Source of the DNA: Paraglomus brasilianum
Taxonomy: Eukaryota
Direction: 5' to 3'
DNA length: 45,129 bases
NCBI GenBank assembly: GCA_910592345.1
Contig: CAJVPI010000179.1
Coordinates: 1 to 45,129, forward strand
Shown here: piece after piece, positions 1-45,129 of the stretch
How positions within the stretch are numbered: position 1 is the first letter of the stretch
Layout of the letters: each line of letters begins with the position of its first letter
The notes under the pieces: generated by a model
Told to the model about the DNA's origin: nothing
What the model saw: only the letters and a program-made list of their open reading frames with translations
The model's database searches: none
Translations under genes and position numbers: made by a program

Positions 1-121
1 AAAATTAATCATTTATATCGTAACCTGCTTTAACGAAACTATAACAAAATTGAATAGGACTTCTTTATAAAGAGGAAGAAAAAGGTTGGAACGGACCACT
101 TCGTTATATCCAGGTTCACTG
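1..121. mobile_element. Right end of a Tc1/mariner/pogo-type MITE, truncated by the window edge
   Basis: Ends CTTCGTTATATCCAGGTTCACTG (reverse complement CAGTGAACCTGGATATAACGAAG), same style as the 31805 MITE. The partner end is not visible. Confidence 0.45.
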
Positions 122-606
122 TGTATCTCCAATTCTCGAAGCAATTTATAAACATTCGACTGTCTTCCGCCTATCGAAGCGAGGGAAAGAATACATCAGA
201 CAATGCGTGCACACATCATTGCTATTACAACAAGAATCCCATGAAAAGTTGAACCCCATTCGTAATTCTCTGACGAGAATTTAGGGCCAGATTTATTGTA
301 TTAACGACGTGAGACCCAACTATGCTTCTTAGAGTTAAGGCTGAGCATAGAGCTAAATCTCAAGATCAGCTCTCCCTCTTTAGCAGCATGACATTTGCTT
401 AATATTGTCATAGTTGTAAATAAAGCTTTATAGTATCCTGAATTAAGAATAGTTTGGTATGTAATCGTAGCATGTGAACATGCGCCATCGAATTTAATTT
501 GTTAGTATTAGGGCTAAAATACGGTTGGGACCAACGAATTACTTGTTGGATATACTGATGGGCACACTTTTTATAAGCTTTGTCTTAATGGTGAGAAAAT
601 CGTCCG

Positions 607-649
607 TCAATGGACACAATCCATTGAAAACCAATGGCGAATGTACCCA
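607..649. repeat. 43-bp direct repeat copy 1 (copy 2 at 5343-5385)
   Basis: TCAATGGACACAATCCATTGAAAAC(C/T)AATGGCGAATGTACCCA, 42/43 identical. Confidence 0.9.
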
Positions 650-2049
650 ATAGATTGATCCATTGCTTGTTTATTGTATTAGTATGGTATGGAATATTGA
701 ATTGCGAGACGTATTGTATTATTATATATTAACAGTCGCATCTGATAAGATTCCGATTTACTAGCAAAGAGAGCCTTGCCTACCTAAGCTGAAGTTTATC
801 CTCAAATCCATGCTGCAAGTTGTCTAAATCAATTCAGCAATTAGGTTAATTAACACAGCGTAGTAAACCCCCTCCTTGCTAGCCTTTGATTAAAAGATTT
901 ATTTAGAGATTGTCATATACTTCGAAGAAACTATTTGTGTATAAGTTTGTATTATACAAAGTTTGATTTGTCCATTCGTTTGTATTGGTAATAGCGGTAG
1001 TGAACGATATACTTTTACAATATTGCTGTGAAAGAAAATTGACTTTTAATTCACAAACGAGGAGTGGAGGATAAATACATATTGATCATGTAATACTTCC
1101 ATGGTCAACATGGCTGCATTCTGTCAACTTCATCATTTTCCTTTAAGAAATCTAGAAAGAACAACGAGGAGCGAAAGAATCTGTTATATTGATCATCATG
1201 TTACTAACCTCTTGAGATTTCTTGTAGAAACTTTCTTCCAATAAAGCTGCCATGTCAATATCCATATCTCCAACGGATGACGCGTAATAAACTTAAGGTG
1301 AATGACAAAGAATATTTTTGTAACTGGTACAATTAACAATCGCCATTACATACGTAAATTTTAATTCAACTACAAATATTAACCTTAGCATCTAAGCTCA
1401 TACGTTTTGTCTCAAGTTCTATTATGTTCTTGTTTTCATTCGGTATAAAAATGCCTTATTTTATTAGTTGGCTTCAATATCAACCTCTTGACTAATAGAT
1501 TAGTTAAAGATATAAATACTTTGTATAATAACAAATACGCAATTTAATAATTACGTTTATCAGATTATCACAATCGTAACTTTGTTGAACCAAGTATTAC
1601 ATAGATTCTGGGTCACTTTCTTAAAAGAGTATTTGGCCATGTGATTAGTGTGTTTTAAAAATAATCTGTTAAAAGCTCTACTTTCCTCCTAACATTGTGT
1701 TTACTTCTGGGAAATGTTTTTAATGCAGAGTTTGCTACCACAAAACTTCTGGCATAATGTTTTTGTTTTATTTTTGCAGACCAAAGTCCTCAGGATTTAT
1801 TAATTCAAACGTGATGTGTTTTTTAATGTAGAACTTTATTGCCTAATGACAGATAAGTGTTAAGCACATTGGAAGAGGGATAAACCTTGAACAAACTCGC
1901 GTAAGCTATAAATAAACTGTAAATTACATGTCAATTCAAAATTGTGAATATAATAGTAGACAATGTCAGCATTTTTAATTGACTTTATTTAATATCAACA
2001 TCTGACCAATTCTTGTCTTCATACCAGTCACTGAATCAAATTATCTCCC

Positions 2050-4633
2050 CTACATCTCGTCCATCTCCTCTAAACTTGGCAAGCTGAAATCTGATAGGGG
2101 AGGCAACTGGTGAAAACTATTTCTTGGTTTAGGCAAATCTCCAGTAGGTAAGAGCTTACTAGAATATTTACTCTCTTTCTCAAGACGTGACAAGGGTCTT
2201 ACATCATTGCGATAAATGGTATTCCACATGTTGTCGTCAGAATTATCCTTGTCCACCTCTTCAATAAGATCGCAAATAGACTTGAGAAGTGTTGTAGCAT
2301 CTGGACGCTTGCCAGGATCAGCATCACAACACAACTCGGCAATTTTCTTATACTCCTCTGGCGCTGAATCAGGCATCGGTGGTCGCAATCCGCCCATAAT
2401 ATCGCACACTAAATCTCTGTCGAATGGCCTATCTCTAAAAGGTGATTCACCGGTGGCAATCAAATGCATAATAATACCAAAAGAATATACGTCTGATTTC
2501 CGAGTAAATTTACAAGTATGGAGTACCTCGGGTGCAATGAATGGTAATACTCCTCGAATGGTTGAACTCGATTCGGATGAATTCACCGATCGGGAGAGAC
2601 CAAGATCGCATATAAATGTATCACTAATGCGAAAATCTTTTTCTGTCTCAGACTTGCTACAATCTGAATTATCATGAAAAACTATGTTACCGCCATGAAG
2701 ATCACAATGCACAGATCCTGCATAATGAATAGCATCCAGATAGTCTGCAACACCCTTCAAATAGCGTAATTTTATCTTCCACGTCAGGTTGTTAATATTT
2801 TGATCCAAATAAGACAAAAGACTACCATTATTAGCATATTGCATAACAATCATGTACTCTTTTGTTTCTGGGTCTTGTGTGGTCCCGTAAATCTCAAGGA
2901 AAGAAGTGACCGCGCACTTGGCGTGATTTCTGAACTAATAAATAAAATAAATAGAGTCAGATTAAATACCGCTTTAATTAATATTGTCAAAGATTGCCTA
3001 CCTCGGAAATAAATAATTCCGGCGTTTCATCAAAACCCTTAAAGCGTTTCAGTACAACAAGTTCTGGTATTTGTATATCTTTTTCTGAATTGCCTTTATA
3101 TTTGGCAGTATAGACGGTTCCATAACCACCAGATCCAATCTTTTTGAGTTCATCAAAGTCGGTATACTCCATATACTGAACATATTCATTAAGTCGTATA
3201 AACTTGTCCAACAGTGCTTGTAAATTGTGGTAGAACACTAAATAATATTCTCGAGTAGATGGCTCTTGGGTGATTCCAATTATCCAAATATTATCCGGAG
3301 TCAATATTTCTGGATATCGTTTAGTTAGCTACTTGAGTAAACAAATACAGTCGTTACCACAATGATTGATTTAAACTGCAACATACACACACCTAATAGT
3401 TAATAAGACTGTTTGCGTGAAATAATTTACCTGGTAAAAATCAAACGACTGAGAATCCTGTCCGTCAACTATCTTTTTGAGCATTACTGTTGTCCATCCA
3501 TTTGTTATCGGTTCCAACCAACCTGCTATATGTGTACACCCATGGCGTAATAATGTCATCTCTTGTACGTTCGCCAATAGAGAGTATTCAATCCATTGTA
3601 TATACGCATCATATCTACTCGTCGTATTACTCCATGATTCCATAATAAATAAATCCAATGGTTTGTTGCCAGTCGTCCAATCAACAGGTCTTGGTGCCTT
3701 ACATTCATAACAGAATGCATTCATATTGGGTTCCAATCTTCCTATGCATGCCAGACACAACCCCCTCTCACAATATTCGTTTATTAGATAATACTTCCGT
3801 TTCGTCAAATGGTATGTAAATCCAATGGTAATCCAAACATCTTTGGCAAGAATGTCTGGATGCTTATCACATAACTAATGAATGATACGTTGTATCAAGT
3901 CAACAATTATAAATTATCCAAACAATTTAATAAACGTGAGGTTTACCTTGTCATAATATGAACCATCTGTCTTATTTGTTATCTTAAGTGGAATCAATTT
4001 CACTTCACGATCCAAGTATCCCCAATAATCAATACAAGCGAATGGAATCCATTCCAAATAGGCATGATTTGGTGAGTTTGTTTGTAACTGAGATTTCTTA
4101 ATAAACTCGTCGAGTTGCTTATTGTTGCTAGTCCATCCATTGGATATTTGTTTATGTCCGCAAATGCACCACACGGGACTACATCGGAGTATTCCACATG
4201 CAGTGCAGAATCCATATCGAGAATAACAATAGTGAAAGCGTCTATTAGCAACCATGTAATAGTTGTTATCATAGTTGGTAAATCCGTCTATCATTCGATT
4301 GCGTTTCCTAAGCAATGTGGAATATCTTCTAAAGCCCTTGACATTATTATTATTGTACTTATATGTTGGAAGTGAGTATATCCTGGCAAACTCGCTCACA
4401 AACGTTGGTGTACATATTTCATCATTTCCAAGAGATAGCAATATCATCTTCGTTTCAGAAACTCTACCATTATCAAAAGTTTCCTTGCGAATAGCGCAAT
4501 GAATAGTGTCAATTTGACTTGACTTTATGCCGCTAATTTCCGAGTAGGGAATCCATTTAAGTATATATTCACTTGCTAAGGAGGCTTGAATCAAGTTGTC
4601 AATTGCTATATAAGCCCCTAAAACTAACGACAT
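2050..4633 (-). CDS. Tyrosine-kinase-like (TKL) Ser/Thr kinase of the Glomeromycota-expanded type, about 780 aa, 4 exons (4633-3947, 3874-3431, 3328-3002, 2934-2050)
   Basis: GT-AG splicing joins the ORFs in frame. Motifs GSGGYGTVY, VVLK, HCDLHGGNI, DLG, GVLPFIAPE, DVYSFG and C-DADP-KRP are present, plus repeated N-terminal WT-xNK-LD-FI...WI(P/E)(Y/F) modules. The 5' start is uncertain. Confidence 0.9.
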
Positions 4634-5342
4634 TGAAGCAAATACTGTACATTCCGGAGCAGTATTTTATACATTTTGGTGTTACATTGTAGTTAGGCAA
4701 CGTTATTATTATTAGTAGCGATTATTAAACATGCGTTTCGCTGTCAAAAAAAAGGTAAAAGCAGTTTCTTATTAAAAACAACATAGTTATGATCATAATC
4801 ATGTCAACCGTTGTTGCATGTTACTCTATTGCTCTCACCGCGATCTATATTATTCGAATTGTAAACTAGTCCAATTTATAATTCACAAACTTTGGATATC
4901 ACCCATATCAACATCTCTTAATATTAACAAAGACCTTTGTTTGAAGAGAAACAGACCATAGCTTAGGACTATTGTATCGCTCAAAATCATCATTAACAAA
5001 AAAAAAAGTGGTTGGAATATTCAACATGGAAGTATTTTACGATGACTAATACAAACAAAGAGGCTCGTTGGTTCGATTAATATGTTCGGTGTTTCTAGAA
5101 TGTTTCTTACAACTGTGGTAAATGCATATCAATTTTGATTTCGAACTCGTTATCATTAGCGGATGATTGCAATAGCCTTTTTAATTAAGCTTCAGGACAT
5201 TTTAATTTATGCATCCCGTTTGTTGTGAATATATATCATTTAGTATATTATTTCAGCAAAAGGAATACTCATTGAAATACAATGGAATGTATAAGTGCCA
5301 TCTACGGTACCAGATCATCGTTAATATTAATACGTTTTTGAT

Positions 5343-5385
5343 TCAATGGACACAATCCATTGAAAACTAATGGCGAATGTACCCA
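5343..5385. repeat. 43-bp direct repeat copy 2
   Basis: Matches 607-649 with one mismatch. Confidence 0.9.
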
Positions 5386-5748
5386 GTCAACATGAGTCGT
5401 TTAAATCAATTGAGGATCCATTGACAACAAAATAAAATAAAGAATTGTTGTCATAACAATGTTTATCTGGCTTATTTGTTATGATAACGTTTACATGTGA
5501 TTTATATCCGTCTTTGCGCATTTTAAATAAGACAGCGAGCGCCAATTCCACCTTTTTTCTCTTAATTTTCTTTTGTAAGGTTATAGACTGGTCTATGGAC
5601 TATTCAAAAGTTATCTCGGATGGAGAACTGGGTTTTGAGCATCATACAACCTTCGAAGTTATGATTGTTCTTTTATCAATTAATATTATGTTATTTGATT
5701 TTATTTATTATTAAATATGATAAATTTTCTGTTTATTTTACATTCCCC

Positions 5749-8700
5749 TCATTTTTCCTTATTCACTATCGTAACCAAGTGTGGAGCGCTTGGCATTTGG
5801 ATGAATCCTTCTTTGTGTTGAAAATCACTTGGTGTATGGGAATCGTCATCTGTGTTTACTGTCAATCGCCATCTGTTTAGATCATATACGCCTGGTTGAG
5901 TAAAACAGGCCATGGCAGTGATTGTGTGTTCTTCATCAGGAGCAAGCGAACCATATCTAATTGTTGCACCTGTCCATTGGAATACTGTCATATATGACTT
6001 ATGAGGTGTATTGCTAGTCGAAGTAACAGTGAGATATAGGTTATTAAAATTTCGGTCATTGTTTTCTGTCCGACAACTATTGACATAACTAACCTTTGGT
6101 CATAAGAAAGCAACTCCATTTTGAACCTTATCGGTTTATTCCAAGAACAATTCCTTATCGAAATGGTTATCGGGATAGTACATAGACTACACAACAAGGA
6201 CACTTTTTATTCAATTACGAGTACATTACCATCCTCCACCTCATCGAATACTCACCCAATATCCGAAAACTCATGTTCATACACATCATTACATGTAACC
6301 GTTAACTTCAAGGGATTCTCGTCCTTAAAATGTTTGTTCTTCAACAGACCATTAATCAAGGCTGTCCTCTCTTTCACCGTTTGTTCGTAAAGAGCCCTGC
6401 TCGGTGCAATTAGAATATCTTTTCCTTCAACCGGATTTTGTTGTACGCCGAGGTTGATTCCAATGATATAATGATGGCCCTTTCTTGGCAGATTAAGCAT
6501 GTTCCAATACAATGCAATATCAACATCATCAGTAGTATATAGAGTAAATATTTGAGAATGTTGCTTTTGCGGTATTGTTGGGAATTGATTCTGCAGTGTG
6601 TTCGTTTTCCATTGAATTCTAGAGTTTATAGAAAAACTTTCGAGCGGTTTAGATGAGCTTGGTATTATGCGGTCGGACTAGTGAGAGATAATAGTGGCGA
6701 TTGAGAAGGCGCATTCACAATGTTGAACATAACAAACGTACACCACAACTTACAAAAGGTATGTTAGTAACCAGCAGTTCAACCGGCGAAGGTTCATCTA
6801 TGTGTTCGTTCTCTCCTCCCATGATCAATCTCTTGAATGCACTTGATGTATACAGTTCTGGTGTCTTGCCGTCAGACGGAGCAACAGTAGTAACTTTTCT
6901 CAGTCGATAATATGTAAAAGTAGTCTGTCGGGGTGCTATGAGAGCTGTCGAATTGCTGATAGAACGTTCGAAAATTAAGCGCTCATATATAAACATACAA
7001 AAACTAACTAAATTACTCACTCTAAAGCTTGAGTCACAGGTGATATAACCCATGACGGACTTGTGGATGTCAATTGTATCAATTGAAAATCTGCCGTTGT
7101 TTGCAGATTCTCGGTCTATGATATAATGTGAAGCTCAATAATACTTTCACAAGTTAACAGATTCAACCATACACTGCATTTACCTCGATGCCTAAGATGT
7201 ACTCATTTAAATACTTCGTACTTTGCCTAGTAAATGCACTTATCTTTAGAGATTGCAAAACTTGAGCAGATGTAACAAATCGCAAGCTTCGATATCTCAT
7301 AGCTGCGTTCTTATCCTACAGGATGCGAACACGCAGGTTACATTTAACGTGAGAGATTTCCATGTTGACAGAACAGCGCGGTCAATACCTCTGATTCATA
7401 AGTAAACAAAAATCTGAGGGTGTGTTTCCCAATTTTATCTCCCCTAATCCATATTGGAATCGAAGTTGCCTTTCCGGGAGCAAGAAGAGCGGACTTTGTG
7501 GTTTCATCATGAGGGAGTGGCACATCCATTATACTACTATTCGATAAAGTATTACTGATAGCAAAGCTCTCTGATCTTAATTGAGTTTCAGAAAATTCCG
7601 TAGGATCATCACCTAAACAAAAGAAGTGAAAAGATGAACTCATCACACCTAAATATAGCCAATACAGAATATTAATGTCATACTAATTCTTACTATAAAC
7701 ACTTCGATCTAACATCCTAGTATCTCCAATACAAATAAAACTTGGATGACTCAGTTTAACCCTCAAATCGGTCAATCCGGTTTGACCTTTATTACTTATG
7801 TCCAACACTAGTCTAGTCACTTCTCCAGAAAGCAACATGTCGGGAAACGAACGGAAAGCTACCTCAAGTAGCGGCATAGGAGCAGTGACAGTAAGTTCGA
7901 GGGAACTGTCTGGAGCATAAACTACATTCATTCTTTGCTCCTTAGTGTCGTTCAGGCGTTTCCCATGCTTAGAGAATTTTTTATAAGAATAGACAATCGA
8001 CTGTAGCGCATACCGAAGTCCTAGAAGTTTCAGCCGTCCTTCTTTCTTAGGAAACACTCGCAAAGAGACCTGTGGGACATAGTCACAATGTAAGAGCACC
8101 GTAAGAATATCAAATTTATTCCACAATAATTGATTGTTACTCACAGTTTTTCTTTCCAAACCCCCCAACGCGACTTCTGAAAGTTTTTCAAGATCGAATG
8201 CATCCAGTTTTACGTAGTTTATATTCACATCTTCGGACAGGTCGTATTGAAATATATTATTATCTGACTTGTCGCTTGCAACGGATTCCGAATTAGCAGT
8301 ATACTCGCATTCAAGGACCAAATCATTGACAGTAATTGGTATTTGCATTGGATTGTATAAGGTAAGATGTACAAAAAACGTTTCTACACGTGTAAAAGAG
8401 ATCTAAGATATTATTAAAAGACGCGACACGAACTAACGGCGACATACTTAGAAAGGAAATTACCTCCGACAGCACACAGCGTCCGACACATATCCTTACT
8501 TGACAGTTTTGGTCGTACCCTAGGCCTACCGTGGGAATCAAGTCCTTTGAATCCTTCCTCTATAAATTCTTGTTCCATCATCTCCCATGTCTCATCAAAT
8601 TCGCTTGACTGTGAATTGGAGAGCACAACTCTAACAGAATTATCATCAATTTTAGGAACTGGTAGTTCCTGTATACCAATTACAGAATCCTTGTCTATTT

Positions 8701-11587
8701 TATTCTCGTATACCTGACATTAAAAATTTAGAATCAATTAACATGTACTCATATTTCCAGGAAAGAGTAATGCGCGCGCGTACTTTATATACAATTAGGA
8801 ATTCTCTTAGATAAGCCTGTTGTTGTGATGGTGGCTGGCGACTTTCCCTCAACAATTTCAAGAAGAATTTCAAAGCATTGTCAAGATCGCGCAAGTGGTA
8901 AAATTGACGTCCGAGAGCAAAATTTATGTGATCTTCTACTAACGACCACGAATGACCTTCGAAAACATTAGATGCTGCCAAGTAGCATCTGCATGCATGT
9001 TCGCGCTATCACAAGTATTTAATGAGACGTTCTCATAAGTAAAGCAAGCAAAGCATGTCAACGTAAAGATGTTACAATTATAAAATTAAATACCTGACTG
9101 CATTTCCCATATCGATGTCCAGCCATTATCATATGAAAAGCGAAATTTCTGACCCTTGGTCTGCTACATCGCAGGAATGAATGCGCAGCTTGTTCCAAGA
9201 ATAAAGCACTTCTTAGGTCGGAGTCCTGCGAATACAAACAAGATTAGCCTTTTTTACAATCCTCTAATATCCCTCATAATTCCAGATTACATACATCACC
9301 GGCCATTCTTATTAATGCAGGTGGAGCATTTTTATACATGTTCCTATGTTTTAACATTTCGTAATAAAGAATTGTTGTCTTTGTAGCCCAAAAGGAAGCT
9401 TTCGCTCGATTACTGAAAGCATTAACTGCTTGCTCAAAGTAATGATCAATGTCTATCTTTGAGTCTGCGTACGACGGTGCAATTAATAAACATAAACCAA
9501 TCATTTCCTACATAAATGTAAAATAATCATTATTATTCACAATCTTACCATAGTAAGATCATACACATCGAAAGATATTTTACTTGAGCTCCAGCGTAAT
9601 ATTTCCAAGCTTTGTCGGCTGAAAAATCACGTTTTACAGAGTCATACACCGAACGCGCGAATTGGTAGTCACGAAGCATAAAGGCATAATCAGCCAACTT
9701 TCTCATTTGTGCTTCAGGTGAAGTATGTGGATATCTAGATATTCGTATAACATGACCAATGTCAATAATATACATCAGAGATGCTTCAAATCCTAGATTC
9801 ACATGAAACAGTAATTGCTAACCAAAACTAACATATTATTTGCACGATGCGCAGCTTGTGTTGTTTGCTGTACTTGGCTCGCGGCTTTTGTTCCACCGCC
9901 AAAGTAGCGTCGACCTACTGTAAATAGACGACCGGTAAATCCACGACGGGAGGAAGCAACCTATTCAGAACCTTCGGTTAACATAAACTAAAGTATAATG
10001 TGGCCGCAGACATCGCGTACCTGCTCATTCCATCTTTGAATACTTCTCTCCATATATGGAACAATGCTTTGCGCAACCAATTCACGAACAAACGTCTTAA
10101 TTCCAGCAAAGTCGTCTTCACTGAGACATAATCCATATTGCACATTAGACGGGGGTAAGCTTCCAATCATTCCCAAGCCCAGCCAACTCTGTGAATCGAC
10201 ACCTGATTCTTTCTCTTTTCCAAAAAACTCTTCGCTAGATGGCGAATTTAATGTGGATGTGGGAGAAAGCGGTAGACCAAAGGTTTGAAGGGTCGGAGAA
10301 CTTGCAGATGGTCGTTCTTCAAAGGGTGACGAAGGCGTTGATGTGGAGGATTGTAATATAGACATAATGGTGCCGATTTCACTTATGATCGGTGACCATA
10401 CGTCTGGAATACGCAGATAAGCAGGTGTGTGAGAGGGCGTGTTTGTAGAATCCATTAGATCGATTGGCGATGGGGGCGGAAGCGAATTTAATTTCAATAG
10501 GTGACAATGCAGTCCAAACGTCTGTTTTAATTTCTTAAAGACGGCTTCTGAGCTAAATAAGATAAACAAAGTAAATTTGCATTATGAGCCGATATTACTC
10601 TGGGTGTAACGAGACGAGATAAATAGTTTCATAACTCAACTGTTCTAAACCGACTCTATGTTCATCATGCAATAAGACATAATACTTCAAGATGTCTGGG
10701 TCAAGGTAACTCTCGCCGAATATTGGGGCGGATGTCATACTATTATAAATTTCGCTTAAGGTTGCGATTGGATCTGGATTCGATGAGCTAATCGCGATGA
10801 TGCCTATAATGTATCTCCAGCAGTCAAGGTAGCTTTTTCTTTTTTAAACCATTAATAACTTTGTCAATAAAGGATACAAGCCACAGGGTGATCGAATGTT
10901 TCGTGCTCACTGACTCCGGTTAATTGAAAGAATAGTTTTCGATACTCAGCATACCATGGAGTTATATCGTCTAATTTCGCTATAAAGCAAGTCAATCACG
11001 TTAGCTACAGGAGTGCAATGCAAGTGAATAGTAGTCCCATTGGAATGACTTACAGTCGAGATAGTCACTTTGAATATCCGCTTTCGATCTTATATTTGGA
11101 TATACTGGTTGTGAACTTAGATTACCACGAAATGCTTTGGCTCTTTCCTCGAGTAATCTTGAGGCAAGAGTAACATCAGGCTGCTCCAAGTATGCCAAAT
11201 CCGCAAATCGTACAGTAAAACGCTCGATTGGATTCGGTAATCCTTGAGAATCACGAGCGGTAACTGAAGTGATCCATCATTTAGTAACGGTAATTTAATT
11301 AATGTTGAATAGTTAATCACATTCACTTACATATTAACACTCACAAGCCCCAGTCAATCCAACTTACCCTTGCCAGATATCAATTCTCCAAAGGGCCGAA
11401 TCATATCCAGAAATGTTGGAAAATTATTCGCTCTACAGACTTCGTCGGCATCCGGAGACGAAACGACAGCAACTCGTGGAGATAAGACTTTCGTGACAAA
11501 GTCCTTGGGGGTGTCTGTGTGCGTGGGAGGAATTGGGGATGGTGAACGTGATAGAAGAGGATGCGGCGGGGGAGATAAGGACTCCAT
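5749..11587 (-). CDS. TRS85: TRAPP III-specific subunit Trs85/TRAPPC8, multi-exon
   Basis: Exon peptides VLSPRVAVVSSPDADEVC..FLDMIRPFG, FVRELVAQSIVPYMER, SPEAQMRKLADYAFMLRDY, WSLVEDHINFALGRQ and ACFTQPGVYDLNRW. Probable ATG at 11587, TGA at 5749-5751. Confidence 0.9.
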
Positions 11588-12718
11588 TGCTCTAGAGGAC
11601 TGGGGCAAATGCAAAATTGTGGTATTGCCTGCTTGCTTTTGTTTGTTGAATGAGGCGCGCTACTAACTACATTACGCCACAAAGTTTATTTTAGGGGTTG
11701 ACGCCACAATCATCAAAATTCGCCTACAAAATAGAATTATGCATTATTCACATAACATTACTATAGTTAATCTCCAGGAGAAAAGTCTAAGAAATAAATG
11801 ATTCCGGTAATAGACCATCTGTACTGTTTTAGTCCACACGTCATTAACGGTCATTATTTAAGTAATGCCTTATCATAATAATAAGCATCGGGTAAATGAA
11901 CCAGACTCATATAAGCCTATTAATGTCTTACGTTGATTGACAAGTGCTTAATAACGCGTGATTCGTGTTAACTGCTAGTAATCCCCACTTGAATGTCTTT
12001 GGATGTTAAAATAGATTTTTCACTATGAACAATACTCTCTATTTGTTTATCAAGTTTGAATAAAGTTTTCTTTGTCGGAATATCCAATTAATAATAAGAG
12101 GATAGGGGCACGTTTCATTGTGAGCTATTATTGTATACGAAATAGGTATCCGAATAATTATTGGTTTGTAGCTTAATTCTCTCCGGGAAGACATTCCTGA
12201 AATTTGATCTTACACTTGAGTTATGTGAAAGTGAGAAAGACATAACCACAGAGTTGCAAACTCCGTTATCCTTTGTACATTATGCGATAACCGATTCGCC
12301 TTAATGTTGTTTAATCGTGCTTAATTCACCTACATGGAGCGATACTTCTTGTCTTGACTTGCATTTGTATACCATGTCCTGAAAATAGCCTAAGGACTAA
12401 AATATGTACGCCATCGCGGCAACGAATATTCAACGTACTGATCTTTTCATTGGTTAGATCTACTCTAAATATCGAACAATGTGGGATAACTGGTTTGCCG
12501 CAGTAAATTAATCGGTCACGTGTCAATTGGAATATAACTGCGAACTAGAGATTTCTTTAAGAAAATTCTTTTCGCCTAACGAACTGTTTGTAATGTCTCT
12601 AGCTGACGGTATGATACATCAGTTTAAAAAAATCATTTTCACTTTAACTTGCACTCCAACCATAAAAATAATCTAGTAGCGCAAGAAATATTTTTGGATA
12701 AATAACTAACCGCTCTTG

Positions 12719-15700
12719 ATGCATGATGAAGCATCCTCAAGTCAATTCAACTTCCCAGAGGAAGAAGAGAAAATTTTAAAATTCTGGCAGGAAATCGATG
12801 CTTTTAAGACACAACTAAAGCTGTCAGAAGGAAGACCCCCGTACAGTTTTTACGACGGTCCCCCTTTTGCCACTGGCTTGCCACATTATGGGCATCTGTT
12901 GGCTGGAACTATAAAAGTAAGATTTGTCATCACAGAGGAATGATCGTGTTCTTAACTTGCAATAGAAAATTGTATAATGCAAGAATAATGCGAATTGGGA
13001 GAAAAAAAGCAAACCAAAAAACTCCAGCTGAATCATCTGCATTTTCTTATAAGTGAACCAGTCACATGGCTTGATACACTATTAGACAAACCGTTGTTAG
13101 AATTTGTCCATCAGAAATAACTCTGTGAATTTGTATCATGACATGTTTACATGACAATATCCCTGCCCTTTTATTTGCATATTGTTTATTAGGCTTTTTT
13201 TAAACATTCACTAGGATATTGTAACAAGATATGCCACACAGACTGGACATCATGTTGAACGAAGATTTGGTTGGGATTGTCATGGCCTTCCAGTTGAATA
13301 CGAAATTGACGGACGCCTTAACATCAAGGTGCTTCTCTCAATATAGATTTCATCTTCAGTATTCTCGTTCTTGTTGCTCACTAATCTATTGAATGAAGGG
13401 CAAAGATGACGTCTTGAAAATGGGCATTGACAAATATAATGCAGAATGTCGTAGCATCGTAATGAGATATTCCAATGCATGGCGTGAAACGGTTGAGCGT
13501 CTTGGCCGATGGATCGACTTTGAAAATGGTTATAAAACTCTCAATACATCATTTATGGAGAGTGTATGGTGGGTCTTTAAGCAGCTTTACGACAACGAGC
13601 AAGTTTATCGTGGTGTAAGGATTATGCCTTTCTCGACAGCATGCACAACTCCATTATCAAATTTTGAAGCTGCTCAGAATTACAAGGACGTAAATGATCC
13701 AGCGAGTAAGTATATCTCAACCATTATTTGAAGAAAATTTGTGATGACATAGCATCTTGTTTGTCAACATTTAACGAATCAGATGAATATTCTTATTGTT
13801 GATATCGGTTGCTGATGTATACAGTTGTTGTTTCCTTCCCGTTGGTTCATGATACGGACACCTGGCTTTTGGCATGGACAACAACACCCTGGACACTCCC
13901 AAGTAATCTTGCACTTTGCACACATCCTGAATTTGAATACATTAAGATCAAGGATGGTCTGACTGGCCATACATACATTCTTCTCGAAAAATGTCTTAAG
14001 ATTCTCTATAAGAATCCAGAAAAAGCCAAGTATACTGTATTGCAAAAATATCTTGGGAAGGATATGAAAGGATGGGAATATGTTCCATTGTTTGATTATT
14101 TTGCCCCCCAGGTGAGCATGTTTATATTACATGAATTCAATTGTCCGTGATGTTTCATAAACATTTCTTTTGCATTCTCCTTACCAAACTTTTAACAACG
14201 TTTCTTAATAAGTTTAAGGGGAGAGGTTTTGTAGTTGTAAACGACACATATGTTACTGATGATAGTGGTACTGGCATTGTTCACCAAGCTCCAGCGTTTG
14301 GTGAGGACGATTACCGTATATGCTTGGAAAATGGTATTATCACTGAGGATGGTTTTCTTCCGTGCCCTGTTGATGAACAGGGCCGATTTACAGGTGAAGT
14401 GCCTGATTTTTCTCCAATGCATGTGAAGGTACGTTGGAATGATTGAAGGTGGAATGGCTGAAGATTTTCTTGACAATAGAAAAGAGTATCTGTGGATACA
14501 GATAAATGTGCTATTACTTTTTCTGACGGTTTAGGAAGCGGACAAGGAGATACAGAAAATATTGAAACAAAAAAATCGGCTAATCGTTCAGTCACAATTG
14601 ATGCACAGTTACCCTTTCTGTTGGCGGTGAGCTACCAACTTTAATACGTAAAACAAATTCATACCTAATTTAATATTAACCATAATCTCTAATTTCATCG
14701 ACTTTTTGCTTTAATATCAGATCAGATACAGCACTGATTTACAAAGCTGTTCCATCATGGTTTGTTCGCGTACGTCCTATTATTGACAGACTTCTGAAGA
14801 ACAACAAAGAAACGTATTGGTAACCGATGATAATCAAACTTATTGGTTGGTTTGTTTATTTACGCGATTGTTTCGCATATGTGCTTATGGCATTCGTGTT
14901 TATTTCTAGGGTTCCAGACTTTGTGCAGGAAAAACGGTTTGCCAATTGGATTATAAATGCGCGTGACTGGAATATTTCACGTAATCGCTACTGGGGGACG
15001 CCAATACCTTTATGGGTTAGCGATGACTACAAAGAAGTAGGTTGGCTGTTATTGCCAATTAACTTGTGAAACGATCTACTTAACAAATCGAAATTTGAAA
15101 GATTGTCTGTATAGGATCCATTGCTGAACTCGAGGAGCTGTCTGGATGCGATAAATTAACCGACATTCACCGTGATAAAATAGATCACATCACAATTCCT
15201 TCTAAGACAGGAAAAGGTGTATTAAGGAGAATTGAAGAAGTTTTTGATTGCTGGTTTGAATCTGGCAGGTAATATAGTACGAACGTATCTCCGAGTCATG
15301 GATACAAAAATTGATGTTAACTGGACCTAATCACGCCTTCAGCATGCCGTACGCACAATGCCATTATCCGTTTGAAAATAAGGAAAAGTTTGAAGCTTCC
15401 TTCCCAGCCGACTTTATTGCAGAAGGGCTTGATCAAACACGAGGATGGTTTTATACACTTATGGTACTGTCGACTCATTTGTTCGACAAGCCAGCATTTC
15501 AAAATCTAATAGTCAATGGACTTGTTCTGGCATCGTACGTGTTCTCTGTTAACAATATTATCAGCATCGATACATATATTTCATATTAAACTCCTAATCA
15601 TTGCTTGATGTCATCAATTTAGAGATGGCAGAAAAATGAGCAAGCGGTTAAAAAACTATCCAGAACCAACAACAATTATTAATGCTTATGGTGCAGACAC

Positions 15701-17739
15701 TCTAAGGTTGTACTTGATTAATTCTCCAGTAGTCCGTGCTGAACCATTGCGGTTCAAGGAAGAAAGTGTGAAAGAAGTGCTATCAAAGGTCTTCTTGCCG
15801 TGGTATAATGCATATCGTTTCTTCAGTTCACAAATTCTATTACTCAAAAAGGTTGGTCATTATTTTTTATCTTCAAGACAATGAGATATGATAATCTATA
15901 ATGTTAAACAATCTTATTATGTTTAGGAAAGTGGAATTGATTTCAAATACAATCCATCTGCCGAGAAATCGGCAAATGTTATGGACAGATGGATTCTGGC
16001 CTCTTGTCAGAGTCTAATTAAGTTCGTGAGAGAAGAGATGGCCGGTAACTAATGATTTGAAAGCCCTAGGTTTGAAAAGTGGTTAATTCTTACACCCATA
16101 ATGTTATGTCCAGCATACCGTTTGTACACAGTTGTCCCAAGACTTCTTCAGCTCATTGAAGAGCTTACAAATTGGTACGTGCGATTCAATCGTAAACGAC
16201 TAAAAGGTGAAAATGGATCAAGCGATGCTGTAGATGCACTGAATACGCTTTTTGAAGTGTTATTCACGTTATGTCGTGTGATGGTAAATATGTAATATAG
16301 CATATGTATTGAACTATACAGGTATTAATCTGTGGACACTTTGTTTTTACTAAAGCTGTTTGTTTATGTGTTTGAATAACAGGCTGCGTTTACCCCATTC
16401 TTAACGGAGAACATGTATCAAACGTTGAAGACCTTTCTTCCACCACAAGACCCAAATATCGATGTCCGATCTATACATTTCCTATCATTTCCTGAAGTGA
16501 GAGAAGAGTATTTCGATCCTGAAATCGAGCGTCAAGTATCCCGTATGCAGGCTGTCATTGAACTTGGAAGGTTCATACGTGAGAAAAAGAGTATTGGCTT
16601 AAAAGTATGTGGGGCATTGGGATAGGGACAAATCTGTTCGGGTGCAATAGTAATGTGAAAATGTTAACAAGAAAGTATTAATTGGTTTTCTATTATTATT
16701 TTTAGACGCCATTAAGCGAATTAATCGTTATACATTCTGACCCACAATATCATGAGGATGTACTATCACTACAGAATTATATCAAAGAGGTAACGCTAAT
16801 GCTAAACATGATATTTCTACTATTCAAATGTTATGCTTAATAATTTGATTTCACAAAACAAGTATGATTATGTTTACACAAACCATTATATGCGGTTATC
16901 GTAATTCGTCTATTGTTAATTTCTCTTCTAATGTCTATCATCAATAGGAGTTGAATATAAAATCTTTGATAGTTACATCGGAAGAAGATAAGTATGGAAT
17001 AAAGTACCGAGCTGAGGCTGATTGGAAAGTCCTTGGACCCAAACTCCAAAAGAATACACCAAAAGTCAGAGCAGCATTGCCCAAATTGACATCTGATCAA
17101 GTGAAAGAGTTTGTAAAAAACGGGGAGATGATGATCGATGGAATTAGGATTGTTGAGGAGGATCTTACGGTCGTCCGATATTTTGAGGCCGAGAATGGTC
17201 ATCATGAAACGAATACCGATAAGGATGTGTTAATATTGTTGAATGTGAATATATATGGGCAGCTGCAGGAAGAGGGGTGGGCTAGGGAAGTTGTCAACAG
17301 GGTACAGAGATTGAGGAAGAAGGTAAGGTTCCAGAAATGGGCATTGGATTTGTCACCATTTAAGTGTCATGTAAATATTTTTATGTTGTTGTGACGTCTC
17401 CAAAATAGGCTGGCCTCCAACCAACTGACGCAGTGACCGCATACTATAAGATCATCGATGATCCCAACGATCAGATTCAAAAAGTAATGGATACTCAATC
17501 CGCTGTCATTATTAAAACACTCAAAAGGTCGTTGAAGCCATATTGTGAAAAGAGTGACGAAGCTGAAGCTATCGCTGAGGAAGAACAAGAAGTAAGTAAA
17601 CTTTATAATATTGAATAATGGAATTGTGACAAATGAGCTGCACATTAGATTTTATGCTGAATATGCAACGACATTCATTGATTCGATAATATAGGTCAAC
17701 AAGTCCAAATTTTTATTGACTTTAGTTAAAGATCAATAA
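12719..17739 (+). CDS. ILS1: Cytosolic isoleucyl-tRNA synthetase, multi-exon
   Basis: [16 protein letters not shown] (HIGH), [60 protein letters not shown] and KMSKR. Last exon 17695-17739 ends in TAA. Confidence 0.97.
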
Positions 17740-19039
17740 GTATACATTTTTGCAGTTACTGGGAGTGTAATTGTATAAGGCCACAGCCATGCGGAATGCA
17801 TGTATAGTAAACTTTGATTAGCAATAAAGATATTAATTAGTTTGTCCAAATTTTTGTGGCACAACTGTATAAGTCGTATAATTGGTTAAAAAATACGCTT
17901 ATTATTATTACTATTACTGGTGAAAAGAATGGTTACATAAATCGAAAATACAACATATGTGGCTGTGGTATATTTCTTGAAATAGCTCAACGCACCAACA
18001 GAAATCTTCAATGTAAAGGAGGGGGAGGAGGGGAGGGTTGCGTTCTTGATAGTATTTTAAATTGTTACAAGCTTCCAGCTCCAGCATCTCTGCTTTCCTT
18101 CTTTCATACTTACATCGCAATTCAGTTCTCTATATCAAAATTTCGGGAATACGTTACGGCCTACATAAGTTTTCATAGTTCATAGTTATGGAGTCGGGTT
18201 CGTCTTTTGGTGCAATCATATAATAAACTTCATTATTATAGTTAAGATTGCATTTGGGATGATAAGAATATACTTAGAATCGTCGCACGAGAATCAAATT
18301 TGCATTCGGTTTCAATGATTGGCATAAGATCCTTACTCTAATGAGTCGCCCTGTTCATGTAAAATTTAAGAATGTTAGTTACGGCTATCATCAAAGGCTC
18401 ATATTGAGCAGTGGTAAGATGTCAGATCTTGTTATAAGAACAATAGACATATTCAGCTTTATCTACGCATACGTGCTACAACCGGTTTTAACATTAGCTA
18501 CCTAATATTAAATGTTGGATTATATGTTAAGCGAGATGGGGGTGAATTACATGTTAAATTTGTGTGATATGTTGAAAGAGTGTGTGATGTGAGGGGGATA
18601 TCATTAACTTTGTTGAAAGAGAGAGAGGAGTTGGGGGGGTTCAACTGACACTTTGAAAGTGTAGTTTGGAACAATAGAATATGTTGGTTACACGATATAT
18701 AACCAAAATACCATAAATAACAATTTATTCTGTTTTTTAAATAAACGAGCTAAGCTCATCGGGGAAATTATAACATCGATTTTGTCTTAAACGGGCTATA
18801 ACCATATATTTATTCGGCACATAATGCAGAAACTGACTAAAAAAAGAAATCTTGAAACCGAAGTGACTCGGCGATATTACACATATCATAATACATGAGG
18901 TAATAAGTCATAGCATAGTATCACTGCCTTGTGTTGTTTTGTTTAGCTTATTGTTATCGCTAGATTTATAGTCTTATAACATAAACACAAGTCATCATAT
19001 GGTTATCTATACATACATATAGCCACCCAATAAATCCTC

Positions 19040-19942
19040 TTAATGTAACCCTCCATCATTTTGCTCACAATCGTACAACGGACAAATGGATTGTGAAGGA
19101 ATGATCGGTGCTTGCGGTGTTTGTGGCGGAGCATAAACATGATATGGGAAATCGTTCTGGCTACCCGTTGTTCTAAATATATCAGGATCGCTGGTATCCG
19201 GCAAATCCTGTACACTCCACACATTCATGTACTGCTTAAGTTCGCGCGGGGCAGTCGTGGGGCGAATTACTATAAATCCCCCTCCATTATACGGCTGTTG
19301 GCGAGTGCATTTACGAGCCGTGGCGCCGGAGCAAGTGGCTCGAGGTTGATGTGACAATTTCTTGGCCTGCGAGGGAAGTTTAATGGTATTCTGATGGCTG
19401 TCAGGAGAAGAGTATTCAGGACCAGGTGTCACGGCTGGTGACGGTAGATTTGAATGATTACTAGCGGGGACGCCGTCTGAATATCTGGGGCTTTGGGCAT
19501 TGATTATAAGAGACGCCTCATTGACTATCCCTCGCACATACAACCATCCTTCTTCGGTTTGAGCACGACTAAGTGCTTCCAATTTATGGAAAAATTCCTC
19601 CCCGGTAAATAGAAAGCTATAGGGAATACGGTTGAACGAAAACCATAACTCACGCAAAAGGGAGAACTGCTCATGCGTAATGTGCGGACTAACGAATAAA
19701 GGAAACAATAATTCGCTCAATTGCAATTGCCCTTGCTTGTATAGACTAAGGAGCTTCTCACTCAAATCTGACAATTGATTTTCGTTGTTTAGTCTAGGGA
19801 GATTCTGATTATCCGGATGATTCTTTCGAACAGGCTCCTGTTCGTTGTCACCTCGCTCGTACTGAATACAAGTATTAGCATTTTCTGTTTCGGTCATTGT
19901 GTTGAATTCTTGGATAAGTATTGCTGATGCAATCGGATCCAT
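19040..19942 (-). CDS. Hypothetical 300-aa intronless protein (helical middle region, P/S-rich C-terminus)
   Basis: 903-bp ATG-initiated ORF, GC-richer than its flanks; no family recognised. Confidence 0.65.
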   Translation of the reverse strand: MDPIASAILIQEFNTMTETENANTCIQYERGDNEQEPVRKNHPDNQNLPRLNNENQLSDLSEKLLSLYKQGQLQLSELLFPLFVSPHITHEQFSLLRELWFSFNRIPYSFLFTGEEFFHKLEALSRAQTEEGWLYVRGIVNEASLIINAQSPRYSDGVPASNHSNLPSPAVTPGPEYSSPDSHQNTIKLPSQAKKLSHQPRATCSGATARKCTRQQPYNGGGFIVIRPTTAPRELKQYMNVWSVQDLPDTSDPDIFRTTGSQNDFPYHVYAPPQTPQAPIIPSQSICPLYDCEQNDGGLH

Positions 19943-20805
19943 GGGAAGAGAGTAATATTTATAAGGAATGTTGCAATTTAATAGAAATAAGCAAGTAGGG
20001 ATCGAATATTTTAATATCGACTATAATTTCATCTAAGGAATGTACCCGTCACTTCTCTGATTTTATACCATAAATCTCTCTGTGATCTCTGGCCCCTACT
20101 TATTTAAAGATTCCGATTTATCTGCAGGTTGGGATTATGCTCTAGCTACATTTAGAATTAAAGACTTCAACAATGTATAATTAGATCAATGCTCTGCGGT
20201 GGCACTATTGGCTTGCTTTATCTCGTGCTTTGACGGTTTGTTGTACATATATAGTGAACGTACCGACTAGAAAGGAAAAATGGTGCTTGCATTTTGAATT
20301 TGGCACCTTATTTGGAGAATGTACCCAAATCAAACGGTGTACAAATAGGGTATTTGTCATGGCCAGGACGTCAAATTGTTACATAAGTTTCTACACAAAC
20401 GCATCGAAGATAAACATAGTTGAGTAAAAACTTATCAAAAAGTTTTTTGTCATATTTCAAATTAACTTAGTCACGACACCATTATGGGAGGGTGGGGGAG
20501 GGATTTTTCTAGCAAATCATATTCTGCATGAATGGCAACCTTTACAGTTTGTCTTACCTTTTTAATTCAAATATGCTGCATACCTTTTAAGAGCCGCAGA
20601 ATATCTAATTGTGGAAGAATGAATAAAATTTTTGGTTGTTTAACTTTTCTTAAAGTTCTGACAAAAGTAAGGGGAGGGAATTACTAACATTTCAAATATC
20701 CGACCGACCACTAAATTGTAATAGTAAACAAAGACGTTGTACCATGGCCACAAAGAGAACTTGAACTTCTTGCGGATTAACAACCGCAATTGGAAACCAA
20801 TCGAG

Positions 20806-20847
20806 TGCCGTATGCCGTATGCCGAATACCGAATACCGAATGCTGAA
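20806..20847. repeat. 7-bp minisatellite x6
   Basis: TGCCGTA x2, TGCCGAA, TACCGAA x2, TGCTGAA. Confidence 0.85.
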
Positions 20848-22146
20848 TAAGAATGAGGCTTGTAAGTGGATATTGTCGAGAGGGAACAGTTGATCTAGTC
20901 TGTAATATCGCTAAACGCTGAAGCTACTTTTTACTAACTTTCAAACAGCCAAACTCGGAAGGATGATTATAAAAATAGTAAACAGAATCGATTAAATTAG
21001 CAACTTGCGCTTTCTATCGTTAATCCGAATACGTCCTTAAAAGCAGAATACACAATTTGAAATTGGTCCGGAGACATCAATCCGGTGTTAGCTGCGCATT
21101 AGAAAATTGATCGGCATACAGTAACGGAAACAAAGACATATTATCTGCCGAGCTACAATGGGGAATTAAACCTGTCTGATTTGCTGATATGATGCCATTA
21201 TTACAATTGCATCATAATGTTACTGTTTTTCAGCCATGTGTTGCGATGAAATTTGAAATTTGAGATGACATCAAAAGCATGGAAAAAAAGGGGGATATCT
21301 CACTCACAATATTATTCGGCGGAATACTCGCTGGGCCAGACAAAGATTTCGGAATTTAACTCCGTAGTCAGCATTGCCTTGTTGTTGTATGTTACTGAAA
21401 TATGCCCGTTACCATCAAACACCCTTCTTTTGCGTTATTTTTAGCCATAAAAAGTCTCCTGGAATACCAATAGTGACAACATAGCTCAATTAAAAATAAA
21501 TTCCGGCGATACTACTTAAGATCAACCGATCTGAAACAGCCGTGTAGCGCACAGCCGAAACATGCTGAACAACGTTGCTAATGCCTCCTATTTCTAGTTT
21601 TATTTGGGATTCATTACGTACTCAAAGTGATACACTTGATTGACGAACAACGTCCATTTGTCTACTTGCCATAAATCTATCCCCCGCCCGCCACAGCCCG
21701 GCAGTGGACGTATGGAAGCAAAAGCTTCTCCCTCATCATGAAAAGCAGTGTCACCGTTTAATTTTCTGTCTGTCCGATATTCTGACCAGTTACACTTGAG
21801 TCGAAACAGGTTTACTAATGACGGAATTCATAATATGGTTCTATCGCAACTAACATAGACCAATCGGATGGTACAGGCAAATGGCCTATCAACTCGAAGA
21901 TTCTAATTTAAAGTTGCCGCGTGCTTTTTCAAACACCCACGTGAGGAACCATTATCCTCGAAAATTTGAATTTTATGGCATAACGTGTTGTCATTGGATA
22001 TACGTTCACCAATCAAAATCAACGGCAGTATTATCTTTATTGGTCTATATCAACAAATTCTATTACTGATTTCCAATTAGTCAATTATTCTATGGATTAA
22101 ATCTACTTTTAGTAATTTAGAATAGAAATTGCGAATCCAAGTTGTT

Positions 22147-23923
22147 TTATCCAACTCCAATCCCAACCAAATCTCGCATTTGATCTCTAAAAAGTGCCCG
22201 AGAACACCCCCTTGGCCATCTAACACTGATTCCGAATTTCTTTTCCATTTCTGGAATATAATGCTCAAAATACGTAAATTCTTTCTCTGTCAATTGTGCA
22301 TGCTTAAAACCCCCTCCAGGCCACAGAAGCTTGGCATGATCCAAATGATATATAAAGTGTTCCCTTAGTACGAGAAATCTGTATTTAAGGGCATTCAGAG
22401 CTAACGTATGCTGTTGCTTATCTCCTCCTTGGTTCCTGAATCGCTCATCGTACATCGGCGCACTCTTCGGTAATATATAGTATGGCTCCCATTGGGACTC
22501 GTAGCAAACTTCATAATACGGCCGAGATACCTTCAACGGATGTGATAAAAGCAGCCTGATCCCTGTTGGCCCATGTCCTGCTCGTGGATCAGTGACATAC
22601 GCCCAACCATTAGAATACAAGCGCCTAAGATCGCTTATATCTCTTGGAGGTTGTCCCTCATAATTTTCAACCAATGCGACACACGGCACAATAAACACCG
22701 TTGGTCGTTCCAATGTTTGTAGCTGTGGCACTATGTACGAAACGGCAAACTCATATAGTCGCGGTGTAGGAACAAAGTCGGCGTCCATAACAAATATGTA
22801 ATTAGTTGGTGCGGCCTCTATTCCGATATTACGAAGTTTGTTGATTGGATATTTGAGGTAGATATCGTTTGAGTAATCTGGCTTGACAATCGTAAGATCA
22901 ACTCGATTGTATAAGTAAACATTCTTATCCATCGAAAAGTATGTAATTAGCACGTCAATATCGTGGGGAGAAATTAGATAACTATTATCCAAATCAGGAA
23001 GAGAAGTATGTTAGAAGTTGTGTACGTAGATTAACAAAAATTTCCAACCATAAATACATAGCTATTGCTCACATTACGGCTGATACAGGGCCTGGCCATG
23101 CACCTAATGCCTGCTCGAAACGCTCTAATCTATTGACAGTAAACTGACTAATTAAGGTCACATCCGATTTTGTGAACGTAAACTGTGGCTTGTGATAATA
23201 AATCAGTTCTTCTAATTTTCTGCTATCAACTGGAGAGAGAAAAAAAAAGGTCATTAGCTTACAAACGTCAAGCACAATTAAGACAAATGATCATTAACTT
23301 ACTGTATGCATGAATCTGTTCTAAGGCTAGTCGCAAGTCCACTATTGAAACGCAAAAACAATTAGACTAAGGCCTAAAATAGACACCCTGTCTTTACCAG
23401 CTCCCTTCTTTAGACTTTGTGCTCACAACCATCCCTTTTTTACACCGTATAGTTTCTTCCGTTGCTCATTACCAGTACCTTTGATGTCTAATCTACTCAC
23501 ATATCTGCAAGTGTCTTCATCAACGCATTCCCCGACACCATACTGAAACACCTTTCTCGTCTCGTTCGTTGTCAATAACGTAACGGTCATTCCAATCGGC
23601 ACTTCAACCGAATCGATATCATGATATAATTTCTGTCTCCTCAAATTATCGTCTTTCCAATATCCTGGCAACCAGTATGAGCAGAAATTATTACTGTTAC
23701 AAATGCGTGCTTTGTGCTGAGATATATTATGAAAAGGACGGGGAAACAGTTGATCGGGGGGAATTGCAGGAAAGGAGTACGTGAGCCGACGGAGGATAAG
23801 GAATGCAGGTGTTAAGAAGGCGAAAATGAAAAATAGCCTACGTAAACGTCGGCGGAAGAGAAGTCGGATAAAATAAAGACAGGTATATTGGAATTGACGA
23901 CGATAGTGGTGATAAGATGGCAT
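22147..23923 (-). CDS. Glycosyltransferase family 49 (LARGE/B4GAT1-like) type II membrane protein, multi-exon
   Basis: N-terminal basic + hydrophobic anchor; DVTLISQF..RL..F...W.GPVSA, YPINKLRNIG, YIFVMDADFVP (DxD), WEPYY..P.YDERF and F.VL..HFIYH.DH. Confidence 0.88.
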
Positions 23924-25011
23924 CTATGAGAGACTTTTTATTATATAACTGGCATTATGAAAAGAAACTAGTATTTTCAGGCAGGTGCATGACTGCCCTA
24001 TCACATCACAGATAGTATGGCGATCACAAAAACAAAAGATCAAGTTGGCATTCTGGACAAATAAGGAGTGAATCAAAAGGAATTCCCTAACTTTTTGAAG
24101 CCAGGGATTAGATTTCCTCTTCCTTCGCTCACTGTTCTACGTACAAGAGTATCGTCCAAGCTCTTTAATAATTCTCTTTAAACAGCGTCAGATATTGGCA
24201 ATTATTCTACTAATTACTACGACTAAGAATCCTTTGAAAGTCACTCCCTAATATTATCTTACAGTAGGAATATGCACTTTTCATAAGGCTCGCGTCTCGC
24301 CACACTTTCAAATAATAGAAACTATTTGAAATAACGTTAGCTCATTACATGTTCACTGAAGCCAGTGGCTTGGCACTTTTTTGAAAGTTCTGTGTCAAGT
24401 TTCAGATGCGTAGTAAACTAAGTCTCGTGAGAACGTGTCTACTCTGAGGATAATGTTCCTCGAATATTCCTCTGACCGACCTTGTCATGAAAAACACATC
24501 TTGCAGAAATTGTGCCAACTCTGCCAATTCTAAGCTATTAAAATTTTCTTTCTATTACAGCAGCGCGAATTTAGCATGCAAAATTATCCCCCTAAGAAAG
24601 AAGTATTACGTGTGTGCAATGCGAGATAACACATTTTGGCAGAAAGACTATCTTAAAAAAGAACTCCAATTTGAGAATCTTTAAACACTAATTCGTAGCT
24701 GTCCTCAAGTATGCAAGTAGCAAGTAAATCTCAGTTAGTTTCGATAACATTCATCGGTTCGTATTCACCAAAATTCTGGTGCACGCGTAACCGAAAATAA
24801 GCATGTGACTGTTTATATTGACACACCTGCAGTTTGTACTCCAATCCTTATTTTCGGATTACCGTAGCTTTTGAAATTATAGCTCACTCGAGGCTTATTT
24901 ATTTGACGTCCGCAATAGTAAAAAAATATTTTTGCAATTGCAGAATGTAATGGGATAAATCTAACTTTATTTGAAAGATTAAATGTTGCTTTATTAAATA
25001 AAAAATTTTCA

Positions 25012-25260
25012 ATATCTAATTCTATTACCATTCTGCTGTACAACCAGTTCACATATATTTTATAGACAAAATAATATTTTGTGCCATAATCTTTTTCCAT
25101 TCTTCACTCATAAATTGCTTCAACTCGTTTATATTCTTGAGCATTCTTTTCAACGTTTTTTCATAATAAGCCACATGTTGTCTAGATCCGGATGGCCATT
25201 CAATTACATTTATTCAATTTTTTGCAAAATATTCTTTGCAAAGCTAGACGTGTGCTTTTC
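25012..25260 (-). pseudogene. Tc1-family transposase C-terminal fragment
   Basis: Frameshifted minus-strand peptide KHTSSFAK..NVIEWPS..PDL..NMWLIMKK..KNINELKQFMSEEWKKI...ELVVQQNGNRIRY*. Tc1-like termini nearby at about 25575-25593 and 25775-25794. Confidence 0.8.
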
Positions 25261-25744
25261 CTGAGCTTACTTTCGATTGTACGCAGAGAAATGTTAGTTG
25301 CTTAATGTATTTATTTGGCTGAACAAATACTATTACGTCAAAAATACAAAATTGGTTTCAATTTTGATTTAACCATGTTATTGAACTATACGAAACAAAC
25401 TGCAATAATAATAATGAAAAAAAAGTTGAAAAAAAGTAAACAAAGAAAACCAAATTTACTTTTACAAATACGTTCAATGGAAGGTAAACAGCTATATATA
25501 TTTGCATTTAGTTTGTAAACAAGCACATCAAATTTATTATCAGTCAGCAAAGATTTATTTGCAAACTATCTTCTTCTTTTTTGCAACACACCGTATATAG
25601 TGTCACTTTATCAAACTATATTTTAATAAGCTTTTTTTCCCAAAAAGTACAACCAATTCGCTTCCTATAAATATTAAAAGCATTGCTACTTATATTGTAA
25701 ATACAACAATAAATATTTTCGAAAAAGTTTTTGTTTTTACTATT

Positions 25745-25778
25745 GATTCACACAAAGATTCACACAAAGATTCACAAA
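25745..25778. repeat. 12-bp tandem repeat x~3
   Basis: GATTCACACAAA repeated, abutting a Tc1-like terminus. Confidence 0.85.
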
Positions 25779-27277
25779 CTTTTTGTATCCACTGTATATA
25801 TTTCTATACACTGCGACTTTATTGAACTACCGCTTTATAGAAATACTGCCCATACACTATCATTATTTTCGACGAGTACAATCAATTAGCTTCAAAGCAA
25901 TACCCAAAATCATTGTCATTTGCAGGATGATAGATGACATGGCGATAGTACTATATTCATAATGATTATTGCTAAGTAAAGAGATATCCGCTATCGCAAT
26001 CGCTCACTACAAGAAATTTTATCACGTGTGTATATATTAGCAAATTTACTACTGAAGAATTAATATCCATAGGTCGATCGCAAATAATAAGAGAAATCAG
26101 AACCTATTTGCACCTTTCCTCTTTCTTCTATATTTGATCGAATGTCTGAAAGCGTGTCTACTAGCATGCCTTGCCTTATGAACATGCCTCCTAATATGAA
26201 CATTTCGTGAGCATTATTACAGATATCTGGACATGTTGAATCGCCAGGATTCAACCGCTGTTTATATACATGTCGAGATAATATTAAGATGAATAACTAT
26301 CCCATTACCTCTAATTTGCATCGTATAACTAATTAATGCGATAATAAGTCATTTGGGAAATATTACGTCTAATTCCTACTAATCGAATGTAACATCTTTT
26401 TGGAGTGAATTCACTTCATCGTAAAACCGCGATGTTACTGAATCAAATTCTTCAGCGCACAAATATTAATCGTCAAATGACTGCAGTCATTAAATAATCA
26501 ACAAATAATGATTTGAGCGCGCATTTGATACGGCCGAAGTTTTGCCAAATTTGATTTATTTTATCAAATAAAGTAATGGGTACACGCATATAACAAATAC
26601 TTCTATAAAAAGAAACATGTGGATAACTAGGTTACTGGCTTTTACAATCTTGTTGTGAATAAGAGTTCCTCATGATAGTTACTAGTTTTTATCCTTGATT
26701 ACGTGAATCTCATCAAAAAAAGCCGAGGTTTTTAAAATTAACGTTAAGTTTTAATATTAAGGTCACAAACCAATATATATATTTAACATATAGGTGTAGT
26801 TCAAGTTCTTCCCTAGTAAAATTTAGTGGAACACTGAATGTTATTTGAGAAGGTTGTAGTTTTTCATTGAACCAAACAGCTTTTATCTGTTGAACTTCCT
26901 CCAAGATTGTTCATTCTGAAGGATTAAGACAAGCACCTACCCATATGTGTGTTCAAACGAAAAGACTTTGTCGGGAAGAAAGTATACAAACCTGACGCGC
27001 AAATATGTAGATGGCCGAAATGCTGTAATGGGTAAAAAAATGGACGTATGATTCGTAAACAAAACTGCCTGATTACTTCGATAAACAATCGAGCGGTCGT
27101 TTGTGACATTACAACGGTATGTAAAAAAAAGTTTTTGGCGTGCAAAAAACGAATCGTTCATTCAAGAAACAAACCAATCAATCTACATTCACGTGAAAGC
27201 TTAGCATTAGATAAAATTATTCTTTAAGTGAATTATTAACAAATTTCGTCATAATAAAAATTGGGAAATCAGAAAAA

Positions 27278-27333
27278 CTTCGGCTTAATGCGATTTCGGC
27301 TTAGCGTGGCTTCGTCTTAACGAGTTTACCTTG
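27278..27333. mobile_element. Solo DNA-transposon terminus
   Basis: Three TTCG(G/T)CTTA repeats followed by ACGAGTTTACCTTG|TA; no clear partner end. Confidence 0.4.
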
Positions 27334-27694
27334 TATCAGGTTGATTGCTATGTATTATAATGCATTATCCTATTACTATGGCGGATTGAATTCTATAGAA
27401 AAATCATATGTAACACACCGTTGTGCAATTTTCGAACATTCCCAATTTCAATAAACACGGTTAACTCACATTCTTAAACAAACCACATTTTTACAACCCT
27501 GGTTCAGAATAAGATTACCTACAAAAGTGCAAGTAAAATCCAAGAGACATATGTGTCTCGGTTGAAACATTGCCACCTCCGGAAAGGTTGCCGTTGTCTA
27601 CCAATGAACTTATTTTGCTCGTGAGAAAGACTATTAAGATACGTGTGCAGCAAATGTGATCAATTAACGATTTGTGACCGCGATCCATCATATA

Positions 27695-28351
27695 CAGTCA
27701 ATTCGGACACCAACTTTCCGAGGCCATCATCCGAATTATTTATATTATCGATTCATGGTGTGACAAAAACCGCCACAAATTTTGAAAAAGGTTCTAAAGT
27801 ATACTGTAATTTACGATATGAAACTTGACTAATTAGCCGACGAACGATTGATAAATAATCTACACGAATATTAATGTTATCGTTATTCTGTTCAAGAAAC
27901 GATAAAGACTGTCTTAATGCATCTTCGCCTTCTTTTAACGAAATTTTTATCAAAATTATCTTTTGTTATTATGATTTAGAACATCTTGAGTTTTTTTGCG
28001 GCAGTTAGATGTGTATAGGGTTTGGGATGTTTTTGTTTTTGGAACAATCCATAAAAAAAACTCTTTCGTAATTTGGACGGCTGGATTTTATTAAGCGTGT
28101 CCGAATTAACAAGAAATTATTACATATATTAATATGGGTAATGATCTGTAGTGGACGAATTAAAGTTAGATTTTACAATACTTAATTTATACAGTTAATC
28201 ACTTACAGTTGTCCGAACCGAATTAATCGAGATTTCATAATTATGGACGAATAAAAGGAAGGAATTTGATATGAAAAAACGAGTCCGGCATCAAGCGTCC
28301 GGATTATCGAAAATCCGAATTAAAGAGGGACGAATTAAAGGCAGTTGACTG
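27695..28351 (-). mobile_element. Internally deleted pogo/Tigger-like DNA transposon
   Basis: TA|CAGTCAA ... TTGACTG|TA termini and multiple (G/T)(A/C)CGAATTAA subterminal repeats at 28070-28340. ORF 27753-27953 (ISLKEGEDALRQSLSFLEQ...LQYTLEPF) resembles a pogo/CENP-B transposase C-terminus. Confidence 0.6.
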
Positions 28352-28362
28352 TAGTCTGTGTT

Positions 28363-28497
28363 TGCATGTTTCATGCGCGTAGGCTCCAATAAGATTGCAT
28401 GTTTCAGGCTCCATATAGGATTGCGCGTAGGCTTCCATATAAGATTGCATGCTTTATGCGCGTCGGTTCCATATAAGATTGCGTGTTTTCGGTTCCG
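28363..28497. repeat. About 5 imperfect tandem direct repeats upstream of the IS607-Fanzor element
   Basis: Recurring units built from TGCATGTTTC / TGCGCGTAGGCTCCA / TATAAGAT. Confidence 0.8.
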
Positions 28498-28610
28498 CCA
28501 TTCAAATACCGACAACCATAAACATATTTAAAGACATTATCCCCAAACTCTTTAACCATTGCAATATTGCAATATTTTGCTCATTTGAAATCCAAATCGT
28601 AAACACATAA

Positions 28611-30184
28611 TCTCTCCCCAAAACCACCACTTCAAACAAAAGGAGGTCCTCAGCTCCTCAATCTACGGATAGATCACAGGACACGAAATTGGTTCAGGGC
28701 TCAATTGGAAACGCAGGGCCCTTTTGGAACAAATATACTCTAAAGGAGTCGAAGAAGTGGTGGTTACCCGAAAAGACCGCTTGTGTTGCTTTGGATCCAA
28801 ACTTGTGGAGCTCGCAGAAGACCTACTCGCAATCGTCACAGTGTTTGTGGCGTGACATAATGGACTATGTTCGGCCGCAAATCGCAGAAGGAGAAGAGAA
28901 GCCGCCCAAGAGGTTCAAGAAGGAAGTGAAGAAACCTTTAGTAGGCAAGGTCTGACGTATTCGCGTTTATCCCAACCAGCAGGAACGGCTGAAACTCAGA
29001 AGATGGATGGGAACAGCACGATGGACATACAATCGGTGCCTTATCGCTGTCGAAAAAGAAAGTATCAAACGAGAAAAGAAGGATTACGCGCACTATGTCT
29101 CAACGCCAAAAACTTCAATGATACCGAACTTAAATGGGTCTTTGAAACTCCCTACGACATTCGCGATGAAGCAATGAACGACTTGCTTAAAGAATATTCT
29201 TCCAATTTTGCTGCCAGTCGTAAAAATTCAAGATGAAACTCCGTTCCAAAAGGATCCTCAACAATCAATTACGATACTTTCTAAACACTGTGGCAAGTCC
29301 CATGGGAAATATTTATTTTTTCCTAAAATCAAGTCAGCAGAATCTCTTCCATATAATAATAAGCTTGAATATGATAGCCGCCTTGTTATGAATCGACTTG
29401 GGGGATATTATCTTTGTATACCCAGACCACTTGAAATATGGGCTGAAAACCAAAGCCCTATATCTCAAAAGGTTTTTTTTTATTATACTATATTATCTAT
29501 TAAATTAAAACTTTAATTATTAATTATATATTTAACAATTTAATAGGAGGTGATTTCTCTGGATCCAGGTGTATGTACATTCATGACAGGTTATGATCCA
29601 AGTGGAGTAGGGTAAAAATGACATTGGCCGAATTTATCGATTAAGTCATGCATGCGACAAGCTTCAAAGTAAACGCGATTGTATGCATGGGGAAAAAATA
29701 AGCGAAAACGTTACAGGTAAAATTTATTAATTAAATTATTTATTTATTTAATATTTATTTATAATTTAACATATATACTACTTTCAATTGTAGATTACGT
29801 CGTGTTATGTTACACATTCACAAGAGGATCCGCTGTCTTGTGAATGATTGTCATCATAAACTAGCTAAATGGCTTGTGAAAACTATCGCATAATATTACT
29901 ACTCGAATTTCGCACTCAAGGAATGGACAACGACGCATTGGTTCCAAGACTGCTCGAGCCATGTGTACATGGTCACATTATCGCTTTCATTTGGCACGTG
30001 AGCATCCCTGGTGTCGAGTCGTAATTTGTACAGAAGAATACACAAGTAAACTTGTGGATCTTGCGGTTATATTAGGGGCTCCAAGGTTTTTTGCTGTCCC
30101 CAATGTAAAACAAACCTTGGTAAAGATATTAATGGTGCTCGCAATATTCTTCTTCGATATCTTACAAAAAAGGAGTCAGCTTAG
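28611..30184 (+). pseudogene. Fanzor2 / IS607 TnpB-like RNA-guided RuvC nuclease, decayed, two introns
   Basis: Stitched frames give PFWNK..KKWWLPEKT.CV.LD.N.W, RIRVYP..W.GTARWTYN, TPYDIRDEAMNDL, YDSRL, RuvC-I ISLDPGV(C)TF (D at 29562), HHKLAKWL, HYRF, shifted Glu TEEYTSK, Zn finger CGSC..CPQC, and RuvC-III DINGARNI (D at 30125), with TAG at 30182-30184. Premature TGA at 28953 and several frameshifts. Confidence 0.92.
28685..28900 (+). pseudogene. tnpA: IS607-family TnpA serine recombinase remnant (C-terminal two thirds), overlapping the Fanzor frame
   Basis: The frame starting at 28685 reads EIGSGLNWKRRALLEQIYSKGVEEVVVTRKDRLCCFGSKLVELAEDLLAIVTVFVA*HNGLCSAANRRRRR. This matches IS607 TnpA motifs D.GSGLN.KR, DRL.RFG and EL.EDL..I...F.AR..G.RS. 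The catalytic YARVS and HTH are not found. Confidence 0.88.
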
Positions 30185-30266
30185 GCTGACGCGGGAGCCT
30201 ATTCCCTGACAGGACTTGTTATTCCTAATGTGGAGTTTTATTAGTAATGATAGGTTTTAATGTAGG
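30175..30266 (+). ncRNA. Putative omegaRNA scaffold / right end of the IS607-Fanzor element
   Basis: Hairpins at 30175-30190, 30193-30206 and 30211-30258 (19/20 pairs, many G-U). GCCTA (30197-30201) is complementary to TAGGC (30263-30267). Located directly at the 3' end of the nuclease gene. Confidence 0.6.
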
Positions 30267-30689
30267 CGTCACTGTTGCAAGTAATATAAGACACACTGTA
30301 ATAGTAATCTTGCGATTACTATCATCGTAAAGTAAATTTACTTATTAGTAGCATAGCACTGGATATGAAAGCCGTTGTCATAGAAGTTGATAATGTAGAA
30401 CTTTATTGCTAAATATTAGCAAGCTGTTTATATCTCAAGATTGTAATCTCCTTGTTATATATCTCGACAGACTATTGATCTCTCAAAGGATTGATCTCGT
30501 TATCTTTAACTGTGAGAGTGTTGAACTTACATTTAATATTGACGTTGTTCTGGTCATGTACCCTTAATGAACACTTTATTTATTACATGAAGCCGCGAAT
30601 ATAACACTACGTAAATTTACTTTACGATGATAGTAATCGCAAGTCTATTATTATAGTGTGTCTTATATTACATGCTTGCAGCAGTGACG
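30267..30689. mobile_element. MITE/foldback-like element with about 75-bp terminal inverted repeats
   Basis: Arm 30267-30341 (CGTCACTGTTGCAAG..TAATATAAGACACAC..CTTGCGATTACTATCATCGTAAAGTAAATTTAC) is the near-perfect reverse complement of 30611-30689. No TSD seen. Confidence 0.75.
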
Positions 30690-30741
30690 GTTGTTAGTAA
30701 ATTAGTCGTCGTCAATTTGGGGTTCTTTGACGAGATCTATA

Positions 30742-31290
30742 CAGTATGTGACGAAAAAAGTTGCCGTTTTTATGATAACTTCCTGCATATCTATACCAAT
30801 TTTACCACAAAACGCGTTGCGTGAAAAGCAAAACAAAGCTTATGTTTATGGTATATTTCTAGTTCTATTTTTTCTGCGTTTTCATTTGTGTCTTTTTAGA
30901 AATGGATTCTCTATAGAATGTTTCACTTACGCAAAATGACAAGAAAATAAGTTTATTACATTTTTGAAAGCAAATACGCTCTGTTTCGGAATTAAGTAAA
31001 TTGACTACGTATAGCATGATATAACGGAAAGAAAATAATATGTTGGAACACAGATGTGGAAATGGTCGAAAGAACGAGGTGGATAATAATGTGGCTAGAG
31101 CGCTTGGCATATCGATTTTTTAGGTCGGTGTTTAATCAAGTGGATATCAAAAAGCAGGTGTATTAAAATGCCAATGTTTATCGAGAAACACGAAGGAGAT
31201 CGTATGTGGAGGGCGCAAAACACCTCAATGATAATTGTCTTCACTGACGAAACAGTGTTCCAATATTTAATAAACGGAATGTGGAAAAAA
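30742..31290 (+). mobile_element. Tc1 element left portion (decayed)
   Basis: TA|CAGTATGTGACGAAAAAAG terminus; peptides EHRCGNGRK..VARALG, PMFIEKH..R and IVFTDETVFQ (first Asp of DDE). Confidence 0.65.
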
Positions 31291-31420
31291 AAAAGGATGT
31301 CACAAAATCATGGAAAATTGTATCTTCCTTATCTATATCCTCAAGAGTATTTATATAAGGTATCAGGTGATTCCTTAAAACAGCTATATAATCCTCTTTT
31401 TGTTTTTTATCTACAAAAAA
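31290..31420 (-). pseudogene. Second Tc1 transposase fragment (DDE middle), opposite orientation
   Basis: QEDYIAVLRNHLIPYINTLE..DTIFHD resembles Tc1 Y..IL..HL.P......IFQQD. Confidence 0.55.
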
Positions 31421-31804
31421 GAGAATATATATAAAAAACGGTGGAGGGACGGAATAATATTCCTGGTGTGATTGTAAATCAATAAAAATCATTGTCAACA
31501 AGTTATGAAAAGTAATGGGAATTGTGACAATTAAAACGAAATCGGATTAAAATGAAAATTTCTCTATTTTAATATGAAAATTCAAAAATTTTGGGGGCAA
31601 TTTTGGGTTGGGATTTAGGGTAACCTTTGTTAACAGAAGAGTATTAGTATATGTGAGTTTCACAAGCCGAATATCTACTCGAGGGAATTAAATTCTAGGA
31701 CTAATACCCGATTTGCCGGTTTGATCCTATCGCTCGCTCTTATATTCTCATTAATTAATAAAAGGTTTATTATTTAGTCTTTAAATTGTCAACGATTCTT
31801 AGTA

Positions 31805-31977
31805 CAAATGGCTCTCGATATAAGAACCCTTCGATATAAGAAAATTTTGATATAAGAAAGTATTTTTGCTGGACCCGATTTAAAATCTTATAACAAATGA
31901 CTCTCGTTATAAGAGATTTTCGATATAAGAAAGGAATTTGTTGGCCCCGATCACTTTCTTATATCGAGAGCCACTTG
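31805..31977. mobile_element. 173-bp Tc1/mariner-superfamily MITE
   Basis: 22-bp TIR CAA(A/G)TGGCTCTCGATATAAGAA with 1 mismatch, TA on both flanks (31803-4, 31978-9), and internal repeats of (C)GATATAAGA. Confidence 0.92.
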
Positions 31978-33426
31978 TATTAGGCACTTCAGAAATGTAC
32001 TTTTTAGTGATGAGCCGAATGTTGTACTAATGAAATGCTATTTCGACGATAGGATTTTGCTCTGATAAGGTTCTCTTTCCTTTTTGGTCTTTGCGCCGTG
32101 TCCACTTCTTAATACCTTTTGAATATCTGATTATATTAAGCTTGAAATAAGTACATTTAATACTCAAATCCAATGAATATTCCCGTTCTGGTGAAATTTA
32201 ACTACAGTGCACCAAAAAAGTAAAGAGAATAATATTTTTATTTACTGTACAGCAAGAGCTTGGAAGGGCAAGACTACCCAATAGTTTATCTTATTACCAT
32301 TACTTGCAATTACCTCCTTGGCATCCTACGAGCTAAATTAACAAAAATTTCTTTCGACTTATCTCAAGAAAATTTATGGTAAATGCTTTTTTTTAATACT
32401 AATAAACTGTAAGCTGAGGCGATATTTTATTTTGATAAAACAATTCTCAAGCAAAATACGAACAAACTGAATTTAAAACAAACCCTTTCTAATAAATCTT
32501 CAATCGGGTTAATATACGACGGCCAATCTATAATTTTGGTACCTTGTATGAGAAGTTCATGGTTTCCTTATGCTTCGGATCGTTGCGTTACTGGAACATT
32601 ATTTTTTTCTCACAACAATAACGTCATTTGCATAATCAAAGAGATGTTCAGTTAAAAATGTGCACCATTCATAAATATCAGCGACGATTCATTTTATTCT
32701 CGTTAGTTTTTGCGCGCACTGTACATATAATTGGTACTAATATCAACATATCCTTTCTTTATCAGCCCTGCTTCTAATTGTTTCTATTGTTGTTCTCGAG
32801 AATTGGTTTTTAATGCTAAAAGCTTTTCAGAATAAAGTCGACAAATGTCTTCCTTTTGCATAGTTTTTGTGGTGTTATAAATAAGACTGAGTGCAGCTCA
32901 GATTCATGATATAAATTCGTCATATTTGATAAGTGCTTCGTTCAATGAGCGGCTGGGTATTTTAAATCAGTTATATCTCTTGAGCAAGCGTTTGTGTTAT
33001 AACGTGGAATTTATAGCGAATTACGGAATTCTCATTAACGAATGAAGTGATGTGTTGCGTAGAAATGAAATCGGTCAAAAGGATCTATCTAGTTTTATAA
33101 TCAATTTTCCAGTTTACCATTATAATAAGCTTTCATCAAACATACAATACGGCCATGGACTTGAAACTCTGTCTATCAAACAGTTGGTTCGGTATGGTAC
33201 AATGAAAACAAAGTTTCAAACAGAAATGGGGTAAGCCAAATCTGTGGCGCCCAGCAAGTTTGAACCCTAAAATCTATCCAAGGCTGGTGGTTTTGCCATA
33301 TTAATACAATTATCATTGTGTCTATTTGCAACTTCCATAATAATGATCACATGATGAACATCTGACAATTAATCGTTATAAAAATTCAACATATATTTAC
33401 CAACCTCATACTTATAATATTTCCAA

Positions 33427-36400
33427 ATGTCTGACGCCGAATTCGCAAATGTAGAGTCTAATGACGCCGCAGACAAAGACGCACACGCAACAATGGCGTC
33501 AGAAATAGACTATTTGGAAATGTCAAAAGATGTTGGTAAAGAAAGGCAGTCAGATGACGCGATGGTTGATAAGAAAGAAGGCATAGCTCAGTCTCGACCG
33601 AGAATACGTTATACTCAAGAGCAACTGCTGGCATTAAGGCACAGCCCACTAGTAAAGCGGCCAGATGCTTTGCCACCAATGAACTCTTGGTTTGGGTAAG
33701 GATTCTGGCATATGCAACGAGTCAATCCAGTTTCTCAAGCTTCAACATTATAACTAGTCTGGTTAACTACCAAGATCTGCTTCTAGCAAGACTAATCAAC
33801 GTTGTTTTTTGTTAACTCAGCGAACACATCAAACGAGACAACAAAAAATTGACCGGAGACGGAATAGAGGGTGATAATAAAAGGTAGTTGAATGCATGCT
33901 TTAAACTCGGCGAAGACATTTTATCGAATCCGGACTGAATAGAGGTTGACTTTTTTCGTCTTTTTACCTAGCAAAAATTATGGAGAAGGCTCGAGTAAAT
34001 TGAAAGATGATGGGATAGGACTAGGGATCCCAAAGAGCCCGGCATCAAGCGTTTCGAAAAGTCCAAATGGTTCGGCACCTACTTCTCCGCGACCTGCAGG
34101 TAAATTTGGCATTCAAGTACTCCAGCTTATAGTTTGCGAGTGTGCTACTTCTTACTTTGTATTCTTAGTTCAAGAAAAGATTGTCTTAGGACCTCCGAAG
34201 ATGAATTTTGCTTCAACTTCACTGGCAGGACTGAAACCTTCTGGGGAAAAGTTACCTGCAAGATCAAACAGAACCGATGGATCGCGACGACAAGTAAGCG
34301 CGTTAAGCTGCCGTCTTTGCATTTGTTGATTTATTATGCTAACTCCAATTTTGGCAGACAGATGATTTGATATATATGAAACCTTCCAATAAAGAATTTG
34401 AACCACGAGCACCGCGAGGTCCAACTGGTGGACGAGGGTTTGTTGGCAGGGAGGCTTTGCGTGAGCGAAATCTTGCTGAAAAGGCGTCTAAAGAAGCTAA
34501 TACTTTTTCAAGCAATACAAACGGCCGACTAACAGCAGGCGCAAGACCACACGAAACCACCAGAGGTAATAGAAAGGATGGTAAATTGTGGAGCACTAAT
34601 TGGTTATGCAATATGTTTCGGATCATGACCTGTCGCACAAGTATTAATATTGTTGGGAAATCTTATCTCTTACCGCATGTTCTGTATTTAGTTGGTGTGG
34701 GCCATAAAGACTTAAATAGAACGAGCAATTCGCGGTATCATAATTACCAAGAAGATCGTTCGGAGACACCAGAATGGATGAATTATAATCCGCAAACAGA
34801 CGAAACAATGAAGAAAGGAAAGAAGAACGATGATGACAATAAAGCATTTATTGACGATATTCAAGCATGGAAGCTTAAAATGAGGGAACAAGAAAAACAT
34901 AAGCAGCGCGTGGAAAAGGATCGTAAGGATCCGAATGAAAGAAGTAGACCTCGTAGTATGTCTCGTGCTGATAGCAGCGTCTCATGGAGAGCGGATAGTA
35001 AACTCGTCGGTATAGAGGGGCATATGACGGCGATAGCCGGCGCTTTAAATGACAAGGAGAATATGATAAAAGGAGATACAACGTTCGATATTGATGGTAA
35101 TTATTTTCTTGTTCGCATGTCGTACGCTGTTACTTGGGAAAACGACTTATTCTAATTTTCAATAGTGAAACCGTCAAAGAGCACGAGCAATGTGCCCAAT
35201 GTTGACAAACTATTTGGCCTGGGTGGCTTGGATATTAACGTCCCTTTAGATCCCAATTCTTCAGCGTTTGATAATTTTCTTTCCCAACATAGACTTGCCA
35301 TCGCTGAAGAGAATGTAGGGAAGATTAATAACGTTAAAGAGCTAGAGGGCCCATCTCGCGAACAAGAAACTTCCCGATTTGCAAGGTTCTTCTCCCATAG
35401 CGCGGAGAAAGGTATTTCTGATATGGACAATGTTGACGAATCGAAAAAAAACTCTATGCCGGCACAAGTCACGTCTGCGTCTAAAGATGTACCTAGATCG
35501 GGAGCATCGATAAAATTTGAGACTTTATTTCAAAATCAGACGACAACTAACCATTCTACTCCACTGTCCCCAAGCACAACTACTAATGATGGCAAACGCA
35601 TGCTTTCAGAAGCAGAAGTACTGCAAAGCCTTGGCGCCAGGCCTTCTTCGAAGTCCCATGATTTCGATGACTCTGGTGTCGATGATGTCATGGGATTCAA
35701 CAAAATTCTTGCAGTTTTGGCAAAAGGCAATGTAAGCTCCTGTATTCATGCTGCTTTAACTTTTCTTGACGTCCTGAATAGTCGGATTTTTGTACCCTGA
35801 CGGAACAAGCAACCTGAAACCTAAAGTCTTGTTGATAACCATTTTGTAGAATGCGATGGAGCCACCCTCAAACTTTTCAGTATCCCCATCTATTCACGCA
35901 GTACCGGCTTATCAACCAGGATTAGCACATCAAGGGCTTCCTTTTAACGACCCTTCTATTATTATTGCTCAGAAACCCGTCATGGGAAACAAGCCTCCTA
36001 AACTTGAAACGCCGAATAGAGGAATGGTCATTCCTGACGCGAATGCATCAGATTCCGTCAAGAAGATTAATATGCTGTTTGGAGGGAATGTGCCGACGTC
36101 CGTTTATAGGCAGCTGAGCTCCAGGTCCGATGGTGGTTCTAGAGAGTCGTCTGGAGCTTCTTCGCCTGCCCTTAAATTTAATTCCGCAAAGCCTTTGGTA
36201 CCTAGTTTTTCACGTTCGCCGATTATACCCCAATCCCCTCCTATCTCAGACTTTCATGGATCTGATTTCAAGGCTGCAGGGCCTCCAAGGTCACCAGGTC
36301 TTCCGCAGCAGGGTAATTTCAATCCATCCCCATACCACGGAATTCATCCACCCTATTCGAATGGGAATATGTCGTTAGGACGTGACTATCCGCAACCACC

Positions 36401-37006
36401 TCCACAACCTCCACCTCCGCCACAATTAGGGCGTAATATTCCAGTAGAGCAATTGTTTAACTTGGCACCGCGGAACCCTCAACAACTACAATCTCAGTTT
36501 CAACAAGCGTCCATTCCAGTATCAATGCCTCCACCTTTTAGTTATCAGCAGCAACAACAGCAGCAACAACAGCAACATCATCATCACCATCATCAACATC
36601 AACAGCAACATCATCAACCCCACCAAGCACATCAACATCATCATCAACAACCACAACACCCTCATCACCCCCATCACCCCCATCAACAACAATTCTCAGG
36701 GCCTGCTATACCACAACAGTTTGCTGTTCATTCGCACCCTAATATGCTGCACCCAGGCGCTGAAGCTTTATTTGCAAATATGCATGGATATACACAATTC
36801 ATACCGAATATTGTCAATAGTGCTTTAGCACCTAATTCTCTATCAGGTTAGCGTGTTTGCTATTTATCTGTTTCTCTTACAAAAGTGATACTCGACAACC
36901 TAATGAGGTGCATGACTATTTAGGAATGCCATCAAATACTAGTCTTCAACAACGTAGCATGATGACTTTGGAGGAGATTGAGAGGCGCGGACTCGGTGGT
37001 CGATAA
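33427..37006 (+). CDS. eIF4E-binding protein, 4E-T/Eap1-like, multi-exon, with Q/H/P-rich C-terminus
   Basis: Canonical YxxxxL-phi motif RYTQEQLLALR..SPL in exon 1, then ETPEW, SRFARFF, and MTLEEIE in the terminal exon (36924-37006, TAA 37004-37006). Confidence 0.72.
36546..36692 (+). repeat. Coding CAN-triplet low-complexity tract (poly-Q/H)
   Basis: CAG/CAA/CAT/CAC runs encoding QQQQQQQQQQHHHHHHQHQQQHHQPH... Confidence 0.9.
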
Positions 37007-39083
37007 GAACTCTTTTTACTAGGTTACGATTACTGTATTTTACGTCTGCTTTTCAATCTGAACCTTTGTAATTATGACAATTTGCTTACATATACATATA
37101 TACATGCATCAATAATATTTTTTTTTCTTTCATAATTAACGTTGTACCATCAGAGGGCGAGTTGCCTTGTGATTTCGTAAGAATTGTTGCATAGCATGAA
37201 AAGAAGTCTCTTTGTTGAAGGTACACAATACTGCAAATTTACTCGTTTTTTTTTTTTAATAATTGTATCGTTTGCGTAATGTAGTAGAGCATATAAATGT
37301 AGTATAACAGTGTGGATGTTAAACCATTCTTCAAAAATGTAATGCTCTTCCAGGGAAGCCACAATTAGGAGCTCTTCTCATCTTAATCGCATAATGCCTA
37401 TTGAGAGAGAGATGTAAATAATATTTGGAAATTGATTAACCTATCTACATTTGTAGAGACCAAGTGTGTGTAATGCAAGTATTTATCGTCTTATTAAGCT
37501 TTTCATTCTTGAAGTAATGCTTATTGCGTTAAAACATATCAATCCAGGAAAACATATAATCAAAATCGTTAGGGTCAAAAAATCTTGCATGGTTCAAAAC
37601 TACAACGTCGACTTCGGGTCTCGAATGTAATTGAGACTTCCTGTTAGTGTGACAAAGCAATGACCCTTTAAAGATTTTGGTCCAACATTCTAATCACATA
37701 TTGCATGATTTATAATTTGGTAAATTTTGTGATATTTATTCCTAAAGAAAAAGAACTAAGTGACGAAACTATATTGTCTTTAATTTGGTATAGACATCAA
37801 TCATCGTACCTTCCAACCATTGTTAAATAACTGGATTTCTGGAACATGTTTCTGATGTATTTATGGGCGCCGAAATGATCTGTTATTACAAGGTTCGATC
37901 AAGGGTTGGATCAAAACTATGTATGAGCGTGAGTTTGAATTATATAATCAATGAAAAGATATCTAAGCACCCAGCAAGACATTGCTTTGTTTTATTATCT
38001 GTGTCATTCCCTAATAAAATACTACATGCTACAACCAAGATTAGCTCTATCGTCTTAGCTATTCAATGAAGACTGAACTATACTTCGAGTGACCTATTTA
38101 ATTATTTAATCGCGTATACTCAACTCGTATGTACCAACGATTACTAAACAAAATCATTGTTAATTTGGTATGAGTCGAGGTTGTTGATGCTTTTCGTTAC
38201 TCGCATAATTATGTACTAGTACCAATATGTTTCAAATGCTCCGCTCTATTCGATAGTCCGAATCGTATCAACTCTTAGACTCTTTAGAAACGGTTATTAT
38301 TATTATGTCCTGAACGGAGTTTTTGACCGCACCGGAACCTGCAACTATCTGATGATTTTTTGATATCAGATTTTATGGAACGAACATTTATGGCAAGTGT
38401 AGAATTTCGCAATCACTTTCTAGCGAAAACTTGCTTGAATCTTTCCAATTGACAACGTTATAGTGATATAGTGAAAGCTCCTTTATTGTTGTGTAGGTAT
38501 TAGGTATGTACTTCTGTTTTTCTGAATACTTTCATTTGAAATATATTATTAAATTGAAGTTTACCATCCTGTATTTTTGCTAAGAGATTCTCGGTCAAAT
38601 TAGTAGCTTTTGGGTCGCATCCTTTGTTCGAACACCAATGAACAAGCTTGACCAAACAGTACATAAAATATTTGACAAGCATCGTATATATTCATAGATA
38701 TCGCGATCCACAGGCTTATTAATTGGCCCTTGCTATTTGATTGGATCAGTATTATGCAAGTGAGAGTAGGAAGTACAGGAAGGTGTCGAGTCCATAAACA
38801 ATGGAGAATGATTGCGTATTGACCTTGAGACTACTCCTGTTAAATATACACAGTAATTCGACACCTTTAATCAGAGTTTACAATTCACGATACTTCTCAT
38901 CGATCTTGTCTCGACGTTAATCATTGACAATTAAATCGCAATCGTATGTGCCAAGAATCGATCACTCACCCATAAAAGGATTAATGGTTTCTCACTATAT
39001 AGATGTGTTCTCAAATGCGTTTTATTAGGCTACTCTACTATTATGTACAAGTGTCACCGAGCTGCCTTTGGCAAACAATACAT

Positions 39084-39123
39084 CACGTGCATTACGCGCA
39101 TTACGCGCACCACGCGCACCACG
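39084..39123. repeat. 9-bp tandem repeat x~4 just downstream of the DPB2 stop
   Basis: CACGTGCAT TACGCGCAT TACGCGCAC CACGCGCAC. Confidence 0.8.
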
Positions 39124-39129
39124 ATCAAT

Positions 39130-41361
39130 CTATTTCAAATCCTCCCCATGTTCTTTTGATTTGTATTCATTTATGTTTGGTTGATAATAACCCCAGCCAT
39201 GGGCGAATGATTTAGGATTAAAGCAAAGGCAGTCATCGAGTTGTGACTTCCACATTCCATTGCTAGCAGCTAAAATCAAGACATCAGGCGTAGGATACAA
39301 TCTCAGTGTATAATCTAATGGCCAGTAAATATGTTTCATTTTTGTTGAGAATGGAATTAAATGACATTGACGCAAAATCGTTTTTATCTTCTGGATAGCA
39401 AAATAGATTTATAGGTAAATATTTTGATAACGAAAACACGATACTTGCTATGATCACTTGCCTGCATTTTCAAACTCTCTTTGGTGATCTCTTTGTTCTT
39501 ATGTAGAGGTACTGTCTGCAGTAACATCCGAGCATCCTCGTGAAATATAACGATTTCTTTGGTAAAATACTTAAGCCTGTGTGACAACGATATCGGTCAG
39601 GATATGCAAATGGCGATAGTGCAAGTCATTCGCGTACTAAATTTTCTCACCTGCAGGGATTGCTGACGAATGAAGCGTTGGAAACCATCGCCCTCAGTCT
39701 GTCAGTGAATATGTCAGGTATCTTTGATTTTGGAAGCAATTCAGGACCCAAGCTAGGATCGTTTGGTCCCGGAACAAAGACAAAATGTGCATTTTGTGCC
39801 AAGTCGTGATATCGAGAGATTAGCACTCCAAGAGAGGTCATGTAATCTGCAGCATTACCATTGTTAAAATGAATTACGATGATAAGAAGCCGTTGGGATT
39901 TATACAATCCTGCTCACCTCTATAAGTTTTAGTGTTATGGTCTCCGTATGAGAACTTCCATGAAATAAAATTTCCTATAAATACAAAGAATGGAAAGACA
40001 CGCCCTTTCTGCGCTTCTGATTGGTATTTCTTGAAGAGCGTCGATAACTCTCGTAGTGTCTATTATTGTATCAATGTCGATATGGAAACATGTTCGTTTT
40101 AATTGAACCAACTTTATCAACAACATTGTATCGATACAAACCTTTGGATTGTCGAGCTCAACGTTAGATAATATCACGAACTGAGTCTGCATCAATTTGG
40201 CTTCGTATGATTTGATAACGCCCTTTTTAAAATAATTTGTCATTTTGATGAATTTTCTAAAATTACGACTCTTATAACAAACACTAACCAAATCTCTTAT
40301 TGGATGTTTGGGTGTCCAGTAGCCTTCATATCCGAACTCGTTCCTACAATGACGTCAAAATTGTGTCATCCTATGTAAAACTTGTGCAGAAAGACGTTAA
40401 TAGTTGTTATACATAGATTACTTGGTGATTTCCCGTTTTTCATGAGGTGGACTGTGAACATCCTTTACCAGAAAGATCTCGTCTTCATCGTTTTCAGAAT
40501 AAGTTCCGTCAACAACAACAAAGGTATCCTCAAGCACAAATTCCATTTCTCCAGACTAAAAATAATTACGTCGACATCAATTCTACAATGCCGATAATTA
40601 CATGCGTAATGGCTCAATCGGGATTTTGATAACGCACATACGAAGACAAATCCAATTCAATGCTATCATCCATGTCATCAAGAAAAAATTTGTTCTCGTC
40701 CCCTAGCATAGAAATTACCCCAAGTAATCTAAAGCTTCCGCCTATTCGACCAGCGAGATCCTTTATTGATGCCAGCTAACATGATGTAGCAATGTGCAAA
40801 TAATTGGTTCCAAGATTAAAAATGTTGACTCATCAACTCTTCTAACCAATATTAAAATTTATGACGTACTTTTGGCCCATTGCGTTCAAGTTCTTCCTTA
40901 TGCATGATTTTCTTGCGTATCAAGTCTCGTCGCTCTTTCAACCTCATCGCTATTGTCTCTTTATCATCAAACAATTTATAATCATTTATATCAAAGATAT
41001 TGTGTATGTGGAAAAATTTGCGTGGGTCAACCTCCAGATCTGTTATATTATCTTCTCGGTATGGTTGCATCGGTTGATTGCTTTCCGCCTGCGCATCTAG
41101 CATTATTTCATCTTCTACTGTTGCATCAAGGGCAGTGTCTTGAAGTCTTTTTATCAATTTGTCCAAGTTATCCAAGTCTACTAACTTGGGTAACAAATCG
41201 CTTTGGTATTCCTCTGCTATGTTACTTAAACTCTCGACCCATTCTTCCTGAGGAACTTCCTTTTCTTCGAACACATCCCTAAGATAATCTATTATCTTCG
41301 AAGTAACGGTTAGGCCATATTGTTGGAATACTTTGAATACAGTTTGTGGAAATTTCGACAT
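39130..41361 (-). CDS. DPB2: DNA polymerase epsilon subunit B, multi-exon
   Basis: FVFVPGPNDP, FVSNPCR|LKYFTKEIVIF, TILRQCHLIP, IYWPLDYTLRLYPTPDVLILA and CFNPKSF. ATG at 41361. Confidence 0.9.
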
Positions 41362-42158
41362 TGTCAAGGTAAGTATTGTCTAATGAGTAACGATCACAAA
41401 TATCAAAAAAGTCGCGACGCGGAACTGCTACGTGATTGGTGGGAAAATTCGTCGCGAGAATGTTGAAGCATGTGATTTAACGTAAATAATAATAATAAGG
41501 AAGAAAACTTTGTTGTAAGATGTCAGCTTGAGCTAGCATTATTAATGGTAGACTGTCATAAATTAGATATAGTAGCAATTTTGCAGGAAGCATAGAATAT
41601 TATAAAGACACTCTTGAGCTTAAATCATTTAAATATCGCATCACTCTGCCATTGTGAATTATATAGCACTCAAATGTAATACAAAAAACGCCAGAACACC
41701 AGACCACGGACAATGAGCCGATTATCACTGATGATTGTGTAGTCGGATGACATTCTTATTCCAATTAAGCCTCTGGCCTTTCCACGCGATAAGAACAAAG
41801 CGCTTGAGAGAAAGAATAGGGTATTGAAGACTAGAAAGATAGGTCAATAATATGGTATGAAAAAATTAAATTACAAACGACAAAAAACATATACAGTATG
41901 TGTGTTGTAAATCTCGGATTTACATAATATAAATACGGCTTTTAGGGGGTTACATAGTGACAAATAGATAGATGGTGGAGAAACAATTGCCAGCCGACGT
42001 TTTAAAAAAACGCGTACTTATAAATAAGAAATTGGGTTTTGCAATACTCGGATAAAATCCATTTTGAAGTTTATGAAAAAGTGTCGTTTACAAAATATTT
42101 TCAAAAATATTAACATAAACACAGATGTTGGGCATAAATATAATTTTATTACAGTGTA

Positions 42159-44287
42159 TTAATCCCATTGAGAAGAATCAAGTGGTTTTTTCTGTCTTAA
42201 TTGCGAAAGTATCGCCTGAATAAAGAGAAAAATCGAGGAATTTAGCACGCAAGTATTTTATCTCAGCTAATTGAATAGAATGCTGACCTTTGAAATATGG
42301 TCTACTCTGTCAGATGCAGAAGGTGTGCAACTACTGTACTTGAGTACTTCGCGCACTATGCACGGCAGCACTTTATCCAACGTGCTGTCTAAGTTAACGA
42401 ATGGCCATAATAAATTATTATCAGTGATTCTGCTACATTGAAACAAATACACACAGCATGTCAGTTACCTTCTTGATGTGTCTGCATAAATGAGTCTGAC
42501 AATAGTTCGGGTATTGTCATTCGTTTTTTGGCATCCCGTTGCAGACAACTCTTCATGACTCTTATTGCATCCTCCTCGACCGTATAAACAAGACTATCTA
42601 CCAAACTGGTTATTGATGGTTGCGATTTATGCTTATTTGCTATTGGTACTCTGCGAGGAAATGATATTGCGTAGTTTACGTCAGGAATATATTGGATCGC
42701 TTTTGCGACGTTGAGATGGGAGAATGGTGTGTGCCCATATATCATTTGGTACAAAATACATCCCAATGACCAAACATCACTTGGTCTTCCAACCTATAGA
42801 GACGAACGTTATTATCTAATACTGTTACGCGTCATAGTAAACAATACGGTAGCTTCCTCAAGATATTACCTTAAAAAGTTTCTGTCCGGAAGCACAGATA
42901 GTATTAGTGTCCATAATAGCTTCGGGTGACATGTAATTAATCGTTCCCATCTGACAAGCAAAAAACGAGTTAGAACAAATCATATAAAATATGATTTTAA
43001 CTTATTTGCAGTACCTGTGCATCTCGATAAATATTTGTTGTATCATTCGGTATAGCCTTTGCTATTCCAAAGTCTATTAGCTTAAGGGAACCGGCGACTA
43101 GAAGAAAATTAGCAGGCTTCAGGTCAGAATGAACGATAGCTTTTTCATGAATAGTCTGGACGGCTTGCAGCATCTTACAATGCAAAATAAAAAAAAAACA
43201 AAACAAAAACAAGAAAAAGACTAGTTAACTTTAGTCTATGAAATCAAATAATTGCTGGAAATAAGTTTTGCTTGGCGTGCACACCTGTCTCCAATATTCA
43301 CGTACTATAATCATGTCAGGCGGTTTCCCTTGCTGCTTACAAAGAACGTTCGCCAGATCGATATCGCCACATTCCATTAACTGCGAATGAACCAAAAATA
43401 AATATACTTGTATAAAATCAATACACCCGAACAGCCCTTCATTCCATTGCTACCATTAACAGATAGCCCATTTCGCGATTGACTTCATAGTCATACATTT
43501 GTATTATAGTGTCATGTCCTTGAAGCTGCTTTAACAGTTTGGTTTCATTGATATAACTCTCTACCGTATTCGCATCCACGTTCTCGAAGGAGACCTTTTT
43601 GAGAGCGTATGTTTTCCCATTTATATCTTTAACTTTATATACTTTACTGCTGCCACCTCTACCAATTACAGATTCACGAAAAAACGTCTTGCCATTGAGC
43701 TGAATGCGTTTCAGACCAAGAATTAAATGAGTATTGTAACTTCCAACACAATCGCTATCATTTTAATCAATACTTAACAGCGTATGATCCTTTGTTGTGT
43801 GAGATCGGTGCGATAGTTTCTGAGGGCTTCAGTAAGTATTAAATATGTCTTTTAATTCACAAATGACGCGATTTCCATAAATACAGAAGATAATTTGTTC
43901 TACTTACTTGGCTAGACAATGACCCTCCTATCAGTTGATTTGGGTTCACATCCTGATTCCTGTCTGCAACAATGTTTGATAATTGCAAAGCAATGCGTCA
44001 GTGTCTGTATGTTCAAGGACCACACATTACTCTATTTATGCCCAAAACTTTACCCTTGTTCTCCCAAACTTTGGCAACAGAGGGCGGTTTTTCCTCTTCA
44101 ACCGTATCATACGTGTCTGGTACTTTTATTCTTTTTGCGTGACCTTTTATCCAACTAATAAAGTCAGAATTAATCAGCGTTGCAATACATAATCATGCTC
44201 TAGATCTGTTATAATACCCAGGCTCTTGAAGCTAAAACGGCTGTTACGAAGCGAGGGACGATCTTTCGTTTCTGTTCGAAGATCCAT
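42159..44287 (-). CDS. MPS1: Spindle-checkpoint dual-specificity kinase Mps1/TTK, multi-exon
   Basis: [77 protein letters not shown] and [18 protein letters not shown]. The start at 44287 is tentative. Confidence 0.92.
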
Positions 44288-45129
44288 TAGGTAAAGCCCG
44301 AACGAAGGAATCGCGTCTGGTAATATATCAATATATCGTGTGTTGACAATCAACAACCCACGGTTATTCGATTATCATGTGATTATTATGTAACAAACTG
44401 CTACAACACCTGGGCAACGCCGTGAAACGTAACAACGAACAGCGATAGAAATAAATGAAAGTCGGTAAATTTCTAATCCCACAATTTCCATGATAAAAGT
44501 TTACTCTAAATATAATGCCGCCGCAAAAGTCGACCGATATAGGCATTCTCAAATATAATGTTGCAATTCTTGACCGTACGCACACTCCAAGTCAAAAAAA
44601 GGTTAGTAAAACTGGCAGCATGTGCAAACCCCCCCCCAAAAAAAAACAACCTCGCCTGAAGCTACAAGAAGAAGCTTTGTTGGCTCATCACGTAACAAAC
44701 AATAAGGATATTATAAGGAAGTGTCTTTAGGGATTATCAGATTGTGTGATATTAGTTTACACGCTATTAGTGTTGCAAATTACATATGTAAATTATGTTT
44801 TAGGGCAATTTGCATATACGGTCTCGATAAAGCGGTTCGATAAGTCGACCAAAATCTTTTGCCATTAAAAATTTGACGTGATAATGGGTGACACATAACA
44901 CAGTTCCTTTAACTGGTGTGTACGAATCGAACAGTTTAAGCGTAAATAGTTCTGCATTATTATTATCAGGGATAAAAGATTATTTTACTATTACTAAACA
45001 GGAATGATATAGCTTTCAGGAAAATTATTAATTATATGTGTGACGTACAGTGTGACACGAAATTATTGATAATAAATTTAACGTGATTCAAACGCGAATA
45101 TCTCAACCAATTTGGAACCAAAACGCGTC

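Follow-up and report, generated by a model that had tools for sequence, protein, structure and literature searches.

The window, by which we mean the whole stretch of 45,129 nt of DNA analysed here, contains a dead member of a Glomeromycota family of IS607-Fanzor2 elements, the intact members of which have the nuclease gene overlapping TnpA in the +1 frame, contain introns, and likely produce one mRNA with a CUG-started TnpA (our probability for this reading is roughly 0.72). The preliminary description had already taken the region for a defunct IS607-type element with Fanzor2 in a fungal nuclear genome, the host being probably one of the Glomeromycota, and the lesions, fungal neighbours, introns, fold match and tree described below all agree with this. 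The element spans positions 27417-30269 on the + strand. Of the span first given (28611..30266), the left end did not hold, since the element begins at 27417, about 1.2 kb further left, and the right end is at 30268/30269. The 5' half of TnpA, at 27499-27597, lies outside the former span and was placed by alignment with sister loci. The features are as follows.

27417..27421, + strand: left junction and target ACCGT, with the shared core CGT
27422..27498, + strand: left end and putative 5' leader, from alignment with 12 sister loci, internally shorter than in the sisters
27499..27597, + strand: 5' part of TnpA with MerR-like HTH; putative CUG start at 27499-27501; frameshifted in the window copy
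27551-27553, + strand: first +1-frame ATG, putative nuclease start
27598..28671, no strand: foreign repeat DNA in place of mid-TnpA, about 1.07 kb, boundaries approximate
27695-28351: MITE in the foreign DNA, 657 bp, with CAGTCAA termini and TA on either side
28374-28489: short tandem repeats in the foreign DNA
28672..29120, + strand: 3' remnant of TnpA (GSGLN...VVTRKDRL...ELAEDLLAIVTVFVA), which has suffered deletions and stops prematurely at 28853-28855
28672..29471, + strand: Fanzor2 coding part 1, with the remnant of the N-terminal extension and HTH/WED/REC; stop at 28953-28955, frameshifts near 29083, 29226 and 29249
29472-29546, + strand: intron 1, 75 nt, GT-AG, 92% AT, phase 0
29547..29716, + strand: Fanzor2 coding part 2, containing the DPG of RuvC-I; frameshifts near 29610 and 29696
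29562-29570, + strand: RuvC-I motif DPG, D at 29562-29564
29717-29793, + strand: intron 2, 77 nt, GT-AG, 91% AT, phase 2
29794..30184, + strand: Fanzor2 coding part 3, containing the relocated E of RuvC-II, the C4 zinc finger and the D of RuvC-III; frameshifts near 29874, 29918 and 30049
30033-30035, + strand: relocated RuvC-II E in TEEYTSK
30125-30127, + strand: D of RuvC-III DINGARN
30170..30269, + strand: right end and predicted omegaRNA scaffold; element terminus TGTAGGCG, then T
30175-30190, + strand: omegaRNA hairpin
30197-30202, + strand: omegaRNA hairpin loop, predicted to pair with 30262-30267 (pseudoknot)
30270..30690, no strand: host inverted-repeat (MITE-like) element, the left arm of which received the IS607 element

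On rejoining the flanks, one obtains a sequence that agrees across the junction with the second, uninterrupted arm of the host's inverted repeat (arms of 68 nt, 91% complementary). ACCG is therefore target DNA, no duplication was made, and CGT is shared. The element has neither terminal inverted repeats end to end nor a target-site duplication, and CGT is the common core; a shared short core fits IS607 recombination as described in the available text of Yoon et al. (2023, PMC10711439). ACCGT was found in 6 of 7 distinct left junctions and ACTGT in the remaining one, and at the right a T comes directly after the terminus TGTAGGCG in 11 of 12 listed rows, one of which is the window. The 68-nt inverted repeat was also considered as an end of the element or as a downstream MITE and was rejected, the empty-site match identifying it as the insertion target. 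The Fanzor2* type, in which a transposon with TIR and TSD has captured the nuclease without TnpA, does not apply either, as TnpA is present and the adjoining inverted repeat is the target. A second ACCGT is located in the other arm of the host repeat, about 400 nt away (27411-27421 and 30270-30690), and the would-be guide of the window copy matches this arm at 11 of its first 12 positions; an active copy could thus have cut the same host repeat family.

The 657-bp MITE within the foreign DNA is presumably mariner-like. Contigs of run X1 skip parts of the foreign DNA (27598-28671), and the same run contains many short contigs with the right end alone, which suggests miniature derivatives. The right part of the foreign DNA (28500-28680) is also present in L010:1-190, so that the rearranged form occurs elsewhere, and L010 may represent an orthologous locus or a non-autonomous subfamily.

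In a three-frame translation of 28500-30320, all the motifs cited in the preliminary description were found on the + strand. The D and G of DPG are invariant across a 73-row alignment, and this motif defines Fanzor2 according to the accessible parts of Yoon et al. (2023, PMC10711439). The relocated RuvC-II glutamate, proposed earlier from TEEYTSK, was identified six residues ahead of the zinc finger (E-x6-C), with E354 and C361 of the intact relative P0012 invariant. The zinc finger of the window is of the C4 type (C-x2-C...C-x2-C), and the RuvC-III region has KD in the window versus RD in relatives. Profile searches by fragment gave HTH_OrfB_IS605 (PF12323, E 1.2e-8) and Cas12f1-like_TNB (PF07282, E 2.1e-7), and Rfam gave no match at E<=1 to positions 28000-31000. 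For a 74-aa piece of the window protein 14 relatives were found, those with names being from Diversispora epigaea and Ambispora gerdemannii. The AF2 model of P0012 (pLDDT 91.3) has ApmFz2 (9B0L) as its best Foldseek match (E 1.7e-21, TM 0.72); for the intact relatives 9B0L tops both sequence and fold matches, with Fanzor1 far lower.

The fragmented frames noted before do stitch into a TnpB/Fanzor-like protein, but two of the breaks are GT-AG introns rather than decay. With both introns removed, the read-through core is identical to P0012 at 253 of 358 aligned residues and still has 1 stop and 8 frameshifts; the window copy is therefore dead, and its function would have been lost through nested insertions and small deletions. 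The TnpA remnant was upheld by DNA-level alignment with intact sister TnpA, although its Pfam resolvase match was weak (E 0.063, below the cut-off). In sister loci TnpA is complete, with a MerR-like HTH and a serine-recombinase domain upstream of the nuclease, and it is split in the window. The TnpA of L008 matches annotated IS607 transposases by tblastn.

The neighbouring genes, which include a TRAPP subunit, IleRS and kinases, are fungal:

5.7-10.6 kb of the window: TRAPPC8-like gene
13.4-17.4 kb of the window: IleRS gene
2053-2934 and 42464-43762: kinase fragments

The IleRS exon shares 96% identity with that of Paraglomus occultum and 83-88% with most other Glomeromycota listed. On these genes, the host is taken to be a Paraglomus-like Glomeromycota fungus. 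There was no RNA record among the listed holders of the window stretch. Two further regions of the window were noted: positions 33943-36851 contain long ORFs without a good Pfam match and a His/Gln-rich repeat (36525-36698), and a further small element at 31797-31982 has 27-nt inverted arms and internal 16-nt repeats.

Sister loci were collected by a metagenome scan, which returned 57 loci, and 45 of 58 loci align to the window by blastn. The preliminary description had pointed to the value of intact sister copies, and these exist: in L001 and L003 neither the ends nor the two frames are damaged. L003 to L006 are 99.8-100% identical over 2.17 kb and have 4 different right junctions and 2 different left junctions, which points to recent movement of the family. 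The host of these copies would be close to Diversispora, since the proteins of L002-L006 share 85-86% identity with D. epigaea gene models, gaps counted. Since L003, L005 and L006 have a common left flank but not a common right flank, some of these contigs are probably chimeric, and for this reason no left flank of a metagenome contig was paired with a right one. Many copies of the family are decayed. One locus (L061), on a 2.3-kb GTDB contig of 32% GC titled as a Rummeliibacillus MAG, is 68% identical to the fungal-type nuclease and may be DNA of a fungus that was assigned to a bacterial MAG during binning.

Rather than lying one after the other, TnpA and the nuclease overlap in two frames. 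In intact loci the nuclease reading frame, +1 to TnpA, stays open over the entire length of that gene, and in the window its N-terminal extension (PFWN...KKWWLP) overlaps the TnpA 3' remnant in this frame. Stops in the +1 frame were counted against a synonymous-codon null in 76 representatives, to which the 119 loci left after filtering were reduced at 80% identity. Over TnpA there were 0 stops versus 70.3 expected in soil-metagenome loci (10 representatives), 4 versus 229.6 in GTDB loci, mostly cyanobacteria (23), and 29 versus 406.6 in viral loci (37), whereas the canonical IS607 control had 84 versus 85.3 (6 representatives, from the 7 of 12 IS607 regions that passed HMM filters; plasmid L218 lacked TnpA). 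A stricter within-gene permutation lowered the expected numbers to 29.0, 74.3 and 131.7 for the soil, GTDB and viral sets, with 86.9 for canonical IS607. Annotated canonical tnpA and tnpB overlap by 4-38 nt in 11 of 12 records and not at all in the twelfth. Stop depletion in the soil, GTDB and viral sets but not in canonical IS607 indicates that the whole-gene overlap is ancestral to the pro-Fanzor/Fanzor2 group. An initial viral scan with a narrow alignment had given 1 weak locus. In the viral contigs L185 and L203, TnpA is on the strand opposite to the nuclease, and the overlap has thus been broken in some viral elements.

The part of the nuclease encoded in this overlap carries a conserved PFW motif in 50 of 73 relatives; single-sequence AlphaFold gave no reliable model of the full-length relative P0015 (pLDDT 35.8). 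In the available portions of earlier reports the N-terminal extension appears as a 100-aa insertion (Gilbert and Cordaux 2013, PMC3673617), as a disordered region (Saito et al. 2023) and, in ApmFz2, as a domain that touches both guide RNA and target DNA (Schargel, PMC11832414). No statement on the overlap of the nuclease N-terminus with TnpA was found in the accessible portions of the open literature searched, and the words 'overlap' and 'TnpA' have 0 matches in the available text of PMC11832414.

Besides the two introns of the window copy, a third one, 65 or 73 nt long and missing from the window, is present in TnpA of L001-L006, L011, L012 and L017. Its length is not a multiple of 3 and it sits in the dual-coding region. 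When it is retained, both frames stop at 124-152 codons; when it is removed, TnpA has 274-276 aa in all four loci compared (L001, L003, L012 and L017) and the full nuclease has 591-592 aa in L001 and L003, the two loci with the whole gene. Intron 1 is missing at the exact junction in L009 and L035, and intron 2 in L001-L006, L009, L023 and L035. Among assembled contigs, intron 1 is skipped at the exact GT..AG in runs X18 and X19, the third intron likewise in one contig of run X20, and contig depth over intron 2 is near zero in X19; in DNA run X5, the exact joint was seen neither for intron 1 nor for the third intron. These skipped forms support, but do not prove, spliced RNA, as the 'RNA' label of X18-X20 is a program's guess and the data are contigs, and they could be DNA because intron-less genomic subfamilies exist. 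The presence of introns among L001-L046 is patchy: of these elements, 78-88% identical to each other, some have just the first, some all three, some the second and third, and some none. This pattern may reflect how a transposon gained and lost introns.

The first in-frame ATG of the fungal TnpA genes is at nt 705-729 (438 in L008), past the HTH and the catalytic motifs. At the position where relatives have ATG, A-N-N-CTG-G is found in 14 of the 14 fungal-type loci with that region, representing about 5-6 lineages, and in the window. CTG accounts for 5 of 96 Leu codons in the nuclease cores. Indels just upstream of the CTG break the frame, and the one downstream is a 9-nt in-frame insertion. 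The first AUG after the CUG, 52-61 nt away, belongs to the nuclease frame; in L008 it is shifted by one codon, and in the main group its context is weak (C at -3). Over the 17 codons next to the CUG the ratio of synonymous to non-synonymous differences is only 43:60, and the left end contains ATGs 160-190 nt ahead of the HTH, which are relevant if transcription begins upstream of them. In GTDB rows TnpA starts at ATG in 33 of 43. The viral locus L144:1355-2056, from another branch, has G-A-A-CTG-G at the same TnpA position with a stop just upstream, and this TnpA contains no Met at all, making it a probable second case of CUG initiation. Whether the next ATG is in the +1 frame was also tried as a test and is non-discriminating, as this is true of 3 of 4 canonical IS607 elements too.

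The shared intron, the skipped forms and the AUG-less TnpA with its conserved A-N-N-CUG-G suggest that leaky scanning of one mRNA yields both TnpA and Fanzor2. One spliced mRNA would encode both proteins, and removal of one intron would restore both frames. Scanning ribosomes would start a minority of the time at the weak CUG, giving a little TnpA of 275 aa, and would mostly pass on to the first AUG and make Fanzor2 of 591 aa.

It is also possible, though unlikely, that TnpA comes from a separate or alternatively spliced transcript with its AUG in an upstream exon and Fanzor2 from a later AUG via an internal promoter, the CTG being kept for another reason, e.g. TnpA binding. In 13 of 14 loci a CAG comes after the CTG and could be an acceptor (at CTCAG, close behind the CTG), later +1 ATGs are available at nt 454-565 and 712-715, and automatic gene models begin at these later ATGs. 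However, L008 and L144 retain CTG-G without CAG, a contig of run X19 is colinear upstream through the CTG site, the later AUGs would lose the PFW motif, and the +1 frame is free of stops from the first AUG onward. We consider it quite improbable that the fungal TnpA is untranslated debris kept open as a by-product of the nuclease N-terminus, with non-autonomous elements moved by another recombinase. The missing AUG and the decay of many copies would fit such debris, but several lineages keep HTH and YARVS intact in a frame 0 of 275 open codons, among them 17 that precede the nuclease AUG in a stretch with a stop in the +1 frame, and the ends and target of these recently moved copies obey IS607 rules.

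A bacterial or endosymbiont IS607 element, present by contamination or very recent transfer and not adapted to the nucleus, is scarcely credible. Cyanobacterial pro-Fanzor elements do share the overlap and the motifs at 35-47% identity, and TnpBs occur in the endobacteria of Glomeromycota, but the GT-AG introns of about 90% AT, together with the junction match, refute such an origin. The element is furthermore inserted in a host repeat, contains a nested MITE, is flanked by fungal genes, has a window-like GC content of 35-40%, and groups with eukaryotic rows in the tree.

The structured 3' end reported earlier was confirmed in the window, where it folds at z -2.15 (4 of 200 shuffles being equally good); the long stem has a 19-nt apical deletion. 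In all 7 sequences examined, the fold of the terminal 135-150 nt is better than that of shuffles (z -1.8 to -4.1). Among 8 related sequences only, 97.5% of cells in the omegaRNA stems are paired versus 35-53% in slid controls, and two hairpins have two-sided changes at 3 pairs. The hairpin loop is complementary to GUAGGC adjoining the element boundary; in the same 8 sequences this pseudoknot helix is 93.8% paired, without two-sided change and with a mismatch at one pair in 3 of 8. The predicted TAM is (A)CCG, because in ISXfa1, the logic of which we follow, the TAM is GGG and the own end CGG; the element's own end, GGCG and not ACCG, would by the same logic escape cutting. Guided by the 3' omegaRNA together with about 20 nt from the right flank, Fanzor2 would cut empty sites that lie behind the (A)CCG TAM, which would promote retention or homing of the element; the occupied end, reading GGCG, would be spared. 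TnpA would excise and insert the element by recombination at the shared CG/GT core. For the window copy, the guide would be the first 20 nt of the host element at 30270..30690.

In a phylogenetic tree built by a quick method from 108 rows, which left 40 of 105 branches unresolved and had no ApmFz2 or NlovFz2 row, the window protein was placed, as expected from the earlier assignment, among the fungal-type loci within a 44-row eukaryotic/viral clade (SH-aLRT 98) that also contains amoebozoan (Phalansterium) and viral rows. The cyanobacterial pro-Fanzor clade (96) and canonical IS607 TnpB (94) are separate from it. These placements hint that the family may have entered via another eukaryote or a giant virus and not directly from bacteria.

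Of the known systems, ApmFz2 (mimivirus L79, PDB 9B0L), as described in the available text of PMC11832414, PMC10530073 and PMC3627910, is alike in fold, domain order, DPG motif, relocated E, N-terminal extension, absence of TIR and TSD, 3' structured RNA with a pseudoknot, and a short GC-rich TAM (pseudoknot and TAM being predictions for the fungal family). The fungal family differs from it in being nuclear, in having up to three introns and a TnpA without AUG, and in its predicted TAM, (A)CCG and not GGG. Cyanobacterial pro-Fanzor IS607 elements of the ISArma1 type (available parts of PMC10711439 and PMC3673617) share DPG, the shifted E, the serine-recombinase partner and, by our computation, the same whole-gene +1 overlap, at 35-47% identity; they differ in having no introns, in forming a separate clade and in the mostly ATG-started TnpA given above. 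NlovFz2 of Naegleria lovaniensis is, by description only, a nuclear Fanzor2 with TAM 5'-CCG and a disordered N-terminal extension, and the portions of PMC10432273 consulted do not mention introns or a CUG-started TnpA.

Whether this lineage had been described, which was left undecided before, can now be answered, since it is already catalogued as Glomeromycota FZ2. Supplementary Table 1 of Saito et al. (2023), in the part available, lists GET01997.1 (Rhizophagus clarus), RHZ81291.1 (Diversispora epigaea) and CAG8576195.1 (Ambispora gerdemannii), and proteins of this family from Glomeromycota are also in the accessible part of Table S2 of Yoon et al. (2023); the available parts of the supplements of Jiang et al. 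contain none. Compared by eye, the catalogued proteins in these tables have the same motifs and intron-1 junction peptide as the window family. They are automatic gene models only, often two-frame chimeras or fusions with host sequence, and for them the accessible text of Saito et al. and Yoon et al. gives neither the boundaries of an element nor a start codon, a guide RNA or any activity. The open literature searched contained no papers on IS607 of arbuscular mycorrhizal fungi and no relevant title for CUG leaky scanning of a transposase or for Fanzor in mycorrhizal fungi. The new part is thus the shared intron, the proposed CUG start of the recombinase, the ends and target, and the intact recent copies.

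The window copy, being dead, is of little use beyond fixing the target site. For the family, we lean slightly, at a little better than even odds, to a recently active, autonomous nuclear IS607 family in arbuscular mycorrhizal fungi, in which one intron would serve both frames and the recombinase start would have weakened from AUG to CUG, as in a giant-virus element too, so that leaky scanning would set the ratio of recombinase to nuclease. The anatomy implies that Fanzor2 proteins of this family stand in databases as truncated or chimeric gene models, and the longer N-terminus is advisable for testing. If the reading is true, the family would offer a Fanzor2 of 591 aa, having a TAM of the CCG type, as well as a serine recombinase already functional on eukaryotic chromatin, and a conserved CUG-started transposase in a dual-coding spliced region would be an unusual device of expression control. 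True transposition of bacterial IS elements in eukaryotic nuclei was left open in the available text of Gilbert and Cordaux (2013, PMC3673617); with near-identical, intact, intron-bearing copies at different sites, IS transposition in fungal nuclei becomes directly testable.

Follow-up and report, generated by a model that had tools for sequence, protein, structure and literature searches.

A dead copy of an IS607/Fanzor2 element was found in the window, the 45,129-nucleotide stretch of the Paraglomus brasilianum genome (contig CAJVPI010000179.1) that was analysed. In the family to which this copy belongs, the transposase gene tnpA lies in the frame next to that of the nuclease and almost wholly within the 5' part of the Fanzor2 ORF. 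Taking the evidence together, we consider it probable that the N-terminal domain of the nuclease was born by overprinting tnpA in bacterial ancestors, and that fungal copies express both proteins by leaky scanning from a CUG to an AUG on one spliced mRNA.

Anatomy of the window copy

The copy is a relic spanning 27417-30269, with the left end (~27417) and the right end (30269) placed by alignment with related loci. The left end, carrying the motif ACCGT...TTTCGAACATTCC (27417..27443, + strand), was aligned with 9 loci of differing flanks and is followed by a deletion of ~100 nt relative to the relatives. A frameshifted 5' piece of tnpA (27499..27600, +) begins at a conserved CTG with A at -3 and G at +4 (27499-27501), which is the predicted non-AUG start. 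The full Fanzor ORF is predicted to start (M-T-S-Q of P0003) at the +1-frame ATG found 52 nt after this CTG (27551..27553, +). Unrelated DNA of ~1.08 kb (27601..28684) then stands in place of ~250 nt of tnpA. It includes a TA-flanked inverted-repeat element with CAGTCAA ends and internal repeats, without a long ORF (27693-28353), which was inserted in the IS607 copy and which we take to be Tc1/mariner-like, as well as short degenerate repeats (28356-28496, unit ATAAGATTGC..., spacing 33-50 nt). The last part of this DNA, 28500-28684, is common to the window copy and its nearest relative L025, which has the same junction and the same 12- and 9-nt losses, without the large deletion described below.

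The 3' part of tnpA, encoding the serine recombinase catalytic domain and tail, follows in the frame of 28673 (28688..29121, +), with the family stop position at 29119-29121. It is interrupted by a stop (28853-28855), deletions of 12, 9 and 78 nt, and a frameshift near 29085. Over it lies the Fanzor2 N-terminal domain (28689..28955, +), with PFW at 28719, WWLP at 28758 and a stop at 28953-28955; the third motif (SWY) is gone with the deletion at 28806/28807. A basic patch precedes the first WED strand (28899..28937, +). The remainder of the Fanzor2 gene (28956..30184, +) is decayed by frameshifts and stops, while a zinc finger and the D of the RD/KD motif (30125) can still be recognised. Two GT-AG introns are predicted from the sequence in this gene (29472..29546 and 29717..29793, both +), and both segments are absent from L005-type copies. 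The predicted omega-RNA region and right end (30160..30269, +; ...TGTAGGCGT) carry a 16-17-nt deletion. An inverted-repeat element (30267-30689; 68-nt arms, 91% complementary) directly abuts the right end, and would therefore supply the guide sequence of this copy's omega-RNA.

The original prediction had proposed that a TnpA recombinase is encoded in the frame offset by -1 from ORF 28689-28955. Both translations are present in the sequence: the -1 frame from 28673 reads ...IGSGLNWKRRALLEQIYSKGVEEVVVTRKDRLCCFGSKLVELAEDLLAIVTVFVA*HNGL, and the frame of 28689 reads ...PFWNKYTLKESKKWWLPEKT...KPPKRFKKEVKKP. Of the two families named for the alternative frame, IS607 transposase was recovered by NCBIfam profile NF033518 (28673-28852, E=1.6e-11), with residues 4-46 falling on positions 94-139 of the 187-position profile and a fragment score of 44 bits against a whole-protein cut-off of 110, whereas the match to Pfam Resolvase was weak (E=0.063). 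The main frame, with its stop read as X, resembles Fanzor2 N-termini (11 proteins among 103 candidates), and its 84-aa piece alone gave 31 matches to Fanzor2 N-termini. The four short broken ORFs of the copy matched no Fanzor family in Pfam or NCBIfam. As both frames are broken here (by a TGA at 28853 for TnpA and at 28953 for Fanzor, and by frameshifts from ~29085), the window documents two-frame homology rather than expression. The proposal that at least 200 nt encode both proteins fits intact relatives, where the overlap is far longer (median ~610 nt, Fanzor ATG to TnpA stop), but not the window copy, in which neither frame is intact.

It had also been proposed that a segment between LVE and LAEDLL was lost with both frames preserved. 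The deletion is real (78 nt relative to L032/L050, 66 nt relative to L025), but it does not point to dual constraint. Only the window copy has it, and it takes out the SW(F/Y) nuclease motif (here SWY) together with one TnpA strand; moreover, 5 of 8 indels of at least 5 nt in Fanzor-only exons, compared with L032, are also multiples of 3. The preserved frame is for these reasons uninformative, in-frame indels were ruled out as evidence of dual constraint, and the deletion is decay. A lost intron was rejected as its cause, since the join misfits GT-AG ends and sits between short repeats. The ATG at 28861 was likewise rejected as the Fanzor start, because the codon is ACG in L025 and L050.

Assignment to IS607 and Fanzor2

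The TnpA of this family has an N-terminal HTH and a serine-recombinase domain, the window fragment being recognised by NF033518. The YARVSS/DIGSG/DRL/EL..DL pattern is complete in relatives, and its YARVSS part is lost in the window copy. A tnpB-like gene follows downstream on the same strand. The nuclease carries the marks of Fanzor2 and pro-Fanzor proteins: DPG in RuvC-I (window 29562), with the D-P-G columns invariant in alignment A6, and a Glu shifted beside the zinc finger (EEYTSK at 30033, then CGSC), with E440 invariant in the same alignment. The closest named relatives of the element are in Diversispora, Rhizophagus, Racocetra, Gigaspora and Ambispora.

The element ends are ACCGT on the left and GGCGT on the right, with variable flanks and no inverted repeat. 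Near-identical copies with different flanks indicate past mobility only. ACCGT recurs at the left junction (L006, L008, L011, L019, L050, L053 and window 27417) and CGT at the right end. The crossover motif is GG in most IS607 members, according to the accessible text of PMC13565253; judging from the junctions, crossover may here occur within a CGT or CCG-like target motif rather than GG. In the predicted omega-RNA at the right end, 6 of 39 predicted pairs are compensatory across 5 sequences, and a comparison of this region with Rfam gave no match.

tnpA is nested in the Fanzor2 ORF of intact relatives

We compared 240 loci, comprising the best 80 of 172 metagenome matches, 80 viral loci (one from one search, and 79 from the best 80 of 153 matches) and, from prokaryotes, 80 of 86 matches. 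Scanning viruses with the read-through N-terminus or with the Fanzor alignment gave no match, while TnpA queries did. The overlap expected of intact copies was borne out: among the 80 metagenome loci, the Fanzor2 ORF lies in the +1 frame and overlaps tnpA by 410-863 nt in all 38 intact pairs, that is, loci with an unbroken TnpA and a long Fanzor ORF. As the loci were found by overlap-type queries, this count is no measure of how frequent the layout is in IS607.

The 139 full TnpA cores from metagenomes, viruses and bacteria were reduced to 115 non-redundant ones, 102 overlapping and 13 non-overlapping. The overlapping cores contain 70 stops in the +1 frame, compared with 1279 in +2 and with expectations of ~1188 by synonymous redraws and 376 by within-gene codon shuffles; because cores were classed as overlapping when a +1 ORF matched a portion of the Fanzor profile, this count is partly circular, over ~30 codons. 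The 13 non-overlapping cores contain 206 +1 stops, against ~207-211 expected. Over the TnpA catalytic half of the overlapping cores there are just 4 +1 stops, all in the decayed L084, with 674 expected. Stops are tolerated over the HTH half (62, with 480 expected).

A few loci depart from the usual layout. L077:117-2084 has TnpA and Fanzor in one continuous 656-aa frame, either a frameshift fusion or an assembly error in comparison with the near-identical L042. The 5-kb locus L078 holds two nested TnpA/Fanzor elements, different from each other and one on each strand. Gene callers were found to miss one frame or to fuse both, and several NCBI models are TnpA/Fanzor chimeras; the NCBI/JGI fungal gene models P0006, P0012, P0013, P0033, P0049, P0119 and P0120 splice TnpA-frame and Fanzor-frame pieces together. 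Fanzor2 editors mined from such models may therefore lack the N-terminal domain.

Selection on the second frame

Conservation in the +1 frame was assessed in 173 columns of the 102 overlapping elements, keeping the TnpA amino acids fixed, excluding stops and using pooled codon usage. Thirteen columns have z>6, all inside three blocks, P-F-W, S..L-W-L-P and S-W-F; these z-scores ignore shared ancestry and are hence inflated. Among the 102 elements, Trp is observed at three +1 positions in 93, 82 and 69 cases where 25, 22 and 18 are expected, and Pro at one in 81 where 25 are expected. For motif conservation the +2 frame is no independent control, being made of the same bases as +1. By this statistic, the three +1 motifs (PFW, LWLP and SWF) were shown to fix the synonymous codons of TnpA.

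The motifs survive in seven TnpA-less loci. Six of these fall into two near-identical groups; their old TnpA frame contains 15 stops over 130 codons and still shows ILERF opposite PFWN. Lipomyces proteins and one transcriptome-derived protein likewise start just before PFW.

Synonymous divergence was measured in 20 close pairs (1 of 22 and then 1 of 21 pairs were left out, having no partner ORF or landmark). It amounts to 0.43 in the catalytic half, 0.57 in the HTH half and 0.64 in Fanzor-only sequence. The catalytic half is less diverged than Fanzor-only sequence in 18/20 pairs and than the HTH half in 18/20; in non-overlapping control pairs it lies below the HTH half in 3/8. Five diverged pairs of fungal copies gave pN of 0.05-0.08 and pS of 0.23-0.32 for the TnpA frame, with a Fanzor-only pS of 0.54-0.65; judged by these values, TnpA is under purifying selection in fungal copies. 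The second frame is thus open beyond chance; synonymous constraint on TnpA and residue conservation in the new frame are seen over the catalytic half, and these two signals are weak over the HTH half. At the level of sequence statistics, these data demonstrate the overlap as well as selection on the second frame.

It could be argued that the +1 frame amounts to no more than a shadow of TnpA, with Fanzor starting near the first WED strand and the motifs arising as by-products of conserved TnpA residues. The motifs do sit over conserved TnpA stretches (LLE, VVV.H and LVV), the 5' half of the overlap is without any column of z>6 (maximum 5.1) and tolerates its 62 stops, and many proteins in databases are annotated as starting at a downstream Met. 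However, this Met is not conserved (ACG in L025 and L050). The motif residues are commoner than the TnpA amino acids would predict and outlast TnpA in copies where it is dead, and the expected stops are present in non-overlapping TnpAs. The solved ApmFz2 structure also has a homologous segment. The motif excess and persistence, the stop counts and the ApmFz2 segment already contradict a shadow frame over the catalytic half, and we find such an explanation scarcely credible.

The overlap encodes a predicted N-terminal domain of the nuclease

ApmFz2 is a mimivirus Fanzor2 (PDB 9B0L) in which residues 53-130 form a domain absent from other TnpB structures, as stated in the available text of Schargel et al. 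(PMC11832414). The same text describes an NLS (1-53), a RuvC-R part (65-91) and a basic, DNA-clasping thumb (109-130), and reports that N82 and S83 contact the omega-RNA pseudoknot. An AlphaFold model was made for the relative L007 (rather than the window copy), starting 15 residues before the first Trp and using an alignment of 86 rows. It has a pLDDT of 85.6 and a pTM of 0.83; the motif blocks are ordered (pLDDT 78-86) and the linkers are not.

The closest solved structure to this model is ApmFz2, including its N-terminal domain: the alignment with 9B0L begins at model residue 12 and chain residue 53 (Z 26.5, rmsd 4.1, 407 aligned), and is known by its range ends rather than by residue pairs. 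For the other 49 of the 50 structures listed, alignment begins at model residue 109 or later. In profile comparison, NSWF aligns to N82-S83-W84-Y85 of ApmFz2. No sequence match to 9B0L was obtained for the PFW and LWLP blocks, which are reached only by the span of the structural alignment. When P0001 was searched by sequence against solved structures, 9B0L was not among the matches, and in profile searches its alignment started only at residue 112 or 78. The model predicts that the motifs form, on the nuclease, the RuvC-R part of an ApmFz2-like N-terminal domain, and the overprinted domain would contact the omega-RNA pseudoknot. The available text of PMC11832414 calls the domain "unique" and gives no origin for it; here it maps to the tnpA catalytic domain in the other frame.

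The basic patch had been put forward as a possible NLS. It aligns with the thumb of ApmFz2 and not with its NLS. The median number of K/R per 22 aa of the patch is 7 in the metagenome clade with the fungal copies (n=27), 2 in viral (n=39) and 1 in prokaryote-labelled sequences (n=7). With its basic residues most numerous in the fungal copies' clade, the patch may double as a candidate NLS.

Origin of the overlap

The overlap is also found in bacterial isolates, namely Vibrio (L202), Pseudoalteromonas (L214) and Endozoicomonas (L177 and L209). The +1 ATG of these loci lies inside the TnpA Y-A-R codons, and is placed behind GGAGG in L202 and L214. Its occurrence in bacterial genomes argues that the overlap did not arise in eukaryotes; we infer that it predates eukaryotic hosts and was inherited from bacteria. 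An unrooted FastTree phylogeny was calculated from 128 TnpA cores, 20 of them non-overlapping rows, in a biased sample. On this tree the overlap label requires 2 changes, against a mean of 18.8 after shuffling. Four stand-alone viral tnpAs nest within the overlapping side, which suggests, from tree position, loss of the nuclease frame. Among the viral loci, L120, L139, L153, L155 and L159 are AT-rich stand-alone tnpAs with no nuclease partner and 30-40 +1 stops, and the four nested genes belong to this set of five.

The older of two overlapping frames should have the wider homology. TnpA has homologs outside the clade, and none were found for the domain in the second frame, which points to tnpA as the older gene, within the limits of the unrooted tree and biased sampling. 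The Fanzor2 N-terminal domain therefore likely arose by overprinting tnpA in bacterial ancestors. The proposal that the N-terminal extension arose in this way thus remains the best explanation, with the amendment that the overlap is not of eukaryotic origin.

Could the N-terminal domain instead be older than the overlap, or the frames have been superimposed by recombination, without de novo overprinting? TnpA-less Fanzor2s with the domain do exist, and the TnpA tree is unrooted. In these TnpA-less copies, however, the -1 frame still bears traces of TnpA (ILERF.. opposite PFWN). Homologs of TnpA include non-overlapping IS607 transposases and resolvases, while the domain is covered by no other of the 50 structures listed; and of the 2 label changes on the tree, one is that of the nested stand-alone viral tnpAs. 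We therefore hold an older or recombined domain to be very improbable.

Expression in fungi

How two overlapping ORFs are translated in a eukaryote had been left as a question by the original prediction. A TnpA ATG is present in 88 of the 102 overlapping elements, with the Fanzor ATG at a median of 20 nt after it and within 25 nt in 44/88. The next ATG is in the +1 frame in 76/88, but as 61 are expected, this is mostly compositional. No TnpA-frame ATG was found in the fungal family. Instead, all 10 aligned fungal sequences (related, and four of them near-identical) have a conserved CTG in strong context (A at -3, G at +4), at the position of the Met of other TnpAs. An indel of 1 nt immediately precedes it, and one of 9 nt follows downstream. 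The Fanzor ATG lies ~50 nt past the CTG; L003 has lost that ATG and has another one codon later. A near-cognate codon with G at +4 occupies the TnpA start site in 6 of 14 AUG-less elements (including L003), and AUG-less copies have CTG in L037, L078 and L154 and ATA in L014 and L016.

Leaky scanning from the CUG (TnpA) to the next AUG (Fanzor) would thus be a concrete, if unproven, answer. Some ribosomes would start TnpA at the CUG and others would scan on to the Fanzor AUG of the same spliced mRNA, and the output might be little TnpA and much Fanzor. Over its first 80-90 codons the overlap would likely encode a disordered, dispensable leader, serving mainly to place the Fanzor AUG near the 5' end.

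In one subfamily, a GT-AG segment with a CTAAC branch motif lies inside the WWLPER/VVTRK-DRL overlap (5 loci shown), and five more loci break at the same site. The segment is absent in the window copy, L003, L025 and L036. The 65-nt GT..AG segment is skipped in 3 of 4 runs aligned to L005, and one 2466-nt contig lacking it starts upstream of the CUG and reaches the right end. This contig differs from L005 by 27 letters in ~2000, while the intron-less DNA copies (window, L003, L025 and L036) are ~70-80% identical to L005. As the runs are only guessed to be RNA, splicing out of the segment is likely rather than shown. A single spliced mRNA is the likely source of both proteins in fungal copies, with TnpA starting from the CUG.

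With the overlap and overprinting accepted, fungi might still use separate promoters, splice an upstream AUG exon into tnpA, or leave tnpA untranslated. In most copies the surroundings of the CTG include pyrimidine-rich sequence and a CAG, and some copies have short upstream ATG-stop pairs. Nevertheless, L003 keeps CTGG with A at -3 and has no AG there, and the long contig of run X4 covers L005 138-615 without a break, with the downstream intron skipped. Purifying selection on TnpA in fungal copies and the near-cognate G+4 codons at the same site in other AUG-less copies (6/14) also count against these routes. We consider these other routes of expression unlikely, and favour leaky scanning from the CUG.

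A wider scenario, which we rate at about even chances, would have the structured, RNA-contacting domain of Fanzor2 born de novo in the second frame of the transposase gene, with nesting allowing both genes to be carried by one eukaryotic mRNA. Mycorrhizal fungi would then have domesticated this arrangement, TnpA having been shifted to a CUG start that sets the transposase-to-nuclease ratio and a spliceosomal intron being gained mid-motif, such that one splice restores both genes.

Relation to known systems

The element belongs to a known family. IS607-type Fanzor2s, overlapping or separate ORFs, introns and NLSs have been described in general terms in the available texts (PMC3627910, PMC3673617, PMC9956272, PMC4058570, PMC10530073, PMC13565253 and bioRxiv 10.1101/2023.08.09.552727), and the nesting appears in none of these texts. 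As in the Fanzor2/IS607EU elements (Bao and Jurka 2013, PMC3627910; Gilbert and Cordaux 2013, PMC3673617; PMC13565253), a serine-recombinase TnpA and a TnpB-like Fanzor2 are encoded on one strand in a eukaryote, with no terminal inverted repeats seen, DPG and the shifted Glu. The accessible parts of these three papers speak at most of "two overlapping ORFs" in IS607 and do not describe nesting, a CUG start or an intron in the overlap, and the hosts named in that of PMC3673617 do not include Glomeromycota. The pro-Fanzor IS607 TnpBs, proposed ancestors of Fanzor2 (bioRxiv 10.1101/2023.08.09.552727), are bacterial and share DPG and the shifted Glu, and the bacterial loci found here share the overlap. 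The accessible main text of that preprint mentions neither overprinting, frameshift nor reading frame; the overlap was here found in gammaproteobacterial isolates too.

POLG/ORF-Y offers a parallel for the proposed initiation, having a CUG in strong context for one frame, an AUG for the other and synonymous-site constraint in the overlap (PMC7059407, available text). There the CUG frame is the new gene, whereas here the CUG would start the older gene, the transposase, and the AUG the overprinted one. Initiation was shown for POLG in that text, and is a proposal for the fungal element.

The nested architecture is apparently unpublished: a literature search, covering mainly openly accessible main texts, found no description of tnpA nested in the nuclease ORF, although Repbase or ISfinder entries may show the overlap, and nothing joining overprinting with TnpB or IS607 with Rhizophagus. 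Overprinting would offer an origin for the domain termed unique in the available text of the Fanzor2 structure paper (PMC11832414), and a testable case of a folded domain that arose by overprinting and outlived its parent gene. Nesting is also a possible answer to how a two-gene bacterial insertion sequence is expressed in a eukaryotic nucleus, and bears on why IS607 crossed into eukaryotes, a question raised in the accessible text of PMC3673617 and bioRxiv 10.1101/2023.08.09.552727.

Elsewhere, the window contains split genes for TRAPPC8, a class I tRNA synthetase and kinases. A Pro/Gln/His-rich ORF with long Q and H runs (35850-36851) is probably a host-gene exon. Pieces of a tyrosine-kinase-like gene lie at 2050-4666 on the - strand, presumably of the kind expanded in mycorrhizal fungi.

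Follow-up and report, generated by a model that had tools for sequence, protein, structure and literature searches.

A predicted omegaRNA scaffold in the conserved right terminus of a decayed IS607-type element of Paraglomus brasilianum

Introduction

A close homologue of the gene considered here, and one with experimentally established RNA-guided nuclease activity, is NlovFz2 of Naegleria lovaniensis (Saito et al. 2023, PMC10432273), which has a measured TAM of CCG and a scaffold that starts with GAG, carries a GGG-TCCTTT-CCCC hairpin and ends in AAAGGCG. The stretch of DNA that we analysed, referred to below as the window, comprises 45,129 nucleotides of Paraglomus brasilianum (contig CAJVPI010000179.1 of assembly GCA_910592345.1), and within it positions 30173-30268, where a frameshifted Fanzor2 gene finishes, make up the folded and conserved right terminus of a decayed IS607-type element. 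By eye, the protein of the window shares with NlovFz2 the motifs WMGTARW.YN.CL, TPYD.RD, IKSAE.LP and LDPGV, and the two scaffolds share the GAG start, a GCG..GGG-loop-CCC hairpin, the complementarity of its loop to the 3' end and the terminal GGCG, with the TAM of NlovFz2, CCG, recurring at the left junction of the window element. They differ in that the window element includes tnpA, whereas the NlovFz2 loci, as presented in that paper, have no clear transposase association or inverted repeats, and in that the predicted window scaffold, at about 96 nt, is the shorter of the two and the window gene has two introns and is dead.

The mimivirus IS607 element of ApmFz2 (PMC11832414, PMC10530073; 9B0L) resembles that of the window in combining an IS607 TnpA with a Fanzor2, in having the rearranged RuvC glutamate before the zinc finger and in forming a pseudoknot with the last scaffold bases. 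The described ApmFz2 system has a TAM of GGG and an RNA of 247 nt, in contrast to the likely CG core, predicted CCG TAM and short scaffold of the window. Similarly, the bacterial IS607 family, including IS1535 and ISXfa1 (PMC6188088, PMC10711439), shares with the window element a serine recombinase with an N-terminal helix-turn-helix (HTH), overlapping tnpA and tnpB genes, a dinucleotide common to both junctions, a pseudoknotted right-end RNA and the lack of terminal inverted repeats. Insertion of the bacterial elements is described as invariant for GG (PMC6188088), and a 2026 review likewise gives GG as the terminus of most IS607 members and as their strict insertion site (PMC13565253), whereas the lineage of the window has CG junctions and introns of the spliceosomal type.

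Proteins of the same family as the window gene, from Rhizophagus, Diversispora, Gigaspora and Ambispora, are present in the supplements of PMC10711439 and PMC10432273. The Glomeromycota Fanzor2 rows in those supplements give proteins only, to which the window adds element ends and an RNA. Six genus names were looked for in two supplement files of PMC10530073 and none was present. A literature search for Fanzor or IS607 in mycorrhizal fungi and for a CCG TAM, with most subscription papers and Repbase outside its scope, returned no paper on these ends or on a CG core.

Related loci and copies

Related loci were fetched with an alignment of seven C-terminal protein stretches, giving 17 viral loci and, from metagenomes, the best 80 of 421 confirmed; all 97 were picked by protein and hence blind to RNA. 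The RNA alignment consists of the window and 13 of the 97 loci, the closest among those extending as far as the element end, leaving out L063 and L065, which occupy the same site as L062, and L011, L012 and L022, which are cut short. Genomic copies were read through the metagenome loci and through same-sample contigs, which come from four runs (X1-X4) of one sample, perhaps that from which the window itself derives. Contig depth is raised over 30114-30287 in the same-sample contigs, a depth that is no copy number.

Positions 230-2409 of L006 hold an apparently complete element with both ends, a tnpA and an uninterrupted Fanzor2 frame (protein P0012). The 5'-truncated copies, exemplified by L062, were considered as minielements made of a left and a right end, a candidate that was dropped when L062 proved to be cut by another insertion and to be missing the left-end motif. 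Matches of bacterial genomes to a 16-letter end pattern (120 loci) were put down to chance, as they covered 22 nt of that end at most.

The Fanzor2 pseudogene

The Fanzor2 pseudogene (28611..30184, + strand, start approximate) was delimited by three-frame translation, tblastn and domain matches; it lies in pieces from about 28611 and ends at the stop codon TAG at 30182-30184. Across the frameshifts the aspartate of RuvC-I (SLDPG), the rearranged glutamate (CTEEYTSK), the zinc finger (CGSC/CPQC) and the aspartate of RuvC-III (KDIN) are all visible. The rearranged RuvC-II glutamate stands just before the zinc finger, where CTEEYTSK aligns with NEYLTTK of ApmFz2. The motif published for Fanzor2, D-X(125,275)-[TS]-[TS]-X-X-C4 zinc finger-X(5,50)-RD (PMC3627910), is found in the window with its final arginine replaced by lysine in KDIN, and is intact in P0012. 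The pseudogene also contains an HTH_OrfB_IS605 domain (28956-29087, E 2.9e-9, above the gathering score) and a Cas12f1-like_TNB zinc-finger domain (E 2.1e-7). A Pfam scan of the raw open reading frames of the window missed the gene because of its frameshifts, of which there are at least seven, caused by deletions and accompanied by two in-frame deletions, in comparison with L013 (94% identical where aligned). P0012, a relative with an uninterrupted frame, scores above the guided_TnpB cut-off and is matched best in the PDB by ApmFz2 (9b0l, E 6.7e-22).

A protein search with the piece of gene upstream of the hairpins gave 15 matches of 61-80% identity, the closest named ones being Glomeromycota 'transposase' proteins from Diversispora epigaea, Rhizophagus clarus and Ambispora gerdemannii. 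In the table of Saito et al. the Rhizophagus and Diversispora proteins of this family are labelled FZ2 (PMC10432273), and the family members so labelled are near-identical. By its motifs and matches the window gene is assigned to Fanzor2, a known kind, and by its broken frames it is dead in this copy.

Two AT-rich GT-AG introns are predicted within the gene. The first (29472..29546, + strand) is read across by P0006 and is absent from the continuous frame of L006, and the second (29717..29793, + strand) corresponds to an alignment gap against P0008 and P0012. Both are absent from L006, whose own intron at 825-896, in the overlap of tnpA and the Fanzor gene, is absent from the window. The stretch at about 3760-3830 of L003 was also counted among the varying intron positions in the family. 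Such differences in position among family members suggest repeated intron gain, which has already been reported for Fanzors (PMC10530073).

The GT-AG introns, together with fragments of kinase, TRAPP subunit and glycosyltransferase genes, give the window a eukaryotic setting, and the named protein matches make a host from the Glomeromycota likely. Elsewhere it contains a 43-nt direct repeat of 98% identity (607-649 and 5343-5385), the copies lying 4.7 kb apart around the region of a kinase-domain open reading frame, a further small element, at 31797-31982, whose repeats measure 16 nt and whose inverted arms measure 27 nt, and an open reading frame of 331 aa with a long Gln/His-rich CAA repeat (35856-36851).

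The IS607-type element and its host MITE

The tnpA of the window is represented by two remnants separated by about 1.1 kb of other insertions. The 5' remnant (27499..27590, + strand) is the HTH part of an IS607 serine recombinase, identified by tblastn to P0014 and by DNA matches to L004, L005, L006 and L012. The 3' remnant (28682..28930, + strand) overlaps the start of the Fanzor2 gene in another frame, and its portion 28682-28852 matches the IS607 transposase model NF033518 (E 1.7e-11); being a fragment, it stays under the curated cut-off. Full TnpA, a serine recombinase with an N-terminal HTH, occurs in L006 and L024; the open reading frame of L006 matches MerR and Resolvase as well as NF033518. 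A TnpA-like match on the same strand was found in 47 of the 97 related loci (the best 80 of 421 metagenome loci and the 17 viral ones), many of the others being too short or cut.

Nested in the element are a Tc1/mariner-like MITE at 27693-28352 (TA-CAGTCAA ... TTGACTG-TA), across which one X4 contig joins, and a further inserted repeat at about 27672-28600 with tandem units of 24/34 nt (28356-28496), which splits tnpA and on which many same-sample contigs fall.

The element as a whole sits in another MITE, of about 430 bp, having inserted 8 nt inside its left arm. The left stub of this host MITE (27413..27420, + strand) matches its far arm read on the minus strand, and the rest of it, with inverted arms of 68 nt and a putative TA duplication, occupies 30269..30694 (no strand assigned). 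When the two flanks of the element were joined by script, the joined sequence matched the far arm of the downstream inverted repeat, which reads ACCGTCACTG on the minus strand from 30691. From this match it follows that the ACCG before the element is host DNA and that the empty site is preserved in the MITE far arm. The opposite order of events, with the MITE inserting beside the element, was dropped, as the far arm keeps the empty site and it was the element that went into the MITE. Terminal inverted repeats are absent at the element ends 27421 and 30268, and there is no target duplication beyond the shared core.

The predicted right-end RNA scaffold

The predicted omegaRNA scaffold (30173..30268, + strand) takes its 5' end from the GAG start of the NlovFz2 scaffold and its 3' end from the copy boundaries. 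A previous annotation from the letters of the window only, the sequence-only reading, had proposed an RNA at this place, and its architecture is borne out in part. Hairpin 1, GTCAGC/GCTGAC, is present at 30175..30190 (+ strand) with the stop TAG in its loop, as had been described. Hairpin 2 (30193..30206, + strand) is also present, with a 4-bp GGGA/TCCC stem and a 6-nt loop, GCCTAT (30197-30202), that forms the 5' strand of the pseudoknot, and not with the GGGAG-ccta-TTCCC pairing first suggested. The long stem (30211..30258, + strand) pairs 30211-30230 with 30239-30258 at 19 of 20 positions, exactly as claimed, through 13 Watson-Crick and 6 G-U pairs with 1 C-T mismatch. CCTA at 30198 and its complement TAGG at 30263, the two strands of the four-pair terminal pseudoknot of the sequence-only reading, are both where they were said to be. 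The loop of hairpin 2 is predicted to pair with the end of the scaffold, in the form of five to six pairs between GCCUAU (30197-30202) and GUAGGC (30262-30267), not four; the 3' strand, GTAGGC (30262..30267, + strand), is followed by one base, so that the terminal CG (30267..30268, + strand) would provide both the last scaffold bases and the putative crossover core.

This copy no longer has the distal part of its long stem. Relative to L001, L002 and L013, 17 nt of its distal 5' arm are missing at 30224, and the loop of the stem in the window is, by this comparison, a deletion scar; other same-sample contigs are without 8 further bases after 30229. Long stems in Fanzor2 RNA are described as flexible and variable in the ApmFz2 paper (PMC11832414). 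The RNA core of this copy, comprising hairpins 1 and 2, the pseudoknot and the base of the stem, is intact.

Folding of 30175-30266 gave a z-score of -3.99 on the + strand (0/200 shuffles as good) and -1.97 on the - strand (6/200), the former value being partly due to hand-picked bounds. With the wider bounds 30120-30290 the z-score is only -1.43, and the stretch ranks 9th (z -3.25) among 978 tiled 92-nt stretches of the window on both strands, at 25 shuffles each. RNAfold and RNAalifold give competing pairings for the 3' end of the scaffold, and a search of Rfam with 28000-31000 of the window gave no match at E values up to 1. Folding by itself is not exceptional and would not carry the RNA claim.

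Covariation and the pseudoknot

Across all stems and the pseudoknot, 84.9% of cells are paired in the 14 aligned loci, against 41-48% for slid controls. Changes on both sides affect 6 of 35 pairs (a number reached in 4/500 shuffles) in 17 cells (0/500), counts that are not probabilities since the aligned rows are relatives. The best supported part is hairpin 1, which overlaps coding sequence, with 98.6% of cells paired and two of its six pairs compensated. The weakest is the long stem, at 76-80% paired, in which 1 of 19 pairs has a two-sided change, in one cell, and the other changes are one-sided or broken, mostly G-U/A-U. The covariation that the sequence-only reading had expected at the 3' ends of the copies is accordingly seen for hairpin 1 and the pseudoknot and is weak for the long stem. 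Its claim that the structure acts as + strand RNA agrees with the conservation of the hairpins in related loci and with the distinct pair types, among which there are 17 G-U and 5 A-C, as + strand RNA would give; C-to-T decay can itself create U-G pairs and may add to the G-U count.

The pseudoknot was assessed over a wider set of 17 loci, with hairpin loops taken from the 100 nt after RuvC-III and ends set mostly from sibling copies (L003 and L062 by homology, L068 two bases past the sibling match). At least five Watson-Crick pairs between a hairpin loop and the terminal 7-mer of the same locus were found in 14 of the 17, the exceptions being L045, L062 and L094, and for 6 of 128 7-mers taken from the flanks. 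Several of these loci share one tail, and the test was repeated on the 9 with distinct tails, where loops score 44 with their own tails against 27.4 +/- 3.1 with permuted ones (1/100000). Loop and tail have changed together in such combinations as TCTTAC with GTAAG (L016), AGATAC with GTATCT (L029) and GTTCAA with TTGAAC (L068). Only 8 of the 14 aligned rows preserve the sixth pair, G30197-C30267, leaving five pseudoknot pairs as firm. A pseudoknot of this kind is reported as required for ISXfa1 TnpB and is predicted in Fanzor2 (PMC10711439).

Element ends, likely crossover core and likely TAM

The sequence-only reading had placed the element end at TGTAGG (30266), with a sharp drop of conservation directly after it and a crossover at GG. 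In the 11 close loci, a set that excludes the more diverged L007 and L010, which end in AG, G30266, C30267 and G30268 are each conserved in all 11 and T30269 in 10, and positions 30270-30278 in at most 2 of 10. Conservation hence extends two to three bases further than had been proposed, and the drop comes after 30269; a different end of conservation among the copies was an outcome that the sequence-only reading had itself named as counting against it. The same-sample contigs, all of one sample, run off after 30269 (three of X2, three of X3) or after CG (one of X1).

At the other end, the element starts with TT and has a conserved ATTTCGAACATTCC-like motif (27421..27460, + strand) in common with L004 and L006. 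ACCGTT and the motif 6 nt further on are shared by the window, L004 and L006, and the DNA before is unlike. Contigs of X1, X2 (two) and X3 diverge before A27417, those of X1 and X3 showing the same flank. The putative target or TAM, ACCG (27417-27420, + strand), forms the last four bases of the left MITE stub, with other copies diverging before 27417, and the left copy of the putative CG core would be 27419-27420 (+ strand). The left junction is known from few copies; CG also precedes ACCG in 3 of 5 of them (L004, L024 and one same-sample contig).

All junctions share the dinucleotide CG, there is no GG at the left junction, and the proposed GG crossover is not supported. On the strength of the left junction ACCG and the empty site in the MITE far arm, the crossover core is likely to be CG rather than GG, and the TAM CCG; strand exchange at CG is deduced from the rule of 2-bp identity that applies to serine recombinases (PMC6188088). 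Since GG fails as the dinucleotide of ends and target, we name the element IS607-type, of a CG-core lineage, and not a canonical GG member. A second core other than GG is seen in L029 (2159, 4170) and L030 (771, 2782), whose left junctions read ACTG and whose right ends read TG, and for relatives of this type a TAM of CTG is predicted. Elsewhere among the relatives, GG at the right end goes with AGG or GGG at the left.

The predicted guide (30269..30289, + strand) consists of host MITE DNA, and its start is placed by the conservation drop after 30269 and by analogy to the ApmFz2 numbering and the end of the NlovFz2 scaffold. CCG together with 9 or more matches to the 13 guide bases occurs at one site in the window, the MITE far arm, where 12 of the first 13 match; this agreement is explained by where the element inserted and is not necessarily a sign of function.

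Preferred and alternative explanations

Very probably, an NlovFz2-like Fanzor2 carried by an IS607-type element has its omegaRNA scaffold in 30173-30268, with G30268 as the last scaffold base, T30269 as the first base of the guide and CCG as the TAM, and intact copies would use this RNA for restorative homing. The reading most at odds with this is that the hairpins are transposase end structures acting at the DNA level, a terminator or chance folds, with no guide RNA involved. The modest rank of the fold (9/978) and the lack of an Rfam match would fit such a reading, but covariation between loop and end over 60-200 nt across diverged relatives and an excess of G-U over A-C on the + strand are both unexpected for a DNA palindrome, and the close homologue with a like scaffold is experimentally an RNA-guided nuclease (PMC10432273); we find it barely credible. 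No better placed is the version of the sequence-only reading, in which the same RNA has a 4-bp pseudoknot, crossover takes place at GG and the guide begins at C30267. It has in its favour that GG is the usual IS607 end (PMC13565253, PMC6188088), that TAGG is invariant in 11/11 close loci and that many more distant relatives end in GG; yet C30267 and G30268 are just as invariant as this GG, the left junction has CG and not GG, the empty site in the MITE far arm likewise lacks GG where the element went in and has CG there, and GGCG is the end of the NlovFz2 scaffold (PMC10432273).

The remaining alternatives keep the same system and shift its boundaries. If ACCGTT lay inside the left end, the core would be the CG just before it and the TAM CG(T) rather than CCG, with the RNA unchanged. 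Such a CG does precede ACCGTT in L004, L024 and one same-sample contig, and relatives of the GG type carry an ACTGTT motif within their left end, but that CG is missing in the window and in L006, the MITE far arm makes ACCG host DNA in this copy, L029 and L030 combine a left-hand ACTG with a right-hand TG, and GG-type left ends have TT or CT directly after the core, as in ACCG|TT; we hold this to be improbable. Somewhat less so, if still doubtful, is an assignment of T30269 to the scaffold, with the guide from C30270 and a TAM of CCGT. A T follows CG in 10/11 close loci and in 6 same-sample contigs, and IS607 TnpB is reported to absorb a fixed flanking base into its scaffold (PMC10711439), whereas G, A or C stands after CG in L003, L024, L025, L026, L018, L020 and one X1 contig, the NlovFz2 scaffold stops at G (PMC10432273), and in the ApmFz2 numbering position 0 lies two bases after the last-but-one pseudoknot pair (PMC11832414).

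Proposed mechanism

For the preferred reading, with the scaffold ending at G30268, we infer crossover, RNA expression, nuclease binding and cleavage in this system as follows. In an intact copy, a transcript reading past the end of the gene and across the element boundary would be trimmed to the scaffold plus about 15-21 nt of flank, and pairing of the loop GCCUAU with GUAGGC would form a pseudoknot gripped by the nuclease. TnpA would exchange strands over the CG core at ACCG^T sites, and after excision the empty site would be cut by Fanzor2, given a TAM of 5'-CCG-3' and a guide match, with repair from a sister copy restoring the element. The copy in the window, to go by its broken genes, cannot make either the nuclease or the transposase, and its putative RNA could act only in trans.

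Significance

The RNA is an expected part of a known system, and the link of a CG core to IS607 is the one modest novelty. A wider reading, which we offer as speculative and on the whole unlikely, is that one eukaryotic IS607 branch replaced its GG crossover by CG, and a sister branch by TG, with joint changes in the transposase core, the pseudoknot of the RNA and the TAM of the nuclease, that the CCG nucleases of the NlovFz2 type have their home in transposons of the CG branch, and that the CG branch colonised mycorrhizal fungi with lineage-specific introns, where dead copies still supply guides in trans, here against the host MITE. The CG-core part of that reading, taken alone, is probable.

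For a fungal Fanzor2 family so far only listed in tables, a predicted scaffold, a likely TAM (CCG) and element ends are now defined, and the uninterrupted relatives P0012/L006 are identified as suitable for experiments. The same ends offer a possible explanation for the CCG TAM of NlovFz2, which may reflect an IS607-type transposase that exchanges at CG and not at GG.
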